A DNA stretch of 62,005 nucleotides, counting the filler, from Stramenopiles sp. TOSAG23-3 (Eukaryota): NCBI GenBank assembly GCA_900128585.1. It is 12 parts of 12 records of this genome, joined end to end, with 100 filler letters (N's around TTAATTAATTAA, not from the genome) between each part and the next. Parts side by side here need not be neighbours in the genome. Positions count along the whole stretch, not along the records: positions 25,965 to 31,039 come from LT643616.1; 11 more parts are not named here. One strand, 5' to 3'. The position numbers were made by a program, and so were the translations under genes. This document shows, one piece after another, positions 1 through 62,005 of this stretch. The notes beneath the pieces were generated by a model. The model was not told the origin of the DNA. It saw only the letters and a list, made by a program, of their open reading frames with translations, and searched no databases. The stretch's first letter is position 1, and each line of letters begins with the position of its first letter.

Positions 1-71
<71 letters not shown>

Positions 72-77
72 AAAGAA
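1..77 (+). repeat. (GAAA)n microsatellite at contig end
   Basis: Direct reading of tandem AGAA units. Confidence 0.95.
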
Positions 78-968
78 GTTTGAGGTTTGAAATATTCAGT
101 TTCTATATAATAAGCGTGACAGCGTGACAGCCCGTGTACTCAAATGAAACGAATGAAGGAAGAAAGAAAATAAACGAATGACAATACGATGAGAATCACT
201 TAATGCTATTTCTATATTTATATTATAAAAAATTGACGGATGACGTTTGGTTCGTTCATTTTCTTCACTGTGTTAATACTAATAAGGAATATATTTTTAT
301 AAATGTATAAAACTATATACCTTATTTAATATACAATTACAATTCATTTATGTAATTATTTCCTAAATATAAAACCACCTCAAATTCTTCATTATAACTC
401 TCTTTATTCCATAAACTCTAAACCTTTAAACTCGAATCTTTAAACTTGTAATTCATTGTATTTACATATTATTGGAATTATATAAATACCCTATTCTTTT
501 ATTTACATGAAAGTGTATTCTAATAAAATGAAGGTTGATTTATTAGTGTTTTTAATTTAAAGAAGGGTTTATAATTTATTATTTATAATAATAATGTAGT
601 CTTTAATTAAAATAACCTATGATGATCTCAGACTTACCTTCTTATTTGTTGAAAAACCAAAGGAAGAAGAAAAAGAAAAAGAAAGAGGCGCAAGGCGCGT
701 CACCCGTTCGTCACCATAAAACAAAAACAACAAAACAACAAAACAAAACAAACAAAGATGAATAAAAGAGAAGAAGAAGAAATAATCATAAGAGAGAGAG
801 AGATCCATTTATTCATTCATTGGAAAAAGAGATCATTTAAACTATATATATATTTCGAGCAGTGTTGTTCACGTTTTCATCTTCCTTGTCTTGCCTCGTG
901 CATAAATATTTTTCAGTTGCATCGATCGAATTCTACGATTTATATTTAAAACAGAAACCATCCATACC

Positions 969-2441
969 ATGCGTGCCCTTGTGTTTGCTTCGGTCTTTGC
1001 TGCCGTTCTTCTTGCGTGTGGCGCGTCGTTGGCTGCGGCGCATACGGCGGCGGAATGGAGGTCGAGGTCAATCTACCAGCTGCTGACGGACCGGTTTTCG
1101 ACGGGGACAAAATCCGCCCAGCCATGCTCGAACTTGGGGGCATACTGCGGCGGTACGTTTGCGGGGGTGGTCGAAAAGCTGGACTACATTCAAGGGATGG
1201 GGTTTGACGCGATTTGGATCTCCCCGGTCGTCGACAACACGGACGGGGGGTACCACGGGTACTGGGCCCAGAACCTGTTTGCGATCAACTCGCACTTTGG
1301 CACGGCGTCCGACCTGAACACGCTTGTGGAGGAGTGCCACAAGCGCGACATGTGGGTCATGCTCGACGTCGTCGGGAACCACATGGGGTACGGCGCCCCG
1401 TCCGGGAGTTTTGCGCCCCTGGACCAGCCAGAAATGTACCACGACTGCGACAGCTGCCCGCAGTATTGCAACATCGACGACTGGCAAGACCAGGACCAGG
1501 TCCAGCTGTGCCGCCTGGTGGGGCTCCCCGACCTGAACCAGTCGAACCCGTACGTCGCGAACGTGCTGAACACGTGGATCAAGCAGATCGTGGCAAACTA
1601 CAGCTTTGACGGGATACGGATCGACACCGTCCCGGAAGTCAACAAACCGTTCTGGGGGGAGTTCAAAGCCAGCAGCGGGGTTTTTGCGATCGGGGAGATC
1701 GAGAACGGGGACATCGGGTACGTCAGTTCGTACCAGTCGCGCACCCCCGGGACGAACGCCCCGGGCGTCGATGGAACGCTCTCGTACCCGTTGTACTTTA
1801 CCCTCAGGAACGTGTTCCAGAACGGCCAGTCCATGTCGCAGCTCCACGACACGCTGCAGACCTACAAGTCGGCGTTCGCGGACACGAGCATCTTGGGGAC
1901 CTTCGCGGACAACCACGACAACCCCCGGTTCCTCTCGGGCCAGCAGGACCGGAAGATGTACGAAGCCTTGATCACCTTTGTGCTCATGGCCGAAGGCATC
2001 CCGATCGTGTACTACGGGACCGAGCAGTGGCTGTCCGGGACCAACGACCCGAACAACCGGGAAGCCCTCTGGAACACGGGGTACAGCACGGACACGGACA
2101 TGTACACCCTGATCAAGCTGGTGAACACCCACCGGAGCAAGGTGGGGGCCTGGAAAGAGACCCAAGTGCAGCGGTACGTGGACGACGAGTTCTACGCGTT
2201 TACCCGCGGCAATTCCTTGGTCTGTTTGACGAACCAAGGGTCCAACAAGAACACACTGAAGACCATATCGTACCACCCGTACGCCCCTGGGACGAAGATC
2301 TGCAACATTATGTACCCGGACAATACCGACTGCGTCACCGTGAACGGCTCCTTCCAAGTCTACTTGAAGGGGGGGGAAAGCAAGATTTACTACCCTGTCC
2401 AAGGCGCCCTTCGAGGGACCGCCCCCCAGGAGGAAGAGTAA
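969..2441 (+). CDS. Secreted alpha-amylase, GH13 (fungal/Taka-amylase-like)
   Basis: Signal-peptide-like N-terminus; WRSRSIYQLLTDRF, YHGYW, DVVGNH, DGIRIDTV (nucleophile Asp), GE and FADNHDNPRF motifs; C-terminal beta domain. Confidence 0.95.
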   Translation: MRALVFASVFAAVLLACGASLAAAHTAAEWRSRSIYQLLTDRFSTGTKSAQPCSNLGAYCGGTFAGVVEKLDYIQGMGFDAIWISPVVDNTDGGYHGYWAQNLFAINSHFGTASDLNTLVEECHKRDMWVMLDVVGNHMGYGAPSGSFAPLDQPEMYHDCDSCPQYCNIDDWQDQDQVQLCRLVGLPDLNQSNPYVANVLNTWIKQIVANYSFDGIRIDTVPEVNKPFWGEFKASSGVFAIGEIENGDIGYVSSYQSRTPGTNAPGVDGTLSYPLYFTLRNVFQNGQSMSQLHDTLQTYKSAFADTSILGTFADNHDNPRFLSGQQDRKMYEALITFVLMAEGIPIVYYGTEQWLSGTNDPNNREALWNTGYSTDTDMYTLIKLVNTHRSKVGAWKETQVQRYVDDEFYAFTRGNSLVCLTNQGSNKNTLKTISYHPYAPGTKICNIMYPDNTDCVTVNGSFQVYLKGGESKIYYPVQGALRGTAPQEEE

Positions 2442-2569
2442 AGGGGTTTGGCGGGAGGCAACGAGGGTTGGTTCGTTTAAAAAATAGTGTTACACCTTAC
2501 GTATCGTACAGGTTTTTAGTGCGCTGCTGCAAAGCTATTGCATGGACGAGTTTACGTTACGTGTTTTTT

Positions 2570-3283
2570 TTAATTTTTCTTCTTCGAACCCAGCAACTTT
2601 GCCTTGGCCAAGGAAAACTCTGCCTCGCTAAGGATTCCCTCCGTCTTCAACTTGTTCAACGCCAGGATCTCCTCTACCATCGATTTTTGGACTCCCTCCT
2701 CCGGTGTTTTTCGGCCACGAAGTGGTTCCTGCCGTTCGCGAGGCACGCCCCCGGCCGCCGCCGCGCCAGGGGTCCCCTCTTGCGCAACAGGGGCATACCC
2801 GGACGAACGCCCAACGCAAGCCCCGCAGCATTTATTGCAGGTAACGCAGTACACAATGCCCGCTCCCAACCGTTTGCACGCCCTGGTGGCACAGCCGCAG
2901 GACACGCACCTCCCGCATAGCTTTGCCCGGCAGAGGCAGCAACAAAGGTAACTCCATGTGCTTTTGCGAACCGGGAGGATGGAAATTTTCAAAATCCCGA
3001 CGAGAATATCCTCCGTCGTGTTCGGCGCCAGTAACACCCCGAGCACCAGCATTGGTATCCAGACCAACAAGAGCGGTACCCACGTCCCCCGCGCGTGCCA
3101 CATGACGTACGTGGACAAAAGCATCACAAAAAGTATAATGAACGGACCAATCTCCGACTCCATCAACACGTCCGATATCCTACGAAGTTGCCGACGGTGT
3201 CGAACTGGCACTGTTTTTTTCCTCTTTCCCCCCGGCCCACCGTTCTCTAAATTCTCAACTCCAATATGAGGAGGGTCAAACAT
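2570..3283 (-). CDS. Membrane protein with Cys-rich segment and C-terminal SHOCT-like domain
   Basis: Two hydrophobic helices, Cys cluster, and C-terminal EEILALNKLKTEGILSEAEFSLAKAKLL matching the SHOCT pattern. Confidence 0.7.
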   Translation of the reverse strand: MFDPPHIGVENLENGGPGGKRKKTVPVRHRRQLRRISDVLMESEIGPFIILFVMLLSTYVMWHARGTWVPLLLVWIPMLVLGVLLAPNTTEDILVGILKISILPVRKSTWSYLCCCLCRAKLCGRCVSCGCATRACKRLGAGIVYCVTCNKCCGACVGRSSGYAPVAQEGTPGAAAAGGVPRERQEPLRGRKTPEEGVQKSMVEEILALNKLKTEGILSEAEFSLAKAKLLGSKKKN

Positions 3284-3845
3284 ATTGTTTGTATATATAT
3301 ATGTATAGGCTCAGGCACCCGTATCTAATAAACCTCTTTCTCTATTTTAATGCTCACACGCAACAGACCACCAGCAGTAAACTTTGCCTGAACAAGTCAA
3401 TAATGAAATACACGGGACAACTTTGCATTGTTTCATAGAAAACAACCCTTTCTTTATATGCATTGTATATACACCCCACACACACACACACATTCCTTCT
3501 TCTTCTTCTTTTTTTCTGCTGAGAGAAGATTCTTCTTTTTTTTCTGAGGAGGAAGGAGATTCTTCTTCTGTGCTGAGATTTTCGTCGAATGCAATGGTGT
3601 GTTGATGTTGATGTTGTTGATCAATTTTGTTGGGGGTGTTTTGTTGTTGATTGAGGCAGCAGCAGAAGAAATAATAGACACATTTTTTATAGATTCTTTT
3701 GATACGCAGCGTGAATTAAAATTAAAATATACTCCGTTTGGTGTTACTTTTTGGCTGTGCAAAACCTATTTATAAAATACACTCACAATTCACTCAATCG
3801 ATCGAGAAAATGTTTTATTTCACTTACAGGAAATAATTTTATGAC

Positions 3846-5097
3846 TCACCGGTCAGCGACCAACAACGCGCCAAGCTTCTCCATCAGCGTGCGCTCGGCC
3901 TCGACCTCTTCGTCCGCCATCTGGTCCCGCATTCTCACGACAGCGTTGGTGAAGGACTCGAGCGTGTCGTAGTATTTTCCTTCGGCCCCTTTCCCATTAT
4001 CGCCGAGCGCCTCCTGGAGCCTTTCCCTCGTCTGCTTCGGCATCGGCGTGTCCTTCATCGGCTTCTTCCCCCCGTCGTACCAGCCGCATGCCTTGTTGTA
4101 CGTCTTCCGAATTCTATTCAACCGTTCCAGCGCGGCTGGGTTGGGTCGAACCAGCGCAAAACGGTCCGTGCCCTCCCCGTTCGACCTGGCGAGCCCAGCC
4201 TCTAGGCCGTACGAGAGAACGTTTAAAATGCCTTCCAACAGTGGAAGCTTTATCGTTTTGTCCACGTCTGTGTCTAGGTTCAGGGATGGGTTGTTGTTCA
4301 CCTCCAGCAACCAGACCTTGCCCGCCTCGTCTGCCATGACGTCAAACCCCACGGTTTGAAACGACCGGCTGGGTTCCCCGGACTCACGATCCATCGTGCC
4401 AAAGCACGTGTCGTACAAGAGGTTTGTCGTGGGCTGAATGGCCAGCAACGTCTCGGACACGATTGTATGTACCTGTTCCCAGAACGATGCCTCGGTGAGC
4501 CCCACGCTGCCTGCCCCGGTGTCTATCCCTTCCGACACGTTCGCGGACGGGGCGACGTTCTCCGACCCGTTTGCACGGGTGGCCCCAAGCCCGGAGAGCC
4601 ATTCCGACAGCAGGCCTTTGTACACTTCGGCGGGGCTGTCCTCCGCCGTCCCCTCCGACGCGGAAGGGTTGATTTTCGAGTTCGTCAGGTGAATGTGGGG
4701 CGTCCGCGCGTTCTTTGCGGACGGTGTCTCGTACGGGAGACAGCAGCACCGGACCAGGCCTTCCGTGTACACGGCGGCTTCGAGCGTCCCTTGCATGTCC
4801 GTGACCACGACGTAAATGCGCAGGTCAAACTTTCGCCCCGTGCCCCCGAAGAGCATGGGCTGCGGGATGTACTCTTGGATGATCGCCGGGAACGGTCCCT
4901 TCATTTCTTCCCCCCCCTCCTTTGCAACGTACGCTTTCGAGACTGGCTTCAGATCCCCCCCACTAGTGCCATAGTCCATCGTCTCCTCGTTCCTCCACCC
5001 TTCGAGCGCCGACTTCAAAGATTTTGCCAGAAGCATTCCCCGCCCGCACCGCCCAAGGCTCGGCTTCACGATGTACCACTTGTCGCTATTGCCCGCT
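3846..5097 (-). CDS. TTLL: Tubulin-tyrosine-ligase-like (TTLL) protein, 5'-truncated by contig end
   Basis: YIVKP..G..GRG, IQEYI..P, KFDLRIYV, HLTN, GFDVM..WLLEVNNNPS ATP-grasp motifs. Confidence 0.9.
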
Positions 5098-5197
5098 NNN
5101 NNNNNNNNNNNNNNNNNNNNNNNNNNNNNNNNNNNNNNNNNTTAATTAATTAANNNNNNNNNNNNNNNNNNNNNNNNNNNNNNNNNNNNNNNNNNNN
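5098..5197. other. Artificial contig-joining spacer (first of 11)
   Basis: N44-TTAATTAATTAA-N44. Identical spacers at 10295-10394, 15490-15589, 20678-20777, 25865-25964, 31040-31139, 36212-36311, 41379-41478, 46539-46638, 51698-51797 and 56855-56954. Intervening contigs are 5097, 5097, 5095, 5088, 5087, 5075, 5072, 5067, 5060, 5059, 5057 and 5051 nt, i.e. length-sorted. Confidence 0.98.
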
Positions 5198-5380
5198 TAT
5201 GATCTTCTCCGGCGGCGGCGGAGGAGGAAGAACGAAAGCCCACCATGATTAATACTACAGCATGTACCGTTAAGCAACCGTCAAGTCGGGTCGGTGTCTT
5301 TCATTCTCCACTGCCCCTAGTCCCAAACTTGTACCCCTGTCCACACAACCATGCACGTTTCCTTCTTCTTCAAAGAATAG

Positions 5381-7796
5381 ATGACGTCCATATCATTGAA
5401 CGCTTGCAGGACAAAGGAGGATGAGCTGAGGGTGCTTCGTCAACGGCTTGGAAAGCTGCCGTCCCCCGAGACTCGCCCGCCTGGTCTTCCTTCGGGCAAC
5501 GCCGCCGATTTCGTGCCGGGGCACACAGAGTCAGGCGTGGAAAGAAACATGTACAATGTTAGAACGGAAAGCACGGTTCTGTGCACCTACCATTGCGTGT
5601 ACGTGCTGAATAAGACGGGAGCGCTGTCGTTCCTGGAAAAGCGGGATCTGTCCAGAGGCAAGACGTGCCGTGCGTATCGCCAGTACGGCTCCGCAAACTT
5701 TGTGACTATTAAGATTGACACACGGCCAGGCGGACTTTCCAGGCACCAGAGGAGCAAGTTAAAGGTCGACATGATGATCATCGATGGGCTCCAGTACAGT
5801 TATTTAAAAAAAGCGGACACAGTTGAAAATGGCCACCTCCACACTACGTGGATAAACACGTCGAGAGATTTGTCGTCCCGGATTTTTCGGCAGAACCATT
5901 ATTACGGCGTGGCCGTTCCACAGAGAGGAGGGTGGAGAATGTCCTGGGCAAAGTACTCCTCCCGCTTGAATTTGGCATTTTCCCCGTCTGTGCCAAGCCT
6001 TGAGCCTTTGGTCCATGGCAGGGCCGGCGTAATGGTGAGCGTTACCGACGACGAGGCCGGCCCAGGACCGTGCATGACCGACGGGGCAGGTCGCATTGGA
6101 GTTGCACTGATGCGGGACATCATCTTTCCGTCCTATCGTGGCCAAGCCAAAGGCCTGCCCTCCAGGCTGCCGCGGTCGTACTTGCCATCGGCGGTTCAGG
6201 TCCGCTACGGTGCCTTCAAAGGTATGCTCCAGGTGGATCATACTCGCAACCCAAAGGCATTGGTGTTGACCAAGTCCATGCAAAAGTACGAGCTTTTGCC
6301 AGAGAACCACTCGGATTTTCAAAATTATGTGGACATTCTTGGGGTGTCCAAGCCGCAAGGTTCGGGCACGCTGAACGCGCAGGTGTTGCTGCTTCTGGAA
6401 GCCCGGGGGGTCCCTGCCCGTGTAATACTGGACCTATTGGACGAGGAGATAGATCGCATCAAGCAAGAGCACGAAAGCGTGGACAGTCTTCTTCATTCGA
6501 TTCGGACGAAGGATGCGGAAACGTTTTCTCCCAATGTCTTGGGCCGCCTGCTCCTGGCCGGGATGGAGGTGAGCGAGTACCATGTTCAGAAGTTGGTGCA
6601 CCAGCGGCAGCAGCAGATGCTGGACTCGCTCAAGGCCAAGATGCACATTGGCGTACAGCATTCCAGGGTGTTTTACATGCTACCAGACCTTACCGGGTGC
6701 CTCCGGCCGAACGAAGTTTACTGCTACGACAGCCAGTCGGGGAATACGATTCTTGGGGACGTGTGCGTGTGCTGTGGAAGGGGCGCCGGGGCAGTTCGGC
6801 CGGGACGTGATCCTGTTTTCGACACAGGGGAGAGGGGGTGGACGCCTCTCATTGCCACCTGCGGCACGTCTGTCTGGGGGCGATTACGACGGCGACAGGG
6901 CGTTCATTTGCTGGGACCAACGGTTGGTACAGCCTGTGAAAGCGAGCGCCCCCCGATGGGAATCTCCCCCATACTACTTCCCTGGGTATTTCGATTCGAG
7001 CAGTGAAAAAGTCAACATAGACGAGTTTGAAAGGGGGCATTCCGACCGGGGCCGCAGCAGCAGCGGCGATTCCGTGGAGAAAAAGTTAAAGTCGATGGTG
7101 TTTGAGGGGGGCAATAGTCCCCTGGGGTTCTGCTCAAACGAGCACAAGCGCACCTCCCGCTTGTTGGGTGCGCAACACCCTGCAGCCCTTGACCTGGCTC
7201 GGCTGTGCGCGAAAAGCGTAGACGCGGGAAAGCACGGCTTCGACGAAGAAGCAATCTTTCGAGAGGTGAAGCGTGTGCTTCAGTCGCTGCCTGGCAGCTT
7301 CGAAGGTCATCCATCGGTGTTGCAGCGCGTGGAGGAGCGTGTCGAGGACGAGAAGAGGGCGATCGAGAGGCTGGAGTATGACGACTTTGCAAGCCCACGC
7401 TTTTTGAACTTGGCAGAGACGTGGGGGGCCGCCGCTTTTGAGAGGGAAGCAGAAACGACCGTGCGCGAGTACAATATAGCCCTGCGAAATGCCATCATCG
7501 ATGACTCAAACTCGCGCGCCGATGCGGTGAAGAAGGGCTTTCGACAGAAGTTTTTGGCATTTCAACCGAGGGAGGAGCGGAATGCACTGGCTCTTGCGTA
7601 TTACAAGGTCTGCCACGACCGGGTGTTCCTTGAATCGCGGGGAGCGAGTAAACCGTATCAATTTTGTTGGGAGGTTGTTGACGATTATCTCTGTTATATT
7701 TACGAAGAATCGCTCCGGGCGGACGAGCAGGAATCGTGGGACAGTCTGCCGTACGTCGTATGCAAGGGCGTGTACAACAAAGGACTCCATGTGTAA
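5381..7796 (+). pseudogene. RDR: Eukaryotic RNAi-type RNA-dependent RNA polymerase, frameshifted at ~6770 with a missing motif
   Basis: ORF 5381 frame has SRLNLAFS, TDGAGRI, PSAVQVRYGAFKGML, KSMQKY, LNAQV and D.TGCLRPNEVY. The frame from 6771 has DVILFS..G, LSGGDYDGD..F.CWD (catalytic DxDGD) and LARLCAKSVDAGKHG. Could be an intact gene with an assembly error. Confidence 0.88.
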
Positions 7797-7905
7797 AGTG
7801 GGGAAACACGGTGCATTCTAAGATTAGATTGAAAATGATATAAAGTGTGACTTCGTACTCTTACCAATTTTAATTTCTCCACACACGACACAAGATAGAC
7901 CCCCC

Positions 7906-9694
7906 TCACGTATTATCTCGCCACGTCCGCAGTGCATTGTACAAGTATGTCCGCCGAACGAACGTTTCGAGTGCCCCGAGGATGAACATTTTCTTCCGAA
8001 AAGTCGGCACGCTCACGAAGGTTTTTGACTTGACATTGCGAAAGATGCCAAACATGTTCATGGCGATACCGGGGCCAACGCTCCGGGCCAGCTCGAATAT
8101 GTCGACCCCACGCCCCGTCCGGGCGTTCACGTCGACGGGCGCGGAGCCGTTCCACTTCAGGACGAACTTCAACATCTCGTGGTTCTCCGTCGCGATCACC
8201 TCGTGCAGGGCGTTCCAACCGTCCGGCGTCGCTTCGTTCAGCGAGGTGCCAGCGACCAGGGCGAGCCCAGCTTCGAACGTGTCCTTCAAAAATAGCGCCC
8301 GGTGCATGTCGAGCTGATGGTCAGGGATGGCCTTGATCTTCACCTGCTGCGCCGGGGATTGCTTTTGCGCCAGGACGCCACGGAAGAGCCCGGTGACGTC
8401 GGCCAGGAGGCGCTTCGCGTCCGGGCGGGACCGCGGGCTGTGCCCCCAGCAGCTCTCGAGGATCTCCGTGTACTGCTCGTACAGCTGGTCCCGAATCAGG
8501 GGCGACGTCGCGACGACCGGGTCATTCGGCCCCGGGGTGTCGAGACGGCCGCCCATGCACACGTACTGCATCAAATTTTCCAGCGAGCCCTGCATCATGT
8601 CCATGTACGGCTCTTTCCGAAACACCAGCTCCCACATCATCACCCCAAACGCGTAGATGTCGATCTTCTCGTCGTACACCTGCCCCACGAGGATTTCCGG
8701 CGCAACGTACGCCGGGGACCCGAGCCTTGTCACGAGCTTCGACGCCTTCGTCATCCTCACCGCGTACCCAAAATCTGCGAGCACCGCCACCCCGTTCCCC
8801 TTCAAGAGCACGTTCCCGGGCTTCAGGTCGCGGTGCACCACGGGCGGGTCCAAGGAGTGCAGGAACTCCACCGCCCGCGCGATGTCCGTCACCACCCCGC
8901 CGAGCTCCTGGGTGCTGATGCGCGACAACGTCATTCGGACCCGCCACTCCAGGCTGTTCCCCACCGCGAGTTCGCTCACGACCCAGTAGAACGGGTACGA
9001 AAAGGCGACCCCTATGTACTTTAGTATGTTTGGATGGTTCAAGTCACGGATCATGTTGATCTCGGACAGAAAAATGTTCCGTTCCGAGGGGTCCCGGCGT
9101 ATCGTCGGCGCGAAGAACCGCTTGGCGGCAATGGGGGCCCCTGACGCGAGCATCTGCCCCTTGAAAATTTTCCCGGACGACCCGAACGATAAGATGTCCG
9201 ACAGTTGAAAGTCCTCCAGCCCGATCATTAACTTTTCTGGGATAAAAAAACGCGACGACACGGCACGGTGCGGGACGGTGGACAAAGACGAAGACTCGGA
9301 CGCGCTCGAGGAGGACTCGGCCGCAAGGCCGTCGTCGGTGGACTCATACTCCTCCGAAGAGGACGTGGAGTTGTCGCCCCCCCCCGAAGTGCAGCTCGTT
9401 GGCAGGGGCAGGGAGAGGGACAGGGACAGTGCTCGCCGACGCCCCCCCCCCGCCTTCCTCTACGGGGGACAGGGACTGGCGAAACCCCCCAAAACCTGCA
9501 CTGTTCTTGCCGTTGGTCGCACCGCCGCCGCCGCCGCCGCTGCTGCTACTATCTTCTTCTAGGCGAACGTCGTTCGACCCCACGGCCGTTGTTGCCAACG
9601 CTCCGGGGGAATCAATATGTACAGGTTTTGATGATCCACCCGAAAGCTTCGGTTCTACTACGCTCCGTTCCGGCAAGGAATGTTTGCACCCCAT
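7906..9694 (-). CDS. TKL-like protein kinase with C-terminal ankyrin-like repeats; N-terminus offset by a 1-nt homopolymer frameshift
   Basis: HRDLKPGN, DFG, GSPAYVAPE, D.YAFG.MMWE; GWNALH and DVNART..G ankyrin-like motifs. Upstream ORF starts MGCKHS (ATG at 9694) and joins the kinase frame if one C is removed from C10 (9442-9451) or C9 (9377-9385). Confidence 0.88.
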
Positions 9695-10394
9695 CGTCGC
9701 GCGAAACAGCAAAAAAACTAACGACTAACTCTCCACACCAAAACAAACAAACACACAACACAGACGCCCTGTTTCCGCACCTATCTACTATATACGAAGA
9801 AACCAGCAAAGAAAGGAAACACTAATAATATTCCCTGGCGTACTCTTATTTTCTTTCTTTCTTTCTTTCTCTGTTAAGAAAACGTTAGTTCGTTCCTTAT
9901 ATCTACAATTCTTTGGTTTCGCTTGAATCTTCTCGGCATGTGCACATGCATCTTTTGTAGTATTTAAATAAGTTGAGTTATTATTGTTTTTTTTTTTGTC
10001 GTTCTTGTAGTTAGTATGTTGTTCCCAGGTAGTATATTCTATTAGAAAAAATATACAAAAAAGTCGACGTCGATCGATGAATTAATTAAATTTATATATA
10101 TATATATTACCTTAAAATAAAGAGACAAATAAATAATAATTATAATATAATAGATACATTGTATTAGAATAAATAAAATAATAAGGATAATAATAAAATA
10201 AACTTAAATTTTAATTTTTTTAGTTTTTCTTTTTTAGTTTTTTAGATCTCTTTCTTTCTTCTCTTTCTTTCTTCTCTTTCTTTCTTTCTTTCTTNNNNNN
10301 NNNNNNNNNNNNNNNNNNNNNNNNNNNNNNNNNNNNNNTTAATTAATTAANNNNNNNNNNNNNNNNNNNNNNNNNNNNNNNNNNNNNNNNNNNN

Positions 10395-11811
10395 ACAACG
10401 TGCATCGTTGCAAGTATTAGGGTTAAAAGGGCATAAATCAACGATGAAGAAAATGAGGCCTTTCTCCGCACCACGACAACGTAGTATGGAACGTACACAT
10501 TATTCCAACAATAGAACATTAAATGCTATTAAAGGTACAAATACAATACCTAATTTAGCAACATATACAACACCATCGTTACGAACAAATATTGGTCCTA
10601 TCTATCCTTCTCGATATGGAATACATGATGAATTAAATCATAAATTAAACCAATCCATAAAAAAAGAAATGGAATCTATCATCATGGAACAACAACAAAA
10701 ATTACAAGGATCACAACCAATATTTTCCCCAAAACAACGGATAGATGAACGTGAACGACAAATATTAGCAGGAATGAAAAATACAACTTTAAAATATAGA
10801 TCAAACGGTATAGATATTGCAGTTGCTTTAAGTGAGGCTGCTACCTTATGTTTACAGCGACCACCTGGAGCTGTTGGTGATGGCGATGATCATAAAGCAA
10901 GAATAAATCAACAAAATGAACCAAATCAAAAAATATGGCCTAATACAAGACGTGTTGCATTATGTGTTGCAACGATTGAAAAATTATGTCAACATCCACG
11001 TTTAAATAGGAACGAACAAGAACAATTAGAAATTATTGTTGATACAATTAAAAATGGTTTATATTCAAATAGATATTTTGGACCATCACCAAAGGAAGAA
11101 TTAATGGAAGATGGAAACGTTGCTGCTGGAGAAAAGAAAACGAGTAATAACAACAAACCATTTGTAATGGAACCAAGATTTTATTTTGATATGGCAAAAC
11201 AATTAGAAGATACAAATGATCATTTATTAAATACAAATGAAACATTGCAAGAAAAAATTAGAAAAGAACATGCGCAAGTCAATATATATAAAAAAATGTT
11301 AAAAGAAAGTCAAGAAAAAGTTGCAAGTTTACGTGTTGAATTAGAGGAACACGATAAACGGAATACACTTATGAATAAACGTGTAGTTTATATGCAAGAT
11401 GCAGCAAGTGATTCATTGGAAGAATATAATAAATTAAATTCCATGTATGTTGATTTAGATGCAAGGTATACAGTTACACATAATAAAGCAAATAAGTTAG
11501 ATAAAGAATTAACTGGACTTCATAAAATGTACAATGGTGTAAGTGGTGAATTATCACAAGCATTGAAAGTATGTGGTCAATTGGAAACAAAGTTAAAATT
11601 ATTAGAACCATTAGAAGGACGATTACGGACGAGTCAAATTGAAGCAGCGACATTAACAAGTGAATTAGATGATTATAAAATGAAAGTATCAATGTTGGAA
11701 CAACAAATCAGTAGTCAAAACGATCAATTAAAAAGTTTAAAACGTAGATCAAGTATGATTCGACGTGGTAGTAGCATGGGATCCATGGTCAATTTGTTAA
11801 AAAGGAAGTAA
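10395..11811 (+). CDS. Coiled-coil protein, probably 5'-partial
   Basis: 467-aa ORF with heptad-rich C-terminal half and AT-rich codons. Confidence 0.75.
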
Positions 11812-12269
11812 AGAGAGTGGGAGGGGGGGTTAGGGTGAGAGATAGAGAAGCATATTTGAGATTTATATATATATATGTATATACTAAAATACTACGAATG
11901 TAGAGATTTTAGATTTTATAGAGGGGGAGTGAAGAGTCAAAGGATCAAGGAGAGACCAAAGAGAAAGAAGGGAGAAGAACAGAAGAACAGAGGACAGAGG
12001 ACAGAGGGAGAGATCAAGGATCAAAACTATATTTTTAATTTATTTAAAAATATAAAATATATGAGTAAAAAAATGTTTTTAGTACGTAGAACTTCTAGAA
12101 CTAAGATTAAAAATGAACTGAAAAAAAATATACGAGTACGACACGTCGTATTATTAAAAAAAAACACCTTTTTTTCCTTTCTTTTTATATTATGATACTC
12201 GTATTTTCATAATATATAATTATCATAAAAATACTCTCGTCTCTCGTTTCATATATATATATATATATC

Positions 12270-15200
12270 TCATCGCTTCTGTTTCTGCAGCTTCTCCTTC
12301 TCCCGTCGCCTCAATTTCATTCTCTCTGCAATACTCAATTTACCAGGTGTTCTTCTTACTACAGCAGCAGCATCAGTTTTGTTAGTACGTTGTTTCATTG
12401 AAATTAATTTTGCACGTAAACGTTTAATTTCGTCATTTAAAACAACATTTTTTGTTTGGAGATCTTTAATTATTATCTTATTATCATTACTACTATTACT
12501 ACTAGATTTCTGCTTATTTCTATCGGCTCCCTTTGATTTATTTCTCAAATTACGTTTATTATTAAGTGAAGATGATAAAAACGAATGATTAGAATGTTGT
12601 GATCGATCTGTAACTATTTTTAATTTCTTTTGTAATTTAGCATGTTCATCCGTCATTACTAATAACATTGCTTTTACCTCTTCATGTTCTTTTTTATTAT
12701 ATTTCAATATTGATAAATCACTTTGTAATTTTTTAATTTTTTTACGTAAAACTTGTTCCGAACGTCTATTACTAGAAGCGGATGATATTAAACCAGAGGA
12801 ATCTTTTGTTCCACCACTGTTGCTTTTAAGTGAATTGTATAAACTAATATTTGCACTGCTACTATTACTACTATTCATCGATTCATTTAACAATTCAGCG
12901 AAATTCAATTTTCTATTTTTTTTCGCAATGTTTTTGCTATTACTATTAGATGCTTGTTGATTACGTCGTTGACTCGTATTACTTCTATTCCCGTTGCTGT
13001 TACTATTATTATTGTTATTATTGTTGCTGTTGTTATTATTAGAGGATGAAGCACTTAATTCATTTAATGATAATACCGGCAATTCGGATAAATCATTTTC
13101 TTTCACTTTCACTTCATCATCGATATATTTTATATCACTTTGAGCATCATCACCATCTGTTAATATAGTACATTGTATATATTTTGCATGTTTATTAAAG
13201 CCATATCTAGGACTTCGTGGGGATGGTGTAACTGGATTGTTCAATACAAATATTTGACGTTTTAAATCATTTATAATATTTGTCTTGTTTTCCATACTTT
13301 GATGGAAATTATTTAATCGAGTTAATGCAACTTCTTTTTCTTCCAATGCCTCCTTTGCTTTTACTTCACTTTCATGTAATTCTATACTAAATCGCTTACT
13401 TAATTTCCCATTTTCTAATTTCAACTCATTAATTTCTTCATATAATTTATCTTGTGAAGTATGAACATCATCCTTTGTTTCACTTAAATCATTTTCTAAT
13501 TTTTTATTTTTAATTGCAAACATACGTATTTGTGAATGTAAATGTAAAATATCTTGTTTATGTGCTTCGTTTTCTATACTCAATGCTTTGAAATCTTCCA
13601 TTTGTGTTGTAGTAGCATTGCGCCGCGCTTGAAGTTCTTTTTCTAACGTTTTAATAGTAAATTGCAATTCTTGTGTAATTGCAGCTGATGTTTCTTCATC
13701 TTTTTTATTGTTTTTGATATTCTTCTCCTCTTGAAGTTGTTTCTCTTTTTCTGCCGCATCTTCTTTTAACATCAATTTATTAATATGTTCATGAAACTCT
13801 TCGATTTGTTCTTCATATTTTTGTTCTTGTTCTTCAATCTGTTTTTTATGTTTTACATGTATATCTTCTACTTCTTTGATTTGCACATTAATAAAAACTT
13901 CATATTCTTTATTTTGATTCTTTAACGAGTCAATTTCTTCTTTTAATGTCATTTCTTGATTTTGTGCATGTTTTAGTTGTTGTTTTTGTACATTTTCATG
14001 TTCTGTCATATTAATTTGTAATTTTGCTTGTACCTCTTCCAATGTCGTTTGCGTCGTATTATATTTTATTTCCATTCGATTGATATTTTCCTGTAATTTT
14101 GTTGTAGTCGTTTTATGTTTTCTTTCTACATCTTTTATTTTGGCTTCTGTTTCTGTTTTTTCTTGCTCTAACTTGACAACAAATATATTTAATTCATCAA
14201 TTTGTTGATTTAATTTGATCAATTCATTTGACTGATTTGTATTTGTTTCTTCCAACTTGACATGGTTTAATGTTGCTATGTTTAAATTAGATGTTAACTC
14301 CGTGATTTGATTCTTTAAATTTTTTGTTTCCTCTTGATGCATAGTATTAATTATATCTTGTTCATTTTTTATACCAGTAGTCATTTGTTCTTTTAATGAT
14401 GCAATGGTATTTTCATATTGTTCTTTTTCCGATTGAAGATTACGTATATCTTCCAGCGAATCTTCCAATTTTGTTTCAAGTGTTTTAATTGTTTCTGAAT
14501 GTTCATTTACAACTTTTTCATATTTATCAATTGTTTGTTCCATCAATGATTGATGTTTACTTGTTATATCCGATATATTACTTTGTAATAAATTATCATT
14601 GCCAACTTTGTATTGTTCTTTCAATGTTGATAAGTCTGTACCATGTTGTTCTTTCAATGCTGATAATTCTGTACCATGTTGTTCTTTCAATGTTGATAAT
14701 TCTGTACTATGTTGTTCTTTCAATGTTGATAATTCTGTACTATGTTCTGTTGTCATTGTAACAATATCATTATCATAATTTGTTTTCATGATATTCATAT
14801 CCTCATTATGCTTTCTTTTCATAACGTTTATATTTTCTTCATGTTTTCTAACAAGGTTTTGCATGTTTTCTTGATGTTTTATCGTCATCTTAGATAGTAT
14901 TTCTTCATGTTTACTTGTAACATCTCCTAATAATGTTTGATGTGTTGCTTTTAACGTTTCCAGTTGATTCATATACTCATTTTCCATTGTACTAAGTTTT
15001 TCATCATGTTTATTGATTGTATTCTTATGCAATGTCTCGTGTGTTTTTAAAAACGTTGTATGTTGTGTTATTTGTTGATTTAATTTTTGAATTTCAACTT
15101 GTTTGTTTCCAAGTTCCACATCAAATTGTTCTTGTTTTTGAACTAATAACGTTTGCGCTTCTTGTAATTCCGTTTCTAATGAAGTAACATTACCCATTAA

Positions 15201-15489
15201 ATCTGCAACGGTGGTACAACTATCATTGTATTTTTCTGTCATTTGTTCTAATAATAATAATGAAGTTTGATTATTAATATCGTCCTCATTATTCGTGGTA
15301 GTAGTATTACCAGCATTCTCATCATTTGCCGTATTTGTTGATATGGAAGATAATTTATTGATTAATATTTCATTTTCATCTTTTGATGTTAATAATAAAT
15401 TTTGAGATTCACTTAATTGTGTTTCTAAATTTTTAATCAAATTTGATTTACTTTGTAATTCTTCAGTTAAATGTTCCATTTCTCCTGAC
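12270..15489 (-). CDS. Long coiled-coil protein, 5'-partial
   Basis: 1069-aa ORF running to the contig end; E/K/Q/L heptads and Asn/Ser low-complexity tracts. Confidence 0.85.
14613..14747 (-). repeat. 33-nt coding tandem repeat (about 4 copies, EQH[SG]TELSTLK)
   Basis: Repeated TGTTCTTTCAATG(T/C)TGATAA units on the + strand. Confidence 0.9.
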
Positions 15490-15687
15490 NNNNNNNNNNN
15501 NNNNNNNNNNNNNNNNNNNNNNNNNNNNNNNNNTTAATTAATTAANNNNNNNNNNNNNNNNNNNNNNNNNNNNNNNNNNNNNNNNNNNNGTTGGGGTACA
15601 TGATGATGATAGATATGCACATGAGATCGATGATGATTGTGTGATTATTTTATTATTATTAGACTTTTATTTTATTTTTTAGAGACC

Positions 15688-15935
15688 CTTCTTCTTCTTG
15701 TTCCTTTTCTTTCTTCTTCTTGTTCCTTTTCTTTCTTCTTCTTGTTCCTTTTCTTTCTTCTTCTTCTTCTTCTTCTTCTTCTTCTTCTTCTTCTTCTTCT
15801 TTCTTCTTCTTCTTCTTCTTCTTGTTCCTTTTCTTTCTTCTTCTTCTTCTTCTTCTTCCTTCTTCTTCTTCTTCTTCTTCTTCTTCTTCTTCTTCTTCTT
15901 CTTCTTCTTCCTCCTCCTCCTTCCTCCTCTTCGTC
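15688..15935. repeat. (TTC)n low-complexity tract with TTGTTCCTTTTCT subunits
   Basis: Direct reading; overlapping poly-F/L/K/S ORFs are spurious. Confidence 0.95.
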
Positions 15936-16988
15936 GATGATCTCGTTTCAAACCCTATACACTAACTCTACATATATCCATATTATAACAGGCAAACACT
16001 ATAACAGATTTAATATAGAAATAGTATATGATATAAAATTGAATACTCCTCGGTCTATTTAATTGTACATTAAGCCAAGGTAGAAGACATTCAATAAACG
16101 CTGGAATAGGGACGTTTCTCTTCATTGATTTTGTATTGTAATAAGCAAATGTGTCCATTCATTTTATAATAATTAATAACATGAAAACAACACTAAGAAT
16201 AGTTCAATGGATTGTATTGTATTTATATGTATAATACGAATACAATGAGAAGAACGTTTTAAACTTCATCGATGAAAAAAGTACATAAATAACGAATGAA
16301 TTTTTTTAAATATTTAATATAGACATAGCAAAGATATTATTTCAAACTATTAAATAGGATTAGTAAGGTACATTTAAACAAATATCCCATTTCAATACTA
16401 TGCCTATGTAATGAAATATATAAATGATAAACTGTAAATTGCATTATTTGGGATGAAGTAATTTAATAATTCAATGCTATTTCTATATTATAAATATATA
16501 TTTTATTAAAAGATGAAATGTAAAAATTATTTATCAAGGACACACTATGGCAAAGAGAGAGGCAATTAAGAATAATATGAACTTAGCATAGCAGTCATCA
16601 GCTCTTTTTCTATCTGGTTTGTTGTTCTGGGAAAAAAGACGAGTACTTTCATATTAACATAGACATATCATCGTCACTATTTTAAAATTAAATTAGGAAG
16701 AAGAAGTTAGAAAAAAAAAAGAAGAGAAGAAGAGTATAATACACCACATAATAATAAGAAGAAGGAAGAAAAGAAAGAAAGCAAGAGAAAGAAAGAAAGA
16801 AAACATTGGAGTTCGTTAGTCGTTTAATACCCAACCCACTCTTCCGTTGTATCAATGCAATCTATTTCATTATCATTGTTGGTTTTACGATTTATGTCAA
16901 ACCAACCGTTTAAAATACATTAAACGAAAGCATTTACATTGTGTCAAAAAGCCAGTCAACAAACAACCACGAACCAGCTCAGCCCAGG

Positions 16989-17846
16989 ATGCCAAGAATC
17001 ACGATAAAGAAGGCGAATGATCCCATCGAGCAAGCAAAAACATTGCAGCTGTCGAAAGATCTTGCTGCCATTGCTGTCCCGAATGGATTGTTCGAAGGTA
17101 GCACGGACAAGCGCGCGCAGTACTGGGAGAAAATGTTCCAGGCCCTTGTCCACTACAAAGCCCTTACCGGGAACGCCGACCCGTTGCAGAAGTACAAGTT
17201 CGTGCTTCACGGGCAAGACAAGAGCTTGAATCTAGGAACCTGGTGCGACAACCAGCGCCGGCTGAAGAAGAAGGGAAGCCTGAACCCCGAAAAGGTCGAG
17301 CGCCTCAACGTACTCGGCTTCCACTGGAAGCCGAAGAGCAGTAGCTGGGACCAGTCGTTCGCAATTCTGCAGTCGTACAAGGCTAAAAACGGAGGACGCG
17401 ACCCGCCCCAGAGCCACGTTTGCGAGAACGGCCTGAAACTAGGAAACTGGTGCAACCAACAGCGGCGCCAGCAGAAACGCCGCCAGCTCGAGAAGGACCG
17501 CGAGGACCGCCTCAATAGCGTCAACTTTTCGTGGAACCCATGGCAAGGATCTTACGAAGCGCACTTCAACGCTTTGGTCGCCTATAGAACAGAGAACAAC
17601 GGCAAGGACCCAGGCGTTCAATACGTCGCCAAAGGGGACGGAAACAACCCCTCCTTGAACCTAGGGTACTGGTGCAAGCGTCAAAAGGAAATGTACAGAC
17701 GCGGTAAATTATCGCAAGAAAAGATTGACCAGCTGCTAGCCCTCGGCTTCGGTCTTAAATTCTGTAGAAAACCGCGTGGAATCCAGGTCGCAAAAGCGAA
17801 TGCTTTGAAGAAGCAGGAAGAGCAGCACCACTCGCAAATGATCTAA
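16989..17846 (+). CDS. Helicase-associated (HA) domain repeat protein, 3 repeats, no helicase core
   Basis: Three W...F..L..YK....P....LG.WC..QR....G.L..E....L..LGF.W type units; first ATG at 16989. Confidence 0.88.
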   Translation: MPRITIKKANDPIEQAKTLQLSKDLAAIAVPNGLFEGSTDKRAQYWEKMFQALVHYKALTGNADPLQKYKFVLHGQDKSLNLGTWCDNQRRLKKKGSLNPEKVERLNVLGFHWKPKSSSWDQSFAILQSYKAKNGGRDPPQSHVCENGLKLGNWCNQQRRQQKRRQLEKDREDRLNSVNFSWNPWQGSYEAHFNALVAYRTENNGKDPGVQYVAKGDGNNPSLNLGYWCKRQKEMYRRGKLSQEKIDQLLALGFGLKFCRKPRGIQVAKANALKKQEEQHHSQMI

Positions 17847-18224
17847 ATTGTTTGCCCAGCTCCGTGCGCGGCCCCGTCCCCTACTACAGCACGCGATTAA
17901 ACGTGCGCGATGGCAGTCTCTTTTCTCTCTCAGCCAGATTGAGGAAATTCGTTCACATCGCTCTGCGTCACTACTAAAACATTGTTATTATTGAGATTAC
18001 TTCTAGTACATAAAAGTTAATCATAAAACTAGTTCCAAGATTTACGAGGAATTTTAAAATTTAAATTAAGCTCAGCTTGACATATATAATGACTTATTTT
18101 TTGATTCTTGAGAATGGGGGCACTGGTCTGTGGGTCTCTTCCGTATGGTAACATATCTCAATGATATGGCATTTCAAAGTTTACCCATCATACACCCGAC
18201 CCGACCCGGTCTACTTTCCTGCGT

Positions 18225-19133
18225 TCACAGCGCATCTCCGCCCACGTCGATCGAGACCATTCCCGCAGACCCACCATCGAGTGCATCCGAGTTTGCCAGC
18301 TCAACGCTCAGTGGAGTCTCCATGTTGATGGATTTGATGATTCTTCCCAGCCAGCAAACCCAAACAGGCAACAGAATTATGAACAGCACCAGTTTCGTGA
18401 AGATCTCCAAGACCATGAAGATTCTCCAATTTGCGTACCTAAGAATGGACACGAAAAAGTCAAAGTAGCACAGGCCTCCCATAACGTGGCTGAGAAGGCC
18501 ATGGCGGAGGTTCGTATAACCGGTTGAGCGCGCCAGGCCGCCAAGAATGTTCATCGCAACCCCAAGAATGATCGAGTCAAACGCACCCATCCACAGGCGG
18601 TGGGACTCGGTCATCCGGTACGAGATTTCAAGGCTCTGGATTGCGCCGAACCCGCCATCACTTGTGTGGTTGACGGCGACGCTTTTCGTAAGGGGGTGCC
18701 AAGTGCTCATGTAGTCGCCGACACCAACAGCACCGGCATTGAAGGTCATATCGACAGATACCATGACCGCAAGAAGCGCGAAAGCAGCTGGGGGGATCCT
18801 CCCGAGTATGGAGTGTTTCCCGACGTGTTCGCTGAACACAGAAATTGGAAGCCACAGTGCCACCCAGCCGATCATTTCAAACAAGCTGCCGAATACGCCA
18901 AAGAAGTTGCCCCTTCTCCGGCCTTCCCACAAACTTTCAAGAACGTCCACGTCGAGCTCTTTGTACTTTTCGTAGTCCATTTTTCCTCGATTAGAATGTT
19001 CAATAAACTTTTGGACAATAATCAAGGCTTGCCCGAGGACAATAAACAAACCTGCCCCGTAGGCAAGTTTCGAGACAGTGCGCATATCGAAGGTCTTCCG
19101 TTCAGAGCGGGACGAAGCACTAAGTTTCCCCAT
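18225..19133 (-). CDS. Multi-pass membrane protein of unknown function
   Basis: 302-aa ORF with about 6 hydrophobic helices and coding-like GC between AT-rich flanks. Confidence 0.75.
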   Translation of the reverse strand: MGKLSASSRSERKTFDMRTVSKLAYGAGLFIVLGQALIIVQKFIEHSNRGKMDYEKYKELDVDVLESLWEGRRRGNFFGVFGSLFEMIGWVALWLPISVFSEHVGKHSILGRIPPAAFALLAVMVSVDMTFNAGAVGVGDYMSTWHPLTKSVAVNHTSDGGFGAIQSLEISYRMTESHRLWMGAFDSIILGVAMNILGGLARSTGYTNLRHGLLSHVMGGLCYFDFFVSILRYANWRIFMVLEIFTKLVLFIILLPVWVCWLGRIIKSINMETPLSVELANSDALDGGSAGMVSIDVGGDAL

Positions 19134-19319
19134 CTTTCTGCAATAGAATTCTTACACTCTGGTTTCAAAAGGTATATCCAACGAATATTGTTTACAAATG
19201 GTATCTTCTTACGTTTTCCTTATTATTAAATCTTTCTTTATCTATCTTTCTTTCTTTCTTTCCTAATAAATATAATATGGTATATAAAATATGTAATCAA
19301 GAATGTGAACACGAGCGAA

Positions 19320-19545
19320 AAAAGAAATGAAGAAGAAAGAAGATCCTATAATAATAAAAATAATATTAAAGAAGAAGAAAGAAAAGAAGAGGAGGAGGAT
19401 AGAAGAAGAGACTGAGAAGAAAAAAATAAAAATATAAAATGTGTTGAAGAAGAAGAAAGAAGAAGAAGAAGAAAGAAGAAGAAGAAGAAGAAGAAGAAGA
19501 AGAAGAAGAAGAAGAAGAAGAAGAGAAAGAAGAAGAAAGAGAAAT
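19320..19545. repeat. (GAA)n purine-rich tract between divergent genes
   Basis: Direct reading. Confidence 0.9.
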
Positions 19546-19904
19546 AATCTTCCTTCTTCTATCTTCACTTATTTACACTTAGGTATTAGTACTCTAATTA
19601 ATAATAAAATGTTTGGTCAATCCAGCCCTATCTATATTATACGAGGAGGAGGGATTGAATTGTTGTTGTTGAATAATTTTGTTGGTTTGTCGTTTTTTTT
19701 GTAATTTAAATTTATCCTAATAAAGTTTAGAAGAAAAAGAATAGTAATGTTTAATTTGTTCTCTGAAAACTATCTGTAGTCGTCACGGGGTTGAGAATTC
19801 TAAAGGTGTACGGTTGGTAACTTTTTAATTTTTCTCCCATCAATTTCTTTGCATTTGAACAGGGGAGGTTGAGGTTGCTCTGAACCAGTGTACAGTATAT
19901 ACAT

Positions 19905-20677
19905 ATGGCGGCCTCATCGTCGTCGTCTTCAAACTTTGTGGAGACGGCCCTTCACCGGTATAAATTTTTGTTGTTGATTGATTTAGCACAGGGGAGCGAT
20001 TGTTCAAGAGGGGCGAAGAAGGCCTTTGATCCATTGCCCGAATGGCGATCACCGGAATTTGCAGATGAGCTGAAGGTTGCTGTGGGACGGCTGCTCGTTT
20101 CAGTCATTAAGAATCACATAAAAGGAGCAGACCCGTTAGACGACGAGAGCGGGGCATCCCTCCGAAAAACCCTAGAAATCGAATGGACATTTCGATTGTT
20201 TCACTCTTCGCTACAAATTTCATGCAACGAAATTGCAGGTCACATTTTACAAGGGCCACAGACGCAACGGATGAATTGGAACGACCCTTTCAGCGAGGCG
20301 TCAATCGAGTCTTTGGACAATTTTCACGGTGCCTTGCGGTCCCTGTTGGAACGCAAGCACAACGAATTTTTGACGCGCGCGGCCAAGCGAGAATCGTCTA
20401 ACCCAGCGCAAAAAGGGTCTCGCGAACATTCGGGGGCATCCTCATGCACCCCACATCTGCGCAGTCGGGGAGCGGTCTCCCGGTCGTTTATGGATATAAT
20501 GAAGGACTCAGAGTGGTCAGGTTTGAATTTTGAGGACGAGTCAGATAACGTTATGGGACACAACTCAATTTGTTTGTTTGCCGAGGTACCGGACGAACCG
20601 CTTGCTCTGCACAGAATGTTTCACGGATCGGTTGGAACTTCCAGAGACGACGGCCGGCGGCAAGGGACAGATCTACT
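19905..20677 (+). CDS. Hypothetical protein, 3'-truncated
   Basis: ORF runs into the spacer; no motif recognised. Confidence 0.65.
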
Positions 20678-20777
20678 NNNNNNNNNNNNNNNNNNNNNNN
20701 NNNNNNNNNNNNNNNNNNNNNTTAATTAATTAANNNNNNNNNNNNNNNNNNNNNNNNNNNNNNNNNNNNNNNNNNNN

Positions 20778-21771
20778 CATCAGAAAGATTCTATACTCTG
20801 ATTTTGGCTCGAAGCTAATGTCCTGGTTAGAGACCAAAGCAACCCCCAACGACTTTTTGAAAGGAAAAAACAAAAGACCTAGTTTGGAAAAAATGCTATT
20901 TGCATCCCTGGTGTCACACATGAACTTGTGGCAAAATATTGAAACCATGATGGCATCGGAGCCTTCGCAAAAACTGACTTTGGTATGGCGATGCATATTG
21001 AAATTTCGGAACTGGATTCGGCAAGAACGGCAATCGTATATACGAAAGGAGAAAGAGGCCCAGCTCAAAACCCCGCTGGTAGGGCCCACCACCGAAAATA
21101 ACCTTATGCCGTCTGACGAACCCAAAAGTGTTGCAGTGGAAGATGTTTCTTTCTCTCTAGGAGACAGCGCTTACACTAATGACTCGGGTGTCCATGCATC
21201 GACCCAAAATTCTACTTTTCGTGATGCCCCAGGCCCAGCAGTGTCAAGAAATTCGTTTAGCGTTTTAGTAGCGGACGATGGTGAAAGCGAAGATGACCTT
21301 GATGACGACTACGAACCGGCTGCCACTTATGCTCTGGAGAATGATGATCAATTTGACTCTGAGGATGACATTATTAGTGAGGAGGAGGAGGAGGAGGACG
21401 ACGACGACGAGGAGGAGGAGGAAGAAGATTACGAAGATTTAGAGTCAACGTCTAGTGCAAGTATTGTTAGCGACGAGAGAGACCCTTGGAGCAGACCGAA
21501 TATTTCGATAACTGGGGTTCGGGTATCTAGAACAGATGACCGCAGTGGAGCGCAATCAACTCGCAACGAAGTGAGGGCGCTTGATACAATCTTGTACAAG
21601 AAACAAAAGAAATTGTGGGAGACAGTGAATGCTCCCGAAAGTTTTGACAATTTTTGTGGGGTTGTTGAGCAGCGGATAATGTTCACAATATGTCTTGTGG
21701 TTGAGGACAACCGACAACACAGTGAGAATACCGAAAAAAGCTTAATGTTATACATTTTCCAAGGGACATGA
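20778..21771 (+). CDS. Hypothetical protein with acidic tract, probably 5'-truncated
   Basis: 317-aa ORF with a long D/E run; no motif recognised. Confidence 0.65.
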
Positions 21772-22009
21772 CTAAAAGAATAAAATGTATACCAAATCAA
21801 TTTCAAACTGTGAGTTGTGTATTATAGACTATTATATTATTTAATTATTATTTTTTTTTGTGATTCTTTTTTTTTTTTCTTCGGATGATGATGATGATGT
21901 GATACGTACGTACGTACAGAATATGACGAGCAAGAGAGACGACAATTTTAAAAAAAGGAGCAGCAACAACAAAGCAATGATGATTCGGAAAATCCAATAC
22001 AAGAAGACA

Positions 22010-22025
22010 AAAAAAGAAAGAAGGA

Positions 22026-22075
<50 letters not shown>

Positions 22076-22258
22076 CAAAGAAACAAACAAAGAAACAAAC
22101 AAAGAAACAAACAAAGAAACAAACAAAGAAACAAACAAAGAAACAAAGAAAGAAACAAAGAAACAAACAAAGAAAACAAACAAAGAAACAAACAAAGAAA
22201 CAAACAAAGAAACAAAGAAACAAACAAAGAAACAAACAAAGAAACAAAGAAACAAACA

Positions 22259-22304
<46 letters not shown>

Positions 22305-22318
22305 GAAAGAAAGAAAGA
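22010..22318. repeat. Compound microsatellite (GAAA)n / (AAAGAAACAAAC)n
   Basis: Direct reading. Confidence 0.95.
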
Positions 22319-23443
22319 TCATTTGAGTCATCATCATACAATTGTGTGCTGTGACCATGTATTAAATTCATTTATATTTCTTTTTATTTAGTCGTCTAAG
22401 CTGTGTAGTAAGTAAGTGTAAAACATTCCTTATAAAATCGAACAATATTCGAAATAGAGGGATAGACAATGAAAACCATGAAAAAAAGGAAGCGATGTGA
22501 ATTATTCCTATAAACACAGTCATAATTATAGTAAAATGTACGTTTACAATACAAAGCTTCATTTTCTATTTTGGAAGGAATTATAGAAATCCCTTGTGCG
22601 TTATTTATTATTATTGTATCCATGTATTGAAATAGCAAGAGTCTACCAGGAAGCTACGAATAAAGAAGGAAGAATACGAATACATGACTAAATGAAGAAG
22701 CAGAAAATGAGGGGATGAAAAGGAGGTGTCATTTTATTTTAATAGGATTATATTGTACTTATATATAGATAGAGAATAGGATATTATTCTACCGTAGTTC
22801 TGTTATTTTAGTCGTTCTGGCAACTGGGACTGACACTGACACACACATCTAAATATTAATACTAATACTAACACAACATCACCCTCCTCTTCTATTGTAA
22901 TAAGTAATTAAAATAAAAAACAACCAAGCTACTGTACCTTGGCCGCCCTTCTTCATTTTTAGATAGAGGAGCGCTATTTCTAGAGGAGCGCTACCGGTAC
23001 GGTTTTAAAGTGCCGTACATATTCACATCATCTGTTATTCGTTCATTCGTTCTTCTTCTTTTTTTTTATTTTATTTATTTATTTTATTATAGCTCTACTC
23101 TACTGTATTTATTTATTTCGCTCCTCCTCTTGCTTCCTTCTCCTTCTATCTATCGGTACCGGTACCCTCCTGTCCTCCTGTGCTGTACAGTTTATTTTTT
23201 GCCTCGGTCGGTCGGTCCTCGGGTCGTCCTCCTCGTCGTCGTCGGCGGGGCGGCGATCGATCAGTGGTGCAAATTATTATTAAAATATCTTCTCAAGATA
23301 ATTTTACATGAAGACAAAGAATGTAAATGTGCGTGTGATTAAGAGACTGAACAATTCGCAATGTTTATTTGTTCTTCACGCCGCAATATTTCCCGATTTG
23401 TTCATCCCCTTGTCGAAGTGGAACAGTAACTCAGTATTCTAAT

Positions 23444-25126
23444 ATGCGTACCTCTCCCTTGCATAATAATCGGCGGCGACGCCAATCCGGGAGACCCTCG
23501 AACTCCTTTGCGCGAAAACTTTTTGTCATTGCAAACTTTGTTGCACTGTCATTTTTGTGGGATGGCGGCGCTGATGTGTACTGCCGCGTGGCGGCAAAAC
23601 TGATCAGAGGCGGGGCGAAGACAGACGACATCAGCAACCTTCTCGAGAAATCCACGGAGTCGCTGCTGGAACATGGCCACGGTGTAAAGCACGACGAAGA
23701 TGACGTGCACGACCACCTGCACCCGACGAAGAACCACGGTCACCGAGTTGGCCCAGGTCATCACGCCGACCACCCGTCCAACCACAAGAACCTTCACCCG
23801 CCGTCCGAGCACATGGACGACCACACGCACGAGAAGCACGAAAAACCGCACCCAAAGGAGAAGAAAAAGTTTGTCCAGAGTTACGCCGCAGGGCCACCGC
23901 CCTCGGACTTCTGGACGGGTGGGACCGGTAAGAAAGTTCCCTCGTTGGACGACCTGGCCCCGGATCCGGAGGAATTAAAAGTCCGGCCGCTGCTTTCCCT
24001 TGTAATGATTGTTCATAATGAGGCACAGTCTATCGGCGGCATCGTCGATTCTTGCAAAGGTGTCGTCGACCGGTATACGATAATTGATACCGGAAGTGAC
24101 GATGGGACCCCGGATATCATAAAGGAGCGGTTCGGCGACACTCCTGGCCAGGTCATTTCCGAACCGTTCGTTGATTTTGCAACGTCTCGTAACCGAGCAA
24201 TTGAGCTAGAAGGGACGCAGTCGGTCTTCGCGCTGATGTTGAGTGGTGATGAGTACCTTCGAGAGGGCTCGGCGCTTCGAAAGTATTTGGAAGCCCACCG
24301 ATCCTGGGACTGGACGAAGAAATCTCACCATGAGGCGTACAACATGAGAATATTGTACTCGACGGACGTGTACGATTCCACCCGAGTTCACCGGACGGAT
24401 GCACGCTGGTTTTATGTCGGTGTCACCCACGAATACATGACGAACCATCGAAAGAACGTGGCAATCCGCCGCATCGATTTTGAGGGGACCATCCCTGCTG
24501 TTTTCCACGACCTCTCAACTAGTAACCATGCCCACAAATTGATCCGCTGGGGAAAGGACCGCGATTTGCTGAAGAAAGAATGGGAACGTAACCCAAACCG
24601 CACTCGAACCGCGTTCTACTTGGCCCAAAGTTACGAATGCCTTGGGGATTACCCAAATGCGTTTAAATGGTACGGCAAGCGATGGCAGCTAAAGGGGTGG
24701 AACGAGGAGGCTTACGAAGCGAGGTTCCGAATGGCGCGCGTTTCCAGGCACTTGGGCTACTCTTGGGCAGAAACCATGAACATGTACCTGTCTGCCCATG
24801 GGTACCTACCCGCCCGAGTCGAGCCTCTGTATGCAATTGGGCACTACTACTACCATGAAGCCCAACCGCGCAACAACCACTTGGCTTTTATATTTTTGCA
24901 ACGAGGTTTTCAAATTCCTTTTCCGACAAACCTTCGTTTGTTTTTGGACAAACCAAAATGGGACTACCATATACCAGATCTGCTAGGCATCACTGCGTAC
25001 TGGATCGGTGAGTACAAGGTTGGGATTGAAGGGGTAAAGAAAGCCCTGAAATACAAGCCAGGGGATAAGCGATTGTTGAAAAACCTGAAATTCTATCGAC
25101 AAAAAATGGGTGACCCCTTGGCTTAA
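23444..25126 (+). CDS. GT2-family glycosyltransferase with C-terminal TPRs and His-rich stem
   Basis: LSLVMIVHNEA, IIDTGSDDGT, FVDFATSRN, GVTHEY; TPR-like FYLAQSY and EPLYAIGHYY; N-terminal hydrophobic anchor. The DxD motif appears as SGDE. Confidence 0.88.
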   Translation: MRTSPLHNNRRRRQSGRPSNSFARKLFVIANFVALSFLWDGGADVYCRVAAKLIRGGAKTDDISNLLEKSTESLLEHGHGVKHDEDDVHDHLHPTKNHGHRVGPGHHADHPSNHKNLHPPSEHMDDHTHEKHEKPHPKEKKKFVQSYAAGPPPSDFWTGGTGKKVPSLDDLAPDPEELKVRPLLSLVMIVHNEAQSIGGIVDSCKGVVDRYTIIDTGSDDGTPDIIKERFGDTPGQVISEPFVDFATSRNRAIELEGTQSVFALMLSGDEYLREGSALRKYLEAHRSWDWTKKSHHEAYNMRILYSTDVYDSTRVHRTDARWFYVGVTHEYMTNHRKNVAIRRIDFEGTIPAVFHDLSTSNHAHKLIRWGKDRDLLKKEWERNPNRTRTAFYLAQSYECLGDYPNAFKWYGKRWQLKGWNEEAYEARFRMARVSRHLGYSWAETMNMYLSAHGYLPARVEPLYAIGHYYYHEAQPRNNHLAFIFLQRGFQIPFPTNLRLFLDKPKWDYHIPDLLGITAYWIGEYKVGIEGVKKALKYKPGDKRLLKNLKFYRQKMGDPLA

Positions 25127-25289
25127 AAGGTGTTGTGTTTAACTTGACAAAAATTGGATCGCCTTTTAGGAAAGCGGGGTAAATAAAAATAGGAAGAAGC
25201 TACAGCACGCCATGCGAATGTTTAAAGAACTGTACTACGCCGGATCATTCTTGAATATCTGATAAATGTACAGTTTTACCGTGTTAAAA

Positions 25290-25545
25290 TAAAACCAAAA
25301 ATAAAAACAAGTAAAATTGGCTGTTAATGAAGTAATGGACAAAAGGAGCAGATTCATTTTCGCGGTACATGAGAAAGCTAAATTTTTAATTACTTAAATA
25401 ACAGCCAATTTTTTGTTTTTAATTTAAGGACGCTAAATTTAATTACTTATAAATAACAGCCAATTTTCTTGTTTTTAATTTAATAAGTAATTTAATTTTA
25501 CTTAAAAATAACAGCCAATTTTCTTGTTTTTTTTAATAAGTAATT
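25290..25545. repeat. Three ~55-bp tandem units plus one inverted unit carrying TAACAGCCAATTTT
   Basis: 14-mer at 25399, 25454 and 25509; exact reverse complement at 25313-25326. Confidence 0.9.
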
Positions 25546-25585
25546 CGTATCTTTTTTTAGTGGGACAAAAACGTAAGATAACATT

Positions 25586-25864
25586 TTATTGGCCATATCC
25601 AGCGCCAATTATGTTCGCTTGAACGGCGGCGTCGGTAGCATCCGAAGAAAACCCCTGCGTCATGACGCCTTCGTAAAACGTGCCGACGGCCGAATCTGAG
25701 TTGTCACCTCCGATTCCCAAAATTATAGATCCCTGTTTTTTCATAGGGTGGTAGCCATTTGGCCGTGGGCCATCGTACAACAACGTCAAATGACCTTCTG
25801 TTGCGTCACCGCCTTTGAGCGCAAAGTGATCGCCGCTATCCCCCTTGAGCATTGCCGTCACGTA
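25586..25864 (-). CDS. abfB: Alpha-L-arabinofuranosidase B (GH54) catalytic domain, C-terminal fragment
   Basis: Y.PMKKQGSIILGIGGDNS....GTFYEGVMT.G..SDATDAAVQANI..AGY signature; the stop follows directly, so no C-terminal CBM42. Confidence 0.9.
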   Translation of the reverse strand, partial: YVTAMLKGDSGDHFALKGGDATEGHLTLLYDGPRPNGYHPMKKQGSIILGIGGDNSDSAVGTFYEGVMTQGFSSDATDAAVQANIIGAGYGQ

Positions 25865-25964
25865 NNNNNNNNNNNNNNNNNNNNNNNNNNNNNNNNNNNN
25901 NNNNNNNNTTAATTAATTAANNNNNNNNNNNNNNNNNNNNNNNNNNNNNNNNNNNNNNNNNNNN

Positions 25965-26015
<51 letters not shown>

Positions 26016-26821
26016 AGAAGGAGGAAGGAAGGAAGGAATATTGAATGAATTGAATGGTCAGCGTAAATAAAATAGTCCTAATAATATATAGAAAGGAATA
26101 AAACAAGGACAACAGAGGAAGGACGGCGGGTGGGATAATAATAGAACGACTTACTTATATATTAGACTAGCTAGTATGAGTATCCATTTTAGAATAGATA
26201 CGTAGACTATGAATTATTTTATTTAAAATTATCGTAGTTTTCTAGTATTGTCACATATAAATAGCAGTACAATAAAAAGTCCAAAGTAATATAAATAACT
26301 AGACTAAGAAGAAGTTGTAAAAATAATAATAAAAAAACATTTTTTTTATTTTTTATTCTTCTTTTTTTAATTTTAAATTGAATGAAATTATTATTGCATT
26401 TTTTTTCCCTTTTTTTTTCTTTTAGACGACTTCCTTCATCACTTAGTTAGGTGCTATTCCTATAATAATAATTGGATTTGATTATAAAGTGGTCTTAATT
26501 ACATGGTCGGTGGTGGTGGTACTTCTTACTCAACCGTTGGTTGGATGGTAGAGAAAGTCCAAAAGAAAGGTTCGAAGTTATTATGTTTGCTCTGTATATA
26601 TGAGGACATTCATTTTACAATCAAGTTGTAATAAGATATGAATTCTTTGCCCTTTTAAAAAGAACAACAAAAGTAAAAACAAGAAAGCATTTTTAGTATC
26701 TATTTGTTGGATTCCTTTCATTTGGTTTTGTGTTTTTATTATAATATAATATCGGGACTGTAATTCGAAACTCACTCTGGGTCAAGAAATAGTAGTATTG
26801 TTGTCAGTAAACGTTGAAAAG

Positions 26822-28369
26822 ATGTCGGACGTGAAAGCCCTTTTTAAGAAAAAGAAGGGGAAGAAGAAGAAGTCGAAATCGTTCAAGAAGAAGCTGGAGG
26901 AAGCGGGCGGCCAGCTGCCTTCGGGGTCGAAGCGAGACAGCCAGCCGGAGGAAACGTACGTGAGTGCCGGGGATAGTATGCTTGCGGCGTTCAACAACAC
27001 GTCGATAGGAAAAGACATGGCAGTGAAGACAGACTTACAAGAGGTCGAGGAAACGCCCGAGGTTAACTTGGAAGACATGAACCTGAGGGAGTACCGCGCA
27101 GAACAGGCAAAAAAGAAAACCCGCGAGGAGTTTCACAAGACTCGCAAGAAGCTCTTGAAGAAAGCGTCCAAGACCCTGGAAACGGCCGCTGTGGCCCCGG
27201 CCGAGCCTGCCGTGCCTGTAAAAATGTCGTGGAGGGAGCGATCGAGGCTGAAGGAGCTCGCCGCCAACCCGGACATTGGCAAACAGTTGCAGAGTGAGGA
27301 GGCGTTTCCAACGCTAGGGGCGGCAGCGAACAAGAACTCCTCCGCCCGCACCTCCGTGTGGGGCCAGACAGCAGACGACGTCGAAAGCGACGAGGAGATC
27401 GACCCAGTAGAGGAAGAGCGTAAGCGACTCGCCGCAGAAGCCGCCGCGAAATTAGAAGAAGAAAAACGGGCCATTTGGGCCCCGGCCGAGGGGGTTAACG
27501 ATTCAATGGAGTACGACGTGTGGTCTAAGAAAGTCAATTCGGCGCTGGATGAATTTATCCAGATTGAGGACTACAGCGAAGCGGTTCTGTGCTTTCAGGA
27601 ACTTAGAAACCCAGCCAAGCACGAAGAAATAGCAATGAAGATGATCGAAAAAGGTATGGACAATCAGCCAGAAAAGGCTCAGCTTCTGCTCGCCGACCTT
27701 ATGGTTAAAATGAGGAAAAACAAGCCCTACATGCTTACGAAAGAGCAACTGGAGGGCGCTTTCAAGGAGATGGAAGGCTTCTTGGACGACCTCGTAGTGG
27801 ATTTCCCAAAAGCAAAGGAGGTCTACGCGACGATGAAAAAGCGCTGCCAGATGAAAGGTGTCCTCGAAGGTGGGCCAAAAAAGAGATTTATTGCGGCAAT
27901 GAAGATGGACGGTGCCAAAGAAGGGTACGAGTTTAAAATGGGTGCGCACGGGCTAGGTTACTACTTGGCGGCGTCTGCGGCACCCGCAAGCGTCGCGGCG
28001 CCGGCCGCCCCATCGTCGAAGCCCTCGCCATTCGGCTCCGCCCGCCCGGTCGACATCAAAGATGGGAAGAAAGTTGTCAATGGTGCCGCCCCGGCGCCTG
28101 CCAAAAAGAAGGCGGACCCTTTCGGGGGCGCTGCCCCGGTAAAGACACGGTCGGACCCTTTCGGTGGAGCCGTTCCGGTGAAGAAGAAGGTGGACCCGTT
28201 CGGGGGCGCCGTTCCGGTGAAGAAGAAAGTGGATCCGTTTGGGGGAGCAAAGCCCGTCGATACTAGTAAGGCGGCTGAGGAAGACGGTGAAGACCCAGAC
28301 CCGTACGCAAGCCTACGAAAGAAGAAGAAGAAGAAGAAGAAGAAAGCTGGCTATGTGCCGGATGTATAA
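26822..28369 (+). CDS. MA3/MI-domain protein with eIF4B-like PFG(G/S)A repeats
   Basis: KKVNSALDEF....D.SEAVLCFQEL and LDDLVVDFPKA (MA3); five PFG[GS]A.PV repeats; GYEFKMG..GLGYY motif; Lys-rich termini. Confidence 0.8.
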   Translation: MSDVKALFKKKKGKKKKSKSFKKKLEEAGGQLPSGSKRDSQPEETYVSAGDSMLAAFNNTSIGKDMAVKTDLQEVEETPEVNLEDMNLREYRAEQAKKKTREEFHKTRKKLLKKASKTLETAAVAPAEPAVPVKMSWRERSRLKELAANPDIGKQLQSEEAFPTLGAAANKNSSARTSVWGQTADDVESDEEIDPVEEERKRLAAEAAAKLEEEKRAIWAPAEGVNDSMEYDVWSKKVNSALDEFIQIEDYSEAVLCFQELRNPAKHEEIAMKMIEKGMDNQPEKAQLLLADLMVKMRKNKPYMLTKEQLEGAFKEMEGFLDDLVVDFPKAKEVYATMKKRCQMKGVLEGGPKKRFIAAMKMDGAKEGYEFKMGAHGLGYYLAASAAPASVAAPAAPSSKPSPFGSARPVDIKDGKKVVNGAAPAPAKKKADPFGGAAPVKTRSDPFGGAVPVKKKVDPFGGAVPVKKKVDPFGGAKPVDTSKAAEEDGEDPDPYASLRKKKKKKKKKAGYVPDV

Positions 28370-28609
28370 ATTAGCTTAAAGTCAAGAGTTCGTACCATGC
28401 ATTTTGGTTTTTTTTTGTTTCAACACTTAAACTAAAATTCTTCAAATCTCATAATCGGGATAGTGAATTTACGCCGTACATATCAAGGGTACTTACTGTA
28501 TACTAAAGATAGGGAAAATAAAAAATCGTCCCAAAATATTTTTAAATATCAAGTTACCTCTTATTTCTATGCTATATATATTTGTCATCTGCTCCGAAAT
28601 CTTGTTCTG

Positions 28610-30154
28610 TCACATGAGCGCGGACATGATCCCCTTTATGCGACTCTGTTGCGCTTCATTGCTTTCCGCGGCAATGGCATGCCGGTCCACTTCTTCTTCT
28701 TTAGCCTCTTGGCTAAGCACCGGCAAAGTCCCTGAGGGGGCTTTCCTCCTTTTCATGTACCTTGAATGCTTTCCTTTGCCAATCAGACGAGTTTCACGGA
28801 GACGACTGTTCTGAGGTTTTCTACTGCTCCCGAATGGCGTTTGCCAAGTCGTCTTTGCGGCGCGGGCGTGCGGCTTCGGATCTTCTTCGCCAATGACCTG
28901 ACCGAGGACTATCGGTTTTTCGATGGGGTCGAGCGTCGGTGTGCTGTTGGGCTTGCTCCGCGTCCCATCGTTTTTTTCTTTGGTAAGAGACATAAGCATC
29001 CCTGGTGACTTTTCACATTCTACAAAAACATCGCCTATTGATTCTGTCTTTGTCGTCATCATCAGCTTAGTAAAACGATTGCTTTTCAAATCCTCCAATC
29101 TTTGCTCATGGAACAGGTTTCGAGACCGGTGTATTTTCTTTAATTCGCTCATGCACGCCGTGCCCAATTTTCGTATGCACGTCCGCTTTAATGCTAAGCA
29201 CATGACTTCGGTTGAACACACAGCCATGCTGCTTTCAACGTAGTCATTGCGGTTCCTTGGCTCCTCTTTCATCCACGAGGTGCCAATCGATGAAATTGTA
29301 TAAAATGTATGACCAGTCGGGGCCGTGCGTGTACCAGCGAGGGGACCTCGCGAACAGTATATACATTCTGTTGCAAGGAAAGCTTATCGTATCCGAAGAT
29401 GAAGACGACGATGGCCAAAACCCCGCTGAATGTGCAGTGCGCCTTTCTCCCGGCTCCTGCTTTGGTATGCTTGCGGCGATCAATGAAATGCAACCGACAC
29501 GTACGGAGACGGTTAGGATACCGGAGGTCAGCCCGAAGCTCTGTCTTCTAAAGCCAGAGTGCATCGTTGTCTCAGTTGAGAGTTATCGCAGAGAGATAGA
29601 AGGGGAAATAGACTTATCAAAGGCGCTTACCGTTTCGCAGATCTATGATGTTCTGCAAAGTACTCCCCCTTTTTCGACAACTTATGATTGGTTTACCACG
29701 TATAAAGCAAGCGTGTTCTTTCGATCAAAAATTTTCCCCAAGGGTTCAGTTCTTTGTCACCAAGGCCACGCTTCTGAATCGTTTTTCGTCATCGTGAGTG
29801 GCACGGTAAGAATCATGCACGATCGTTCCAGCCTTTACCGGACCAGCGTTGACTTGAAGGACCCCCTTGGACTTCAAAATTTACTGAAACGCTCGGACTG
29901 TTTGAGTCTACTGGGATTAAACGAATGCCTGGGTCAAAGCGCTATATTTAGTCACTGCGACCGCTGTTCCCAAGGTCCTCTATTCCGACTAACTCATCGT
30001 CGTCGTCGTTTACACTTTGCACCAAGCCCTTTGCTTTTCCGGGACTCTTCCGATCGGGTGATGGTCGAATCTTTTGTTTGCGTAAAAGTTTGATTAGACT
30101 GTTTGAAGATTCTATAGAAGCCCGCCGGCGACGGTCCGTGTCCTTCGTGGGCAT
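28610..30154 (-). CDS. Tandem cyclic-nucleotide-binding domain gene whose middle segment is inverted
   Basis: Minus-strand ORFs 30154-29948 and 29272-28610 are in the same frame (882 nt between their ATGs). The intervening DNA codes on the + strand for cNMP-binding domains. Inverting 29281-29950 gives a single 514-aa ORF. Confidence 0.75.
29281..29950 (+). other. Inverted internal coding segment (about 1.7 cNMP-binding domains)
   Basis: VYQRGD.ANSIYILLQGKL...L.PGSCFG.LA......RTETV and LCHQGHASESFFVIVSGTV...LG..ECLGQSAIF. Breakpoints uncertain by about 10-30 nt. Confidence 0.78.
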
Positions 30155-31139
30155 TTTATTCAGAGTGCGACTATTTGCTCTCCCGCTCTAGGTAATCTTA
30201 GTCGTTCCCTATACTTTAAAAAGTCGGGAAATTATCTTATTCATTCATCAGTTATTGATAAATACTTTTCTTCTTTGGGGTAGTCACTTTTACATTTGTG
30301 TCAGTCTAAAAAAATATAAAATAACGGTTGGAGATATATTATATATAATAATATATGATGAGACAACACAACAACAAAAAAAAGAAGAAAAAAAACAAAA
30401 GAAGTAAATAATAAATAATAAAGAAATAAAACGAATAATATTAACACCACAGCAAGGTGGGAGGAGAAGACCAGGTTTTTTTTTTTTTTTAATTATTACG
30501 AGTATATAGTAGTGTCTATATATATTAAAAGAAGATCATTTGGTAGTGGAGAATTTCCCTTTCGTTTTACAAGCGTCGTTCATTTGTGATAATAATCTTA
30601 CATATTTATACGCATATCTCGAAGAAGATCATCACGGAGTGATACGAGGGACAACAAGATCATAATCTTTGCTGGCTCATGCAGGAGCTGTGACAAGAGT
30701 AGACTACTGATGGATCTATCAACGGTGAACAAGATATCCAGGCATTCTTCTTTATTATTTTTTTATTTTTTATTTTATTTGTTTTTTATTTCATTATTAC
30801 TAGCACTAGCATAGTAAAAGAATTAAATAATAAAGAAATAACGAATAAAATAAACACAGCAAGAACAGTTAAAATCATTCGTTGCTTTCTATCTTCTTCA
30901 TGATTTTCTTTAATTTTTAATTCATATTTTTTATATTATCTCCATCATTAAATATTTAATATATCCCTCTCCTAGGCATAACAGACAGCTGAACTGTCTG
31001 TTAATTTATATAGAATGAACTATACTTAGAGTATACGTGNNNNNNNNNNNNNNNNNNNNNNNNNNNNNNNNNNNNNNNNNNNNTTAATTAATTAANNNNN
31101 NNNNNNNNNNNNNNNNNNNNNNNNNNNNNNNNNNNNNNN

Positions 31140-32576
<1,437 letters not shown>

Positions 32577-32905
32577 GGGGTCTTTTGCAAATGAATGTGT
32601 GTACGAAGAACGGTATTATTTTAAGCTAGTGGGTAGGTAGGTTTTGTGTGTTTTCGCATTTACCTCCTTTAAACTTACGACCTTTCGTACTTACGTATCA
32701 TAGGGATTATTTTATAAGAAAATAATATGCATAGTACCCTAAATAACAGAGAAATATTATTATTAAATTAATTTGTTTTTGTTTTTTAAATGTTTTAGTA
32801 GCAAGCAAAAAAAGAGTGCAGCCAATTTTTTGTTTTTAAAAAGAGTGCGTTTATATATTGAATATGATACCTAGAATGAATATTTTTTGTTTAAAGATAT
32901 TCGGC

Positions 32906-35900
32906 TCACATGAGCTCCTCCTCAGGACCTGCCCCCCCCATTTCTTCGCCCATGCCCCCACCAATGGTTTCTGCGACTGCGGGTGTGTAGACATGCCCGC
33001 CCTTACGTCGCAACATGTTGATTTCAGCTTTCAACGCATCAACTTCTTTTGCTTGAAGTTTAACTAATTGAACCAAGCGCTGGCGCTCTTCAAGCTCTTG
33101 GCGCATTATGCCCCCCGCTGCGCCAGGAGCTGATCCTTTGTTGTTTAACTCCTTTTCCAGTGTCTGCTGTTGGTTCGTTAACTGTGCTATTCGTTCCAAG
33201 TGTGCAGTATTGTCCTGGATGGTGCGCAACATTTTGCTCTGGACGGCTGAGAGCCCGCGGCGAAATTTGTGTACTTCTCGCTCGTATTTAGTCTCTAGTA
33301 CACTGATCTTTTTATTCAAATCATCCACCATTTTGCTGTCTCCTATCTTATCTAAAGATTCTAGGTCAATGATTTGACCAAATTTCAGCATCTGCAGCTC
33401 CACGCATCGGGCTTCTTGGACTTCTATTTCTTTTTGTCTCAACTTCTTGTCCTTTTGAAGCTTTCGTTTTGTCCCGTGCAGCGATTTAAACTTCTGCTTC
33501 AACAGCTCCACCTCTTCCAACATTTCTTCCCGTCTCCCTTTTAATTTTTCCAATGCCTGGTGGTCAAACACCAAAGAGTTGGACAAACTTGCAGGTAATT
33601 GTAGCCCATCTTCAACATTCAACGGCTGCTGTTCGCCCTCTTCCTCGTCGTTTTCCTGTGGGTTGAACAGGCAAAGGATTTGACTTATTTGAAGGTTCAC
33701 CGTGACGTATATTTGGTTGAGCTCTCTTTGCTTTTCCGTCTGAAACTTCACGATGTCCTTTTCAATAGACTGTAAGTCTTTGTCGATTTGTTTTTGCTTG
33801 ATGACTACCCGATCGTGTTGCTTTTTAATGTCTTCCAAGTTTTTCTGAAAATCTTGCAATACATCCTCTTGATCCAAACGTTTTTCTCGCATTTCCAAGA
33901 CACGATCGTACAGTGCTTGGTCACATCCCGGTGGACAAGAGTCGTCTTCGTCTTCATCGTCGTCGTCGTCGTCGTCGTCCTCATCACTGCTGCTCTCTTC
34001 ACTCGAATAATCACTGCCTTCACCATCACTGTCGCCGTCGTCTTTCTTTTTGGCCCGTTTGATCTTTCGTTTGTAGATCTTTAACAAAATAGGGTGAAAT
34101 TGGTTGCTTTCAGGGACTAATGACTTGAATTCGCCTTCGATTATTTTTTCTTTTTCCTGCCAAGCATCGATTTCAGACTTCTTTGTGTTCATGCTTTCCC
34201 TGCACCTTTGAATTTCGGTCATAATGTCTGTTTTTTCTTTCTTCGTTTTTTCCATTCGGGCAGCTAACGAGGTGTCTTTCTTCTGAAACTCTTTCAGCAG
34301 ACTAAGCTCTTCAAAAAAAGTCAGCATGCGCAATTCCGCAGTCTTCAGGTCCGAATCAAGTTTGATTTTTTCACGCCTTAAGTCATACACAGCTTCATCA
34401 AACGCTGAGACAGTTTGGTTAATTTTTTCTACAAGCGTGGAGTGCTCGTTTTCCAGCTCCATCCTTACTTCCTTCGAGACGACCTGCTCTAGTGCCGAAC
34501 CATCGCCGTCCGTTGCTGCATTGCAAGACTGGGAAGAAAAGGCAGCTGCAATTGAAGGGACAACATCTACATCTTTCGAATCGACGCTTGGGGCGCTAGT
34601 GCCGCCCTCTTTGCTTTTTGCTTGCTCTGTGTTCGTTCCGGTCGCTTCGTTACTATTTTCTGCGATTACGGTGCCTTTGTCTTTTGCGTACTTATTCAAC
34701 TCCTCTTCTGTCACCTCCATTCGGCCTTCTGGCCATTCGCTCTTTAACAGTTCAGGTTCCCAGTACTTTTTTCCTTCGTTTCCTAATTCAGAATCTATTT
34801 CTCTCATGCGGTAGTTGTCGTCTTTGATATTTTGTATTATTCGCCTCTTCAGCTCTCGCAAAGCCAAAAATCTCTGGTTGTACCCCATTTTGATGGCGTG
34901 GATGCTTTCTTCCAGCAGTACCATTTCGCGGCGCTTTTTCTCCGCGTTGACACGCTGGTCTTCTGGGACAACGTAATTCTTATCCGTCTTAAGTTTGTAA
35001 TCGCCCATGTTGTTCTTCGCAGATTCTATATCTGCAAGGTCCTTTGGATCTTCTGCGTTTTGGGACGGCTTCTTTCCCAACATGGTTTCGATCTTTTGTT
35101 TTCGCTGTGCCCTCATGGCCTTTCGCTGCTCCTGCTGCTCGTGTCTGGAAACCATGGCACCTCCGTCGGCCGGGGAAGAAACATTTTGCACCTCGCCCGC
35201 TACTTTTCCAATTTTCTGGCTGAATGACGTGGAGCTTTTGCCACCCGCAGCACCGCCCTTGGCGGCCCGGCGTTTTGCGTCTTCTTCCGCATCCAACAAT
35301 GCATGTACCGCTCGTAAGCTTTCTTGGAGGGAGTCTGAGAGCTGGTCCACGCGGAAACTATCCACAAGATACTTTTCTTTGAAGGCTTTCAGCATAATGC
35401 CTTCCACGGCAATTGTCGAGTAATACTTGGATTGTAATTTATCTAGCAGCATCGATTTCATAGTCGAGTCGTATTCGATTTCCTTTCGAACTTCGTTGCA
35501 CAGATTGTCGCCAACGGCAATCAGGGAAGCCTTCAGCTGTTCATCGAGCACCAAATCGTCTGCCGAGAGTTGCCTTGCCGGGTCTTCCTCGTTGTTCAAG
35601 TCACGGAATGCTTCGAACTTTTTTCTAAGCTTCTTAATCCTATCGCGAACTTTTTCCTTCTTCCTTTCCGATTGCTTGACCAGATTGTCGTGCTCAGTTT
35701 TTAGCTTCGCGTCCTGAATACTGTACGCCTTGGGATCAACTATATCTGACACTCCTTCCGCTGCTTTTTCTTCTGCCTCCGCGTCGTGAACGTCTCCGGT
35801 CGTGGACGATTCCACTTCCCCGAACACCTCACTCGGTTTTTGACCAGCACCCGCCTCGGCTTCAATTTCCATTTCAACAATGCTCTTTAACAACGCAGCC

Positions 35901-36211
35901 TCCGCCATTTTGGCGGCTTGTCCATCGGCTGCATCCTTAGCCGCACTTTTCAGCATTTCGGGCTGAAAGCGAAATGTAAATACACCACCATCTTGGCCGG
36001 CAGATATAATGTATTTGTCGTCAAAACTTGTCGTGACTCCCAAGACGTTTCCATGGTTTGCGTCATGCATGTTGACATTGATGAAAAACCTTGTCAGCAT
36101 CTCGTCATCCAACACTCGCACTCTCACGCATCCATCCGTTCCACCAGTAAAAACAAGTTTTCCCGAATTAGATTTGCCCAAAGCCGTTACCATACCATTG
36201 TGAGAATTCAT
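32906..36211 (-). CDS. CFAP44: Cilia- and flagella-associated protein 44 (WDR52), C-terminal part
   Basis: Terminal WD40 repeats followed by YSIQDAK, GDYKLKT..NYVVPE, CPPGCDQALY..V...REKRLD and QMLKFG..IDL motifs, recognised as CFAP44 from family knowledge. Confidence 0.85.
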   Translation of the reverse strand: MNSHNGMVTALGKSNSGKLVFTGGTDGCVRVRVLDDEMLTRFFINVNMHDANHGNVLGVTTSFDDKYIISAGQDGGVFTFRFQPEMLKSAAKDAADGQAAKMAEAALLKSIVEMEIEAEAGAGQKPSEVFGEVESSTTGDVHDAEAEEKAAEGVSDIVDPKAYSIQDAKLKTEHDNLVKQSERKKEKVRDRIKKLRKKFEAFRDLNNEEDPARQLSADDLVLDEQLKASLIAVGDNLCNEVRKEIEYDSTMKSMLLDKLQSKYYSTIAVEGIMLKAFKEKYLVDSFRVDQLSDSLQESLRAVHALLDAEEDAKRRAAKGGAAGGKSSTSFSQKIGKVAGEVQNVSSPADGGAMVSRHEQQEQRKAMRAQRKQKIETMLGKKPSQNAEDPKDLADIESAKNNMGDYKLKTDKNYVVPEDQRVNAEKKRREMVLLEESIHAIKMGYNQRFLALRELKRRIIQNIKDDNYRMREIDSELGNEGKKYWEPELLKSEWPEGRMEVTEEELNKYAKDKGTVIAENSNEATGTNTEQAKSKEGGTSAPSVDSKDVDVVPSIAAAFSSQSCNAATDGDGSALEQVVSKEVRMELENEHSTLVEKINQTVSAFDEAVYDLRREKIKLDSDLKTAELRMLTFFEELSLLKEFQKKDTSLAARMEKTKKEKTDIMTEIQRCRESMNTKKSEIDAWQEKEKIIEGEFKSLVPESNQFHPILLKIYKRKIKRAKKKDDGDSDGEGSDYSSEESSSDEDDDDDDDDEDEDDSCPPGCDQALYDRVLEMREKRLDQEDVLQDFQKNLEDIKKQHDRVVIKQKQIDKDLQSIEKDIVKFQTEKQRELNQIYVTVNLQISQILCLFNPQENDEEEGEQQPLNVEDGLQLPASLSNSLVFDHQALEKLKGRREEMLEEVELLKQKFKSLHGTKRKLQKDKKLRQKEIEVQEARCVELQMLKFGQIIDLESLDKIGDSKMVDDLNKKISVLETKYEREVHKFRRGLSAVQSKMLRTIQDNTAHLERIAQLTNQQQTLEKELNNKGSAPGAAGGIMRQELEERQRLVQLVKLQAKEVDALKAEINMLRRKGGHVYTPAVAETIGGGMGEEMGGAGPEEELM

Positions 36212-36311
36212 NNNNNNNNNNNNNNNNNNNNNNNNNNNNNNNNNNNNNNNNNNNNTTAATTAATTAANNNNNNNNNNNNNNNNNNNNNNNNNNNNNNNNN
36301 NNNNNNNNNNN

Positions 36312-39300
36312 CTTGTCATGCTTCGATTCGTACCCTCTTTGCATTTTTTCGTAGTTTGTTTCGTACCCCGAAATTATGGCTGGATCCTTATCTTCAATGT
36401 CACCTTCCTGTTTCTGAAGGCCATTTCTAGCTTTAAAATCTGCAACTTCCAAGGCATCTCTATTCTCTGCACTAAGAGATTCGACTTCTAGTCTTGAAAT
36501 GGTTCCAATTTTATCTCGAGACAATTCATCATCGCTGTCTTCCTGAAGAAAAGACTTAGAGTGCATCAAAACCAACGCAGTTTCATCGAAATCTTCATTT
36601 TCAATCTCTAATGTTGTAGATTCAGCACTCGGAACTGGTTTTCCCGAAGGGGATAGGGAATCGCTGTCATCATCTTTGAGAAATGACTTGGAGTGCATGG
36701 AAATAAGCGCAGTCTCCACTAAATCTTCATTATAGCTGTCTTCTTCCTCTTCAGAACTTTCTTCAGACGCACTAGGGAATGAAACATCTTCTTGGTCCTT
36801 AATTTGTTTTCGTCGATCATAGTAAGACACAAAATTTTCGTCGTTGCGCTTCGTCTTAGAATCGTGGACTCTAGCCTCTAATACCGACGAAGTGTTGAAC
36901 AGCGACTCCTCCATTTCTGCTAGACTCTTTCTTAAGGTACCGGTATCATTTTGTTCGCGGGCCAACTTTTGCTCAAGAATTTGTACTTTTCCGCTGAGGA
37001 AATTCAAATCTTTCGTCGCCTTTTCTAATTTATCTTTTGTTTCAGTCAACTCTTTGACAGTTGCTCGGTATGCATCTAACTTTGGCTGGTCTATATTTTG
37101 CAGCTCGAGCAATTTGACCGTTTCTTTTCGTTGAAGCTCTAGATCGCTTTGGGCTGCTAACAGCTCTTCGTTTGCACGCGCCAAGTAGGTTTTGAACGTA
37201 TTTGCTTCTTTTTGTAAAGCATCGTGCCTCGTGTGAGCTATCGCAAGATCCCTTTCCCTTTCCGTGAGAGTTTGCTCCACCATATTTTTGGTATGCCGCA
37301 ATTCTTCGGCTTCCTTCGCGCGCTCGGATTCTTCTTCTCTGGCAGCAGCTACTTTTTCCAATGCGCCCCGAATTTGGTTTTGCAAGTTTTCCATTTGTTT
37401 CTTATCTTCCCTCCCAGCTTCTTTCAGAACGTTTTCTGACTTTTGCAATGCCGCAAGTTCAGACTCCAATGCTATTACTGAATCATGTTTTTGTCGCATT
37501 GTCATTTGCATACCTTGGAGTTCAACATCAAACGATGAAGCAATGTTTTGGTGAGATTTTAAATCGTGAGACTGTTCCTCAAGTTTTCTAAGCAGGGTAC
37601 TTTTGTCCAGCTCATGAAGTCGCTCTTGCTCTTCCAAGCGTGTATACATTTCTGCTTTGAACTGTTTTCGGAGCTTCGCTTCCGTCACTAATTTTGCGTC
37701 AGATACGGCCACCTTTTTCTCTCTTTGCAATTCGAGAACCATATCTTCCATTGCCAACTCTGTTATTGCTGCTTGCTCCGTTTTAACTTCTTCTTTCACC
37801 TTTTCAATTTCAACTGCAACTATTTCTTTTTGATGCGCAAGTCGACTTTGTAATTCTGAATACTTTTTCTGGGCTTCGGCAAGGTTCGATAGAGTTTTGT
37901 CCAACTCAGACTTCATAAGAGCAAGCGCTTTATCCGACGTGAGTTCAACGTTCTGAACATGAGATTCAAACTGGTCTGTTAATTGCGATATTTTGTTTTC
38001 GGACGAAGTTTTTGCTTCCAAAATTGCAAATTGAACCTCTTCATCGATTATTTTTCTAGCAGCCTTCTTTTCAAGCCTTACCGCTTCGGCCACGACACTG
38101 TTGAGGGATATTTGGTTGGTATTTTCGTTCATAGAAACAGATCTTTTGATAGACTTCATGACTTCAAGGTGGCACTCAGTTTTTATTCGTGATATTTCTT
38201 CAGTAAAAACAGCCGAAGCCTCCTGTTGCGCTGATTGATATGCCGCTTCTTTAAGAGAATGGTGCATGTCTTCTTGAAGGTCTTGTTTCATTTGCTCCAT
38301 TTCTAAAACATGTGTGTGTCGTTCTCGTTCTATAGCACTTCGAAGGGAATTCTTTGACGCTGATATAGCTTGGCGTTTTGTTTCTGAAGCCTGATTTTGA
38401 ACGACTTGTATCATAACTTTTTTGTACTCAGCTACGGCATTGTCAATCCCCTGCGTAACATATTGGTCGGTGTTTTCTTTCAGATCGTTGAATTCGTCGC
38501 ATTTGCTTTGGTACTTGCGGAGAAGCTCTTCGTACTGATCCGATGAATCCGTCTCAGCAGGAACAAATTGTTTCTGCTCCTGCAATGATAACATTTCTGC
38601 TTTGTGCTGTTGTTTTAGAGCGCTGATTACATTTTTTGATATTTCATACTCTTTGCTTATACGATTCAACTGTTTTTCAATGTCAGAAGCAGGTACTACC
38701 CGGCTCTTCACAGGCGTATCTTGAGACTGCCTCTCACGAAGTTGGGTGACCAATGCCCTTTCTTGTTCCAGCTCCATAGTCAATTTTTTAACACTTACGG
38801 ACATGGAATCGTCTCCACCACCGAAAGAAGAATCTTGTAGTTTCTGACCCCAGGAGGTATTCAACGCCTCTATTTCTAACTTGTGTGATGTTTCTAATTC
38901 TTCAATTTTAATTAAATGAGATCGATTTAGGTCTCTCATCTTTGATTTAAACTCGCGTTTGGAACGCATCTGGCTAGAAGCCCCCAAATTCCCTGAACTA
39001 GTGGATACCAGCGATTGTATTTCCTGTTCTTTTTCTGCTAATTCCATTGCGTGGCTGGTTGATAAACCTGCGATGTACTCACCCTGCCGCTGTTTCAGAG
39101 CTCCCATTTTCATTGTCCATTGTTCTTCACGTTCTGCCGTCTTCTTCATCAGTGCTTCAATTTGCACAGAGAGGGCTTCTATCCTTGATTGGGCGTTTAC
39201 TAGGGACTTTTTAATGGCCAGGCCTTTTGTTTTTTCTTCCATCAACTCAGCCTTAGATCGTGACAAATCATCTTCGTGTAAGCCCTTCACTTCATGCTTT

Positions 39301-41228
39301 CGTGCAACCAAATCCGCTGCCGCTTTATCCACAGATAATGTTAACTTCAAGACACTACCCGAAGCCTGTGCTTTATGTACTCCAATATTGTGATCAATTA
39401 AATACTCAACCATCGGAAGACTTGCGCTTTGAATGAGGGAAAACAAACCACTGCCCTCGTTAACCGAAGAAACCCGATGCACCAAACTTTCTAAATTGTT
39501 CTTTGCTTTCGCAACCCAGTGCTGGTGATCCAAGACAATCTTCAACGTCTCGTGCACATCCAGCAATTTCTTTTGGTATTCCTTTTCAGATAGATCAAAT
39601 ACAACTGGATCTCCCGTAATTAACGCCAATGTTGCCCGGCTGACTTTTGAAAACGTTTTCAACACGCTGTTTAACGAGCTGGCGATGTGCTGTTCTTCCA
39701 GCTCAAAAAGGATTTCTGGACTTTTCAACAAAGAGTTGAGCATCTGAATTGCCTTGCCTGCACTCGCTTCATCTTCTCTTTCATCTGCAATGTCAAGTTC
39801 TACGCACGCAGACTTAGCCATCTGCAGATCAGACAAAGAATCGGCCTTGATTTCAGCTGCATCAGGCAAATGGGCCAACGCATCTAACGCTGCCCGCTTT
39901 AAATTGCTATCTTCCATTTGGTTTGCGCGACTCAACAATTGCTGCACGGCTTGAATTGCAGACTCCTTTGTTACCGGAAGAACGTTTCCTAGAGAACTTG
40001 CATCAACTTTGCAAATGTAATCAAGAACGATAACGGCGATCTTTGCGTTTACAGTCTCGCGCAATCGACGTGGTGCGAAAACCGCCATAGACAATGATTT
40101 TATACCGTTGGGACTACGAGTAAGGATCTGCACAAGCCTGAAGGCAAACGTTGGGTAGTCGGGTAAAAGTGAAACGACGAATCTCATTCCGTCGGCCACG
40201 AGTAGAGCCTCCCTATTATTTTCTAGTTCGCAAAATGAGTACAACGACAAAATGTAATTTTGCACAATTTTCGTATTCTTTAGCGAAACATGGGACTGTA
40301 TTTTCCTAAATAGTTCTATAGTGCGAGTTTCAGCGCCGACTCCCGAATCCAGCAATAGTTTCAGCATGCTGGTGCCATGCTTGTGGGGGTTTGAGTTCGT
40401 TTCAAGTTTACTCAGATACTCCGAGTACCGGTAAAGGCAATCTCCTGTATTTGCTAGTTTGTCTACGTCGGCACCCGAATGCACCAAATGATCCATCGAG
40501 GACAGTACGATCCCAGTGACCGCTTGGTTGGTTACATATAGTTCAAACAAATCAACGAGCAAACGAAAACAAGATGAAAAAAATCGAACATGGTTCCCAG
40601 TGTCAGCCCTTTTTTCGTTTTGTATTGTATTTGTCAGAACATCAGCCACCAATTTCCCAATTTTATCATTTGACGAGAAATTATGAATCGAATCATTCAA
40701 CACCGCAATGTAATGTTCATTTGCTAGAATAGACGCACCAGTCTCTACCATCGAAATTTTCGAAAGGGACGAAAGGGCGAGGATCACAATTTGCTTATCG
40801 TCTGAGTGATCGGTTATTGCATTAATTATGTTAACAACCCCCCCAGCAGCAACGACCTCTTCTATATTGTCGGGCCCTTTGGAAACTTTCTGAAGAAGAG
40901 TCCCAAGAAGATACCTGGTGCTGTTTTTTCCAGTCCCCACACTATTTCGGTGTTTCTTCCTTTTCAAGTTTCCAACAATAGACGCTGAAGAAAGCGTGAC
41001 AGAAGACGGTTGCGTCGAAGCATTATTATTTGCTTTTTTGCTTGAGTCAAAAAGAGTCGATTCATTGGTTTTCAAATCACTCTTTCGTAGGCCACTAGAC
41101 GAGCTTGAATTCGATTCTTTCGAGGAGGAAGAAGTGCTGGACCCGTTGATGTTATTTTTATCTGGCGACAAAACAATGTCGTCCAAACTAAACTCACTGT
41201 CGTCCGCAAGCTTTGGGCTTTGTGCCAT
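36312..41228 (-). CDS. Large protein with N-terminal ARM/HEAT-like helices and long coiled coil, 3'-truncated
   Basis: More than 1600 codons open; VAAGGV..II.AI..H ARM-like motif; heptad-rich remainder. Confidence 0.8.
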
Positions 41229-41989
41229 CCTTGGTCTAGTTTGTCTTACAGCAGTAGGACTCTTCTTATGCGGGCATACTCTCTCTCCGTGCTGAGACCG
41301 AAATTAGTTATTAAAAAGAATGTGGCGCTGTTCCTGTATTCAGGGCGTTAAAAAGTGTAAAGGAGGAATTGAACGGTANNNNNNNNNNNNNNNNNNNNNN
41401 NNNNNNNNNNNNNNNNNNNNNNTTAATTAATTAANNNNNNNNNNNNNNNNNNNNNNNNNNNNNNNNNNNNNNNNNNNNCACTCTTAGCTAAGGTAGATAC
41501 CCCAATCCCTCGCTAATCGCCAATTACCAATTAAAAGATATATTTATATCAACAAAAATTAAGTTACGAAAAGTAAGTTACGAATTAAACAATGGAAAGT
41601 CCATCTACTAAAACATATTTAATCTTTTTTTCTCCGTCCGTCCTTCGTCCGTAAAAAACAACAACAACACCAACACAACAAGAGAGAAGAAGAAAGAAAA
41701 GAAAGAAAAAGAAGAATAATAAAATTAAAAAAATATTAATAATAATATTTCGAGATGATAAAATTACTTTATTATTATTATTATAAATGGAAGGATTGTT
41801 TTCTTTAAGAAATTGTTTTTTATAACTTTGTTAAATGCATTTGGTTTATATATTCTGTGCAAGATAGTAGTTGTTTGTTCCCCACCCTTCTTTGCTTTCC
41901 GTTTGTGCTGACTGACAACAATATAACTTTTCTATAGGATATATTATATACGAATAGTGGACCACCGCAGTATCCTGTACGAAACCACC

Positions 41990-42568
41990 ATGGCGGAAGC
42001 GATTAAAAAGATATGCTGCAAGTGTTTCAAAGGCAAGAAGGACAAGGTGGACGAGGGGAATGCTTATGGGGGTGGTTTTAGCGATGGCGACGACAACGAT
42101 GATTGGGGGAATGAAGGTTGGGATGACGTGGAGTCGGGAAAGAGCAGCAATAGTATGACAAGCCGTGGGGACAGCAGCCCGTTGCTTGTTGGGAGAAAGA
42201 CCGTGGCGTCCTCGAACTCGTCGCAGCAGCAGGCCGCAGGCCAACCGTACCGCAGTAGCAGCGCGTCGAACAAAAGCAGTCGAAGGAACACGAAAACGCG
42301 CACCCGTGGAATATACTCGTTGTCGAAGGGCAACAGCATCAAATCGGACAAGGCCAAGGTGGTGGTTCGACAGAACAAGCTTGTGCACAAGAAAGCAGAA
42401 GATATTTTTGGCTCTTTGGGAATGGACAGGAAGGAAATGTCGAAACAGACGAAGATGCGAGTGTCCAAGCCCTCCGCGATGCAGAACGTCAAGAACATTT
42501 CGTCCAGGTTTCAAGAGGAAGACGAGGATGATGCTGAGGAGGAGGTTGGCGAAGGGTGGGACGAGTAG
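41990..42568 (+). CDS. Small disordered protein with N-terminal Cys cluster
   Basis: ACCACCATGG start context; KKICCKCF (possible palmitoylation); acidic W-D motifs. Confidence 0.7.
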   Translation: MAEAIKKICCKCFKGKKDKVDEGNAYGGGFSDGDDNDDWGNEGWDDVESGKSSNSMTSRGDSSPLLVGRKTVASSNSSQQQAAGQPYRSSSASNKSSRRNTKTRTRGIYSLSKGNSIKSDKAKVVVRQNKLVHKKAEDIFGSLGMDRKEMSKQTKMRVSKPSAMQNVKNISSRFQEEDEDDAEEEVGEGWDE

Positions 42569-42786
42569 GGCCTGATCCATTCATGCACATATTTTTCAGA
42601 AAGTTCCACAAACAATTTTTTCTCGCTGTGTTTTTTGAAAGCTAGGGTCACACGCGCGTGTAAATTTATCAACGTTTAGATATTTTAAAAGAAAAAGTAT
42701 ATTTCACTAATTTCAATCGTGACACGTAAGAATGATACATTTCGGCACAGACTTATATTTCTGCCCACATCTCCCCACTCCCCTGC

Positions 42787-43392
42787 CTACAACGAGGAGT
42801 CCTGTTGGCTGATGGCCTTTCTATGACTGTTTTCAATCGTTTCGTAATCGAACAATTGCTTTGCGTAAATCGCGTACACGGCACCCGCGCAGTCCAGCAA
42901 ACAGTTGATCCCGTACAGGATCGAATGGTCCCTCGCGGTGTCGACCATCATGAAGGCAATCTTCTCGCAGTCCGGCATCCCCGGGCCGACCGCGGACGCT
43001 GCGGCCTCCAAGACAGGGACCTCCAGGCCCGTCAGTATACCAGTGAGACCAATCATGAACGCGAAAACCATCATGGTCATGCCGTACACCCGGCAGTAGT
43101 GCTTGCTCTTAAACACGGCGGCGTACAGGCCAATGCAAATGGTCCCCAGCCCGGCCATGAGCAGAAAAATGTCCCGTCCCTTCAAACCACCCAACAGCCT
43201 ACACCGGTTGCAGTCCACTTCAATACCCGAACCCGCGGGCAGACGGATCTCACACTCCGCCGCCCCGTGCCCAACGTACACCCCGATAAAGAGCAACAAG
43301 ATCTGAAACCCGCAGACGACCATCAGGCGCCGCGGGGCCGACGAAAGGTGCGACTGCAAACTTTCCACGTGGGACGCCCAGTGAGTACTCAT
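42787..43392 (-). CDS. Four-TM membrane protein (tetraspanin-like topology)
   Basis: Four hydrophobic helices with Cys in the loops. Confidence 0.7.
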   Translation of the reverse strand: MSTHWASHVESLQSHLSSAPRRLMVVCGFQILLLFIGVYVGHGAAECEIRLPAGSGIEVDCNRCRLLGGLKGRDIFLLMAGLGTICIGLYAAVFKSKHYCRVYGMTMMVFAFMIGLTGILTGLEVPVLEAAASAVGPGMPDCEKIAFMMVDTARDHSILYGINCLLDCAGAVYAIYAKQLFDYETIENSHRKAISQQDSSL

Positions 43393-43639
43393 TGTTCCAG
43401 TAGGCACAAAGACAGAACTAAATAATAACGATTATATAAATACCGACACAGTCGATGGATGGAGAGAGGGATAAAAATGGATGAGAAAACAAAATCAGAA
43501 AGATGAAGAAAAATAATCTCTTTCTAAAAAGAAACAATCAATTCTATATAAATATATACATAAAAACACATAATCATCTCATAAAATAATATATCTCCTC
43601 ATTTTTTTATAATTGATTGATATTATTAATAATATTTTT

Positions 43640-43826
43640 ATTCTCTTCTTTTCTTCTTCTTTTTTTATTTCTTCTTCTTTCTTTTTCTTCTTCTTTCTTC
43701 TTTTATTTCTTCTTTTATTTCTTCTTTTATTTCTTCTTCTTTTATTTCTTCTTTTTCTTTCTTCTTCTTTCTTTTTCTTCTTTTATTTCTTCTTTTATTT
43801 CTTTTTCTTCCTTCTTTCTTCTTGTT
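43640..43826. repeat. Pyrimidine-rich (TTC)n / (TTCTTCTTTTAT)n tract
   Basis: Direct reading. Confidence 0.9.
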
Positions 43827-44220
43827 GAACCTTCTTCTCTATTTTAATATTATACTGTGATGATGCTATTGTGGAATATTGGATTCTGTTTGATAATATA
43901 TGTATGGTATGTGGTGTTCTTCTTATTATTATTATTATTAGAATACATTGTTTTATACTTATTATTATTCAGATTAAAAAGGGGAAAAGAAAGTCAGTTC
44001 TTCTTCCACATACAATAATTATATTGTTTGTTTTATTATTATGCTTTTTATACTATACTTCTGAATATCTTTCACTCAACAAGTTATACAACCAAAGGAC
44101 AGGGGAAACGTTTGGATATTTATACAGCCATTTCCGTCCCTTCTTTCTTTGCATAGAACACCATCATTGTTCCTATTTCATTTGTAACACACACACACGG
44201 ACCGTTTTGGTTAGGGCATC

Positions 44221-45639
44221 ATGGACAAACGGCCGTTGCTGTCAGCGGGGCACTACTCGACAACGGGGGACGAAAAGGAAGCGGCCGACGCCACGCCCGC
44301 AGCGAAGGAGCAGGCAACGGTAACGACGAGAATCTCAAAGTACGCTAGCAAAAAGATCAAGGCGTTGACACTCTTCGGGATCATATGCGTCGTGTACACG
44401 CACTCGTACAATGGTTACCCTCGGATCGTGTACGCGGACTCGACGTACAACCCCGCTGACGTCTCGACGGCGTTCCAGTACATGTGCGTGGGAGGGCTCT
44501 TGCGGTTTGCGGTTCCGATGTTTTTCATGTTCTCAGGCTTCCTTTTTTTCATACACAAACCGGTAGACATGCACAGGTTTCAGTTTGGGAGAAGGATCAA
44601 AGGCCGCGTCAAGAGCGTCCTTGCGCCGTACCTAGCGTGGAACGTCATTGCCTTTGGTCTCGTCTTCCTGGTCCTTCAAGTAGGCGTCGTTGCGGAACGG
44701 TGGCCGTGGCTCAAAGGGGACATTTTACACCCGGGGGCGCTGTTTCCCGCGTACAAAGTGCTGTACCCGATCCCCTACCCGCTGTGGTACTTGAGGGATC
44801 TGTTCGTCCTGGTGTTGATGACCCCGCTGTTTTACTGGCTGGACAGAAAGAACATGCTGCAGATCTACATCGGGCTCGTCTCGATTCCCTGGTTCTTGAA
44901 CAAGTGGCCGTTGGTGATGATTGCCGACCTGTGCGGAGGGTGGTTGCCGAAGCTGTACATCCTCGACTTTGACGGGCTCCTTTTCTTTCCCATCGGCGCG
45001 TGGCTGTCCCTCCACCGCGTGGACATAGACCGAAGGCTGTCGCCCAGGACGATCCTGTTGACCCTCGTGCTGCCTTTCGTTTGCGCGAACGTCGCAAAGG
45101 TTGTCCTTGCAACGTACGACTACGCCCCGTTTCTTCGCGTCGCGCTGTTCAAGACTGGGACGCCCTTCGGCATTCTTTCCGTGTGGTTCATGTACGATTT
45201 TGTGCTGGTCGGAGAGCAGTTTCAGCAAGGACGGTTCCGGGACGCTGTAAACTTCCTGTCCCAATTTCCCATGTGGATCTACTGCACCCACGAACCGTTG
45301 ATGGGGGCTCTGCTCGAAAACGTCCAGCCGATGCTCGGCTTGTGCAGAATCGACAACCTTGGCGTCCTCTCCGGAGCGCCCATGGACGTGCAGCGGTGCA
45401 CGCACACCGCATGGAACGGCCTGTTCCTGCTGTTCTACTGCATCTTTCCGATCATCTACATTGGCTGGTTGGTGGCGATAGGGTACGCGTTGACCAAAGT
45501 AAGCCCGACCCTCTTTTCGTTCCTGACTGGGGGACGGGGACCTAAAAAGAAGAAGAAGGCAGGAAGCACGCCCCCGTCGGAGAACGAGTCCGTGGAAATC
45601 ACCGGGCAGCTCCAGAAGCCCGCCACCACGGGGGTGTAG
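44221..45639 (+). CDS. Acyltransferase-3 (OafA-like) membrane acyltransferase
   Basis: IICVVYTH, RFAVPMFFMFSGFLF, R..SVL.PYL.W, PLWYLRDL, IYC.H motifs; about 10 TM helices. Confidence 0.9.
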   Translation: MDKRPLLSAGHYSTTGDEKEAADATPAAKEQATVTTRISKYASKKIKALTLFGIICVVYTHSYNGYPRIVYADSTYNPADVSTAFQYMCVGGLLRFAVPMFFMFSGFLFFIHKPVDMHRFQFGRRIKGRVKSVLAPYLAWNVIAFGLVFLVLQVGVVAERWPWLKGDILHPGALFPAYKVLYPIPYPLWYLRDLFVLVLMTPLFYWLDRKNMLQIYIGLVSIPWFLNKWPLVMIADLCGGWLPKLYILDFDGLLFFPIGAWLSLHRVDIDRRLSPRTILLTLVLPFVCANVAKVVLATYDYAPFLRVALFKTGTPFGILSVWFMYDFVLVGEQFQQGRFRDAVNFLSQFPMWIYCTHEPLMGALLENVQPMLGLCRIDNLGVLSGAPMDVQRCTHTAWNGLFLLFYCIFPIIYIGWLVAIGYALTKVSPTLFSFLTGGRGPKKKKKAGSTPPSENESVEITGQLQKPATTGV

Positions 45640-45992
45640 GACAACATGTGTGTTGGTTTGTGGGTTGGTTTTTTTTCATTTCAGAAGAAGTAGAGTATGT
45701 TAATTAAGGAAATGTATAAATGTATTTATAATAGTCAATACGATACAGAATCTATTACGGAAAGGAATTAGATTGATGGGATAAACTAAATATTTCTCTA
45801 CACGTAATCTGTGTTTGGCCTCGTATGGTACCGTACAACATTTCGTACAAACTGCAAAGGGCGTCTAATTTCCATTCTTCGCGCTCAACAGAATTCTTCT
45901 ATAAAATCTTAATAGAATAAGTACATTTATTAGTATACTATAAATTGATTCTATTATTTTTTCTAGGGGAGGCGCTGCGACGAGAGCAAGGA

Positions 45993-46097
45993 TGCAAGTA
46001 TCTTTGGCGCGGAATTGAAAAATGACCAACGACTTTGTGTTAACTGCAAGTATCTTTGGCGCGGAATTGAAAAATGACCAACGACTTTGTGTTAACT
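45993..46097. repeat. Perfect 52-bp tandem duplication
   Basis: TGCAAGTATCTTTGGCGCGGAATTGAAAAATGACCAACGACTTTGTGTTAAC starts at 45993 and again at 46045. Confidence 0.97.
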
Positions 46098-46638
46098 ACT
46101 TGAGGCAACGAGATATTTATGAAAAAAGGATAATTTAAAAACATTGAAAGTTTCAAATGCGCTTTTTGATACATAAAATTATGCGCGTACAATTCGTTTT
46201 CCCAACATCAACGTTTGAACAAGTGTTTGGTCGTGTTGCGTTTGGTCAAAATCGTTCATTTCCGAAAAAATTGTCCCCAGGAACCGAAATTCCAAGTCAA
46301 TTGAGGGCAAACAATTTATAAACGTTCGTTGAGGGCCGGGCATCGTTACTGGAACGGACGCCTGCTCTAGACATATGAAGTTAGGCGTTCTCTTCGATTT
46401 CTTTTGTCATTTTCGGGCAGAATGCTTTCATACTTTGAAAATCGAGTTGGATTTTTTTTCGCGCCACGGACACTGAACACTTTGTTGAACAGGTGTCTAT
46501 CAAAGCCTTTTACTTAAAATAAAACAACGACGGTCGTCNNNNNNNNNNNNNNNNNNNNNNNNNNNNNNNNNNNNNNNNNNNNTTAATTAATTAANNNNNN
46601 NNNNNNNNNNNNNNNNNNNNNNNNNNNNNNNNNNNNNN

Positions 46639-47413
46639 GGAAAAGATGAGGCCTGGGGGAGAGCTTCACGTGGAGAAGCCGCTCCCCCCAGGAAGCGGTA
46701 TTTTTTTCAAATTTCCCCAGCCAGAAAAGTTGGCAAGCCCGCTTATTCACATGAAAAACGTGTCGTTTGGCTACTCAAACAGCAGGAAGCTGTTTTCCGA
46801 CCAGTCCTTGAAAGTCGAAAGGGGAGCAAGGATTGGTTTGGTGGGCCCCAACGGCGCTGGAAAATCGACGTTGCTCAAGCTGTGCGTTGGCGAGCAATGG
46901 GGTGGGCTTCGACCTACCGATGGGGCAGTGGTTTCGAAAGGGAAGCTGCGGCTGGCGTGGTTTCACCAGCACTTTGTAGAGCAAGTCGACCTTGCGCTCT
47001 GCCCCCTGGAAGAAATGCGAAAGTTATTGGGCCCAAAAGTAAGCGAGCAAGAAATGCGGCGACGGCTGGGGGCGTTCGGGATCAACGCGGACCTGCAAGT
47101 CCGAAAAATAAGTCTACTTAGCGGAGGTCAAAAAGCAAGGCTTGCCCTTGCCAAGCTTGCCGCGAAAGAGCCGCACGTGTACATATTGGACGAGCCTACC
47201 AACCACTTAGACATTGAGTCTGTTGAAGGATTGGCAAAGGCTCTGGTCAATTTTCAAGGGGCGGTAATTTTTGTATCACACGACGAATCGTTCTGTCGCA
47301 CAGTGGCCACTGAGCTGTGGCATTGCGATGGAGAGCAGAAGAACATAGAGCAACTATTTTGTGGTTTCGATGGGTATAGAGAATCCGTCCAGAAGAGTTT
47401 GGAGGCAAATTGA
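46639..47413 (+). CDS. ABC-F family ATPase, second NBD (5'-truncated)
   Basis: GPNGAGKST, LSGGQKAR, ILDEPTNHLD and VSHD motifs; F.FP.P linker; no TM segments. Confidence 0.92.
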
Positions 47414-48110
47414 CTCATCATCCAATAATCAATCAATTATTTTTTTGACTGACTACTGTCTATTTTTCTTGGGTTTTTTACTAATAACGATATTTTTCAT
47501 TTTCTACAATTTTGAAGAAGAATGTTCTATGATACCGTTCAAGTTTATATTACGAAGCTCCGGGCTCCGGCGGGGGGCCCTAAATTTTAATACGAAATAT
47601 TACAAGTACTATAATTTGTATTCTTAAATAAACTTACGAATCAAATAAGTAATCACATCAGGGTGGGGAACAACAAAAAATGAAAAAAAAAGAAGAAGAA
47701 GAAAAAAAAAGTTTGCCATAAAAACATCCTATCATCTATCATCATACTGGTAAATAAATTAATATTAATAGCTATGAAATACAAGGACACAACACAACAA
47801 CAAAACAACTGAAACTCAAAATAATATAATAAAATAAAAAAAAGTAGTATAGACTATAGTCTTCTTCGTCGTCAGAAGAAGAAGTAGTATTTTATTATCC
47901 GACATAAATAAGAGAGGAGATTATTATCCCAATAGTTTTGGTGGATTTGATGCATATATATATGCATTAATCCAAAAAAAAGTTTCTATCTTTCTTCCTG
48001 TCTTCTTCTTCTCCCCATTTAGTCCACGATAGCCCGAAACCTTCGTGTCTTATTTTGTCGTTGGTTACTGTTGGGCGTATTAATTCCTTAGGGAAGCCGC
48101 TTGACCCTAT

Positions 48111-49952
48111 ATGGCCCACCCGCAGGTCGGTGCACCGCCGAGGGCGCACCCGGAGCAACACACTTCTTTCTTGTCTGAGGTTCGCACTGCGGCGGAAATT
48201 ATACCGAACGAGCTCTACTTCGTCTCCCTATCGAAGACTCCAACGGAGGCGCCCGATTTGACCTTCTTTTGCACGGACAAAGATTTCCTGTACGAGAACT
48301 TTTTTGCAGACTTTGGTCCGTTGAACTTGGGGAAATTGTATAGATACTGTTATGCGTTGGATCGAAGGCGGGAGCAGGCGCTTGCGGAGAAGAAGGTCCT
48401 GTACCACTACACTGCAAAGGACCAGCACAAGCGGGCAAACGGCGCATACCTGATTGCAGCCTACACCTTGCTCCGTCTCCACCGGAGCGTCGAGCAATCG
48501 TTCCAGCCCTTCTTGGGCTGTTACCCGCCGTTCACCCCCTTCCGGGACGCGTCGTTCGGACTCTGCACGTACACGGTCTCCGTGTTGGACTGCCTGAAAG
48601 GCCTCCAGAAAGCCGTTCGGTGCGGTTTTTTTGACGTGGGGAAGTTCGACGCCCAGAGCTACGAGCATTATGAAAAAGTAGAGAACGGGGACTGGAACTG
48701 GATAATCCCAGGAAAATTCCTTGCGTTTAGTGGACCGCATGACCAGCGGCGAGAGATCAATAACGGTCTCTCCACATTGTCCGCCCACGATTACGCCGAG
48801 CTGTTCGGCAGGCTGGGGATCAAGACCGTGGTCCGTTTGAACACCCCCTGCTACGACAGGGTCACCTTTCTGAACGCGGGGATAAAACATTATGACTTGT
48901 TTTTCAAGGACGGCACCGTCCCGTCCATGCCCATAATGAACGATTTCTTCCGGATCTCCGAGACCAAGGAGCCGGTCGCGATCCACTGCAAGGCTGGGCT
49001 GGGCAGGACTGGGACGTTGATCGGCGCGTACCTGATGAAGCACCACGATTTTTCTCCGAAAGAGGCAATTTCATGGATGCGTATTGTTCGGCCCGGCTCA
49101 GTCATTGGCCCGCAACAACATTTTTTGGAGCAAATTGCGCCGCAAATGAAGCGGCTGGGAGAGCGCTACCGGAGCAAGCTGCCCTCGGTGGAACGGTCCG
49201 AGGCAGCGGACAGGATGGGGGCCCCGAGGGCGCACGCCCGGTCCCCAGTCGCAAAACGAAACAATCACAGTCGAAAAGGTTCCGGGGAAAAGCGCGAGTT
49301 TCTTCAAATCGTCCAGTCCCGCTCGCCCCCCAAACAGCGCGGACACAGCCTGTCCAACCCGTACTCCGCCGCTTCGCAGGCGTTGGTCGGTGCCGGCCAC
49401 GGGCAGGCAAAGCACCACCAGTTTGCCTTGGCGCGCTCGCGCACCCCCCAATACAACAACGCCCAATATTACCGCGCCAAGGCGTCGGCGAGTCACCCTA
49501 CCCCCGATTTTTCCGTAAGCGTGGGCGCGGGCCACAATGAGCTGACGGCCCGAAGGTCAAACGGGCGCATGCCGCAACTGCGTACCTCGAAAACGGTGAG
49601 GTCGACTCCCCAGTTTCGCGCCAATAATAGTATTCATGGTTCGGTAGACACGGCGGCCGCTACGGCCACCGCCACCGAGCTCAACCAGAAAACTTCGTAT
49701 GCGGACTTGGTGGTTGCCCAGCCCCAGAGCAAGTTGCGTGGGACTTCTGGGCGACCCCTTGGCAGCGAGCGGATTGGTTCCCAGCAAGGACATAGAATAA
49801 GCCCAAGCTCCAGGCGGCAGCGGAAGCTGGGGGATAGCCAAGGGCGCAGGATGGCAGATCGTGGCGAAAAGAACTTTCTCATACAGCCAAACATGAACCG
49901 GAATTACGAGAGCATGCCCAATTTGAAGATGGGGTTGCCGTTGACGCGATGA
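48111..49952 (+). CDS. CDC14: Dual-specificity phosphatase Cdc14
   Basis: YENFFADFGPLNL, PFRDAS, ENGD.NWI.PGKF.AF.GP, HCKAGLGRTG, RPGSVIGPQQ; disordered tail. Confidence 0.96.
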   Translation: MAHPQVGAPPRAHPEQHTSFLSEVRTAAEIIPNELYFVSLSKTPTEAPDLTFFCTDKDFLYENFFADFGPLNLGKLYRYCYALDRRREQALAEKKVLYHYTAKDQHKRANGAYLIAAYTLLRLHRSVEQSFQPFLGCYPPFTPFRDASFGLCTYTVSVLDCLKGLQKAVRCGFFDVGKFDAQSYEHYEKVENGDWNWIIPGKFLAFSGPHDQRREINNGLSTLSAHDYAELFGRLGIKTVVRLNTPCYDRVTFLNAGIKHYDLFFKDGTVPSMPIMNDFFRISETKEPVAIHCKAGLGRTGTLIGAYLMKHHDFSPKEAISWMRIVRPGSVIGPQQHFLEQIAPQMKRLGERYRSKLPSVERSEAADRMGAPRAHARSPVAKRNNHSRKGSGEKREFLQIVQSRSPPKQRGHSLSNPYSAASQALVGAGHGQAKHHQFALARSRTPQYNNAQYYRAKASASHPTPDFSVSVGAGHNELTARRSNGRMPQLRTSKTVRSTPQFRANNSIHGSVDTAAATATATELNQKTSYADLVVAQPQSKLRGTSGRPLGSERIGSQQGHRISPSSRRQRKLGDSQGRRMADRGEKNFLIQPNMNRNYESMPNLKMGLPLTR

Positions 49953-50454
49953 TCGTTGTCGATTTAGCTCGCGCTGTTCAGTGGAGAAAGATTTTATTTT
50001 ATTTTAAAAAAACCTATTTTACTTAAATAACAGATAGTCAAGACTATGGCCATAATAAAAAAACAATTATACGGCAGACACAAAATTAGAAAAAGAATGT
50101 GAAATGAGGCAAGATAAGTAAGATAGTAATGGAGCTATCATACTAAGATAAGTTTAGCATTTTATAAAAATCTGTTTAAAAAGTTATTTAATACAATGCT
50201 TTTAATTTACAAACGTCAATTTGACGTTAAGAAATAATTGTTTTATCATTAGCTTTTAACAGTCCCACATGTCTACCCATGAAAGGGGCCAAGTCCGCCT
50301 GGACCCCCTCCCGTGAAACGAAAAGGCCTTTTTTTCGCAGGAGAACAAAGTTCTACCCTGCTGCCAGGTCACGAAACACCCTCAGTTTGGTTTCCAAGAG
50401 CACGTCTATAAGGGAGCAATCTATTGCACAGTAAAGGCCTGCCAAACAGGCTCT

Positions 50455-50742
50455 TTACAGAGGCGTGCGGTATAGACAAATAGCCGTCTTTCCAACGTAG
50501 AAAAATATAAACGTTTTTGCCAGGTGGCTACAGTAGCATCGAAAGTTCGTCCCGACAATGCAGTGCCAGCACGCCCCGTACTTGGCGTCGAAATGGGTTT
50601 TAACAATTTGGGAGACTTCCTGCTCCGTTCCCCCCTTTGACAACGCTTCTGCAGCTACTTTCATGGCGTCTGGGCGCATGTCTCCATGCTCGTCCATGTC
50701 GGTAGAAATCAGACTACCTGTACCACCACCGGATTGCGACAT
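50455..50742 (-). CDS. Dynein light chain type 1 (LC8-like)
   Basis: K..FD.KYG..WHCIVG.NF....H....FIFFY.G..AI.LY signature. Confidence 0.92.
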   Translation of the reverse strand: MSQSGGGTGSLISTDMDEHGDMRPDAMKVAAEALSKGGTEQEVSQIVKTHFDAKYGACWHCIVGTNFRCYCSHLAKTFIFFYVGKTAICLYRTPL

Positions 50743-51257
50743 AGTATTCTCCCCGTTCAAACAATACAACAGAATTTGAATGTATGTATATTATTATTAT
50801 ATATGTATATTTGTGTATAAATGCACAAATGTACGACGATGGAGAGAAGATACGAAAGAAAGAGAGGGGCCAGATCTTTTTTGCGTGGAAGCGAAAACTT
50901 GAGGGAAGAGAAAGAAAGGAAACAAAAACAAATAAATCAATTGTTTCATTTAAATATTATTCTTTTCATCATCATATTTTTGTTTTGTTTGTTTGTATTT
51001 TTTTTTTGAATGAAGCAAATTGAACAAATGCTACTACTTCTACTTACTACAACTACGCAGAACTAAATAAATAATAAATATAATAATAAAAGATTTTAAA
51101 GTGCAACGCCTCTTTTTATATTTTAATATAAATTATACATTGAATAGCATCTAATAAAAATTCAAAAAAGAAGAAGACAGAAGTGAATAGATGATTCGTA
51201 CGATATTTTTAAATGGTGTGTTCATACAGTATTATAGTATATATAATAATAGCATCA

Positions 51258-51436
51258 AGAAAGGAAGGAAGGAAGGAAGGAAGGAAGGAAGGAAAGAAAG
51301 AAAGGAAGGAAGGAAGGAAGGAAGGAAGGAAGGAAAGAAAGGAAAGGAAAGAAGCAAGGAAGGAAAGAAGGAAGGAAGGAAGGAAGGAAGGAAGGAAGGA
51401 AGGAAGGAAGAGGAAGGAAGGAAGAGGAAGGAAAGA
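51258..51436. repeat. (GGAA)n microsatellite
   Basis: Direct reading. Confidence 0.95.
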
Positions 51437-51797
51437 ATTGAAGTTTGTTTTATTCGTTACTCTCTCTCTTTCTCTATTAGCTCTTTGTTAAGAATAAAAT
51501 ATAATTTGAATGAAATGATGAATGATGATCTCATTCATGTTTAGTTTGTATTTAAAATAGCTATAAGTTTTTATATTAAGGGGGAGCAAGTGTCATTTTC
51601 GATTTTTTCGTCTTTTTAAAAAAAAAGAAATATTCTTCGACATGTACAATTCCGACTGTTGTTTTTTACATCAAACTTTGTTGTAAGTTGAGGAAGCNNN
51701 NNNNNNNNNNNNNNNNNNNNNNNNNNNNNNNNNNNNNNNNNTTAATTAATTAANNNNNNNNNNNNNNNNNNNNNNNNNNNNNNNNNNNNNNNNNNNN

Positions 51798-51950
51798 AAG
51801 AAGAAGAAGAAAGAAGAAAGAAGAAGAACAAGAAGAACAAGAAGAAGAAGAAAGAAAGAAAGAAGAAAGAAGAAAGAAGAAGAAGAAGAAGAAGAAAGAA
51901 AGAAAGAAGAAGAAGAAGAAGAAGAAGAAGAAAGAAGAAGAAGAAGAAAA
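51798..51950. repeat. (GAA)n tract at contig start
   Basis: Direct reading. Confidence 0.95.
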
Positions 51951-52581
51951 GATACGCCATAGGGAAGATAGGATGGATGGAGGATCAATTATATAATTTA
52001 AAATGTTGTTAAATACCTTAATTAATATAATGTGTAATAATTAAGGTTTTGTCTAATTGTTAATTCTGATAGGGCTTATATAATTAATTTATACTTATTA
52101 ACTATAATAGTCGTTCTATATATTTTATGATAACGGTCTCGAATTCTCAAAATACCACCACCGGTATTTCCCTTCTTTCCCCAAATCATTTCATGTATTA
52201 CAACAGGAACACAGTATCAAAACCAAAGCAATTCGTTTTTTTTGTTTTCAAAAAAAAAAAAGAAGGTAGGAGAAGAAGATGAAAAAGAGTTGTTTCTTCT
52301 TCCTCCTGTTGTTTCCCTGTTGTTTTTTGTCAGTTTTTTTTTCTTTTTTCTTCTTTCTTCGCGAGATTTTGTTCTACTTCTTATTACTTCTTCGTATTAT
52401 TATTTACGTAAACAGTAAAGGATTGAAAAGTTGTACACCAGTAAGTTGTTCATTCTGGATGTGATTACTACATTAATTCACAGAGACAGGGAGAGGAAAC
52501 ATTCTGCGTTAGATCCTGCTTTATATTCATCCTATACAGATTAGATTTCCAGAAAAAGACCCGTTCATACAATAGCCTAAC

Positions 52582-53487
52582 ATGAGAGTCACGGTGGGGG
52601 CGTCTGGGCACTTTCACAGGGCGCCGTCGCGTTCGAGTTCGAGCTCACGGATTACGGGGAAAATAGGATCTCGCCCTCGGCGCAGACCGCAGATGCCCGG
52701 GACTTCTCTGTCGACGAGTGCGTCTTTGTCGTCAACTTATAGGGACGCGGAAACATGCTCCTACAGAAACAATTCTACAAAAGAGAACATTAGACAGTTC
52801 AATTCTGCTAACGGCCGTTCTGCCTCCCGGTCGCAGGACCCTCTTCAAACGGACGCCCGCTGCAGTCTGCCCGCCCCTAGCTCTGCTAACGCATCAGATC
52901 TCCGCACGAAAAAAAGAAGAAACATGCAAAACCTTTTGACCAGGGACAAAAACTGGAAGGGTGAAGTTCCAAACGTCATTCTTAAACATTTGGAGAGCGG
53001 GAAAAGGGTACACCTTCGGGACCTTGTAGAAGGGAAAGTGGCAATTATTGATTTTTGGTTAAGTAGAACAGGCTCCAACCCGTTTACGTCCATGGATGCC
53101 TGATCCCCGCTAGGCCGCGGTGGTTGTGAGAGTAATTTGGATCAACTCGAACAGCGCGCAGCCTCGAAAGTGTTGCAAAGACACCTCTTCAAAGACAACG
53201 TCGTCTTCCTTGCAATAAACGTGGATAGTCAGTTCGAAGGGCCGGCGATGTATGACCAAGCTCGGGAACGGTGGCCGAACCTTCAACACTTTTGGGCCGA
53301 CGAAAAGACCGTCCGAGCCATGCATGTTCAGTTCGTACCGAACCGCTTGATGCTTCGAAAAAACGGTGGTATTGCACGCTGGTGGGACGGAACAAATGGA
53401 AAAGTTGTCGACGGTAAGTTTGGAAGTTCCAGAGCAAATAAATCGAGCAATATAGCAGATGAAATAGCCATATTACTGGAGGAGTAA
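52582..53487 (+). CDS. Thioredoxin-fold (TlpA-like) protein interrupted by one in-frame TGA (53101-53103)
   Basis: ORFs 52582-53103 and 53137-53487 share a frame. L.DLV.GKVAIIDFW ... GGC...LD.LE ... VVFLAINVD ... VQFVP cis-Pro motif. Candidate 51-nt GT-AG intron at 53063-53113. Confidence 0.78.
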
Positions 53488-54210
53488 ACGGGCATTAATC
53501 TCCAGGACACATTCAGAAGAGAGCCAAGGACATTTCGAAACGCACGCCAGCTGCTCAATGACAGCATATCATCCCCGCATACTTTTCAATAAATGTGGGG
53601 GCGGACAAATCATTTACAAAATCCGCAATGCTTGAGAGACAAATTTACAGCATGGTCAAAAATAAGAGTACGGATCCAAAGTCAAGTACAAATGTATTCT
53701 TTGGTGTCAGTTTCGTAAACTTGAAAAAGTAGTTAATAAATTTTAAAAATGCTCTCGTACCATGAGTTTCAAATAAGAAGAATTGCCTAGACGTAAGTCG
53801 TCTAACAAAACACAGCAGCAGGCAAAAGCCTTTATTTATTTTGGATATTTATTTAATGTAAATATTTTCTTTCCTCCCACCCTTCTTTTTCTATGCTGTG
53901 ACTTGTCCTTCTTCTTCTTTTATTATTATTAATTATTAATTATTCTTCTTCTTTTTTTTTTTCCTCCGTCCTTTCTTTCTTTCTTCTTTTTTTTCTTCCC
54001 TCGTATTTTGGTAAATAATAATAGAGTGTATGTACGTTAGTCATCTATTATAAAACCTAATCTTCATGGGTACTGGAAAAAGTTACAACTGGTTCGTATT
54101 CTTTCTCCGTTGATGCGTGTTCATTTTTACGTTGTAACTGACTGACTGCAAAGTCTGTTGACCAAGCAATTATTAAAACCGTGCTGTAAAAGAACGTCAT
54201 CGAAAGGACG

Positions 54211-55332
54211 ATGAAACTGCTTTCAACTTGCATGCTTCACGCGTTGTGCGTGCTCTTCACTTGCCACCGCTCCGGTGCCGTCGTTGATATGGTAAACGTT
54301 TTTTCATCATCGGAGGTTTCTGGATGCGTCCGCTTACGAACTCCTGAAATGCTTCGAAATGAGCGCACTGGTGGAATACATGTAATTGCCCGGTGCTGCG
54401 GGGCGAATAGGTGCTCCAGCAAGGGCGCACGTGCTGGGCACGAGCCGGGCGACTTGGGAGATAATAACTCGGATTGCAAAGTTATTATGAAGTCAACGAT
54501 GGACGTGGGGAAAACTTGGACAAACTTTCAAGTTCTGTCCCCGCCCAACGCGACTAGCTACGCAAACGGTGCGGGAATATACGATCGATTCCGTGATCAG
54601 ATCATTGTGCAATATAGTTTTATTCCCTTGGGTTCTACTAGGCCAGCGAAGAACGTGAACTACTTTCAAATTGTTTCAAGGGACGACGCGGCTAGCTGGA
54701 GCAGTCCGCGAAACATCACGGCCCTCGTTGCGGGGTGCAACCCTGATGAGAATGACATGATGCTGCAGTCGGCGGGAACCAAACTTCAAAGTTCGTCTGG
54801 AAGGCTCATTTGGCCAGCCCATGCGTTCGGGGACAGAGGTGCCTGCGTCTGGTACTCGGACGATGGCGGAGAGACTTACAACACGACCGCACCGATCAAT
54901 GGCAACGAGCTCAGCATCACGGTCGCCAACCGGGAGACGAACGAACTTTACATGACTGGCAGGCCGGTGAAGGAAACGTCGCCACGTCGTGCTGACTACC
55001 GTTCCTATGACGATGGCGCGACTTGGTCGAAGCCTGCGGTCTCCGACTTGAAGAGTGACGATGGCCATGGGTGCGAGCGGTCATTGATTAACATCAACGA
55101 CGTGTTATACTCCGCAGAACCAGAAGGGCACAAAAGGACGAACATGGTCGTTCGCTGCTCAAAAGATCATGGGAACAAGTGGAACTCCAGCAAAGGTGTG
55201 AATGGGGATAATGGGGCAGGGTATTCAGACATGGTAGCGCTGGACGACCATTCGTTTTTTCTCGTCTGGGAAAACACCGATAACGGGAATTTTCACTCCG
55301 CAACGATTGATGCATGGTGCAATCATCCGTAA
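54211..55332 (+). CDS. Secreted BNR/Asp-box protein, sialidase (GH33)-like
   Basis: Signal peptide; RTP (FRIP-like) motif; Asp boxes SRDDAASW, SDDGGETY, SYDDGATW and SKDHGNKW; C-terminal GYS. Confidence 0.85.
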   Translation: MKLLSTCMLHALCVLFTCHRSGAVVDMVNVFSSSEVSGCVRLRTPEMLRNERTGGIHVIARCCGANRCSSKGARAGHEPGDLGDNNSDCKVIMKSTMDVGKTWTNFQVLSPPNATSYANGAGIYDRFRDQIIVQYSFIPLGSTRPAKNVNYFQIVSRDDAASWSSPRNITALVAGCNPDENDMMLQSAGTKLQSSSGRLIWPAHAFGDRGACVWYSDDGGETYNTTAPINGNELSITVANRETNELYMTGRPVKETSPRRADYRSYDDGATWSKPAVSDLKSDDGHGCERSLININDVLYSAEPEGHKRTNMVVRCSKDHGNKWNSSKGVNGDNGAGYSDMVALDDHSFFLVWENTDNGNFHSATIDAWCNHP

Positions 55333-55844
55333 AATAATAAATAAATTATACTACTAGTGAAGTAATAACTTTTACATCATCCATAATAATTACCGTAGTA
55401 GTCAGCGCGTTGTTGTTTATTTATTTATTATTAGCTTATTGGAACTTTTTTTCGGTATAGAGTCAGTACGGTAGAGTAATAATATTCGTCATCAAATAAA
55501 AATAATAATAATAAAAAAAAGAGAAGAGGAAAGAGGAAAGAGGAAAGAGGGAAGAGGGAGGAGAAGAATAATAAAAATAATAATAATAATAATAAAATAT
55601 TAAAAAAAAATTGATGATGGATGAAGAAAAAAGAAGAGAATAATAATTCCACATTTTTTTGCGTACACAAAAAACATACATTTTATTGTCGTCTACTCCT
55701 CGTAGTCGTCGTCTAATAATTGGCTGAATGGAATCTACAGTTGCTTTTTAATTACGAAGGAAATTGATTGTATCAATTTGTGTAGATTGCACAAAAATTA
55801 TTTATTTTTTAACTGTTTATTTGTTTACAATTGAACAACACGAA

Positions 55845-56453
55845 ATGAAGTCAACCGTGTCCGGTGCACTTCTCCTGGCGTGCATTGTAAGTGCTGCACA
55901 GGGCGCTCTTTGTCCGGCAAACTTTGATTCCGAGGATTGCACCACACGGTGCAGTTCAAAAAATTACCAGTGCTCATCAACTGATAGGCAAGGTTTTCGC
56001 ACTGTATGGACTGGTCCAGCGAGGTTAGATTCTGATGACTCTGGTGGAACCTGCACTTGCTGCTGCACGACAGGCAGAGATGCGTGTTTACCTCCGTACC
56101 CGCCCTACGATCCAAAGAAAGGAGGACAGCCTTACAATATCATATTCGAGAGAGTGTGCGGTAAGGCATGCTTCCCGAATGATAATAGTGAAAAGTGCAA
56201 AGCTAGCCGCACAAGACACCAAAGTGGGTCAAGCAAATCCTCAACCACCAACAATTCCACCACCAACAACTCGTCCGGGAATCCATGGCTATTTGTCGTG
56301 CTTGGTGTTGTCGCATGTGGTCTTGCCCTTGGGGTATTTCTCTATTCGAAGCAAAGGAATGACGAGGCCCAACCTGTTTATTATCAACAGGAATATCCCA
56401 AGGGCGCAGGCAACTATGCGCCCCCTAACGGCAACTATGCACCTTTGGGATAG
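55845..56453 (+). CDS. Small Cys-rich type I membrane protein
   Basis: Signal peptide, Cys-rich ectodomain, S/T/N stalk, one TM helix, Tyr/Pro tail with GNYAP twice. Confidence 0.75.
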   Translation: MKSTVSGALLLACIVSAAQGALCPANFDSEDCTTRCSSKNYQCSSTDRQGFRTVWTGPARLDSDDSGGTCTCCCTTGRDACLPPYPPYDPKKGGQPYNIIFERVCGKACFPNDNSEKCKASRTRHQSGSSKSSTTNNSTTNNSSGNPWLFVVLGVVACGLALGVFLYSKQRNDEAQPVYYQQEYPKGAGNYAPPNGNYAPLG

Positions 56454-56954
56454 GAAAAGATCTCTCGGAGTAAGTTTGAATTTGAGACAGATGCAACAAA
56501 TTCGTAAATACGCAAGTATCGTTTCAAAACAATTTCCAGAAAAAAGGGAACAAAAAATAAATTTTTATTCGGTGGTTAAGAATTATTTGTTGTTTTTTAT
56601 TATTTGTTGATGGGGGGGTGGTTATTGAAAATATTTTATTTCGTATTATTTTGAAAGCTACGATACGATTACAGAGCCAAACCATCGTTGTGTTTCCACG
56701 CTTCTCTCAATGACTGTTGCCCTTCATCACCAATGTAGTTACCTGCCAAATTAATCTTTGTCAACGAAGTATTCACTTTCTTCTTTCTTCTTTCTTTCTT
56801 TCTTCTTCTTCTTGTTCTTCTTGTTCTTCTTCTTTCTTCTTTCTTCTTCTTCTTNNNNNNNNNNNNNNNNNNNNNNNNNNNNNNNNNNNNNNNNNNNNTT
56901 AATTAATTAANNNNNNNNNNNNNNNNNNNNNNNNNNNNNNNNNNNNNNNNNNNN

Positions 56955-57359
56955 GGGGGGGGTATGTTATCAACGTCTCTAGGGGTGAGTTACAAGTGTG
57001 TATATATAGTCTTGAGTCTTTATTTCGACACTCGACACGAAGGTTGTATTTATTCGGAATAAGAGTAAACGACAACTAACTCGAACTGTGTGCCTGCTAA
57101 TTATAGTATACCAATTTATATAGGGAACTGTTACAAGTACAAAAAATCATTGAATTTTATCGCAAAAACTTTAAATATTGTACTTGTAACAATCTCCTAT
57201 ATAAATGCGTAGAGTGAAAATAAAAAAATAGAACTTTTTTTGGTTAAAATTATAAGTTTTTTCGTCATTTTAGATGTTATTCAATGTTATTTTGTGTTAC
57301 AGTAACTCCCTGCTAGTTTTTTAATTAAAAAAAGTTCACACGCATAAATACCCCCCCCC
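56955..57359. mobile_element. Putative non-autonomous foldback/MITE-like element
   Basis: GGGGGGGGTAT at the left end and ATACCCCCCCCC at the right end; central inverted repeat 57114-57206 (26/29 match); no ORF. Confidence 0.55.
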
Positions 57360-57963
57360 TCTTGACACAAAATCGGTTAAGTACAATAATATAAATAAAT
57401 ATATATATAAAAAATAATCCAAGTGATTCATGTCGCATTTTAAAATTATTTTGGAAACCAACCCAATGATATGCCTATGTTATAAATATCCTTATATGAA
57501 GTAATATGATAAAATGATTTAAATGCTCCTCTTATAAAATATAAGATGTTTAGAGAAGGATAACCACCTTAAAGCGAGGGAGAAGAAACGAAAAAGAAAT
57601 AAAATTATTATTACTATTGAATCATCATTATAGTTTAAATTATAGTCTATTATATAGTTGTCTATGATGATATAATAACGATGATGATCGACGAATGGTG
57701 AAATATGGCCACAACAAGCAGCCACAAGAACAAGAAAGAAAAGAAGGACAGTCCCAACTCCCAACTCCCAACCAAGAATTAGATCATCTTTTTACTGACA
57801 GCACAGCTTTATATTATATATTTTTCGACGTATGAATTGTTAAGTTATGGTAAAAATGTGCGTGCACTAGGTGGTTCATAATGTTATTTGTGGTCTCGAG
57901 CAACCAGTCTTAAATTTTGAATTATTTATAAAAAAGACGGTTGTTTTTTTTTACAATACGACC

Positions 57964-59970
57964 ATGATCAAGTCCTTCAAAACAATCTCAAACCCTCTCC
58001 CAGAACAGCCGGGGGCTTCTGGGGGGCCTTCTGTGTCACTAGAGCTGGAAAGAAAAGATATCAAGAAGAGACACAAAAATACAAACGGCCAAGGGGCAAC
58101 CATCTCTCCGAACTACTGCGAACACGTCGGATGGAACGGGACGGTCCTTCTGCTGTTGTATTTTGTTATCGGTGGTTTGTATTGGTTAGCAACGTACATT
58201 TACACCCTAGCCTTTAGGGTCTGGACGCGAGAGTGGGTGCTTACGCTCCCTATTGTAGGAAGTGGTTATATTCTGGGAGGTTTAGGGCTTTCTTTGCAAT
58301 GGAAAAAGCTCGTCTCTCGATTTCTCGACCCCCCAAAGAAACGCAATAAAACAAAGAACAACACCAATTGCTTAGGTAGAGTGCTGAAGATACGAGAAAA
58401 GTTTTTCATTCACGGTCCCTATTATTTGTGGAAACTCTATTTCTTTGAGATGGTTGAAAGTGTCAACACCACTGCATCGCTTCGTGTTGTTTATTTGTGC
58501 AGCCTGCCCCCTTGGTTTACTATTATGATGTGTGTTCTATTGGCCATGGACGGGCTGTACCGGGCGTACGATATTTGGCAAGACAATACCCCTGATCGAC
58601 GAGATAGGCACGTTCTGATTGATATCTTACTGGATTCGCTTACCGCCGCGGCACCGCTATATTTAATGTGGTATGCCTACAAGGTTCCCGTGCCTTTGTC
58701 GGAATTATTTCTAATTGTACTCTTTCCAACATTGTGCGTGTTTGTAAAGGCACGGTCTCTTTTCCGAGAGTACGTTCGACAGCGGGTGAACAACAGTATC
58801 CAATCCAGGAAAGCTTCTCTGTCTGGGCGGAGGCGGCGAAGCATGTTCGACAACGATGTGCAGCGGACCATGGCAAAACGGCAACAGGATGCGATTCCCC
58901 GGTGGGCTAAATTGTTTATTTCTTGGTTTAACACAGGGTACGCGATGTTTCTAATCTCAATAACTATCGCACAAATTGCCGCGCTGTTCTCGTTGGACAG
59001 CCTGTGCGGTACAACGGAAGATGTAAAATCACTGTGGGGGGGTTGCAAAGTGAAAACCCCACTGTGTGGAAAGGTATTTTCACCACAGTGCGATTGCGCC
59101 GTGATCATATTGGAAACTCACAACATGACGAGACTGCCGGAAGTGTTCCAAGAAATGACTGCGTTGAAAACAGTGCTGATAAAAAATGGGCCATTAGAAG
59201 CGTTGCCGGAAAAAATAGGAGAAAACTTGAAAAAGCTTTCGTCGCTGGATTTGGAGTTTAACAAGTTAAAAATATTGCCGCGGAGTCTTGGCGATCTGCG
59301 AAGTTTGGTATATTTGCACGCAGCCTTTAACCAAATCCAAGATGTGCCTTTGTCCATATGGCATCACGAGGGACTTAACCAACTGGAACTGGCTACTAAT
59401 CGCATTGAAGTTCTACCAGAAACAATAAATATGAAAAGTTTGGTCATACTTACCCTTACCAACAATAGCATATCGGTTATTCCATCTGCAATCGGCAACC
59501 TTCCCATATTGAACGTATTAGAACTGGATGGAAACCTGCTGACGGAATTGCCGAAAGAACTATCAGCTTTGAAAGGCACGTTGGAATGGTTATCTGTTTC
59601 AAGAAATAATTTAACTGATATGTCATTTCCCAAAGCGATGGCGGAGATGCAGAGGCTGGGTACTTTTGACTTACGAAACAATTCTATAACAGTACTCCCG
59701 ACGTGGTTCAACGACCTTACGGCTTTAGAGCAGCTAATGCTAGCAGACAACCCGCTCTGTGTAAACGGTTGGGCAAACACGGTCACTGGGAAAATGAAAG
59801 AACTGGTTGGCACGAAAGGTGCTGGTTGCAAACGGCAGTGTTCGTTTATGTGTGTGAATGTGTTTTTAGAAAACAATGTATGTGTGCGCCAATGCAATCA
59901 GAAATCTTGCTGTTTTAGTGGGGGCTCATGCGGTATTGCTATCAACGGATGCTCAGTTGCAAATTCTTGA
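57964..59970 (+). CDS. Multi-TM protein with leucine-rich repeats and Cys-rich (LNR-like) C-terminus
   Basis: Several N-terminal hydrophobic helices; about 8 L..L.L..N.L..LP repeats; C-terminal C...CN...C.F.GG.C motif. Confidence 0.88.
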   Translation: MIKSFKTISNPLPEQPGASGGPSVSLELERKDIKKRHKNTNGQGATISPNYCEHVGWNGTVLLLLYFVIGGLYWLATYIYTLAFRVWTREWVLTLPIVGSGYILGGLGLSLQWKKLVSRFLDPPKKRNKTKNNTNCLGRVLKIREKFFIHGPYYLWKLYFFEMVESVNTTASLRVVYLCSLPPWFTIMMCVLLAMDGLYRAYDIWQDNTPDRRDRHVLIDILLDSLTAAAPLYLMWYAYKVPVPLSELFLIVLFPTLCVFVKARSLFREYVRQRVNNSIQSRKASLSGRRRRSMFDNDVQRTMAKRQQDAIPRWAKLFISWFNTGYAMFLISITIAQIAALFSLDSLCGTTEDVKSLWGGCKVKTPLCGKVFSPQCDCAVIILETHNMTRLPEVFQEMTALKTVLIKNGPLEALPEKIGENLKKLSSLDLEFNKLKILPRSLGDLRSLVYLHAAFNQIQDVPLSIWHHEGLNQLELATNRIEVLPETINMKSLVILTLTNNSISVIPSAIGNLPILNVLELDGNLLTELPKELSALKGTLEWLSVSRNNLTDMSFPKAMAEMQRLGTFDLRNNSITVLPTWFNDLTALEQLMLADNPLCVNGWANTVTGKMKELVGTKGAGCKRQCSFMCVNVFLENNVCVRQCNQKSCCFSGGSCGIAINGCSVANS

Positions 59971-60237
59971 AAATACTGAAAACAGCAGATAGATAGTTAA
60001 AAGCGGGAAGGCTTTCTCGCGAGAGTCGGGGCCTGTTTACTTGCCAATTGGAATCTTGACCAGGGCCATTAGTTAATTAAAAAAACAAATTATATAGTAT
60101 GTTTTAAGACTCTCATTTTAAATCGATTACTAAGAGATAATAATATAATACAAGTAAGTACCCAATGACATGTGATTTTTTGTTTTTAGATTTGTTACCC
60201 AGCATCTCAAGTTTCAACATACTCAGTGGAGGGCATC

Positions 60238-62005
60238 TTATGGCATCTTATAGCATCTCCCTGGCTCAGCCTGAACGGAAGCGTCACATGGGCTAACTAT
60301 GCCCATTCCCATGAACACTTTAAACACCACGGTCGCCTTTTCCTCGCCTACCCAAACCAGGCAATCGCATAAGTTAGGGTTCGTTGAGCAATCAAACTGG
60401 ATCTCGCCGCTCACGTCGCGAACCATCCCTTCGAACACGTGCGTCGCGTTTTTCTTGTTGCACTCGCCATTGATGCCTGCAAACGACCCGGAGTCCGCAC
60501 CGACTTGAAGCAAAGCGTTTTTGAGCTTCCCACTCCCGTTTTCGAGCAGTGCTTCCGCGTTGCATTTCAATTGTTCACGAAACGCTGTCTTCACCACGTT
60601 GCATATGTTGCCATCGTTCACGTCCTTCCCTATAGTAAGCGAGTTACGCTTCTTCATCATCAACGGGCATTCTTGATCGTTTGTTTTGCACGCTCTGTGG
60701 TCTGCGGTGAACCGCGTAAAGGGCAGTCGGAAAGAACTTGATGCCTTTAAAATTTGTTTGGCCAAAGGTATCAAGTTTTCTTTAAGACCTTGTGTTGACG
60801 CCACGTTCAAATACTTGTTCTTGTATTTTGTAGCTCTGATGTTATTAGATGTTTTTGTTGCCTGATGGCCCTTCGAATCTCTTGCTAGTTTCAAAAGTTC
60901 TTTTGCCCTGTCCGCTCTCACTTTATCTAGCCTAGCCTGATGATAGTTTACAAGTTTTTGTGCTTTTCTTTGTGCTTTGCTGGGGAGTTTAGGATTATGC
61001 ATCCGTCCTTCTGAAAACTTCATTTTTTTTATAATCTTCGCTTCCTCCGCGTCAAACTTATTAGTTAGAGCGTTATGACGATCTCCATTTCTATATGTTG
61101 TTGCATACTCAGGATTATTAGTACGAGCTGCCTCCCTTTCCGCCCAATCTCGTTTCTCTTTCCAGCCATCAACGTCATTTGGATTATCCCTTATTTTATT
61201 ATTCCCACGTAACTCAAAATCATCGGCGCTCGACTTAAACCCGAGCTTTGCCGCAAGGCCCTTCCCCTCCTTCGCTCGTTTGGCCGCATTCGCCAACGTC
61301 ATCATGTCCGCTTTGAACGTGTCGTGCCAACCGATGCCGAACCGTTTAAAAAACGGCTTGGCTTTGTCCACTTTGAATTCAACCACTTCCCCGAGGCCGC
61401 TCATCACAATGATCTCCAGAATGGCGCCTGCCATTGCGAACGAGTCTTCCACCAACCCTTTCTTGCACGTCGTATCGCAATCTTCCGCCACAATCTTCTT
61501 TACCGCTCTGTACAACCGGATCACTTTCCCCTTCATGTAATTGAACGAAAAGTACAGGCCCATGATCATGCCGGCGACCATGACAACGAGCATCTTCGTC
61601 GCCGGGCAATCCCACAGAAACTTCAACCCTTTTTTCAACAGATCGACGATCGACTGAAGCAGTGCCTTGACCGCAAAGATAACGGCCTTTCGACCCTCTG
61701 ATGTCCAGACCTTTTTGTGTACACTTTTCATCACAAACCACATGTTTTTCAACCTGTGCACCACGTTCTTGAGCTCGTTCGCCACGTCGCTCTTTCCGCT
61801 CTCGCACTTCGGGTCTTCAAAAGCCTGCTTAAATTGCCCTGCCATGCCTGAGAAAAAACCGTCGACAAGCCCGAACAAGGCCGGACCGATCGCGTCCTTG
61901 ACCCCGAACGCCTTATCGATTTCCTCCGATTTGTGAAGGACGCTTCCCGTATCAGGTGTCTTGCACGTGCACTCGTTCACGCCAGACGTGTCGCACACGC
62001 AGTCG
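60238..62005 (-). CDS. Hypothetical protein, 5'-truncated; hydrophobic helices, basic central block, Cys-rich C-terminus
   Basis: More than 586 codons open to the window end; no family recognised. Confidence 0.75.
   Translation of the reverse strand, partial: DCVCDTSGVNECTCKTPDTGSVLHKSEEIDKAFGVKDAIGPALFGLVDGFFSGMAGQFKQAFEDPKCESGKSDVANELKNVVHRLKNMWFVMKSVHKKVWTSEGRKAVIFAVKALLQSIVDLLKKGLKFLWDCPATKMLVVMVAGMIMGLYFSFNYMKGKVIRLYRAVKKIVAEDCDTTCKKGLVEDSFAMAGAILEIIVMSGLGEVVEFKVDKAKPFFKRFGIGWHDTFKADMMTLANAAKRAKEGKGLAAKLGFKSSADDFELRGNNKIRDNPNDVDGWKEKRDWAEREAARTNNPEYATTYRNGDRHNALTNKFDAEEAKIIKKMKFSEGRMHNPKLPSKAQRKAQKLVNYHQARLDKVRADRAKELLKLARDSKGHQATKTSNNIRATKYKNKYLNVASTQGLKENLIPLAKQILKASSSFRLPFTRFTADHRACKTNDQECPLMMKKRNSLTIGKDVNDGNICNVVKTAFREQLKCNAEALLENGSGKLKNALLQVGADSGSFAGINGECNKKNATHVFEGMVRDVSGEIQFDCSTNPNLCDCLVWVGEEKATVVFKVFMGMGIVSPCDASVQAEPGRCYKMP

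Follow-up and report, generated by a model that had tools for sequence, protein, structure and literature searches.

The gene at positions 28610–30154 of the window (by which we mean the whole 62,005-nt stretch of DNA that was analysed) is a broken copy of an otherwise colinear, intronless gene for a 972-aa protein with four cNMP-binding stretches, in which 1373 nt of coding sequence are missing and the adjoining 683 nt stand in reverse orientation. Comparison with the intact gene in other samples suggested that the rearrangement is very probably non-programmed and private to one sample, and that it has about an even chance of having been made in vivo, as an end-joining mutant allele, rather than in the tube. 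The two readings that survived our analysis, a real allele and an MDA chimera, are both known kinds of one-off event.

As read in the window, the locus consisted of three overlapping reading frames on alternating strands. The ORF listing of the window contained a 68-aa ORF on the minus strand (29948..30154, MPTK...GRSD followed by a stop), a 220-aa ORF on the same strand (28610..29272, MKEEPRNRN...SALM) and, between the two, a 293-aa ORF on the plus strand (29212..30093). The Pfam scan identified two stretches of the cNMP_binding family (PF00027) in the plus-strand ORF at E = 1.4e-15 and 57.5 bits, the gathering score for membership being 27.5 bits, and assigned no family above threshold to either minus-strand piece. 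This arrangement had been described in the first-pass annotation as a start segment and a tail on the minus strand enclosing a cNMP-binding middle on the plus strand, and every one of these ORFs was recovered. In silico inversion of 29281–29950 or of 29274–29957, both of which had been proposed there to open the frame, and also of 29281–29962, yielded in each case an open frame of 1545 nt (514 codons, 0 internal stops), as against 10 stops in the minus strand left unflipped. In base composition, region 28610–30154 fell in a GC-richer block with AT-rich spacers on either side, the pattern also shown by the other genes of the eukaryote-type window. The AT skew of the inverted piece was near 0 and not clearly opposite to that of its flanks.

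The intact form of the gene was recovered by a search among longer proteins, in which P0001, a 972-aa protein, showed 100% identity over the plus-strand query. When P0001 was aligned back to the window with tblastn, its residues 1–64 matched 30154..29963 on the minus strand (100%, E = 5e-33), residues 523–749 matched 29281..29961 on the plus strand (99.6%, E = 1e-146) and residues 751–972 matched 29278..28613 on the minus strand (100%, E = 3e-142), whereas residues 65–522 had a tblastn match nowhere across the whole 62-kb window. Thus, the three pieces belong to one protein and not to different ones, which is what the check for colinearity with homologues suggested earlier was meant to decide, and the match of all three pieces to a single protein is far beyond chance. 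The same alignment corrected the view that the flip restores a complete 514-aa protein: the native protein is 972 aa long, and the 1373 nt corresponding to codons 65–522 are missing from the window whichever way the middle is turned.

Several further sequences supported the colinear order. The 90% cluster of P0001 contained three 972-aa sequences (P0001, P0005 and P0008) from 6 contigs deposited in ENA, JGI/IMG and NCBI, together with a 120-aa fragment (P0009) that spans the boundary between residues 64 and 65 with the normal join. A more distant relative of 981 aa (P0003, 44% identical) was colinear over the same parts, and both P0001 and P0003 ran continuously through ...GQSAIFSHCDPSWMKEEPRNRN..., leaving the boundary between the inverted middle and the tail uninterrupted. 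This bore out the earlier proposal that the plus-strand middle and the minus-strand tail had once formed one continuous cNMP-binding domain. At the DNA level, a 7767-nt metagenome contig (L001) carried the wild-type gene as a single 2919-nt frame. Another member of the P0001 cluster, P0004, was the exact 220-aa tail ORF of the window, entered as a stand-alone 'protein' in a public eukaryote proteome set (source 'eukprot').

Pfam assigned four PF00027 stretches to the intact P0001 (E = 1.8e-52, 175.7 bits) and likewise four to P0003 (158.2 bits), and detected no kinase or other Pfam domain besides cNMP_binding in the 972 aa of P0001. Residues 59–326 of P0001 matched solved PKG and PKA-R structures at E = 1e-33 to 1e-28, and the best structure match of the protein was Toxoplasma PCR12/TGME49_219070 (E = 4e-41). 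The strongest PKG/PKA-R structure matches of the intact protein fall in codons 65–522, the very part missing from the window. One source names the protein 'CRP-like cAMP-binding protein', an automatic label, and the role of the protein is a predicted one.

To describe the rearrangement, we divided the wild-type gene into segments A-B-C-D, with A for codons 1–64, B for the next 1373 nt, C for the following 683 nt and D for the remainder, and fixed the breakpoints by blastn of the wild-type L001 against the window. In the window, A was followed by C as its reverse complement and then by D, with B missing. Segment A (29963..30154, minus strand) begins at the start ATG at 30154 and corresponds to L001 3001–3192; together with its 5′ leader it aligned as L001 2713–3192 to window 30441..29963 with 99.2% identity (3 mismatches and 1 gap in 480 positions), and in the window it continues into 4 foreign codons followed by a stop. 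Segment B, with codons 65–522 (L001 3193–4565), is absent. Segment C (29281..29962, inverted and thus read on the plus strand) comprises codons 523–749 and one additional base and encodes cNMP-binding domain 3 together with the beginning of domain 4, and its alignment covered L001 4566–5248 and window 29280..29962. Segment D (28610..29280, minus strand) holds the rest of codon 750, codons 751–972 and the stop (L001 5249–5919), which give the remainder of domain 4 plus the C-terminal tail, and its blastn match extended downstream as L001 5249–6285 on window 29280..28244 at 100% identity. Segments C and D contained 0 substitutions, the sole mismatch in the alignment of C lying within a 3-nt overrun beyond the joint.

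Two novel joints hold these pieces together. At J1, between 29962 and 29963, the end of the inverted C meets the end of A bluntly, with 0 nt of overlap, and this is also the site of the loss of B; at J2, between 29280 and 29281, the start of the inverted C meets the start of D with an overlap of 1 nt, a G at 29280 that can be assigned to either C or D, as L001 4566 and L001 5249 both align to it. These positions replaced the pairs 29281/29950 and 29274/29957 given by the first-pass annotation. In the wild-type sequence the breakpoints lie at L001 3192/3193, 4565/4566 and 5248/5249, all within about 2 kb, and the C/D breakpoint is common to both joints, to the nucleotide. J1 unites sites 2056 nt apart and J2 sites 683 nt apart, both on opposite strands. 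The deletion directly adjoins the inverted piece, so that three breakpoints describe the event with no other change, and the net loss of 1374 nt (1373 + 1) equals exactly 458 codons. No pair of inverted repeats brackets 29280–29962, in agreement with the earlier remark that long inverted repeats were not visible there, and in the wild-type DNA, inverted matches between the 40-nt surroundings of any two breakpoints reached at most 5–7 nt. Pointer-like direct repeats were likewise absent from the joints (0 and 1 nt), where the segments abut with no IES-like spacer DNA.

The two arrangements were distributed very unequally among samples. Of the 24 runs given by a run search, 20 contained the stretch or part of it, and the contigs (not the reads) of four of them, X1, X3, X4 and X15, were compared with 28300–30500; the runs outside this comparison were X2 and X5–X14, with 0.54–1.00 of the sampled words, and X16–X20, RNA runs with small shares. 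Parts of the stretch left uncovered in X3, X4 and X15 were not counted as evidence. In X1, the possible source sample, a 3136-nt contig matched window 28352..30360 with 0 differences through both joints; this Logan contig was unbranched at either joint and had a mean word depth of 24. X1 is possibly the data behind the window assembly and hence provides no independent support for the joints. X3, a different sample from this organism, and X4, a marine metagenome, each contained one contig with the colinear D-C-B-A form, in which letters 34–962 lay on 28352..29280, letters 963–1645 on 29280..29962 in the other strand, letters 1646–3018 (1373 letters) matched nothing in the window and the remainder followed from 29963 onward.

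In two contigs from the metatranscriptome X15, loose ends preceded 29280 and 29963. Translated by hand, their 30-letter consensuses read ...DASNGAKLRL before CQS and MVIQPKETEL after ...GNS; these peptides correspond to both ends of B in P0001 and represent the normal A-B and B-C joins. Since these RNA contigs carry the ends of B, their source was the colinear gene rather than the window form. Altogether, the colinear gene was present in the DNA of two independent samples, X3 and X4, the RNA of X15, one contig of a JGI collection and the six database contigs, and the rearranged form in the possible source sample X1 only. The J1 30-mer had 0 exact matches in the JGI metagenome contigs, a test of low power since the gene is present there at only 1 locus. 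At the protein level, no near-identical chimeric ORF was found among proteins of 161–513 aa, the 293-aa query returning only P0002, a colinear fragment from a relative that is 75% identical to the chimeric plus-strand ORF, and exact look-up of the 68-aa ORF of segment A in the protein collection gave no entry. The first-pass annotation had named support for the colinear orientation alone as a finding that would speak against its reading, and that orientation alone was what every compared run except the possible source X1 showed.

The suggestion that the segment is invertible or scrambled, such that a DNA switch, ciliate-style unscrambling or trans-splicing still makes the colinear product, drew on the 514-codon open frame that appears after the flip and gains from the presence of both arrangements among samples of one organism. 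The flip looks in frame because the net loss happens to be 458 whole codons, which is a 1-in-3 coincidence, and it cannot rebuild the gene, as the 1373 nt with the best PKG/PKA-R-matching part are missing from the 62-kb window. An invertible switch is expected to have repeats at both ends and to interconvert without loss of sequence, and a ciliate scrambled gene to have pointers and spacer DNA; here, no inverted repeat longer than 7 nt lay within 40 nt of any breakpoint, the joints overlapped by 0 and 1 nt with neither pointer-like direct repeats nor spacer, and 1373 nt were gone. Moreover, the gene was colinear in the DNA of another sample, of a metagenome and of the 6 database contigs, the RNA contigs with the ends of B derive from that form, and no recombinase was found among the 10 window ORFs scanned with Pfam. 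We therefore abandoned the invertible or scrambled segment, and consider a programmed or reversible rearrangement of any of these kinds highly improbable. Equally little credence can be given to its strongest version, a regulated and recurrent excision-inversion by which some wild marine protist cells would switch off a four-domain cNMP sensor, with the two N-terminal domains cut out and the next exon-like block flipped; nothing that we observed requires it. A pure software misjoin, in which pieces were wrongly joined and no read contains the joints, might be suspected from a second break in colinearity with L001 about 1 kb off, beyond 30936. However, the independently built Logan contig of X1 spans both joints with 0 differences at a depth of 24, so that the joint 31-mers must be present in the X1 reads, and the joints contain no repeat able to mislead an assembler, which makes a misjoin extremely unlikely. 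Among the alternatives listed by the first-pass annotation, a fixed inactivating inversion and an MDA chimera thus remained in contention, and an assembly error in the sense of an assembler misjoin did not.

An amplification artefact is a serious contender, to which we give somewhat less than an even chance. It would have arisen in an early amplicon by two strand switches and outgrown the normal template, so that the joints entered both the reads and the assembly: both strands would halt at C/D, the antisense strand re-priming where C starts and the sense strand where A ends. Each joint is indeed of the inverted kind that deletes the sequence in between, the distances being 0.7 and 2.1 kb, and this is the type which the cited sections of Lasken & Stockwell 2007 (PMC1855051) give as dominant among MDA chimeras, with 406 of 475 chimeras inverted and 337 of those joining sites <10 kb apart. 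If the sample was amplified, the prior for an inverted chimera with intervening deletion would therefore be high (85% of the MDA chimeras in those sections). The source-side runs appear to resemble amplified single-cell data, being several samples of one organism from one study with 8–16 Mb of fragmented contigs each (1.00, 0.88 and 0.60 of the sampled words), and the confinement of the rearranged form to the possible source, with the second sample, the metagenome and the RNA library all wild type, points in the same direction. The overlaps fit this origin poorly: according to the same sections of PMC1855051, inverted MDA joints <10 kb apart overlap by at least 2 nt in 93.5% of cases, leaving 6.5% without, and the overlap length peaks at 6 nt in the part of Tu et al. 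2015 that we cite (PMC4595205), whereas J1 and J2 have 0 and 1 nt, although an overlap of at least 2 nt is a frequent rather than an obligatory feature of such joints. In addition, two separate switches would have to meet at adjacent nucleotides, a shared breakpoint that a single template copy broken at C/D would account for, and the absence of a branch at the joints of the X1 contig means that normal template would have to be almost absent.

The alternative that we put forward, a deletion-inversion made in the cell, fits these features better. Three breaks, at A/B, B/C and C/D, would have occurred within the gene, after which B would have been lost and C rejoined backwards through one blunt and one 1-nt joint. 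The origin would be ordinary, one-off end joining of the NHEJ type, which would have left that cell or strain with a private loss-of-function allele, and the rearrangement would not be a regulated one. The overlaps of 0 and 1 nt favour in vivo end joining over an amplification chimera. Blunt and 1-nt joints suit end joining better than replication-based switching. Both joints would lie at the same C/D nucleotide because of a single double-strand break, a coincidence that two independent switches do not explain, and the unbranched X1 contig indicates that the X1 sample held little or no wild-type form. Against an allele made in vivo stands the fact that the rearranged form did not turn up in a second sample; also, the comparison was made on contigs alone, and rare wild-type or B-covering reads may be present in X1. 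Whatever its origin, the rearranged copy is unable to encode the protein, as codon 64 is followed by only four further codons before a stop, and it is unable to revert because B is absent.

The surroundings of the gene were compared in the same way, using blastn coordinates, as a MAFFT alignment of the upstream region was uninformative in its AT-rich part. Two stretches present in the window only, an insert of 334 nt at 30442–30775 and the sequence 30937–31039, matched neither another part of the window nor L001 and are therefore not further inverted pieces. On the wild-type L001, an ORF for a retroelement-type integrase (rve), which is not an invertase, lies upstream of the gene. For the kinesin neighbour, no near-identical full-length protein was found in the range of 259–826 aa.

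The rearrangement itself is of little biological interest, and its main consequence is one for annotation. The assembly's 220-aa gene model (P0004) represents the tail of a four-cNMP-domain protein of 972 aa, and for the complete protein the colinear P0001, P0005, P0008 and L001 are the sources to use. More generally, a 'backwards middle' seen in a single sample can be settled quickly, as here, by comparison with the contigs of other samples and retrieval of the intact protein from a large database. Should the joints prove genuine in unamplified DNA, an uncultured marine eukaryote would carry at this locus a naturally occurring knockout of a conserved cyclic-nucleotide sensor, and such an allele, if true, would be of mild use for population genetics and no more.

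Among known systems, the intact protein is closest to other proteins with tandem cNMP-binding domains, namely the PKA regulatory subunits and the regulatory region of apicomplexan PKG, which it resembles in its four PF00027 stretches and in its structure matches; no kinase domain or other Pfam domain was found in its 972 aa, and its function is a predicted one. With invertible switches and ciliate scrambled genes, the rearranged locus shares a reversed coding segment between the flanks of its own gene, but it lacks their repeats, pointers and spacer, has lost 1373 nt and is outnumbered by colinear DNA. The likeness to MDA chimeras is closer and comprises inverted joins, an intervening deletion, a distance of <10 kb and occurrence in a single, possibly single-cell, sample. 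Typical MDA joints, as characterised in the cited sections of those studies, have overlaps of 2–21 nt (peak about 6 nt) and occur alongside normal template, whereas the joints of the window locus overlap by 0 and 1 nt, share one breakpoint and are crossed by a source-run contig with no wild-type branch. Complex variants of the delINV type are known among real variants, including a 5.7-kb deletion beside a 298-bp inversion (PMC6286558), and CRISPR-induced deletion-inversion alleles are on record in PMC10600118, in both instances as far as the portions cited here extend. The human cases in the cited portion of PMC6286558 have microhomology of at least 3 nt and were ascribed to replication-based mechanisms, unlike the blunt and 1-nt joints of the window locus, which in all other respects compared resembles the delINV type: three breakpoints, a fragment lost, its neighbour reversed and the gene inactivated.

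The plus-strand open reading frame (ORF) beside the cNMP-binding gene, located at 31158-32576, encodes a kinesin-13-like protein whose match to the Pfam Kinesin motor begins at residue 2 of the ORF and at position 152 of the 327-position profile. Tblastn searches of the entire 62-kb window with two full-length relatives (P0011 and P0021) picked up the tail together with the motor's C-terminal half, and found no N-terminal half of the motor. The upstream interval (30155-31157) consists of non-coding AT-rich DNA and a 100-nt mask (31040-31139), which covers the beginning of this ORF. This mask is one of 11 pairs of 44-N runs, with 12 bases between the runs of each pair, which are regularly spaced at ~5.16 kb (window 5098-56954) and are masks rather than scaffold gaps. 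The missing N-terminal half of the kinesin could be encoded by a 5′ exon farther away, the gene could be truncated, or a further structural break could lie ~1 kb from the rearranged cNMP-binding gene.

Comparison of the same upstream region (window 30442-31039) with positions 1-2711 of L001, the 7767-nt metagenome contig carrying the colinear wild-type cNMP-binding gene, showed that colinearity ends at window position 30936. A 334-nt piece of the window (30442-30775) is absent from L001, and no second copy of it was found in the window or in L001. Past the equivalent of 30936, L001 carries a 463-aa ORF in place of the kinesin, with an rve integrase core domain detected at the Pfam threshold (E = 9.5e-08). 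These differences between L001 and the window could mean either that a retroelement insertion is polymorphic here or that the assembly is discontinuous at a second place.

Four tandem 39-nt repeats (28103-28262, plus strand) lie at the 3′ end of the MA3-domain gene next to the cNMP-binding gene (MA3-domain gene: 26798-28369); they translate into a recurring DPFGGA.PVKKK-type peptide, after which comes a run of lysines. Elsewhere in the window, a eukaryote-type RNA-dependent RNA polymerase (PF05183; 5381-7796, plus strand) is divided between two overlapping ORFs in different frames, with profile positions 15-387 matching window 5381-7006 and positions 414-538 matching 6582-7796; the coding sequence may be interrupted near 6770-6800 by a frameshift or a short intron.

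Finally, the intact 972-aa four-cNMP-domain protein P0001 differed from the window by a single residue, methionine in P0001 versus threonine in the window, within TRTE[T/M]VRIP (codon 29509-29511, in the inverted segment C). Threonine also occupies this site in P0003, the 981-aa relative, and is the consensus residue among the three 972-aa sequences. Segments C and D (the 3′ end of the gene) carried no substitutions relative to L001, and the cNMP-binding locus is otherwise almost invariant between samples.
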